Positions 1 to 24,420 of a stretch of DNA of 24,420 nt are shown here, one piece after another. Made by a program: the position numbers and the translations under genes. Each line of letters starts with the position of its first letter. Positions within the stretch are counted from its first letter, which is position 1. Under the pieces are notes generated by a model. The model did no database searches, had not been told where the DNA came from, and worked only from the letters and a program-made list of their open reading frames with translations. The stretch covers positions 1 to 24,420 of the IMG/VR virus record IMGVR_UViG_3300037722_000917; one strand, 5' to 3'. The DNA is from a virus (Duplodnaviria > Caudoviricetes).

Positions 1-22
1 AGGAGAGGTATCATAGAAGGGT

Positions 23-63
23 AGATAGGGAGATAGGTATATAGATAGGTATATAGATAGATA
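23..63. repeat. Short purine-rich tandem repeat (AGATAGGTATAT x2 plus partial AGATAG copies) in an AT-rich non-coding segment
   Basis: AGATAGG 23-29, AGATAGGTATAT 31-42 and 43-54, AGATAGATA 55-63; far more AT-rich than the rest of the window. Confidence 0.75.
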
Positions 64-362
64 ACAAAAAGGATTATACTATATAACTAAGAGGACTTAC
101 TAACCCCTTCTCCCGGACTTGATCTTTGACTTTCTAGGAATCTGAATGAAGCGAAGGCAGGCATGGCATTTTGGCAAAACATCTGGAACTCCTTTGTTTT
201 CAACGAGTTACAGCGAAGATGTTCTCTCAACGGGCAAGAATTCTCTTTGGCAAGAGAACAACCGAACGGAACGTTGAAGGTCCACCCACCCTCCAGCAAG
301 CTGCGCGTCGTGCTGACCGGACGTCGGAGCGACACGGAGGACGGCCTGAGAATTCTTGATCC

Positions 363-392
363 TTGTCTGTCAAAGCATTCTTCAGGTATAAT
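363..392 (+). promoter_or_regulatory. sigma70-like promoter
   Basis: TTGTCT (363-368), 18 bp spacer, TATAAT (387-392); ATG at 402 follows almost immediately. Confidence 0.6.
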
Positions 393-401
393 ACCTTCAC
401 C

Positions 402-974
402 ATGCATGCTACTGTTGCAGCAGCGTATCGGACGGAGGATTTCATCGTGGAACTCGCAACGGAGTTCCTCGAACCGGTGGGGAGGAGGTCTCCGTACACA
501 GCTTCGAGGTTGGCAGTCTTGCAGGACGGGTCGACGATGCCGGTCCTGCAGCTCCTGGCGGAACGCAAGTTCGGGAAGTGGGAGGAAGAGTACTTCCCGT
601 TCTGGGTTGATGGGAATAGGCGGAACGAGACGTTGGGGAACGTGGATCTTGCAACGAGGGCGTCTCGCGTTGCGAAGCGCGCTCGCAGAGCGAGGAACTC
701 CTTCGGCGTGCCGGCGGGGACGAAGGAGTATATGAAGAAGTGGCGAGCCGCGAACAAGGACAAGGTCCGGACGGCCCAATCACAGTATGCGACGAGGCGG
801 CGAAGCGCCCTGCATTCTGCGTCCGATGCGTTGGAGGCGGTGGGAGACCCACTGGTGGAACCGGAGGTGCCGTCCGCCCTTTCCAAGCTGGAGGCGGCGG
901 TCTCCGGTCAGCCGGAGCCGGAACCGGCAAAGCCCGATCAGCGAGCGGATCTGCGATGGCCGGAGGACCGGTAA
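402..974 (+). CDS. Hypothetical protein with a degenerate HNH-like motif and a basic helix
   Basis: VDGNRRNETLGNVDL resembles the HNH_3 DGxxxNNxxxNL pattern but lacks His; KEYMKKWRAANKDKV basic helix; start chosen at ATG 402 downstream of the promoter. Confidence 0.65.
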   Translation: MHATVAAAYRTEDFIVELATEFLEPVGRRSPYTASRLAVLQDGSTMPVLQLLAERKFGKWEEEYFPFWVDGNRRNETLGNVDLATRASRVAKRARRARNSFGVPAGTKEYMKKWRAANKDKVRTAQSQYATRRRSALHSASDALEAVGDPLVEPEVPSALSKLEAAVSGQPEPEPAKPDQRADLRWPEDR

Positions 975-1013
975 ACGTTCAGAGGCTACGGGCTGCATCC
1001 CACAGGACTCAAC

Positions 1014-1214
1014 ATGAAATTCCAGATGGCCGAGATGACTCCTGCCGAAGCTGCGAAGTTCGTTCGGCAGATCGCAGAGACCTCGCAGGACTGGACTGCT
1101 CTTGAAGCCGTCATCGAGAGCGTGATTCTCTCGGCGATGGACGCAGGGAGGAAGTACGGTCAGACCGAAGTCCCTGAACGGAAGGCGTCCCGGGATCTTC
1201 ACAGTGAGCTGTGA
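1014..1214 (+). CDS. Hypothetical protein (66 aa)
   Basis: AGGA Shine-Dalgarno (SD) before ATG; protein-like helical composition. Confidence 0.7.
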   Translation: MKFQMAEMTPAEAAKFVRQIAETSQDWTALEAVIESVILSAMDAGRKYGQTEVPERKASRDLHSEL

Positions 1215-1220
1215 TAGAAT
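1186..1220 (+). promoter_or_regulatory. Repeated promoter motif, copy 1 (extended -10 TGaTAGAAT)
   Basis: CGTCCCGGGATCTTC-N8-CTGTGATAGAAT, near-identical to 3198-3232; upstream of GGAGG SD and ATG 1243. Confidence 0.7.
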
Positions 1221-1242
1221 CGGGTAGGAGGCAGAGACTGAT

Positions 1243-1437
1243 ATGAAGATCATGTTTGTCATGGGGAATCCAGATCCGAAGAAGCACAGCACGCGCTTCG
1301 ACTTCGTTGAGTTCGAGCCGGTGGCGGGAGGGGCTCCGGAGAGCTCGCTCGAGAAGTTCAAGCCGTCGTTCTATATCCCGAAGCCCTTCGCCGCGAGCGC
1401 GAATCGGATTCGGGTCACGATCGAGGAGCTGCCGTAA
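1243..1437 (+). CDS. Hypothetical protein (64 aa)
   Basis: AGGAGG SD, ATG start, downstream of the promoter motif. Confidence 0.75.
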   Translation: MKIMFVMGNPDPKKHSTRFDFVEFEPVAGGAPESSLEKFKPSFYIPKPFAASANRIRVTIEELP

Positions 1438-1438
1438 C

Positions 1439-1633
1439 GTGTCTGGACAGAGGAAGGCCGTCCACGCCCGTGAGCAGTATGATGACGTCGAGACGGCGGT
1501 TCGCGAACTCGGCACGTTGTGGGTTCTGGACCTCATCAACAAGACGTTGGGACACTCGAAGATCGCGCGCGAGAGGTTCGCGGAGAAGCGACGTCCAGCG
1601 GCTACGGGCCACAGGCCCCCGGCAAAGCCGTGA
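1439..1633 (+). CDS. Hypothetical protein (64 aa)
   Basis: GAGGAG SD, GTG 1439 directly after the previous stop; its stop overlaps the next GTG. Confidence 0.65.
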   Translation: MSGQRKAVHAREQYDDVETAVRELGTLWVLDLINKTLGHSKIARERFAEKRRPAATGHRPPAKP

Positions 1634-1827
1634 CGGTCTACGTGCTGTTTGTTCGCCCGACGGTGCATAGCATGTTCTGGGACGGCGTGCAGGCGTACGT
1701 GCAGGGCATCTACGGGTCGGAGACTCTTGCCTACGACGCTATGTTCAGGTGGCTGAGGAAGCAAGAGTATCGGGAGGCCCTCCACAAGTGGTCTATCGAC
1801 GTGCAGACGTACTCGGTGATCTCCTGA
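1630..1827 (+). CDS. Hypothetical protein (65 aa)
   Basis: GTGA overlap with the upstream gene, TGATG overlap with the downstream gene. Confidence 0.65.
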   Translation: MTVYVLFVRPTVHSMFWDGVQAYVQGIYGSETLAYDAMFRWLRKQEYREALHKWSIDVQTYSVIS

Positions 1828-2168
1828 TGCATGAGCAGCTGCGAGCAGTCTTCGCGTGGTTTCCAGAACCGATCGCGATCATTGGCTCCGCCGTCTACGA
1901 TCTGAACCGTGCTCGGGACATCGACGTCATGTTCCTGGCGACGGAGAACTGGCCGGCGTTGATGATGCGCGAGCGTGCGACGTATGTCGGGTGGGACGGG
2001 CCGACAGGTCACGTCCGCAGAGCGAATGTTCGCATCCCGTCCGTTGACAAACCTGTTCAGCTGATACAGAATGATAGGGTGAGAGAGTTCACTGACCTGC
2101 CACACGCGACGCTGCTGCGAGATGACACGGTCCTCAACCCTACGAAGTTCTTTCAGAAGGAGCGCTGA
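1827..2168 (+). CDS. Minimal Pol-beta superfamily nucleotidyltransferase-like protein
   Basis: IAIIGSAVY...ARDIDVMF matches the hG[GS]x(9-13)DhDh signature; 113 aa. Confidence 0.65.
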   Translation: MHEQLRAVFAWFPEPIAIIGSAVYDLNRARDIDVMFLATENWPALMMRERATYVGWDGPTGHVRRANVRIPSVDKPVQLIQNDRVREFTDLPHATLLRDDTVLNPTKFFQKER

Positions 2169-2171
2169 CGC

Positions 2172-2399
2172 ATGTTCTTTCAACGTCCAGTCCAGGGTGG
2201 CCGCGAACGTCTGTACTCCGGCGTTGAGCGGCGGGTCAAGGAACGCCTGGAATCCCTCGCGATACGATACAACGTCACGAAGTCGTTCGTCTCGAACTCG
2301 ATCCTCGCGGAGGCTCTCGGCGTGCATCTAGCTGAGACCTACAAGGAGGTCGGCAAGCGGAAGAAACTTCGCTCCACCAAGCGAAAGAAGGTTGCATGA
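2172..2399 (+). CDS. Ribbon-helix-helix-like DNA-binding protein
   Basis: LYSGVERRVKERLESLAIRYNVTKSFVSNSILAEAL pattern, basic tail; AAGGAG SD. Confidence 0.65.
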   Translation: MFFQRPVQGGRERLYSGVERRVKERLESLAIRYNVTKSFVSNSILAEALGVHLAETYKEVGKRKKLRSTKRKKVA

Positions 2400-2725
2400 G
2401 CAAATTGCATTGGACGCAGACGCCGGAGGGCAAGGCCAAGATGTCTCGCCGGATGAAGGCGCATCATCGACGTCTGAAGAAGGAAGGACGCAAGCACAAG
2501 AGAAGCCGGGCCGAGATCGCCGTGGCGGAGGCTGTGAAGAACGGCCGGTCGAAGCGCTCCACAAAGGCGCTTCGCCACATCGTACATGTCTGCGGGCGGG
2601 ATCAGCAAGGCATGCTCCACCGTGAAAAGCACACGGTCAAGACCTATGGAGAATTCTTCGATCTCATCACGGTGACGTATGGTGAGTATTCCCTCGAAGA
2701 ACTCTACGTGGAGTGCAACATATGA
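2396..2725 (+). CDS. Hypothetical basic protein
   Basis: ATGA overlaps at both ends; K/R/H-rich N-terminus. Confidence 0.65.
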   Translation: MSKLHWTQTPEGKAKMSRRMKAHHRRLKKEGRKHKRSRAEIAVAEAVKNGRSKRSTKALRHIVHVCGRDQQGMLHREKHTVKTYGEFFDLITVTYGEYSLEELYVECNI

Positions 2726-2799
2726 CCTGGCCTGAAGCCGCCGTCACGATCACGATCATCATCGGCGGGATTGTCATCATGCTGAGGAGTCTGCGATGA
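2722..2799 (+). CDS. Small putative membrane peptide (25 aa, MTWPEAAVTITIIIGGIVIMLRSLR)
   Basis: Exactly fills the gap with ATGA overlaps on both sides; GGAG SD; single hydrophobic stretch. Confidence 0.55.
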   Translation: MTWPEAAVTITIIIGGIVIMLRSLR

Positions 2800-3104
2800 C
2801 TTGGACCCACCCCGCGTTCAAACGGGCGGATGCCCTCTCCGAGCCGCTCCGTTCGCACTTTCCGAAGTCAAGCGAAGAAGCAGCCGCCTGGACGCCTCTG
2901 ATCATCCGACGTGCCCTTGCCATGCGCGTACTGGCCGTCGCTCGGACGCGGGTCGAGTGCACGTGGGCAGCCTACATCGACGCCGTGCCGGGCCTCCACC
3001 ACGCAAGCGAGACCACAAGCGTCCTCGATCACGGGGCGAAGCTCGATGAGGACCTCGCTCGAGCACTCTTCCCTGCGTTCGCAGAGGTGCCGTACGCAGA
3101 CTGA
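2796..3104 (+). CDS. Hypothetical protein (102 aa)
   Basis: GAGGAG SD, ATGA overlap. Confidence 0.7.
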   Translation: MTWTHPAFKRADALSEPLRSHFPKSSEEAAAWTPLIIRRALAMRVLAVARTRVECTWAAYIDAVPGLHHASETTSVLDHGAKLDEDLARALFPAFAEVPYAD

Positions 3105-3197
3105 CTGGGAGACCTCCTGTCCGTCCCGTGAAGACGGCCAGCACTGCAGATGCTGGTATGATGGAGGCGCCTGCTGTGCATGCGGCGATCCACCGGA

Positions 3198-3232
3198 CGT
3201 CCCTGGATCTTCGACAGAGCCTGTGATAGAAT
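3198..3232 (+). promoter_or_regulatory. Repeated promoter motif, copy 2
   Basis: CGTCCCTGGATCTTC-N8-CTGTGATAGAAT; same length and flanks as 1186-1220. Confidence 0.7.
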
Positions 3233-3249
3233 TAGATCGAAGCATTGAC

Positions 3250-3492
3250 ATGGCGCAGGTAGTAGAGATTAGTAGAGTAGTTCCACTAGGTGAAAGACCT
3301 AGCTTTTTCATCCGTAAGATGCGAGCGGTCCTGGAGCGTCAGGGTCAAATCGAGCCACTTCAGGTCTACGCCTTCGAGGACCATTTCCTTGTATGGCACG
3401 ACGACTCACACGGTAGCGACATCGTATTCGCTGCTAGAGAGCTTGGATGGTCAACGCTCTTGATTGTGGATACGAAGCGATACGAGCCATAG
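3250..3492 (+). CDS. Small ParB/Srx N-terminal-like protein (degenerate); may have an in-frame Cys-rich extension from ~3094
   Basis: QGQIEPLQV...FLVWHDDSHG...AARELGWSTLLI resembles the ParB-N GxxxPhxV...DGxxRxxAhxxLG pattern. Confidence 0.5.
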   Translation: MAQVVEISRVVPLGERPSFFIRKMRAVLERQGQIEPLQVYAFEDHFLVWHDDSHGSDIVFAARELGWSTLLIVDTKRYEP

Positions 3493-3547
3493 CACAAACC
3501 CCAAGTCGTAAGCAAGGGGAGACAACAGTCAACCAAGGAGGCAGCGC

Positions 3548-4069
3548 ATGATCGACGTCAACCCGCAGGAAGTGATGATGCTCACGGAGCAGATGCTCCG
3601 GAGCGGGTGGATCAAGGGATCCGAATACGGATCCGGCGTGATCGATGACGAAGGGCAGCGAAGCTACGACGCGCAGGGTGTCTGCGTGGCGGGAGCCCTT
3701 CGGGATTCCCTCACGATCGTGCTGCGTCCGCAGATCGAGCAGGTCTTCTCCACGATCCCGGAAGTGCAGGCGCTGCTGCCGTCCGTTCGCAAGCAGCTCG
3801 TGGGTCAGACCACGAAGCAATACGCGGACGCGCTGCACAGCATCTTCCGGCAGAGGATCGAGGCCGTGCTCGGCACCCACATCGAGTCGTGGAATGATGC
3901 GTCGGAACGCCGTAAGCAGGACGTGCTCGACGCGATGCGGGCTTCCCTCGAGCTGATCACGCAGGAGTGCCTGCAAGAGTGGGAGCAGGAATCCGCCGCC
4001 GACCGAACGGTCCGGATCGACGAGGCACGCGTCCTCGCCGGTGTCGGGGCTTCGAAGCGGCGTTCGTAG
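3548..4069 (+). CDS. DUF6197-like phage protein
   Basis: GWIKG...CVAGAL...IESWNDASERRKQDVL pattern; AAGGAGG SD. Confidence 0.65.
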   Translation: MIDVNPQEVMMLTEQMLRSGWIKGSEYGSGVIDDEGQRSYDAQGVCVAGALRDSLTIVLRPQIEQVFSTIPEVQALLPSVRKQLVGQTTKQYADALHSIFRQRIEAVLGTHIESWNDASERRKQDVLDAMRASLELITQECLQEWEQESAADRTVRIDEARVLAGVGASKRRS

Positions 4070-4090
4070 GGCCGCGCAGCAGCTTGCTTT

Positions 4091-4151
4091 TGCCAGGCCC
4101 CGCGGGCAACGGATGACGATCCGGGAGGGCTTCTGCAGCCTCCGCCTGGCA
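4091..4151 (+). ncRNA. tRNA-like mini-element (pseudo-tRNA)
   Basis: TGCCAGGC/GCCTGGCA closing stem; CGGAT/ATCCG hairpin; GGAGG/CCTCC T-like arm abutting the acceptor-like 3' strand. Confidence 0.45.
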
Positions 4152-4157
4152 CTGCGT

Positions 4158-4218
4158 CTTGGAGCCAATGCCGAAGCGTGAAACGCTCCACCTCACGAAC
4201 CAATGCGGCGGCTCCAAG
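4158..4218 (+). ncRNA. Structured non-coding element
   Basis: CTTGGAGCC/GGCTCCAAG perfect 9-bp stem, GCCG/CGGC continuation, inner AGCGT/ACGCT hairpin. Confidence 0.4.
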
Positions 4219-4224
4219 TCTTAC

Positions 4225-4297
4225 GGGGACGTAGCTCAGCTGGTAGAGCGGCAGGTCGAAGCCCTGCGCGCCGGAGGTTCGAGCCCTCCCGTCCCCA
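4225..4297 (+). tRNA. tRNA-Phe (anticodon GAA), atypical C33 and G37, CCA not encoded
   Basis: Acceptor GGGGACG/CGTCCCC + A73; D-arm GCTC-AGCTGGTA-GAGC; anticodon arm GCAGG-TCGAAGC-CCTGC; T-arm GGAGG-TTCGAGC-CCTCC. Confidence 0.92.
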
Positions 4298-4299
4298 CT

Positions 4300-4474
4300 T
4301 TGCAGCGGCTTCGTGTTGACCCATCGTCTCAACGGACCGTCCGGACAGCAGAGCCGGGTGGCGCTCAGAGGCAACGCCTCGTACCAGAGCTTCGCCCGAT
4401 CAGACTCGTGCACGGATTTCCGGAGCTGGCCAGCCGTGGATGGTTGAGATGGTGGTAGGCCGAAGCCGCTGCAA
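4300..4474 (+). ncRNA. 175-nt rod-like structured RNA, candidate 6S RNA homolog
   Basis: 14-bp perfect closing stem, 13-bp second stem with G-U pairs, central bubble, nested apical stems; GUGUUG/GGC internal loop and GUGGCGCUC motif. Confidence 0.6.
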
Positions 4475-4498
4475 CTTGTTCGTAGAACGGAGGATCCT

Positions 4499-4687
4499 GT
4501 GGACTGGGAAACGCGAAAGCAGCTCGAAGAGACGATCGTCGCCGGCTTTACAGACGCGGCGCGTCGGAAGGATGCGGGGCTACAAGCCCAGCTGCTTCTT
4601 GCGAAGATCCTCCTCGAACTGGAAGGGACGTTGAACGAGATGCTGATGATCCAGCAGAGGTTGGATGAGATCCGGCGGAACACATGA
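4499..4687 (+). CDS. Hypothetical helical protein (62 aa)
   Basis: GGAGG SD then GTG; ATGA overlap with the next gene. Confidence 0.7.
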   Translation: MDWETRKQLEETIVAGFTDAARRKDAGLQAQLLLAKILLELEGTLNEMLMIQQRLDEIRRNT

Positions 4688-5217
4688 CCACCACAGCGAA
4701 GCCCGAGCACATTCCCGGAACGTCCTACGGCTACCGCTGGCGCTGCACCTGCGGGAAGAAAATCTCCTCCCTCACGCGAAGCACGAACGTCAACTGCCCG
4801 TGTGGAAACATCTGGTCGAAGAACGACTCGCAGATTGTACTTCGCACATCCCGTCAGGAATCCTCCGTTTCACGGCGCAGCACGATTCCCGCAAGATCGT
4901 CTGTGACGGCCGGGGAGCCTCCGTCGGTTCATCCGACGGACCCCGGCTCCACAGCGAAGGGGGTGGGGGATTCCGGAGTCTCTCACCCCCGCTCTTCTGC
5001 TCCACGGCCGGTCCGAGTCGGGACCCTAGTCCCACCTCCCGACGGATGGGACGCCGACCCGAAGTCCTGGCACAGCCACTGCGCCGGATGCAAATCCGGC
5101 TTCCACCAACGCGCCCGCACCGAAGACGGCCTCTGGCGCTGCCAATGGTGCTGGCAGCTCTTCGAGCCTCCGCAGCGTGCCGTCCCTGGAAATCCTTTCT
5201 CTGATCCAGGAGAATAA
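4684..5217 (+). CDS. Hypothetical zinc-ribbon protein
   Basis: CTCG, CPCG, CAGC and CQWC pairs separated by a low-complexity S/P linker. Confidence 0.6.
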   Translation: MTTTAKPEHIPGTSYGYRWRCTCGKKISSLTRSTNVNCPCGNIWSKNDSQIVLRTSRQESSVSRRSTIPARSSVTAGEPPSVHPTDPGSTAKGVGDSGVSHPRSSAPRPVRVGTLVPPPDGWDADPKSWHSHCAGCKSGFHQRARTEDGLWRCQWCWQLFEPPQRAVPGNPFSDPGE

Positions 5218-5224
5218 TCCTATC

Positions 5225-5677
5225 ATGCACTGCATCATCATCGCCGCGCTCGTGTCATGCACAGGGAGTCTCCCTCCACTTAGTCCGAGCGAAGCCGCCG
5301 CTCTGCTGACGCACCCGTTCATCGCAGCGGCTTCGGTCTATGCCGAAGCCCCTCCGCGAGGTTGGCCAAATCCCACGTGGAAGCATCCGAAGCAGCCCGT
5401 AGCCTCTGAACGGTCTCCGTGGGGCGATCCACGCATCACGCTGCCGCGGCGGCGCCTCGACGGGACCCTCCTCTCCGATCCACCGACCTGGTCCTATGGA
5501 GTTCCGACGTATGGATATGCTATCCCGACGCATTACACAGTGGCACTGGAAGTACGTCACCGAAGCGACGCTCGTGAAGACTCTCGAGGATCTCAGCCTA
5601 CAGGGGTACGAAATACTGTCCGTCCAACGCACCCGCCGGTGGCTGCAGGCGTGCTATCTCGTCGTGTTCTCAGGTAG
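5225..5677 (+). CDS. Hypothetical protein, possible signal/lipoprotein leader; 3' end overlaps another ORF
   Basis: AGGAG SD, hydrophobic MHCIIIAALVSC start, Pro-rich. Confidence 0.45.
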   Translation: MHCIIIAALVSCTGSLPPLSPSEAAALLTHPFIAAASVYAEAPPRGWPNPTWKHPKQPVASERSPWGDPRITLPRRRLDGTLLSDPPTWSYGVPTYGYAIPTHYTVALEVRHRSDAREDSRGSQPTGVRNTVRPTHPPVAAGVLSRRVLR

Positions 5678-5693
5678 GGAGTATCCAGCATGA
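5511..5693 (+). CDS. Small hypothetical protein (DUF4177-like)
   Basis: WKYV...LEDLSLQGYEILSV pattern; GGAG SD; ATGA coupling to the next gene. Confidence 0.5.
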   Translation: MDMLSRRITQWHWKYVTEATLVKTLEDLSLQGYEILSVQRTRRWLQACYLVVFSGREYPA

Positions 5694-5890
5694 AGCGCTT
5701 ACGCGTGACCGTCGAGCAGATCGTGGACGTGGATGATTCCGAGCATCCGATAGGCGTCGACGTCGACGCATTCCACGATTCGCTCGTAGACGATCTCCTC
5801 GATGCCCAGGGAGACCCTCATCCGACATCCGACACGAAGTTCGAATACATCCCTCGTGAGATCGTCTTCGTGAAGGTGGAGGCGGTATGA
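5690..5890 (+). CDS. Hypothetical acidic protein (66 aa)
   Basis: GGGAG SD, ATGA overlaps. Confidence 0.7.
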   Translation: MKRLRVTVEQIVDVDDSEHPIGVDVDAFHDSLVDDLLDAQGDPHPTSDTKFEYIPREIVFVKVEAV

Positions 5891-6102
5891 CGGAGAACCT
5901 CCTGCTGTCAGACGCTGAGCGAGAACGCTTCGCCGCTTACCTCGAACGGGACGCTGTCTCATCTGAAGGCATAGCAGAGCAGATGCAGAAGTTGGGTGGA
6001 CCGGTAATCGAACCACTTCGACAGCAGGTGCTCGCTGAAGCGGCGGCCTGCCGTATCATTGCGAAGAAGTTACGAAGCACGGAGTCCCAGCGGGTGAAGT
6101 GA
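5887..6102 (+). CDS. Hypothetical protein (71 aa)
   Basis: GGAGG SD, ATGA overlap. Confidence 0.7.
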   Translation: MTENLLLSDAERERFAAYLERDAVSSEGIAEQMQKLGGPVIEPLRQQVLAEAAACRIIAKKLRSTESQRVK

Positions 6103-6569
6103 TGGCTGACCAGATCCTCGAGAAGATTATCTCCGGTGGCCAGACCGGCGCCGACCGAGCTGCACTCGAAACCGCGAAGCAGCTCGGGCTTGCCACCGGC
6201 GGCACCGCTCCTCGAGGCTACAAGACGGAGTCCGGTGCTGATCTCAGCCTCGCTGGCTTCGGCCTCCGGGAGAGCTCTTCAGGATCCTACGCAGACCGCA
6301 CCTTCCAGAACGTTCACGAAGCCGACGCCACGATCTGGTTCGGGACAACCGACAGCCTCGGCTTCAAGTGCACGATGCGCGCCGTGAACACGTGGCGGAG
6401 GCTATGCCTCATCAACCCGACGGGACAGGAGCTTCGCTCCTGGCTCGAAGAACACCGCATCCGCATTCTCAACGTCGCCGGCAACCGTGCGTCTCACAAT
6501 CCGACGGTCTCCGAGCAAACGCGCAGCGTCCTGACAGCCGCGGTGAATGCCAAAAATGCGAAGAGCTGA
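6102..6569 (+). CDS. SLOG superfamily protein (circularly permuted YpsA / 'putative molybdenum carrier' family)
   Basis: KIISGGQTGADRAAL...GGTAPRG...RTFQNV.EADAT...LNVAGNR signature. Confidence 0.85.
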   Translation: MADQILEKIISGGQTGADRAALETAKQLGLATGGTAPRGYKTESGADLSLAGFGLRESSSGSYADRTFQNVHEADATIWFGTTDSLGFKCTMRAVNTWRRLCLINPTGQELRSWLEEHRIRILNVAGNRASHNPTVSEQTRSVLTAAVNAKNAKS

Positions 6570-6583
6570 CACGAACATGATCG

Positions 6584-6612
6584 TTGAAATCCACCTCGTG
6601 CTCAGTTATAAT
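6584..6612 (+). promoter_or_regulatory. Near-consensus sigma70 promoter
   Basis: TTGAAA (6584-6589), 17 bp spacer, TATAAT (6607-6612), intergenic. Confidence 0.8.
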
Positions 6613-6665
6613 GATCCTGTCAATCGGAGATCGGACACATCGTTGATTTGAAGGAGAGAGCCACC

Positions 6666-7016
6666 ATGTCGAACATCCTCGAACAGATCCGCGAACAGGT
6701 CAACAGCCTGTCCGCCGACCAGGTCCGGGAGCAGCTGCTCAAGCTCCAGGAGCAGAAGGCGAAGCAGAAGGAACGGGCCAAGGGCCGGCCGCACGGACCC
6801 ATGACCGACGAGCAGCGGGAGAAGCGCAAGCTATACAACCGCGAGCGCACGGCTCGTCCGGAAGTCAAGGCGAAGATGAAGGTCTACCATCAGAAGCCCG
6901 AGGTCAAGGAGCGGATGAAGGACTACCGCAAGAAGCGCGCGGCGAAGCAGAAGGCGATCCTCGCGCGGGCTGCGGAGCTCGGGATCAGCATCGAGCCGAC
7001 CCAGCCGTCGGCGTAA
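6666..7016 (+). CDS. Highly basic helical hypothetical protein (116 aa), likely nucleic-acid binding
   Basis: GAAGGAG SD; repeated PEVK..MK.Y unit; has its own promoter and terminator. Confidence 0.8.
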   Translation: MSNILEQIREQVNSLSADQVREQLLKLQEQKAKQKERAKGRPHGPMTDEQREKRKLYNRERTARPEVKAKMKVYHQKPEVKERMKDYRKKRAAKQKAILARAAELGISIEPTQPSA

Positions 7017-7032
7017 CATCTTCGTAGGAAGC

Positions 7033-7064
7033 GGAAAGGCGGCGCGTCAAGCCGCCTTTCCTTT
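7033..7064 (+). terminator. Rho-independent terminator-like hairpin
   Basis: GGAAAGGCGGC / GCCGCCTTTCC 11-bp stem, 7-nt loop, T-rich 3' side. Confidence 0.7.
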
Positions 7065-7102
7065 GGTGGGGATTCGGACGTTGACCTTCAAGAGGTTTCC
7101 AC

Positions 7103-7789
7103 ATGTCCAAGCGAGGTGCGGTAGTCCTTCTCTCGGGAGGGCTGGACTCCTCCACACTCCTGCATCAGGTCATCTACGAGGACTTCGCTCCACACGTCCT
7201 CATCGTGAATTATGGACAACGCCACACCCGTGAGATTCGGGCAGCGTACGAAGTCGCGAGGGCCGTCAGCGATCGTGCCGCGGTTGAGATCATCCAGGTG
7301 AACCTCGCCGACGCGATGATCCCGATCTTCGGCCTCGCCGCGAGCTCTCAAGTCGGGGCGAAGCAGGACGTGCCTCACGGCCACTACGCCGCGGAGAACA
7401 TGAAGACGACGATCGTCCCGAACCGCAACATGCTGCTACTGGCACTCGCTGGTTGCCACGCCGTCGCGATCGGGGTCGACACCGTCGCGTACGCAGCACA
7501 TGCCGGAGACCACGCGATCTATCCGGATTGCCGTCCCGTCTTCGTCGCTGACATGAACGCGGCGCTGAGCTCGGCGACGGACGGAGCGATCCGGCTCCAC
7601 GCACCCTTCCTCACGATCACGAAGACTGACATCGTCAATCGAGGTAAGCAACTGGGGGTTCCCTTCGGGTTGACCTACTCATGTTACGAAGGTCGGGAGA
7701 TCCACTGCGGGCTCTGTGGGACGTGCGTCGAACGTAAGGAAGCGTTTCGGGACTCCGGAGTCCCTGACCCCACGGTCTACGCTGCATGA
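7103..7789 (+). CDS. queC: 7-cyano-7-deazaguanine synthase QueC
   Basis: SGGLDS PP-loop, YGQRH, VPNRN, YPDCR, TYSCY..G...HCGLCGTCVER zinc site. Confidence 0.96.
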   Translation: MSKRGAVVLLSGGLDSSTLLHQVIYEDFAPHVLIVNYGQRHTREIRAAYEVARAVSDRAAVEIIQVNLADAMIPIFGLAASSQVGAKQDVPHGHYAAENMKTTIVPNRNMLLLALAGCHAVAIGVDTVAYAAHAGDHAIYPDCRPVFVADMNAALSSATDGAIRLHAPFLTITKTDIVNRGKQLGVPFGLTYSCYEGREIHCGLCGTCVERKEAFRDSGVPDPTVYAA

Positions 7790-7977
7790 AGACGTCCACC
7801 GTCCACATCGTCGTTCAGGAATTTACACTCGGTGCGATGATCGAGTCCGTGTGGACGACGCGGAGACAAGCACAGGCGGCGATCCGTCACTACAAGGAAG
7901 AAGGACGGAACGTTCGTCCACCGATACGATACCGGATCGTTTCTCGTGTCGTTGACGCCTTGGTGAAACCATCATGA
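7786..7977 (+). CDS. Hypothetical protein (63 aa)
   Basis: ATGA overlaps on both sides. Confidence 0.6.
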   Translation: MKTSTVHIVVQEFTLGAMIESVWTTRRQAQAAIRHYKEEGRNVRPPIRYRIVSRVVDALVKPS

Positions 7978-8162
7978 TGTTCCGCATGCGCTTCAAGCAG
8001 CTCGGTGGACACATCCACGTCCGCGTCTTCGAGTCGTCAAACGGGGTGACCTGGGCGAAGAACGGAGAACTCGTCTTCGACGAACAGAGCTGGCCGGCCT
8101 GGCGATCGAAGATGGACTCCCTTCGGATCACCGTCCTTCCTGAAGAGGAACCCACGACGTGA
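7974..8162 (+). CDS. Hypothetical protein (62 aa)
   Basis: ATGA/GTGA overlaps. Confidence 0.65.
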   Translation: MMFRMRFKQLGGHIHVRVFESSNGVTWAKNGELVFDEQSWPAWRSKMDSLRITVLPEEEPTT

Positions 8163-8872
8163 CCACGAAGATCACGTGGTGGGAGTTCTCTGACCTCATC
8201 GATCACCTGATGAGCCGTCCGGACATCTGGTTACAGTCCGACGAGAACGAGCATCTCTGGTTGCTAACCACCGCGTCCGAGCGGAGCGCGCTGGGCCTCC
8301 TCTTCTCTCCTCCGTCCGACACGGTCCACCCATACCGGATGTACACCGTCCAAGCCATCGGCATGGAATGGGCTGACGAGCACGTGGAGAAGTACGTCCA
8401 CTGGCTGCTTCACCACTGGACATCGTACAACCGACGTCTCGGCGTGGAACAGTTCCTAATCCAGGAACTGAACATCGATCCAGAGACCGCAGTCCCGAGC
8501 GCTATCGCCCTCGAAGCTCTCGACTGGACACAGGGCAAGGTTCCCGAACCCCTCGAGCCCGAGATCCAAGAGCACCTCTGGCCGAAGACGGAAGTCAACA
8601 TCTCTCCAACCTCACCCGACCCGTTCCACATCGGCACGTTCCTGTTCAACGGGGGAGCCGGCTGGGTGAAACTCCGTCTCGTCTCCGGGATGATCCGCAC
8701 TCTACTCTCAATCCGCGCGAAGACCGGTGAAACCGTCCTCCTCGAAGGTTTCACCCGTCCGACGCACGGCCGGCTCTACGACACCGCAGCGCAGCTCGGA
8801 GGTTGGACTCCGGGCGTTGAGAAGCACGACGCCGCTGCATTGCAACCACAACTGGAAGAGGACGCGAGTTAG
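8159..8872 (+). CDS. Hypothetical protein (237 aa)
   Basis: GAGGA SD, GTGA overlap, long ORF in the dominant orientation; no family recognised. Confidence 0.7.
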   Translation: MTTKITWWEFSDLIDHLMSRPDIWLQSDENEHLWLLTTASERSALGLLFSPPSDTVHPYRMYTVQAIGMEWADEHVEKYVHWLLHHWTSYNRRLGVEQFLIQELNIDPETAVPSAIALEALDWTQGKVPEPLEPEIQEHLWPKTEVNISPTSPDPFHIGTFLFNGGAGWVKLRLVSGMIRTLLSIRAKTGETVLLEGFTRPTHGRLYDTAAQLGGWTPGVEKHDAAALQPQLEEDAS

Positions 8873-8951
8873 GCTTCGAGGGATCCTCCCTGGAAGCAGG
8901 AACAATCGAGTTCAGCGGCTTCGTGGTTAGGCGACTTAATCAGGTGAACCG

Positions 8952-9998
8952 ATGACAATCACCGAAGAAATCAAGCACGCTCTGCTGCCGTACGTCCAAG
9001 ACGGGATCATCACGCCTGAGTTCGAAGGACTCATCCAGCAGGCGGTGCTTGCGGGCAAGGCGCCGGAGTTCCGGATACTCCGTCCGATCGTCCTGAATCA
9101 ATCCTCCTACAAGGACTTCCAGAACTGTCAACGCCTCTTCGCGTGGAAACGGGTCGAGGGACTCGAGCCTGTCGGGCGACGCTCGGCGTTGGAGATCGGC
9201 ACGGCCACGCACACCGGCCTCGCCGTGTTCCACAGCACGCGGGACCCTGACCTCGCGCTGGAAGCCGCACGCAAGAAGCTCGAGGAGAGGGCAGGACCTT
9301 CGACCCGCTTCGAAGATAAGGATCTCGACGAAGCCCAAGCCATCGTCGATTCAATCCTGCCTGCGTACATCGCACACTACTCGAAGACGGAAGAAATCTG
9401 GACCCCGCTCAATCAGGAGATCGAGTTCCTCGTTGAGGTCGGGGATCGGACGAACGTCCACCTGCGGGGCAAGTCCGACAACCTCTCCACAGCGAAAGGC
9501 GGGCTCTATCTCGTCGACTACAAGACTGCGGGTCGCATGGATCCCCGGGACCTGCTGAAGTACGACCTCGAAGTTCAGCTCTCGGCCTACATCTACGGTC
9601 TCACCAAACACCTGACACAGGAATCCTTGAAGCAAGGCGGAGAGCCCGTCGTCATCCGCGGTGCGATCATCGACGTCCTCGTCAAGACGAAAGTCCCACA
9701 GTTCGCACGCGAACTCTTCACGCGCTCCGTCGCAGAGCTGCAAGAGTTCGAGACGGAGTTCGTTGAAGTCGGTTCCCGAATCCGGGCACAGCTGGCTCGC
9801 GTCGCGGCCGGAGAGTCCATGAGGAAGGTCTTTCCGAAGAACACCGAGCACTGCTTCCGCTACGGCACGTGTCCGTTCCGAGACCTCTGCCTGAAAGACA
9901 CCCCCGTCCGCCGCGCTTTGTACAACAAGCGAGACCCGGACTACGTCGACGAGGCACAGGCCGATCTCGACACGGCCTTCAAGGAAGGACGAGTGTGA
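8952..9998 (+). CDS. PD-(D/E)XK / Cas4-like (RecB-family) exonuclease
   Basis: SSYKDFQNCQR, GTATH, RGKSD, LVDYKT, QLSAY and C-terminal C..C..C cluster. Confidence 0.88.
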   Translation: MTITEEIKHALLPYVQDGIITPEFEGLIQQAVLAGKAPEFRILRPIVLNQSSYKDFQNCQRLFAWKRVEGLEPVGRRSALEIGTATHTGLAVFHSTRDPDLALEAARKKLEERAGPSTRFEDKDLDEAQAIVDSILPAYIAHYSKTEEIWTPLNQEIEFLVEVGDRTNVHLRGKSDNLSTAKGGLYLVDYKTAGRMDPRDLLKYDLEVQLSAYIYGLTKHLTQESLKQGGEPVVIRGAIIDVLVKTKVPQFARELFTRSVAELQEFETEFVEVGSRIRAQLARVAAGESMRKVFPKNTEHCFRYGTCPFRDLCLKDTPVRRALYNKRDPDYVDEAQADLDTAFKEGRV

Positions 9999-10111
9999 TC
10001 ACGTGGATCATCCACCGACTCCTCCGCGTCTTCCGCCGATTTACCTTCCGGCGTGGTGGTACCCACCAACGCATGTCTCGGAGATGGCTCTCCGATCACG
10101 AGGAGGATTGA
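9995..10111 (+). CDS. Small basic hypothetical peptide (38 aa)
   Basis: GTGA overlap with the nuclease and TGATG overlap with the next gene. Confidence 0.45.
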   Translation: MITWIIHRLLRVFRRFTFRRGGTHQRMSRRWLSDHEED

Positions 10112-10344
10112 TGGATATCAACCTCGACACGGACGATCTCATTGTCGGAGACCGCGTCTCACGATCGTGGATGGACGAACGACGAACCGGCACCATCGCA
10201 GAGGTCTACCGAGGGGCCCCTCCCGCTATTGGCCTCGGAATCCGGATGTTCGCAATCACCTGGGATGATACCCGTCGTACGGAACGTGGATATCTCCGTC
10301 CCAGTCTCACGAAGCTCGTAACCGCAGACAGGAGGACCGAATGA
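10111..10344 (+). CDS. Small SH3-barrel-like hypothetical protein
   Basis: GAGGAGG SD; VGDRV...GTI.EV...ITWDD pattern. Confidence 0.65.
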   Translation: MDINLDTDDLIVGDRVSRSWMDERRTGTIAEVYRGAPPAIGLGIRMFAITWDDTRRTERGYLRPSLTKLVTADRRTE

Positions 10345-10526
10345 ACAGAGTGGAGCTGGCAGCTGAAGTCGGAGAGTTCATCAAGACGTCTATCGCCGAC
10401 AATGACGAAGACGAGGTGGACCTCGCCGAAGCCGCGACGCAGGTCGAAGACTTCATCGAGGGTCTCGAAGACGCTGAAGACGAGGCTGAAGGCGAAGCCG
10501 AGGCCGAAGGAGGAACCGAGGAGTGA
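10341..10526 (+). CDS. Very acidic small protein (possible DNA mimic)
   Basis: AGGAGG SD; 24 D/E versus 2 K/R in 61 aa. Confidence 0.7.
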   Translation: MNRVELAAEVGEFIKTSIADNDEDEVDLAEAATQVEDFIEGLEDAEDEAEGEAEAEGGTEE

Positions 10527-11356
10527 GCACGCCAAGCAAGACCCTGCCGAAGCTTCAGCGGACAGACCAGCTGAAAGCAACCTTCGGCACGGTGCTAGGC
10601 TACGGGCCTGCTGGCGCGGGGAAGACCCGGTCGATCAAGAGTTTGAAGGCCGCCGGGTTCAACCCCGTCGTCATCGCCTGTGAGCTGGGAGAGACCCACG
10701 GTCTCCTCTCGCTGGCGAGCGAGGAGATTCCGTACATCGTCGTGCGTACACACGCGGAGACCATCGACGTGATCCGGGAGATGAAGAAGAAGCCCGGACG
10801 GATCGAGTACGAGCAGACGGAATTCGGAGCCGCCGTCCTCGACTCAATCACACAGTGGGGAGAATTCCCGCTGGAGCGCTACGTCGAGCTGAAGGGATGG
10901 GACGACCTCCACGGAGTAACCGTCAAGGGCTCGGGAAAGGATCCTCGAACAGCATACGGATACCTCTCGGAGAAGGGGCGTCAGTTGTACAAGGAGCTCT
11001 TCGAGCTTCACGGACACCTCTACGTCATCGCCCGGGAAGGCCTCTTCGGAGGGTCGGACGAAGTCCCTCCCTTCGCGGCGCCAGAGCTCCCCGGACAGAA
11101 ACTTCCTCGAGAGATTCCAGGGTGGCCGGATGCGACAGTCCGCCTCCGCGTCATCGCAGGGCAGCATCGAATGGTCACGAAGGGCGAGGGAGGATCTCCT
11201 GCGCGGGTCCGCCTTCCGGAGCACTTCAAGCCTCTCCCCCTTCGGTGCAACCCTGACATTTCCGCACTCATCCGGTACATGTGCGGGGATCAGAGTGTGT
11301 ATTCACTCCTCGATCCGAAGGATCCGGCAAACGCACCAGAGACAGGCAGAACGTAA
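10523..11356 (+). CDS. AAA_24 / Sak4-like ssDNA-annealing ATPase
   Basis: Walker A GPAGAGKT, Walker B VLDSIT; lies between the exonuclease and the SSB. Confidence 0.8.
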   Translation: MSTPSKTLPKLQRTDQLKATFGTVLGYGPAGAGKTRSIKSLKAAGFNPVVIACELGETHGLLSLASEEIPYIVVRTHAETIDVIREMKKKPGRIEYEQTEFGAAVLDSITQWGEFPLERYVELKGWDDLHGVTVKGSGKDPRTAYGYLSEKGRQLYKELFELHGHLYVIAREGLFGGSDEVPPFAAPELPGQKLPREIPGWPDATVRLRVIAGQHRMVTKGEGGSPARVRLPEHFKPLPLRCNPDISALIRYMCGDQSVYSLLDPKDPANAPETGRT

Positions 11357-11360
11357 ACAC

Positions 11361-11801
11361 ATGACCTACGTTCGGACTGAAGAGCATCGGCGGATGATGT
11401 CCGAGATCAAGCTGAGGAACTATCAGGAGAATTCCGATCTCAGGGAAGGAGTTCGTCAGAGCAAGCTCGGGAATCATTATGCAGCAGGACCTCACCGGAT
11501 GACTGAGGAAGGGGTCCGATCTCTTCAAGCAGCCGCTGCGGATGGACGGAACTGGAAAGGAGGTGACGTCGGAGACGAGTATGCACGTGTCCTTTGTCCT
11601 AAAGGGTTCGTCCGGGAGTATCACTTCTACTTCGGCTTGAACAACAGGAGACAGGTTGTAATGGACTTCGCTCTTGTCGGAGGGAAGCTCAACGTCGAAC
11701 TCGATGGACCGGCACATCTTGCATCATCTGAGGAAGACGCTCGTCGGGATGCCGAGCTTCGAATCCTCGGATGGCGCGTTGTCAGAATCACGCATCTCTG
11801 A
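11361..11801 (+). CDS. NUMOD3-like + DUF559 (Vsr-like) endonuclease, probable free-standing homing endonuclease
   Basis: TEEHRRMMSE repeat-like N-terminus; MDFA...VELDGPAH...DARRDAELRILGWRVVRI. Confidence 0.85.
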   Translation: MTYVRTEEHRRMMSEIKLRNYQENSDLREGVRQSKLGNHYAAGPHRMTEEGVRSLQAAAADGRNWKGGDVGDEYARVLCPKGFVREYHFYFGLNNRRQVVMDFALVGGKLNVELDGPAHLASSEEDARRDAELRILGWRVVRITHL

Positions 11802-11856
11802 GAAAGAGTAGGGTAGTTATACGGTTCAGATTCCAAATGCACCGCGTCTCGGAGAC

Positions 11857-12234
11857 ATGCCATCTGGGGAACCCGTCCCCGAGGCGATCTACCACATCCG
11901 CTGCGACAAGGCGACGTTCAAAATCTCGAAGACCGAGAACAAGACGCCGATGGCGGAGTGTCAGTTCACGATCTTCGGACCGGAGGACGCGGAAGAGTTC
12001 CACGGTCGGAAGCTCTTCGAGAACCTCATGCTGTCCGGAGAAGGCATGTTCCGGACGCGTCAGTTCCTCGAGGCGACGGGTGAGAACGAGGACTTCGTTC
12101 TGGAGGACACCGACCAGCTGCTGCAGCGTGAGTGCGTAGCGGTTGTCCAGGTGGAGAAGGAGCGGAAGGATCCGGATGATCCGTCCAAGGTCTACCCGGC
12201 CCGGAACAAGGTCGCGAGGTTCCAGGCGCTCTAG
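11857..12234 (+). CDS. DUF669-like single-stranded DNA-binding protein (true start may be at 11821)
   Basis: PVPEAIYHIRC...GRKLFENL...RNKV pattern; follows the Sak4-like ATPase. Confidence 0.75.
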   Translation: MPSGEPVPEAIYHIRCDKATFKISKTENKTPMAECQFTIFGPEDAEEFHGRKLFENLMLSGEGMFRTRQFLEATGENEDFVLEDTDQLLQRECVAVVQVEKERKDPDDPSKVYPARNKVARFQAL

Positions 12235-12247
12235 GGCACTATCCACC

Positions 12248-12434
12248 AACCACTGACTCGCCCCAGTGGTTAGCGAGGTCCTGAGTCCTTTCCCGGTTTC
12301 AGCTCAGGAAACCTCGTACCAGGAAACCGGGATGTTCCATCGTTGAAAGACCCGCTTAGTCCAGGTGGAAGGGACACCACCCCGACACATGGGAGCATAC
12401 CAACCGCTCCAGCGGGTCTTTGAACGATTGAACA
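12248..12434 (+). ncRNA. Highly structured intergenic RNA with predicted pseudoknot; candidate cis-regulatory element
   Basis: 8-bp hairpin; 12-bp stem whose loop TCCCGGTTTC pairs with downstream GAAACCGGGA; 22-bp interrupted stem enclosing two hairpins and ending beside the AGGAGG SD. Confidence 0.6.
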
Positions 12435-12448
12435 CAGGAGGACAAGTC

Positions 12449-12799
12449 ATGGACACGAAGTATCAGCTTCCTGGCGGGACGACCCGGTCTGAGAGGTCTC
12501 CGCTTCATCACCTCGTCCCGCCTAGCGGGCCGCGCCGGATCGCTCAGCGGTTCACCCTCGGTGCGGATACGCATGGAGTAGACAACTGGAAGAAGTCTCT
12601 CGGATCCGAAGGCGATGCAGCAGCGTTCTGTCAGTCGGCTTACGACCACATGATGGAGCACATGCTCAAGATGGTTGCTTTGCAGGACCCTGAAGACGAT
12701 CACCTCGGAGCCATTGGGTGGGCCGTCTGCACGCTCGCCCACGTCGAGTCCCTCTACGGGAAGAAGTGGACGGAGCTGCGTCCGGAGGCTACCACATGA
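12449..12799 (+). CDS. DUF5664 dATP/dGTP diphosphohydrolase-like protein
   Basis: HLVPP...GADTHGVDNWKK...HMMEH...DDHLGAIGW pattern; AGGAGG SD. Confidence 0.75.
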   Translation: MDTKYQLPGGTTRSERSPLHHLVPPSGPRRIAQRFTLGADTHGVDNWKKSLGSEGDAAAFCQSAYDHMMEHMLKMVALQDPEDDHLGAIGWAVCTLAHVESLYGKKWTELRPEATT

Positions 12800-13173
12800 G
12801 CCGGGCCTGGATCGGAGTCGACCTCGACGGGACGCTCGCCGAGTACACTACGTGGCACGGAGTAGAACACATCGGTGCTCCAATCCCTGCGATGGTCACT
12901 CGCGTGAAGCGTTGGCTGGCTGAAGGTAAGGAAGTCCGGATCTTCACCGCTCGCGTCTCAGGTCGTCGCGGCAACGCCGACACCCCACAGACGGAGATCG
13001 AGGAGTCGACCCGGATCATCCAGGACTGGTGTGAAGCGCACATCGGCGTGCGCCTGACCGTCACGGCAACGAAGGACTTCGGGATGACCGTCCTCTACGA
13101 CGACCGTTGCATCTGCGTGGAGAAGAACACGGGCCGACTCCTGACGCCTCAATACGCACTGGAGAACCTATGA
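12796..13173 (+). CDS. HAD-superfamily phosphatase (capless)
   Basis: DLDGTL motif I, FTAR motif II, K motif III, YDDR motif IV. Confidence 0.88.
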   Translation: MSRAWIGVDLDGTLAEYTTWHGVEHIGAPIPAMVTRVKRWLAEGKEVRIFTARVSGRRGNADTPQTEIEESTRIIQDWCEAHIGVRLTVTATKDFGMTVLYDDRCICVEKNTGRLLTPQYALENL

Positions 13174-13595
13174 GCATGCTCACTGCGACGCACACGGTCT
13201 CTCTCGGGCACCGGCTCCCGTCGTATGACGGTGTCTGCTCCAGTCCACACGGACACAACGCTCGGTTCTCCATTGACGTGTGGACGGAGTCCTTCTACGA
13301 CTTCAAAACGCTGGCGAACGTCCTCCGGGACATTCTGGCCGACTTCGATCATGCGATGATCCTCCACGCAGACGATCCGTTCCTCGTCTACCTCGCGAAG
13401 CAGGGCTTCCGATACGTTGCTATGAACGTGGAGCCCACGACCGAAGCGATGACGCAGCTCGTCTTCAACGCGGCGGAGCTGTTCGTGAACGATCTGCCAG
13501 ACCGTCGTGTTTCGAAGGTTACGATGTTCGAGACGGACCGATACTCTGCCTCTATCGGCACGAGCAATTCTCTCGTGTGGCGGGTCACCCCATGA
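13170..13595 (+). CDS. queD: 6-carboxy-5,6,7,8-tetrahydropterin synthase QueD
   Basis: GHRL...CSSPHGHN, DFK, FDH, PTTE, ET motifs. Confidence 0.92.
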   Translation: MSMLTATHTVSLGHRLPSYDGVCSSPHGHNARFSIDVWTESFYDFKTLANVLRDILADFDHAMILHADDPFLVYLAKQGFRYVAMNVEPTTEAMTQLVFNAAELFVNDLPDRRVSKVTMFETDRYSASIGTSNSLVWRVTP

Positions 13596-13861
13596 CCGAC
13601 GAAATTGATCATCCGAAGCATTACAACTCGCATCCCTCCGGGATCGAGTGTATCACGGTCGCCGAGCACCACAACTTCAACATCGGCAACGTGCTGAAGT
13701 ACATCTGGCGGGCCGGGATGAAGGCTCCGGTCCGGCCCGTCGGTCCTGGTGATGTGCTTGATGTCAAGTCCTGGACTCGTGCCACGCTCACCGACTTGAA
13801 GAAGGCGAGATGGTATCTGGACCGAGAAATCCAGAGACTGGAGAAGGAGGAGGCCTTTTGA
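13592..13861 (+). CDS. DUF3310 protein (T7 gp1.7-like nucleotide kinase domain)
   Basis: IDHPKHY...IECI...FNIGNVLKYIWRAGMK...DLKKARWYL. Confidence 0.9.
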   Translation: MTDEIDHPKHYNSHPSGIECITVAEHHNFNIGNVLKYIWRAGMKAPVRPVGPGDVLDVKSWTRATLTDLKKARWYLDREIQRLEKEEAF

Positions 13862-14229
13862 CTTTCCAGGAAGTCGTTCACAAGTGGGCAATCCTCTGCT
13901 TCGGACTGGAGATCGCGAAGGATCCCATCGAACGTTCCCACCGCTTCCTCGAAGAGTCCCTCGAACTCGTTCAGGTCCTGGGGTGTCGAGAGGACGAAGC
14001 AATTGCACTTGTGAAATACGTCTACTCCCGACAGAAGGGTAGCATCGGGCAGGAGGTCGGAGGGGTCATGGTCACACTCGGGGCACTCTGTGCGGCCATC
14101 GGTTGGGATATGGAATATTGTGGAAGCAAGGAGCTTGAGCGGATCCTCGATCCGGAGGTCCTGGACAAGATCCGACAGAAGAACCTCACGAAGATCAAGC
14201 GCTCACCTCTTCCTGGAAGGACGACATGA
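13858..14229 (+). CDS. MazG-like all-alpha NTP pyrophosphohydrolase
   Basis: RFLEESLELVQ and QEVGGV acidic helices; GGAGG SD, TTGA overlap. Confidence 0.65.
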   Translation: MTFQEVVHKWAILCFGLEIAKDPIERSHRFLEESLELVQVLGCREDEAIALVKYVYSRQKGSIGQEVGGVMVTLGALCAAIGWDMEYCGSKELERILDPEVLDKIRQKNLTKIKRSPLPGRTT

Positions 14230-15002
14230 AACAGGTCGGTGTCCTCGACACGATCGGATACGTCCGTCTCATCGAGACGTGGGGTTCGGATGAGCGCATC
14301 ATCGAATCTGCCCGCATGTCGACCTCCGGCTCGTTCGTCGGGTGGGGGCCATTCGACTGTCCCAGCTGCGGCGCTGGGACCACGGTCCCACGTGATGGCG
14401 TAGCGAACAAGAACTGTCGCTGCAAGGGCGAAGGGAAGGTGCCTGGTGATGAGAAGCTCCTTCACCACCTCTGGACCCACAAGCATACGACGCCTTTCGA
14501 AATGTCCGGCATGACAATCGAAGTCCAAGCACCAATCGTCGTGTTCCGTGAGTGGCACCGTCACCGTACGCAGTCCTACAACGAGATGAGCGGGCGCTAC
14601 ACCGTCCTCCCGAACATGTTCTACGTTCCGACCCTCGAGCGAGCGAAGCTCTCCCGGCAGCACGAGACGAAGAAGCAGGGCTCGTCCGACACCCCCTTCA
14701 CAGACGAACAAGCGAACTGGATCATCGACAACCTGATGGAGGTTTACACCCGTGCCCGCGGCACGTACGAAATCCTCATCCAGGCTGGCGTCGCGAAGGA
14801 GATTGCCCGGCTCTGCCTACCGGTAGCCCAGTACTCGAAGATGAGGGCATCCGCAAACCTGGTCAACTGGTTTCGGTTCCTGCGTCTCCGCACGGCTCCA
14901 GACGCTCAGTACGAAATCCGCTGCTTCGCAAACGCGACAGCCCTGCTGCTTGCAGAAGCGTTCCCTCGCACGTGGTCCCTCTTTGAACAGGAGAAGCCCT
15001 GA
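14226..15002 (+). CDS. thyX: FAD-dependent thymidylate synthase ThyX with a zinc-finger insertion
   Basis: SARMS, HTTPFE, RHRTQSYNEMSGRY, EIARLCLP, AQYEIR. Confidence 0.96.
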   Translation: MKQVGVLDTIGYVRLIETWGSDERIIESARMSTSGSFVGWGPFDCPSCGAGTTVPRDGVANKNCRCKGEGKVPGDEKLLHHLWTHKHTTPFEMSGMTIEVQAPIVVFREWHRHRTQSYNEMSGRYTVLPNMFYVPTLERAKLSRQHETKKQGSSDTPFTDEQANWIIDNLMEVYTRARGTYEILIQAGVAKEIARLCLPVAQYSKMRASANLVNWFRFLRLRTAPDAQYEIRCFANATALLLAEAFPRTWSLFEQEKP

Positions 15003-15241
15003 TGCCACACTGGGACTTCAAGTGCAGACGCTGCGGCAGGATCTTCGATCTGTCCTTCCCGAGCTTCTCCGCTGCGACGCAGAGCGTTCTAACCTGCAAG
15101 AACTACTGCGGAGGGATCCTCGAGCGGATGCCCTCTGCCCCACAGGTCCGTTCAGTCGCTCCGATGCGGAAGCTTGCGGAGGGAAGACACGGCTCCATCC
15201 GGACAACCGTCTCCGGGACCGACGTCGGAATCTTCGAGTAA
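15002..15241 (+). CDS. FmdB-family zinc-ribbon protein
   Basis: MPHWDFKCRRCGRIFD...CKNYCGG. Confidence 0.75.
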   Translation: MPHWDFKCRRCGRIFDLSFPSFSAATQSVLTCKNYCGGILERMPSAPQVRSVAPMRKLAEGRHGSIRTTVSGTDVGIFE

Positions 15242-15280
15242 GACGGGTGTGGTAGTCCGTAGCCGCTGAACGGAGGAGTG

Positions 15281-15562
15281 ATGGATCCGGTCGAACCGTT
15301 TTTCAAGAAGTCCTGGACGCAGGATCACGTAGTCTACGCAAAGGACCAGAAGGAGTACCGGCCACTGCCTGCAATCGTGGATCAGGACGGGACCGTGATC
15401 ACGGAGTGGGAGTTGACGGATGAAGAACGGGAAGCCCTCTTTATGGGAGGACGCATCCGCCTGACCCTGCTCTATGTGGTCCGGGACCGGACCGGAGAAC
15501 GTGTTCCACTCTGCCCGATCAAGATCGAGGCACTCGAGCCCGAGCACAAGGACATCGGATGA
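15281..15562 (+). CDS. Hypothetical protein
   Basis: GGAGGAG SD; AKDQKEYRPLPA...WELTDEER motif. Confidence 0.75.
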   Translation: MDPVEPFFKKSWTQDHVVYAKDQKEYRPLPAIVDQDGTVITEWELTDEEREALFMGGRIRLTLLYVVRDRTGERVPLCPIKIEALEPEHKDIG

Positions 15563-15834
15563 GTACCGCTCCAACGACCCTCTCCGTGAAGCGACGCTTC
15601 GAGCCGATCGGTCACAGTGAGTGGGAGAGGGAACCCTTCGACGTTCTCGTCTGGCATTATGACGGGGAGTCCTACTTGACTCATCCCGTGCAGTGTCCAG
15701 ACGGATACTTCCCCGGCCTCCTCCGAACGTTCATGAACGGGGAACCCTGTGACCTGAGAACATTTGACGAAGGACTCGGCCGAGAGAAGCTCGGGATCAC
15801 CCGTGCTGACATCCTGAAGGAGGTCCTCCGATGA
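15559..15834 (+). CDS. Hypothetical protein (91 aa)
   Basis: ATGA overlaps on both sides. Confidence 0.65.
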   Translation: MSTAPTTLSVKRRFEPIGHSEWEREPFDVLVWHYDGESYLTHPVQCPDGYFPGLLRTFMNGEPCDLRTFDEGLGREKLGITRADILKEVLR

Positions 15835-16469
15835 TCTATCCCATCGCCGAGAAGTTCAAGAGCCCTCAGGGTGAGGGACTCTACACCGGTGTGCCCATGG
15901 CCTTCATCCGGTTCATCGGATGTTCTGTCGGGCAGAAGATCTGCACGGCCTGTGACACAGACTTCGATCAGGTCTACGAGAAGCTTGGCGGAGGACGCTT
16001 CTCCGTCGAAGACCTCGCAGAGTGGGCAGGGGATTACATCCACGTCTGCCTGACTGGAGGTGAGCCTCTTGACCGGCAACTCCTGCCGTTGATCAACCAT
16101 CTACAAGATCGGCACGGGAAGATCATCCACGTGGAAACCTCTGGAACCATCTTCCCAAGCTGGCTGCGGGAGGTCTACCGAAAGCATTTCTGGCTCTGCG
16201 TCTCTCCGAAGCCGGGCTACCTGCAAGACATGATCTCGACCGCCGACGAGATCAAGGTGATTCTCGGAGGACTCGGTGCCGGCCCAGGCTGGCCCTCTCT
16301 CGAAGACGCCGTTCGGTGGGCGGATGAAGGGAAGCTGGTCTACCTCCAACCTCGGAACGAGAAGTTCCTGATCGATCGATCCGCTCTGCAGGAAGTCATC
16401 GAGACGGCGCATCAGCATCCACGTCTCCGGATCTCCGTGCAAATGCACAAGTTCATGGAAGTGCGATGA
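15831..16469 (+). CDS. queE: 7-carboxy-7-deazaguanine synthase QueE (radical SAM)
   Basis: EKFKSPQGEG, FIRFIGC-x6-C-x2-CDT, TGGEP, ETSG, VSPK, SVQMHK. Confidence 0.95.
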   Translation: MIYPIAEKFKSPQGEGLYTGVPMAFIRFIGCSVGQKICTACDTDFDQVYEKLGGGRFSVEDLAEWAGDYIHVCLTGGEPLDRQLLPLINHLQDRHGKIIHVETSGTIFPSWLREVYRKHFWLCVSPKPGYLQDMISTADEIKVILGGLGAGPGWPSLEDAVRWADEGKLVYLQPRNEKFLIDRSALQEVIETAHQHPRLRISVQMHKFMEVR

Positions 16470-16690
16470 GAGGAAATCTCTCGCTCGACAGGAAACGTGG
16501 GCGCTGGAAATCCACCGTCCGACAACGTGTCGCCTGGCTACTTGCGCATCGAGACCTTTGGAAGAAGGACAAGCGAACAATCGTCGAGGCAATGCGTGAA
16601 GCAGGACTCGTAGCACGAACGACATACTGGAAAGACGTTCACGTTGAAGCACTCTTCCGTCTTGCAGGAGATATCCTCCCTCATGACTAG
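16466..16690 (+). CDS. Hypothetical basic protein (74 aa)
   Basis: ATGA overlap with queE. Confidence 0.6.
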   Translation: MRGNLSLDRKRGRWKSTVRQRVAWLLAHRDLWKKDKRTIVEAMREAGLVARTTYWKDVHVEALFRLAGDILPHD

Positions 16691-16895
16691 GATCCCTCCG
16701 CCGACAGGTCATAACCCAGAGCGCACGAAGCTGATCAAACACATGCTCTCCGAGCTCGAGGCTCCAAGCAAGGAGCTGACGGGATGGGAAGACCGATTCC
16801 TCGAATCCATCACCACACAGTGGGACGAGCGTCACTGGCTCTCAGACGATCAGTTCCGGACGCTCGAACGTATCTACACGGAGAAAACCGCATGA
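16683..16895 (+). CDS. Hypothetical protein (70 aa)
   Basis: AGGAG SD; LTGWEDRFLESI...LSDDQ..LERIY pattern; ATGA overlap with hpt. Confidence 0.7.
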   Translation: MTRIPPPTGHNPERTKLIKHMLSELEAPSKELTGWEDRFLESITTQWDERHWLSDDQFRTLERIYTEKTA

Positions 16896-17392
16896 GCTTC
16901 TCGACGGTTCTCTTTGACCAGTATCAGATCGCGGACCGCGTCCGAGAGCTGTCCTATGAACTTGACAAAGTCCCGATCTCACACGTCGTCGTGGTGATGA
17001 ACGGAGCTCTGCACTTCGCGTCACAGCTCCTGCTGCAGCTCCGTCGAGACGTCTCCGTCAGCCTAATCCAGGTGCGCACATACGTTGGGAAGTCCCCAGT
17101 CAATCCTCCGAAGGCCATTGACCAGATTGGTCTCCGAGACCTTTCCGGACACGACGTTCTCGTGATCGAGGACATTGTCGATACCGGGGCAACCATCAAG
17201 TACTTGCGAAAGCAACTGCTCCACAGCGGAGCCCGCACCGTCCGAACCATCTCCTTGCTCCAACGGCGTGGAAGCGCAGAGCAAGCGAACCACATCGGAT
17301 TCCTCCTCGAAGACAACGCCTTTGTAGTCGGCTATGGCCTCGACCTCGACGGTAAATACCGTCACTACCCTTTCATTGGAGTGCTCTCATGA
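16892..17392 (+). CDS. hpt: Hypoxanthine/guanine phosphoribosyltransferase family protein
   Basis: VLVIEDIVDTGAT PRPP-binding loop; FVVGYGLD..GKYR C-terminal motif. Confidence 0.92.
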   Translation: MSFSTVLFDQYQIADRVRELSYELDKVPISHVVVVMNGALHFASQLLLQLRRDVSVSLIQVRTYVGKSPVNPPKAIDQIGLRDLSGHDVLVIEDIVDTGATIKYLRKQLLHSGARTVRTISLLQRRGSAEQANHIGFLLEDNAFVVGYGLDLDGKYRHYPFIGVLS

Positions 17393-17931
17393 ACCAGAAG
17401 ATGATGGAGAAGGGAGTGGAACTCCTACTCCGAGGAATGGGAGTGGATCCCTCCGACCCGAACTTCGAGGGGACGCCGGGCCGCGTCGCCCGGATGTTCA
17501 AAGAGATGTTGACACCGGAGGCCAACAACTGGTCCACCTTCCCAGCGAAGGCCAGCGATCTGATTATCCTCCGCGGTCACAAGGTCGTCGCAGTGTGTCC
17601 ACACCATCTGCAGCCCGTCGAAATCCGATGTGCCATCGGCTACATCCCACACAAGGAGACGCTCGGTCTCTCCAAGCTGGCAAGGGTCGTCGAAGAGCAA
17701 CTGACCATCCCGATCATGCAGGAGGACCTTGCTGAGGCTGTCGCCACTGCCCTTCAGCAGAAGATCGATCCGAAGGGCGTCGGGGTCGTCCTCGCCGGAG
17801 TGCACGGCTGCATGCGCTACCGCGGGATCCGGTCCTCCGGTGACGTCATCACCTCCGTGATGAAGGGAGTCCTCCTTCTCAACCCGGCCGCCCGATCCGA
17901 ATTCCTTCAACTCATCGGAAGTCCTGCGTAG
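17389..17931 (+). CDS. folE: GTP cyclohydrolase I FolE
   Basis: TPGRVA, CPHHL, GLSKLAR, MQE, HGCM..RG. Confidence 0.96.
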   Translation: MNQKMMEKGVELLLRGMGVDPSDPNFEGTPGRVARMFKEMLTPEANNWSTFPAKASDLIILRGHKVVAVCPHHLQPVEIRCAIGYIPHKETLGLSKLARVVEEQLTIPIMQEDLAEAVATALQQKIDPKGVGVVLAGVHGCMRYRGIRSSGDVITSVMKGVLLLNPAARSEFLQLIGSPA

Positions 17932-17939
17932 GAGGACCT

Positions 17940-18233
17940 ATGTCGATTCTCGCGGAGATTCGAGCAGTCACTGCTTCGCTGAACGTCGCTGAGGACGTCC
18001 GCAGGCAGCTGTCTAGGACGTTCGATCCGAGGGACCTCCTTTTCGAAGCGCTCAAGGCGGCTGCCCTCTCGTGGAAGGAGGATCCTTTCATTCAGAAACT
18101 TCTGCAGAAGGAGTATCCTCCGAACGTCATCCTGGTCCCAAAGCACGTGTCCCCAGACCACTACGTGATTCAAGGTGCTTGCTTCGACATGATCATCTAC
18201 GACGAAGTCGTTGAGCCGTCGAATGAAGATTGA
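17940..18233 (+). CDS. Hypothetical protein (97 aa)
   Basis: AGGAGG SD; fills the folE-polymerase gap. Confidence 0.65.
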   Translation: MSILAEIRAVTASLNVAEDVRRQLSRTFDPRDLLFEALKAAALSWKEDPFIQKLLQKEYPPNVILVPKHVSPDHYVIQGACFDMIIYDEVVEPSNED

Positions 18234-20796
18234 TCTCAAGCTCGTCGAACCCACCGACGACAATCCATTCGGTAAACCCGAGCACTGTCGGAACTGCACC
18301 CTCTTCTCGGAGCCAGGTCCCGTCTTCGGGGACGGGAATCGAGCCGCCCGAATCTTCTACCTCGGCGAAGGCCCCGGGGCGGACGAAGTCGACTGGTCTC
18401 CTTCCTACGACCCCGAACGCCACGGCCCTCCTCGTGCAAACATGCGGATCGAACTTCCGAAGTGGCGGGACGATGGGAAACCTCCCAGCACGACCGTATC
18501 GTTTCGCCAGCACCGGATGAAACCGTTCGTAGGCGGGTCAGGACGAATCCGGAACGCCCTGCTCAAGCATGCGAGCCTGGACAAGGATGTCCACCTCTTC
18601 ACCTCGAACTGTGTGAAGTGTAGGCCTCCAGCGAATCGCCTTCCCACTCAACACGAAGTGGCCTGCTGCGCTCCCTTCCTCATTCAGGAACTGGAAGATG
18701 TCAACCCGAACCTCATCATCGCGGCGGGTGAGCTCGCGCTCTCAACCGTCACCGGAAAGTCGAAGATCGGGCTCTGGCGGGGAGTCCCCACCCTCGGCGC
18801 CTTCGGGAAGAAGGTCTTCCCCACCTGGCACCCAGCCAACGTCATGCGGGTTCAGTGGAACTGGCCCTTCGCCGTCCACGACCTGGCGCGCGCGAAAGTT
18901 GAGAGCACGTTCCCGGAGATCCGTCGGATACCGGTCAACATTGACCGACGTGCAAGTCTTGCAGATACTCGAAGCACTCTGCTTGCAGATATCCGAGCAC
19001 GGGGAGCCTGCACGTTCGACTTCGAGACGACTGGTCTCACCCCGGACCGTGATTCGATTCGCATGTGCGGATTTGTCGGGCGGCCAGATCAGGCTAACGT
19101 GTACGATTGGACCTCTGGTGCTCAGCAGCTCTTTCAGGAGATATTTGACGATCCTACAGTCGAAATCTGCGGTCAGAACATCCTCTACTTCGACCTCCCC
19201 TTCGCGGAGGAGAAAGGGCATCGGGTAAGGTGGGAGGAACGCATCTTCGATACGATGGTGGCGTTCCACCTGGCCAACAGCTCTTATGGTCAGACCTCCA
19301 TCGGTGCGCAGAACGCAGGGAACTACCAAGGCGCTCGCGGCACGGAGAAGGACCTCTCCTTCATCGCTTCGAATCATACAGACATCGAGTATTGGAAGTC
19401 GAAGGAACAGTACAAGAACGACCTCTACGGCGTCTGTGGCGTAGACGTCATTGCAACGGATCGATCCGCGTACCACCCTGTTCACGGGCTGAAAGCCGAA
19501 CTGGCCTCATACGACATGCTCGATCTGTACTACAAGCATGTGCTGCCGGTTCACCTCCCCCTCCGCAGGATGACGCAACGCGGAGTGAAGATTGACGAAG
19601 ACCGGGCAGCCCGTTGGGCCATGATGCTGGAGTCGAATGCAAACCAGCTCGAGTCCACGCTGAAGGAGGGTCTCGGGTACGACTTCAACATGAACAGCCC
19701 GCAGCAGTTGATGGATCTGCTCTACAACAAGCTGGGCTTACCCGTCCAATACATTCACGACAAGAAGCGAGGGAAACGGCCCACAGCAAACGCCGAAGCG
19801 ATTGAGATCCTCGCGAACCTGGCTCCAGAGAACAAGATCCTCGGGACGATCGTTGACATCCGTCACCTGCGGAAGATGAATTCGACATACGTCCAGCCGG
19901 GCCTCGTGACCGGATACCTCCACCCTCGCTTCGGCGTGAGCAAAGCTGCCAACGGCCGATTCAACGGTCAGGACCCGAACGCACAGAACGTGCCGGAGAT
20001 CATGCGGGATATCTGGATCCCGGATTCACCCGAGCACGTGCTGCTCTCCGCTGACAGCTCGCAGATTGAATGGCGTGTCGCCATGGTCCTGTCCGGAGAT
20101 CCGGTCGGCCTCGAACTCCTCGCGAGTGGAGTGGACAACCACCGTGCAGTCGCAGCGGAGACCCTTGGGAAACGGATCGAAGACATTTCCGATGCCGAAC
20201 GCCACGCGTCGAAGTTCATCGTCTACGGACTCGGCTACGGACGAGGGGCTGCCAGCATCGCGGCAGGCCACAACCTCGACCTCTCGTTCGTGGACCAGTT
20301 CATCAGCAGGTTCTTTGCCCGGTTCAAGGTCTTCCACGCGTGGCGCGAAGCGTTGCCTGAACAAGTCCGACGTGATCACTTCCTGGCGAATCCCTTCAAA
20401 CGCCGTAGGTGGTGGTACACCCGAGAGATTACGGAAATCTACAACTTCCCTGCCTCCAGCACCGCTGCTGACATGATGTACGAGGAGATCATCCAACTCG
20501 AACGGCAGTTGCCGAAGGACGCGACTCTGCGCTTGACGGTTCACGACGAAGTCGTTCTCAACGTCCCGAAGGACATCGTCCGGGAAACCATCAACTGCGT
20601 ACGAAGCATCATGCAGGCGAAATGGGAGCTGATCGTCAATGCGAGTGCTCGCCCGGAGAACGTGCGTAGGCACTATCCCGACGGTTGGTTCTGTCCAGCA
20701 GACGTCCATGTCGGCACGAACTGGAAGATGTGCAAGTCGAAAGACCCACAGGACAAGGTTGATCGAGCGAAGCTCGAGAAGGAGCTGGGACTCTAA
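18223..20796 (+). CDS. polA: Family A DNA polymerase with N-terminal family-4 uracil-DNA glycosylase domain and 3'-5' exonuclease
   Basis: UDG: CRNC, GEGPG, PFVG, NCVKCRPP, HPA; Exo: DFETTG, QNILYFD; Pol: ADSSQIEWR, KFIVYGLGYG, VHDE. Confidence 0.95.
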   Translation: MKIDLKLVEPTDDNPFGKPEHCRNCTLFSEPGPVFGDGNRAARIFYLGEGPGADEVDWSPSYDPERHGPPRANMRIELPKWRDDGKPPSTTVSFRQHRMKPFVGGSGRIRNALLKHASLDKDVHLFTSNCVKCRPPANRLPTQHEVACCAPFLIQELEDVNPNLIIAAGELALSTVTGKSKIGLWRGVPTLGAFGKKVFPTWHPANVMRVQWNWPFAVHDLARAKVESTFPEIRRIPVNIDRRASLADTRSTLLADIRARGACTFDFETTGLTPDRDSIRMCGFVGRPDQANVYDWTSGAQQLFQEIFDDPTVEICGQNILYFDLPFAEEKGHRVRWEERIFDTMVAFHLANSSYGQTSIGAQNAGNYQGARGTEKDLSFIASNHTDIEYWKSKEQYKNDLYGVCGVDVIATDRSAYHPVHGLKAELASYDMLDLYYKHVLPVHLPLRRMTQRGVKIDEDRAARWAMMLESNANQLESTLKEGLGYDFNMNSPQQLMDLLYNKLGLPVQYIHDKKRGKRPTANAEAIEILANLAPENKILGTIVDIRHLRKMNSTYVQPGLVTGYLHPRFGVSKAANGRFNGQDPNAQNVPEIMRDIWIPDSPEHVLLSADSSQIEWRVAMVLSGDPVGLELLASGVDNHRAVAAETLGKRIEDISDAERHASKFIVYGLGYGRGAASIAAGHNLDLSFVDQFISRFFARFKVFHAWREALPEQVRRDHFLANPFKRRRWWYTREITEIYNFPASSTAADMMYEEIIQLERQLPKDATLRLTVHDEVVLNVPKDIVRETINCVRSIMQAKWELIVNASARPENVRRHYPDGWFCPADVHVGTNWKMCKSKDPQDKVDRAKLEKELGL

Positions 20797-21161
20797 TGGC
20801 GTACAACATCAACACGCTCGAGCAGCTGCAGGAGTTAGCCACAGAACGCAACTGCGAGCTCTACACCGGTGCGGACGTAGTCCTGCTCCTTGATCTCGAC
20901 ACTCCTGCTCAGGTCCTGCAATACGAGACCATGCTGCCCCTCGTCGCCGAGAAGTTCGGAGCAGCAGAGCATCTGCGCTGGAAATCTCGTGGCGGTGGGA
21001 CGCACATCGTCCTGCTGCTGGGTCGCTCCCTGGCACCTCCTGAACGCATCGCTCTGCAGGCGGCTCTCGGGTCTGACCCACGGCGCGAGATCCTGGCAAT
21101 CTTCGAATTCCACGTGTCGGGATCCGACACCATCTCCCTGTTTCGACCGAAGGAGGCGTAG
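20796..21161 (+). CDS. Small protein with AEP primase-like motifs
   Basis: LLLDLD (motif I-like) and KSRGGGTHIV (motif II-like); only 121 aa. Confidence 0.55.
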   Translation: MAYNINTLEQLQELATERNCELYTGADVVLLLDLDTPAQVLQYETMLPLVAEKFGAAEHLRWKSRGGGTHIVLLLGRSLAPPERIALQAALGSDPRREILAIFEFHVSGSDTISLFRPKEA

Positions 21162-21166
21162 TACCC

Positions 21167-21907
21167 ATGATCCGACTCTCCATGGAAATCCCGACACATT
21201 GGCTGAGGGTTTGGACGTCCAGGACGGACCTGGACTTCGTCCTTGCGCACAGGGTCCTTGAGGACGGTACGTACGCAGAGTTCCACGCGAACCGGGAGAA
21301 GGGGCGTGAGCTCATCCTGGACAACTCCATGCACGAGCTGGGACATCCCCTGCCGGTTAAGGACATCATCCACGCTGCGCGAGCGGTCAAGGCGAACTAT
21401 GTCATCCCGCCAGACAAGCTGGGATACCCCGACTTCAACCTTGACCAGTTCTGGTCGATGGTCTCCTCAGTCAGAGGAGAGTTCCCTCTGGCTCCCGTGG
21501 TGTGCGGACACACGCAGGCCGAGCGTCTCTCCTTCATCGAAGAAGTCTCCGAACATGCAAGCATGATCTGCTTGCCATACCGAGAAGCCCGCTTCGACTG
21601 GTATCAGGAACTGTCCGAGGCCTTCTCGAACTGGGACCGGATCCACCTCCTCGGCGTGAACACGCTCGGCGAACTCCACTCCTTCGCCATGATCTCCGAA
21701 TGCGATCCGGCCCGTCCTCGGCGCTGGTCCGTCGACACTGCCAAGGCAATCAAGTGGGGTGTCGAGATGCGGGGCATCGACGATGGAGACAGTCTTCGAC
21801 ACGCCTCCCTCTCGTCTAAAGACCTGCTGGATCTCCGAGAGCTGAACCCCGCCCAGCTGATGTACGTCAACCACAACATCGAGATTCTCCGCTTGACCTG
21901 CGCATGA
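21167..21907 (+). CDS. dpdA: TGT/DpdA-like TIM-barrel protein (putative DNA 7-deazaguanine transglycosylase)
   Basis: ILDNS, VIPPD, VVCG, IHLLG and SVDT occur in the order of TGT-fold active-site motifs; co-located with queCDE/folE. Confidence 0.65.
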   Translation: MIRLSMEIPTHWLRVWTSRTDLDFVLAHRVLEDGTYAEFHANREKGRELILDNSMHELGHPLPVKDIIHAARAVKANYVIPPDKLGYPDFNLDQFWSMVSSVRGEFPLAPVVCGHTQAERLSFIEEVSEHASMICLPYREARFDWYQELSEAFSNWDRIHLLGVNTLGELHSFAMISECDPARPRRWSVDTAKAIKWGVEMRGIDDGDSLRHASLSSKDLLDLRELNPAQLMYVNHNIEILRLTCA

Positions 21908-23361
21908 CGAAGATTCCGAAGCCCGTTGCTGTCAAGGCAATGACGTCAGAGGTCTCCACCGCTCTGCAGCCGGAGACGAAGACCAAGAAGCTGTCGACCG
22001 GTCAGCAGATCGCCCGCATGATGCAGCTCTTGCAGCGGCTTCCTCGTGAGCGGGCAACGGAAGACCTCTTCCGAGAAATCTGTGATTGGGCCGGGCAGCT
22101 GCCGGAGGACAAGCGTCCGGACGCTCTGAGCTCTGCTCTGTCCCAAGCGTTCGGGAAGGGGATTGAGGAGATCGATCTCGTTTTGAAGTCGACGGATCGA
22201 CGAGTGGAGTTTGACTCCTTGGTTCCAACCAGCGGGTGGATCCACGAGTACATCGAGTGGACGAGGAAGACCGAACCTCCGACCGTGTTCCACTTCTTCG
22301 TCGCCTGCGTGACGATCGGAGCGGCGCTTGCCCGGAACGTGTTCTTCGACAAGGGCGCGTATCAGGTCTTCCCAAACCTCTGCGTGATGATCATCGCTCC
22401 GACGGGGAGGTGTCGGAAGACCAGTGCGTGCAACATCGGCACGGGCCTTTACACCAAAGTCGGTGGGACCATCATCGCGGATAAGGCCACGCCGGAGGCG
22501 CTCGTCGACGCGTTGAAGGACTCGGCGAACGCCACAGGTCTGATCTACGCTCCGGAGCTTGCGGTCTTCCTCGGGAAGCAGAAGTACCAGGAAGGGATGA
22601 TTCCGCTGTTGACAAGCCTCCTCGACTGTCCGAAGGAGTGGACGTCGAAGACTCTCGGTCGTGGTGAAACCACTCTGACGAACGTCGCGTTGAGCGCTCT
22701 CATGTGCTCCACAATCGACTGGTTGCAAACCGACGTCCCAAAGGCGGTCTTCGGGGGTGGCTTCATGTCCCGCTTCCTCTTCGTTGTCCAGGAGAGCACC
22801 TCACGTAGCTTCCCTCTCCCTCCTCCTCTGGATCCAGAAGTCCGAAAAAAGCTGACCACTCAGCTCGGGAACTTCCGTCTGAAGAAGGGAGGGTTCACCC
22901 TCACGGAGGCAGCCTACACGTGGTACGTCCGCTGGTACAACACCCGGCCTTCCCTTCAAGGGGACAAGCAGTACGCAGGGTACTACGAACGGAAACCCGA
23001 TCACATCATCCGCCTTGCCATGGTCATGCATATTGCGTCGCATCCAACCGCGAAGCAGTTCAGCCTGGACGTGCCTGACCTCATCCACGCAGACAAAGTC
23101 CTCTCATGGATGGAGAACTGGCTCCCATCTACCTTCGACGAGATGACGGCCAATTCCGTTGGAGAGGATCAATCCCGGATCCTCCGCCATCTGAAGGTTG
23201 CCGGTGGGACCGTGGAGCACTCAATCCTCCTCCGGAAGAACTCCTCGAAGATGAACGCTGATCAATTTAAGCGTGCCCTCGCGACGCTCCGCGAAGCAAA
23301 GCTCGTCGAATGGGACGCGACAAACCGCTCATACACGTTGACGGCTGAAGGCTGGATGTGA
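21904..23361 (+). CDS. DUF3987-like P-loop ATPase / replicative helicase with C-terminal winged helix
   Basis: EPPTVFH, PNL, APTGRCRKTS Walker A variant, TPEAL, GGGFMSRFLFV. Confidence 0.8.
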   Translation: MTKIPKPVAVKAMTSEVSTALQPETKTKKLSTGQQIARMMQLLQRLPRERATEDLFREICDWAGQLPEDKRPDALSSALSQAFGKGIEEIDLVLKSTDRRVEFDSLVPTSGWIHEYIEWTRKTEPPTVFHFFVACVTIGAALARNVFFDKGAYQVFPNLCVMIIAPTGRCRKTSACNIGTGLYTKVGGTIIADKATPEALVDALKDSANATGLIYAPELAVFLGKQKYQEGMIPLLTSLLDCPKEWTSKTLGRGETTLTNVALSALMCSTIDWLQTDVPKAVFGGGFMSRFLFVVQESTSRSFPLPPPLDPEVRKKLTTQLGNFRLKKGGFTLTEAAYTWYVRWYNTRPSLQGDKQYAGYYERKPDHIIRLAMVMHIASHPTAKQFSLDVPDLIHADKVLSWMENWLPSTFDEMTANSVGEDQSRILRHLKVAGGTVEHSILLRKNSSKMNADQFKRALATLREAKLVEWDATNRSYTLTAEGWM

Positions 23362-23543
23362 TGAAGGACGATGAGACGGATCCTCCCATCCACATTCCGA
23401 CGCTCGTCGTGCCTGAAGAACACCGAGTTCTCCTCTACGACCACCGAGGCAGACCACTTGTCCGTCGAGCAGGTTTCACCGGACGGCTTGAACCGTCCCT
23501 GGATCTCGAAGCGCGGATCGCATATAATGGAGCTACGAAATGA
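23361..23543 (+). CDS. Hypothetical protein (60 aa)
   Basis: Overlap-coupled to both neighbours. Confidence 0.5.
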   Translation: MKDDETDPPIHIPTLVVPEEHRVLLYDHRGRPLVRRAGFTGRLEPSLDLEARIAYNGATK

Positions 23544-23980
23544 TCGACTGGACACCTGTCGCGCAACGACTCGGATACGACACCGAGTGGGCCATGTGGA
23601 ATGATCTCTACGTCACACGAGCCCTCTCGATCACCCAACTTGCGAAGAAGCTGGACGTCTCCCGAAATACCGTTCGATCAGCCCTCGACCGGTTACAGAT
23701 TGACATCCGTCGGCGAGGCGGACCCAACAACCAGAAGCTCGAGATCACAGATGAATTGATCGAAGAAGTGAAGAAGGACGGGGTCGCCGCCGTCGCGAAG
23801 AAACTGGGGCTCCCCTACTCCACCCTCTACAAGCGGCTCTACCGCGTCAAGGGGTTGACCGTCGGGGATCTGCATCCGGAGGAACCGGAACCGGCACAGG
23901 TCGAAGCCTCTGATCCGACGTCGGAGGGTGATTCTCTCGAAGATGAGATAGAATCTCCAGATGAGGAGGAAGATGCATGA
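23540..23980 (+). CDS. Tandem helix-turn-helix protein with acidic tail
   Basis: SITQLAKKLDVSRNTVRSAL and VAAVAKKLGLPYSTLYKRL. Confidence 0.8.
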   Translation: MIDWTPVAQRLGYDTEWAMWNDLYVTRALSITQLAKKLDVSRNTVRSALDRLQIDIRRRGGPNNQKLEITDELIEEVKKDGVAAVAKKLGLPYSTLYKRLYRVKGLTVGDLHPEEPEPAQVEASDPTSEGDSLEDEIESPDEEEDA

Positions 23981-24420
23981 GTCCGACTTTCTCGTTCGAG
24001 TCGAAGAGTTCTCCCGGGACGTTCTATACAACGACCGTCCATGAGGACGGGCACCTGACCTGCGATTGCAAGGGGTTCACCTACTGCCGGTCGCAACCGC
24101 GGAGTTGCACGCATACGAAGCAGGTGACCGCAGGGAAGACCCCTCCGGCTCCATCCGCAGAGGGAGGACCCCTTTCCCCGATGCTCGCGTCGGCGATGCC
24201 GGAGACGAAGGGCATCGAAGACTACTCTCCTGACGACTGGGTCCTCGAGGAGAAGTATGACGGTCACCGCCTGATTGTCAAGGTGCGTCCTCTTGGCATC
24301 ATCGAGGCATGGAGCAGGGTCGGGAACCGCCGCGAGCTGCCAGAACACCTCTTCCTCGAGCTCACGAACCTGCCTGTCGGAACGTACGACGGTGAGCTTG
24401 TGGTCCCAGGCGGAACATCC
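23977..24420 (+). CDS. ATP-dependent DNA ligase with N-terminal SWIM zinc finger (truncated by the window end)
   Basis: Manual translation: TCDCKGF...SCTHTK (SWIM), PMLA, EEKYDGHR (motif I), WSR, YDGEL (motif III); absent from the ORF track because there is no stop in the window. Confidence 0.9.
   Translation, partial: MSPTFSFESKSSPGTFYTTTVHEDGHLTCDCKGFTYCRSQPRSCTHTKQVTAGKTPPAPSAEGGPLSPMLASAMPETKGIEDYSPDDWVLEEKYDGHRLIVKVRPLGIIEAWSRVGNRRELPEHLFLELTNLPVGTYDGELVVPGGTS

Follow-up and report, generated by a model that had tools for sequence, protein, structure and literature searches.

We find, immediately behind a phage tRNA gene, a 175-nt rod that is a genuine phage-borne structured RNA, as predicted from one sequence, and we put at roughly 45% the probability that, once released from a tRNA precursor, it binds the sigma70 holoenzyme of the host as a strongly diverged decoy of the 6S type. 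The first-pass annotation had proposed a phage-encoded 6S-like RNA at this position, and the proposal holds in part: in its favour are the length and the rod-like shape, a centre that could switch folds, and three paired 6S motifs, and against it are the lack of a match to any 6S model and the absence of the CACYU motif. The rod lies in a linear virus record of 24,420 bases (completeness about 46%), called the window here, meaning the whole stretch of DNA that was analysed. It covers the replication half of a phage, with genes for QueC, PTPS, GTP cyclohydrolase, Thy1, a PD-(D/E)XK nuclease, AAA_24 and a family A DNA polymerase. The phage was found in two runs of sediment metagenomes, one of which may be the window's own source, and no close isolate of it was found. 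None of the sequencing runs listed as containing it is an RNA run. The locus and the parts of the rod are as follows.

3224..3232, + strand: extended -10 promoter-like site (TGnTAGAAT), the nearest candidate start upstream of the tRNA and rod
3286-3302: terminator-like hairpin, between the TGnTAGAAT site and the tRNA
3548..4069, + strand: DUF6197 gene (Pfam PF19698, E 6e-9), upstream anchor of the variable region
4070..4224, + strand: non-coding leader with a predicted multi-branch fold and a hairpin (z -1.45; 16/200 shuffles, not significant)
4225..4297, + strand: tRNA-Phe(GAA) (ARAGORN; RF00005, 60.5 bits)
4300..4474, + strand: 175-nt rod RNA, 6S-like
4300..4333, + strand: closing arm, 5' half (14 bp, then GUU/GGC, then 13 bp including two G-U pairs), pairing with 4443-4474
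4335..4354, + strand: 5' central strand, with the GACC-containing helix 4335-4343/4437-4445 and then about 11 weakly paired purine-rich bases
4355..4398, + strand: apical arm of 7+4+5 bp (16 bp), GGG/CCC at its base, containing GUGGCGCUC (pair probabilities 0.94-0.97)
4399..4442, + strand: long 3' central strand, with an alternative hairpin 4411-4415/4434-4438
4499..4687, + strand: 62-aa orphan ORF with its own ribosome-binding site outside the rod

The rod begins, as had been noted, just after the tRNA and on the same strand, with 2 nt between the tRNA end at 4297 and its own start at 4300. Folding reproduced the outer helices that had been drawn by eye, namely the perfect 14-bp closing stem 4300-4313/4461-4474 (pair probability 0.97), the GUU/GGC pairing near the rod ends at 4315-4317/4458-4460 (0.93) and the 13-bp stem 4321-4333/4443-4455 with its two G-U pairs (0.85). 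The suggested preference for the + strand was also borne out: the minimum free energy there is -88.1 kcal/mol with a z of -4.49, a stability reached by 0 of 200 shuffles, as compared to a z of -2.41 (4 of 200 shuffles) on the - strand, and the G-U pairs of the inner helix work on the + strand only. After GC correction, the rod ranks second in stability among 970 windows. Its shape alone is not rare, as 9 of 520 candidate rods from the window and 28 related loci have more end-to-end pairs. The CACGG/CCGUG hairpin drawn on the 3' side did not fare as well, with a pair probability of only 0.26, and its rival is a fold in which an extension carries the closing stem on for another 9 bp (4335-4343/4437-4445; pair probability 0.56); constrained folds set the two states 0.5 kcal/mol apart, at -88.7 for the extension and -88.2 kcal/mol for the hairpin. 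The annotation's own caveat that the central bubble might partly close was well founded, as two near-equal folds compete there. The 5' centre is GC-rich, its best unpaired 10-mer scoring 0.53, near the bottom of the 0.51-0.97 seen in 17 reference 6S RNAs (E. coli ssrS plus 16 of 17 Patescibacteria RF00013 matches, the partial L225 being left out, and all of them picked by RF00013 or by annotation). Blocking 14 bases of the template strand during folding gave the 3' hairpin every time (4/4 trials).

The 14-bp inverted repeat at the two ends of the rod is perfect and has CT on either flank, and it might instead mark a DNA-level element behind the tRNA, a miniature transposon remnant or a recombination scar with no RNA function, and in keeping with this chance rods do arise in these GC-rich phages and the rod is missing from all five relatives that carry the upstream DUF6197 gene. 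We regard such an origin as improbable, given that the inner helices need G-U pairs, which work on one strand only, that a 2-bp flank repeat (CT) is weak, and that no second copy was found in the window or in any collection searched. Miniature inverted-repeat transposable elements are recognized by several copies and a target-site duplication; the rod has one copy and the CT flanks. Likewise, no attC pattern was found, and no tyrosine integrase in five records. In retrons, the gene for a reverse transcriptase follows right after the terminal inverted repeats of the non-coding RNA; here the repeats are present, but the next ORF is the 62-aa orphan and no reverse transcriptase family was found in 35 ORFs, which does not fit a retron. 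The similarity search with the 62-aa ORF returned only itself, with no protein family match, and the reading frames that cross the rod (99 aa on the + strand, 301 aa on the - strand) belong to no PHROG family. A contig from a second study is identical to the window over 4204-4354, spanning the tRNA-rod junction, which is therefore no assembly artefact. The tRNA-rod cassette is a sporadic insert, because the tRNA search and R1 (a model of the rod) detect neither part in any of the five distinct relatives with a DUF6197 gene (L006, L007, L167, L229, L234; the following DNA was read in four) and because two near-complete relatives are also without tRNA and rod.

The rod also resembles 6S RNA in three paired motifs. 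In the RF00013 consensus GUUCG faces CGGC near the ends, UGAnCC faces GGuUCA beside the bubble, and GGG faces CCC at the base of the arm. On the + strand of the rod GUU/GGC, GACC/GGUU and GGG/CCC are all paired and in consensus order (3/3, versus 0/3 on the - strand). When the definitions GU(U/A)/GGC, GAnCC/GGU and GGG/CCC were scored by one script, the three motifs occurred in 4, 8 and 14 of 517 chance rods respectively, with 26 rods having one motif and none having two, although this three-motif test was devised after the sequence had been seen and thus overstates the odds. In the 17 reference 6S RNAs they occurred in 4, 2 and 12; four of the 17 have two motifs and none has all three. The apical-arm word GUGGCGCUC, which had been compared to a 6S motif, does occur, and its position agrees with the register of E. 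coli 6S, but it is no hallmark of the family, because GUGGCG is found at that place in only 1 of the 17 references (E. coli). The 9-nt word shared with E. coli 6S falls in register in 5 of 500 shuffles, or in 5 of 60 if a match to any of the 17 references counts.

The rod is nonetheless not a 6S RNA by family membership and is not assigned to RF00013. The covariance-model check proposed in the first-pass annotation gave no match at E<=10 on 461 or 181 bases with the model filters on (gathering cut-off 46.4 bits), and a 6S search of the phage genome gave no candidate to score. A divergent-6S model built from 15 sequences (R2; AT-rich, with only 20 pairs) recovered 3 of 3 held-out 6S loci and, with its filters off, matched the window weakly at 29 places, none of them on the rod. 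Similarly, R1 matched 0 of 18 6S loci. CACYU, at the junction of arm and 3' bubble, is present in 17 of 17 reference 6S RNAs and absent from both strands of the rod. Local alignment to the 17 references gave a mean z of 0.39 for the + strand and -0.40 for the - strand, in a test that barely separates true 6S relatives, as E. coli 6S against the other 16 references reaches only 0.68. A rod on the - strand, prompted by a CCACC word, was ruled out on its z of -2.41, its 0/3 paired 6S motifs and its alignment z of -0.40. The weak Rfam matches of the rod to msiK, sul1 and c-di-GMP-I (E 1.5-7) were taken as chance, and a better match to another family, which had been named as grounds for abandoning the 6S proposal, was not found in Rfam. 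RF00013 itself is weak in divergent lineages: at E<=0.1 it scored 17 of 101 Patescibacteria genomes, 4 above the cut-off, and its cut-off was passed in 4 of 14 control genomes. Therefore, the RF00013 miss is not decisive. The same weakness would allow the rod to be an ordinary host 6S gene, recently captured and overlooked by the family model, perhaps from an acidobacterial host. We think this very unlikely, as no other contig in the two samples matches the rod at 80% likeness, none of the 101 Patescibacteria genomes contains a match, and CACYU is missing from the rod.

Compared with 6S RNA/SsrS (RF00013; E. coli ssrS, B. subtilis 6S-1 and 6S-2), the rod shares the length, at 175 nt within the 142-197 nt of the 17 references, an end-to-end closing arm with internal loops, and an apical arm; in the single-sequence prediction it has the 6S layout of a 150-200 nt rod with a closing arm from both ends and an arm at the apex. 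It also shares GUU/GGC, GACC/GGUU and GGG/CCC in register, and the predicted switch between downstream helix and 3' hairpin. It differs in having no model score, no CACYU and a GC-rich, partly paired 5' centre. Moreover, its 3' centre spans 38-44 nt versus 13 in E. coli and reads AUCAGA where the 6S counterpart is ACCUUG, ACCUAG or ACCUGG, its arm spans 44 nt versus 72, and it is phage-borne, behind a tRNA, without a promoter of its own. The divergent short 6S RNAs of Patescibacteria (n=16), often below the Rfam cut-off, are like the rod in their short apical arm, with GGG/CCC at its base in 12 of 16 and, in L215, GCUC/GAGC adjoining GGG/CCC; unlike the rod, all of them keep CACYU and their 5' bubbles are mostly A/U-rich, and a model made from them does not score the rod. 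Polymerase-binding RNAs outside RF00013, as the rod would be, are represented by Ms1 and CoRP of Actinobacteria, and CoRP lies between tRNA genes (PMC11077062). These RNAs measure about 300 and 516 nt and are mainly core-enzyme binders, whereas the rod has 175 nt and no Rfam match; Ms1 in addition has extra end hairpins (PMC9130861). By length and by the missing Rfam match, the rod is no member of Ms1. A 6S-like fold with synteny does not guarantee function, for example in Streptomyces Str11, which showed no polymerase binding (PMC9130861). The '6S RNA' of lambda is a homonym only; it is transcribed from the late operon and its sequence is not similar to that of bacterial 6S (10.1101/2024.10.31.621285).

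How the rod might be made follows from its surroundings. Neither a promoter nor a terminator was found in 3400-5200, and so none between tRNA and rod, from which we infer that the two are made as one transcript. The nearest upstream candidate start, the TGnTAGAAT site, has a twin at 1212-1220, although 10 of 100 shuffles also reach this total of 2 matches. The tRNA-Phe(GAA) ends at A4297 with no encoded CCA, and C stands at its position 33 in place of the usual U. Its YCGAAR loop is common to 43 viral loci with a tRNA-like start (L310-L352), and the C33/YCGAAR loop may be linked to the evasion of anticodon nucleases. Maturation of the CCA-less 3' end of the tRNA by host enzymes would free the rod, whose 5' end would thereby be set by tRNA-Phe 3' processing.

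As a decoy, the rod is predicted to close with an arm of about 30-39 bp and to carry the 16-bp arm at its apex, with loose pairing in the centre between them, and the holoenzyme would dock with the rod centre in its active site, as on an open promoter. The result would be that host and early phage sigma70 promoters are damped later in infection. If the rod works like 6S, the 5' central strand 4335..4354 is the predicted template for a product RNA, and folding predicts that a product copied from about 4345-4348 would open the helix 4335-4343/4437-4445 in favour of the 3' hairpin, as happens when 6S is released. Product-RNA-driven refolding of 6S is described in PMC8876501, and the folding of the rod with a blocked template resembles it. 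The long structured 3' strand may instead slow the release of polymerase. Truncated short-arm 6S RNAs still cycle, and a second 3' hairpin impairs release (same source), and B. subtilis 6S-2 yields little product RNA (PMC3753640). The setting of the phage bears on the decoy in both directions. It has sigma70-type promoters (an 11/12 match at 6584-6612 and the two extended -10 sites) and no Sigma70_r2 sigma factor was found in five records, two of them near complete, which we count in favour of a decoy; the phage's own sigma70 promoters would be hit too, which we count against it. We tentatively extend the decoy reading to an account in which tRNA processing frees a 6S-type RNA that the phage itself encodes and that ties up the sigma70 RNA polymerase of the host, with a 3' strand perhaps rebuilt against escape, in a family that gains host-type RNAs (tRNA, tmRNA, Y RNA, ribozymes) singly.

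The search of phage databases that had been suggested returned no homolog of the rod. Viral pattern scans found none among at least 120 of about 2300 estimated loci or among 28, 42 and 43 loci, and none was present in related phages linked by protein similarity (16 + 2 loci, one genome contig and the best 80 of 110 metagenome contigs), where blastn, nhmmer and R1 gave a best E of 1.1, with R1. Phage and plasmid records returned only tRNA matches or short chance matches. The relatives themselves carry other RNAs: L249 has a tmRNA gene (2011-2315, tag AESFEMPAAA), L006 a pistol ribozyme (5340-5426), L163 four twister-P5 ribozymes spaced 300-600 bases apart (390-1734, - strand), and G010 a tandem pair of YrlA-like (Y RNA) genes (L354:1376-1475 and 1497-1630) at E 7e-9 and 1e-6, below the Rfam cut-off. 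A functional RNA is therefore more likely than a scar in this RNA-collecting phage family, which leaves unsaid what the function is. It is quite possible, and the main rival reading, that the rod serves a different end. It may be a stalk for RNA processing or stability, it may lure away a host protein that binds RNA or acts in defence, or it may bind core polymerase like Ms1. As a stalk it would be an RNase III-type double-stranded substrate that parts the tRNA from downstream mRNA or frees the inner 110 nt. Near-perfect outer helices around a weakly defined centre, the failure of every 6S model test, the processing RNAs that relatives place in the same region (the pistol of L006, the four twister-P5 of L163) and a second, stronger structured element in the window (12240-12440) all suit such a role, as do the phage tRNA-adjacent RNAs with a role in 3' processing, the theta (HDV-like) ribozymes described in PMC10879173, which also sit right behind a phage tRNA. 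These have a nested double pseudoknot and cleave within 5 nt of the tRNA 3' end, and neither Rfam nor our own loose pattern search found an HDV-like fold starting at the tRNA end. The rod matches no Rfam ribozyme family and no Ms1 model, and loose HDV-like, hammerhead, hairpin and twister patterns are absent from its + strand, the loose pistol pattern occurring only upstream of the tRNA. Another job also leaves the three in-register 6S motifs unexplained.

Two further elements of the window share words with the rod. The intergenic structure at 12240-12440 (+ strand), ahead of a dATP/dGTP diphosphohydrolase-like gene, has a 24-bp arm topped by two hairpins, is more stable than the rod (z -6.5) and has no Rfam match. 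Its words at 12302 and the arm of the rod have GCUCAG and CCUCGUACCAG in common; we do not take this sharing as significant, since 299 of 300 shuffles find an equally good alignment at some place in the window (7 of 300 if only that region is considered), and a model of the shared words found no third copy. The apical arm also contains one 13/16 copy of a 16-bp asymmetric repeat that has six copies at <=3 mismatches in the window (0.28 expected), of which three shortly precede probable gene starts. The repeat is possibly an operator, and no conservation of it was found in relatives. These copies and further genes of the window are listed here.

976-991 (+), 1165-1180 (-), 1592-1607 (+), 4362-4377 (+, in the apical arm), 5397-5412 (-), 15257-15272 (-): copies of the 16-bp repeat
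7103-7789: QueC
13167-13595: PTPS (QueD-like)
15831-16469: radical SAM (QueE-like, weak match)
17389-17931: GTP cyclohydrolase
18211-20796: family A DNA polymerase fused to an N-terminal UDG-like domain

QueC, PTPS, the radical SAM protein and GTP cyclohydrolase form what we take to be a likely 7-deazaguanine DNA-modification pathway. Where the window has the tRNA cassette, L006 has two genes for PEP-CTERM-type surface proteins (3628-4305 and 4621-5337), and in 2 of the 3 look-alike clusters listed for one of them Acidobacteriota are commonest (phylum known, 7 members each), a weak hint that the phage host is perhaps a member of this phylum. L167, a 60%-GC contig of the same phage family, sits in a Saccharibacteria bin, where it is probably misbinned.

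No phage-encoded polymerase-binding 6S RNA was found in the literature searched, which lay outside most subscription journals and does not establish absence from print. Similarly, 6S RNA goes unmentioned in the main text and the three of six listed supplements searched of a survey of 10,006 viral structured RNAs (PMC10690425). If the rod binds no polymerase, it is one structured RNA in one phage population, of modest weight until homologs appear. Phages are known to take over host transcription by means of proteins. If the decoy reading is true, luring the holoenzyme away with an RNA would add a new route of takeover, the RNA counterpart of phage protein inhibitors of polymerase, and 6S-type function would outlive the loss of CACYU and of any Rfam score, so that such phage RNAs would go unannotated.

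Follow-up and report, generated by a model that had tools for sequence, protein, structure and literature searches.

The gene for an Hpt-family purine phosphoribosyltransferase (PRTase) between queE and folE of this phage is real and recurrent; it is an optional accessory to a known DNA-modification system, and guanine salvage is its most likely role. We consider it probable that the enzyme acts on guanine displaced by a DpdA3-type transglycosylase, not on preQ0, and that it returns GTP to FolE as an optional helper. Published phage dpd pathways stop at the base swap, and the fate of the removed guanine is absent from the texts searched. The repeated recruitment of a PRTase from two families, and its fusion to FolE in cultured phages, suggest an accessory step that has been overlooked.

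Gene content of the window

The window, that is the whole 24,420-base stretch analysed here, is a phage replication region whose plus strand carries every identified gene; thyX and a primase-like gene accompany the UDG-PolA polymerase and the other features of Table 1. The sequence-only reading had placed hpt two small ORFs after queE and in ATGA overlap with folE, and the coordinates confirm this arrangement. Indeed, ATGA overlaps occur at both ends of hpt, with the upstream ORF and with folE, and GGAG precedes the ATG of this intact gene. The queD start was likewise set by an ATGA overlap with the ORF upstream. The two small ORFs between queE and hpt had no match in loci L002-L009. Neither GMP reductase nor nucleoside tailoring genes were found among the scanned ORFs of the fragment.

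Table 1. Features of the window relevant to purine salvage and DNA modification
Feature	Position	Strand	Evidence
queC, preQ0 synthase	7103..7789	+	PF06508 E=5e-54; TIGR00364 above cut-off
dATP/dGTP diphosphohydrolase N-terminal family protein	12449..12799	+	PF18909 E=8e-6, 26.2 bits (cut-off 27 bits)
queD, CPH4 synthase	13170..13595	+	PF01242 E=3e-16; CxxxHGH motif
queE, CDG synthase (radical SAM)	15831..16469	+	phrog_2076; TIGR04508 E=2e-21, below cut-off
Two small ORFs between queE and hpt (16466-16690; second ends 16895)	16466..16895	+	no Pfam/PHROG match
hpt, Hpt-family 6-oxopurine phosphoribosyltransferase, 166 aa	16892..17392	+	PF00156, TIGR01203, PDB matches, fold model
folE, GTP cyclohydrolase I, first preQ0-synthesis step	17389..17931	+	PF01227 E=8e-40; CPHH and CMRYRG motifs
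DNA polymerase A with N-terminal uracil-DNA-glycosylase-like domain	18223..20796	+	PF00476, PF03167
DpdA3-type guanine transglycosylase, 246 aa TIM barrel, between polymerase and primase genes	21167..21907	+	homology and fold

A role of the PF18909 protein in the deazaguanine pathway is uncertain. A small HAD-like phosphatase ORF (12796-13173; weak PHROG and TIGR01662 matches) is coupled between its gene and queD. The ORF at 13810-14229 strongly matches two PHROG families without an assigned function; judged by eye it resembles MazG-type NTP pyrophosphatases, for which it gave no library match, and relatives carry other MazG-like ORFs, also judged by eye, in the matching region. The uracil-DNA-glycosylase-like domain fused to PolA spans 18223-18860, and this polymerase is conserved throughout the clade, directly upstream of dpdA3 in most relatives. 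A tRNA-like gene is suggested at ~4250-4330 by the translation and sequence context (ORF translations around 4159-4458).

A DpdA3-type transglycosylase and the predicted modification

The DpdA-type gene, which the sequence-only reading had left unlocated, was found downstream of the polymerase gene. Its ORF has tblastn matches to CP220 CPT_0056 and to the annotated DpdA of immuto_2-6A, and no Pfam or NCBIfam match. A profile of nine clade members finds the proteins of immuto_2-6A (E=3e-24), CP220 (2e-21) and phiST (CGPG_00065, 3e-6), and has no match in the VpKK5 record. DpdA (7UI4) is the top fold match of the model, and TGTs come next. Moreover, D52, D83, G114 and D190 are invariant in 18 sequences, and these columns presumably map to TGT catalytic residues. 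Three features by which a DpdA3 system is recognised are present, namely homology to the defining proteins, a TGT fold with predicted catalytic Asp and the genes folE, queD and queE (with queC).

The accessible text of PMC10516641 reports that G is wholly replaced in three DpdA3 phages, phiST, CP220 and immuto_2-6A; it proposes post-replicative insertion, and describes a failed DpdA3 reconstitution in E. coli and the presence of ADG nucleoside in the infected cytoplasm. Since FolE, QueD, QueE and QueC are encoded here and QueF was not found among the ORFs scanned in the 24,420-base fragment, the predicted base is preQ0. The DNA base of this phage would then be dPreQ0 and, by analogy with the three characterised DpdA3 phages, substitution may be near-complete.

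Two other ways of recognising these enzymes were tried. The Pfam DpdA family (PF23859) reached its cut-off in 0 of 50 records, known dpdA phages included, and is therefore useless for this comparison. Net charge and a Zn motif were rejected as DpdA3 discriminators, as they gave no separation from classic phage DpdA.

A DpdA3-like gene was also seen in a bacterial genome, within a Streptomyces row (L255:5792-10346) of queD-queE-folE-dpdA3-like gene followed by nucleoside-phosphorylase-like and thymidylate-kinase-like ORFs and a methyltransferase; none of the genes scanned there is an obvious phage gene.

An Hpt-family enzyme with an altered purine pocket

The hpt product matches PF00156 (E=1e-16) and TIGR01203 (E=1e-30); its 106.5 bits against the latter lie below the 150-bit equivalog cut-off, and the protein is therefore filed as an Hpt-family variant, not as an equivalog. 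Bacterial HGPRTs are its best PDB sequence matches, its AF2 model (pLDDT 90.7) reaches TM 0.82-0.90 to HGPRT structures, and both Pfam and the model indicate a type I PRTase fold with an Hpt-type hood. With bacterial Hpt (TIGR01203; 1R3U, 3H83, 6D9Q) it shares the fold (TM up to 0.90), the PRPP loop, the loop II Tyr, the loop IV FVVGYGLD and Arg157, whereas it differs in an Arg for Lys, a 3-residue deletion, the sub-cut-off score and its coupling to folE in a phage.

The motifs previously read from the sequence (EDIVDTG, FVVGYGLD, MNG, TY and LLQR) are all found in the protein. The PRPP loop is intact (E93, D94, D97, T98, G99, T101), G38, Y64 (loop II), F144, D151 and R157 are kept, and among the residues that never vary in 104 aligned relatives are G38, Y64, D94, D97, D151 and R157. 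The claim that several motifs are unusual stood in part. Arg125 does replace the conserved purine-contacting Lys (human Lys165), which is Lys in 117 of 119 database relatives and Arg in 2, and a 3-residue deletion relative to bacterial HGPRT follows it. T63 of the TY motif is also rare (2/119), and occurs in 1 of the 45 linked viral enzymes described below. MNG, in contrast, is ordinary, since M36 is found in 21/119 and N37 in 27/119 database relatives. Judged from the alignments, the MNG and TY changes appear unremarkable and carry no signal.

In human HGPRT, Asp137 is the base that deprotonates N7. Table 2 of PMC2228302 gives Asp137 at 3.6 A from N7 and Lys165 in contact with O6 and N7, which agrees with the earlier statement that the altered Lys contacts purine O6.

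Close homologues of the protein were not found: the best database matches have 33-43% identity, the 17 matches in cultured-phage records are all below 36%, and single-protein scans returned one weak viral locus and two metagenome loci at 34%, the one checked of these two having no que match. In a tree of the fragment protein with 80 viral and 47 of the 119 database sequences, Arg-bearing proteins fall in several places; as the branch of the fragment protein is long and weakly supported, an independent origin of its Arg is only suggested. This long branch, an identity of at most 43% to any relative, the score below the equivalog cut-off, the lack of hpt in relatives of the phage and a GC3 of 0.69 vs 0.72-0.78 in ten longer core genes might indicate a recently acquired, decaying or non-catalytic passenger. 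However, the ORF is intact, coupled at both ends and has kept the invariant residues, and the same placement recurs in unrelated phages, so that we regard a passenger as highly improbable.

Recurrent linkage of PRTase genes to folE and que genes

Viral contigs were scanned with an Hpt alignment over 28 of the 64 parts of the collection; 178 loci were confirmed, and the best 80 were used, with up to 10 kb tested on each side. A match to folE, queC, queD, queE or dpdA lies near 45 of these best 80 loci; folE itself is near 36 of them, and within 150 bp in 19. At 50% identity the 80 proteins form 29 clusters, the largest holding 29 of them, and the 17 clusters that have a linked member are spread over the tree between cellular-type sequences. 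As a rough control, taken from a different collection, 405 of 50,697 cultured-phage records have FolE, and the linkage of hpt to folE and que genes is far above background. The co-occurrence with que and dpdA genes to which the sequence-only reading had pointed is thus a real one.

A second PRTase family behaves similarly: from 146 viral Gpt-like loci the best 80 were used, and 52 of these are linked. Two of the three characterised DpdA3 phages, immuto_2-6A and phiST, have a Gpt-like PRTase, which GenBank annotations already name; that of phiST lies ~17 kb from its que cluster. Phage immuto_2-6A resembles the fragment in its DpdA3 family gene, folE/queD/queE, PolA and the order queE, two ORFs, PRTase, folE. 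Its PRTase differs, being a 131-aa Gpt-like protein that keeps Asp and Lys and aligns to the fragment Hpt only at the PRPP loop, and immuto_2-6A further encodes QueF, DpdN and a kinase, all missing from the fragment. Elsewhere the gene order is RNR-dNMP kinase-folE-PRTase (MaInes) or gpt-queE (MIJ3).

FolE itself has a Gpt-like domain fused to its N-terminus in VpKK5, MMDA13 and a Stenotrophomonas phage, where its gene lies beside classic dpdA. Matches to this domain come mostly (34/39) from Vibrio, Pseudomonas, Stenotrophomonas, Variovorax, Xanthomonas and Sphingomonas phages, in genes annotated, where annotated, as GTP cyclohydrolase. Like the fragment, these phages tie a PRTase that keeps its Asp to FolE in a que-dpdA operon; unlike it, they use a short Gpt-like domain without loop II, fused and paired with classic DpdA. 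Such a fusion indicates that the partner of the PRTase is FolE, a GTP consumer. Taken together, the use of PRTases from two families, Hpt and Gpt, and the FolE fusions point to a coupling of the PRTase to the deazaguanine pathway, as far as gene arrangement can suggest it.

At three loci of cultured dpdA phages, FolE is ~300 aa long and its N-terminal Gpt-like PRTase domain is unannotated and has an intact PRPP loop (L115:6998-7900, L116:5754-6647, L118:6989-7876). Similar matches were seen in the Pseudomonas phages NP1, Quinobequin-P09, JG012 and PaMx25.

Transglycosylases were sought in 49 Hpt-bearing viral records, a subset of the 80 made up mainly of longer contigs, most of them fragments. 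Hpt accompanies several types of the enzyme: 10 records have a DpdA3-like gene, 3 a longer DpdA-like one (394-407 aa) and 4 one of the VpKK5 type. A "DpdA2-like" label for the 394-407 aa proteins, guessed from size and motif, was dropped. Among 8 near-complete Hpt-bearing records, 6 show DpdA3, QueD or FolE. The other 2 have no DpdA3-like, QueD or FolE match, and Hpt is therefore possible in phages without a deazaguanine pathway.

These last records bear on a broader role, in which Hpt is a general purine-salvage auxiliary that supplies more GTP for FolE from any guanine or hypoxanthine, released by host nucleic-acid breakdown or taken up, with no tie to DpdA3. The active-site evidence for it is identical to that for guanine recycling, folE itself is the tightest link, and que and dpd matches are missing from the fetched stretch at 35 of the best 80 viral Hpt loci, although some unlinked loci, at contig ends, may be host DNA. 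Against it stand the repeated adjacency and fusion to FolE within dpdA operons and the recruitment from both PRTase families, and we consider this general role unlikely.

hpt is optional among close relatives

All or part of the pol-dpdA3 arrangement, mostly with queE and folE, was found at 30 related loci, and an Hpt or Gpt match at none of the 30 in the fetched stretches. Over whole records PF00156 was matched in 1 of 30 relatives (1 of 9 at ≥90% completeness), by a 293-aa protein of a different type whose gene is distant from the cluster, and CP220 has no PF00156 match. All five near-complete relatives have QueC; none of the five has a ribonucleotide reductase (RNR) or, in a search run without a positive control, an Hpt-profile match. 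Of 21 relatives searched, none gave an AAA_28 kinase match and 10 carry the PF18909 family. Thus, hpt is an optional helper and no required step of the pathway.

Which base: comparison with deazapurine-cluster PRTases

The sequence-only reading had also proposed that the PRTase converts preQ0 to its nucleotide. A more general form of this idea is that it ribosylates preQ0 (or CDG), and that the ribotide, once phosphorylated and reduced, is built into DNA by the phage polymerase. There is chemical precedent: in the accessible part of PMC6112128, TubE ribosylates CDG with PRPP in vitro and does not accept 7-deazaguanine. Two primer patterns did not locate TubE in GTDB genomes (some loci being judged by titles), so homologues were picked by cluster content instead. 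In 401 Streptomyces genomes, QueE and then a cluster-borne PRTase were searched for (22 matches), and 16 further loci were taken. Five of them could be typed by Pfam content. The toyocamycin-type loci L278 and L280 contain FolE, GMP reductase, adenylosuccinate synthetase, a lyase or HAD and the PRTase, and the tubercidin-type loci L282, L286 and L289 contain FolE, the PRTase, UbiD and GMP reductase or Nudix; of the other 11 only L283 was partly annotated. These gene contents agree with the lists in the accessible text of bioRxiv 10.64898/2026.04.15.718813.

All 16 Streptomyces cluster PRTases, which are not independent since a single protein of this kind served as query for all of them, have Gly at the column of the N7-contacting Asp and Asn at the Lys column, with Arg preceding this Asn in 14/16. 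The signature is derived here from the 16 homologues and not from a paper. Both Asp and Lys are retained in a Gpt-like protein that Streptomyces encodes away from clusters of this kind. Loss of the Asp would be favoured by a 7-substituted base without N7-H, and the Asp-to-Gly/Lys-to-Asn signature could offer a simple sequence test to tell deazaguanine from guanine-salvage PRTases.

The TubE/ToyH-type enzymes resemble the fragment Hpt in their type I PRTase fold (profile match 97%) within a folE/queD/queE cluster. The homologues, chosen for the same cluster content and not the named sequences, differ in belonging to the Gpt branch and in having Gly and Asn in place of the N7 Asp and the Lys, respectively; their clusters hold GMP reductase and tailoring enzymes and, where annotated, no transglycosylase. 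In contrast, the N7-contacting Asp is retained in the fragment Hpt (Asp97), in all the best 80 viral Hpt and in 78/79 viral Gpt-like proteins; the single exception resembles the Streptomyces type, and one more locus was unplaceable. At the Lys column the fragment has Gln124-Arg125, and neither the ToyH/TubE-type Gly nor the Asn. This supports the earlier argument that the retained Asp favours guanine. As the ToyH/TubE-type enzymes form a Gpt-like branch, an enzyme of the Hpt branch might nevertheless take a 7-substituted base by another route.

Arg125 counts to some degree against guanine as the substrate. It is rare in the database (2/119) and common in que-linked viral Hpt of the best 80 (31/45, 28 of them in one cluster, vs 8/35 unlinked), so that the base pocket has changed. 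In phage Gpt-like proteins the Lys column holds Lys, Asn or Arg, and Arg is present in 12/27 of those without a nearby que gene. With Arg occurring with and without que genes nearby and a loose Lys column, we read Arg125 as a recurrent phage variant, not as the ToyH/TubE change. Two narrower interpretations were rejected. Arg as a marker of DpdA3 partners fails on the Hpt records with a DpdA3-like gene, where Arg is found in 4/10 and Lys kept in 6/10. Arg125 as half of the ToyH/TubE signature fails since the Streptomyces Arg lies one position earlier, with Asn in the Lys column.

Ribosylation of preQ0 could thus appeal to the TubE precedent, to a pocket altered near O6/N7 by Arg125, and to two gene rows, that of MaInes and that of a complete 97-kb virus record (L093, G035; 5678-10953) which reads queD-dpdA3-dNK/AAA_28 kinase-queC-queE-folE-hpt(Arg)-NTP pyrophosphohydrolase. 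Nevertheless, the 16/16 signature is missing from the fragment Hpt, relatives with que genes and dpdA3 lack Hpt in the fetched stretches, as does CP220 any PRTase match, and the near-complete relatives have no RNR. Moreover, the fragment already has a transglycosylase with conserved TGT-like catalytic Asp positions, and Arg is frequent away from que genes while Lys persists beside DpdA3-like ones. The preQ0 proposal is therefore disfavoured, and we judge such a route very unlikely.

Some Streptomyces clusters are of neither the toyocamycin nor the tubercidin type. L251, L252 and L253 (genomes G179, G243 and G220) have queC-queD-queE-folE with an Asp-to-Gly PRTase and glycosyltransferases, and also a formylglycine-enzyme-like ORF (by eye), a 5'-3' exonuclease, a reverse-transcriptase-like ORF and an HTH-peptide deformylase.

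Probable guanine recycling and the timing of substitution

In the guanine recycling that we favour, GTP would be converted to preQ0 by FolE, QueD, QueE and QueC, and DpdA3 would exchange preQ0 for guanine; Hpt would then combine the freed guanine with PRPP to give GMP, which host kinases would return as GTP to the neighbouring FolE. Full substitution at 59% GC would amount to ~30,000-36,000 exchanges per genome copy of 50-60 kb (a length assumed from relatives). As every exchange uses up one GTP and sets one guanine free, salvage would lower the extra purine expense. It would spare de novo purine synthesis, and would remove guanine, a likely competitor of preQ0 at the transglycosylase. Guanine as the Hpt substrate, the purine flux and the benefit to the phage are predictions of this scheme; that most hosts have their own Hpt or Gpt counts against it. 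A closed loop of this kind was the second proposal of the sequence-only reading, and it is now better supported in that the linkage recurs, whereas the closure of the loop stays conjectural and hpt proved optional.

The literature searches returned no paper on a link between PRTases and que or dpd genes; Iyer 2013 (PMC3763556) and Crippen 2019 could mention one. The term "phosphoribosyl" is absent from the main texts of PMC10516641, PMC6884629, PMC10484667 and PMC5699537; in the supplement of PMC10516641 it appears only as a PRA-PH match, and the immuto_2-6A PRTase is undiscussed there. In the accessible text of PMC7824862, PRTases come up only in connection with NAD and Ter systems.

The recycling scheme holds whether DpdA3 acts on DNA or on free nucleotides. 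The locus also bears on, without settling, how DpdA3 phages achieve complete substitution. It is conceivable that DpdA3 swaps preQ0 into a free dG nucleotide before replication, that the PF18909 enzyme lowers dGTP and that the polymerase incorporates the product, Hpt merely salvaging guanine. This is compatible with guanine recycling as regards the PRTase, and differs on the timing of substitution. The full substitution of DpdA3 phages and the ADG nucleoside in infected cytoplasm, both from the accessible text of PMC10516641, are in keeping with it, as are the P-loop kinase genes that flank dpdA3 in CP220, immuto_2-6A, L093 and L123, the NTP pyrophosphatases nearby, and PF18909 in the fragment and 10/21 relatives. 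In the opposite direction, an AAA_28-type kinase is absent in 21/21 clade relatives, PF18909 was not found in 11/21, the same paper proposes post-replicative insertion, and the charge and Zn-motif comparisons fail to set DpdA3 apart from classic phage DpdA. We consider this exchange in the nucleotide pool unlikely. It keeps some probability, since substitution is complete in the characterised DpdA3 phages, kinases lie beside dpdA3 elsewhere, PF18909 is present here, and a modified dGTP was proposed before: a pre-replicative route, which the sequence-only reading had called undescribed, was already put forward for Campylobacter phages, as cited in the accessible text of PMC6884629.

A wider version can be formulated, in which full G replacement as such is a matter of the nucleotide pool. 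The preQ0 deoxynucleotide would then exist ahead of replication. DpdA3 could form it from a free dG nucleotide while Hpt clears guanine and the PF18909 enzyme drains dGTP or, less likely, it could arise through ribosylation of preQ0 by an Arg-type Hpt; PolA would read and write a G-free alphabet. We hold this to be rather unlikely, and the L093 row is the best candidate locus for such a route.

In a large aquatic clade (L195-L197), folE-hpt(Arg) lies beside PolB, and the 394-407 aa DpdA-like protein is encoded far from the que genes, beside a glycosyltransferase-like gene for which a further base modification is possible.
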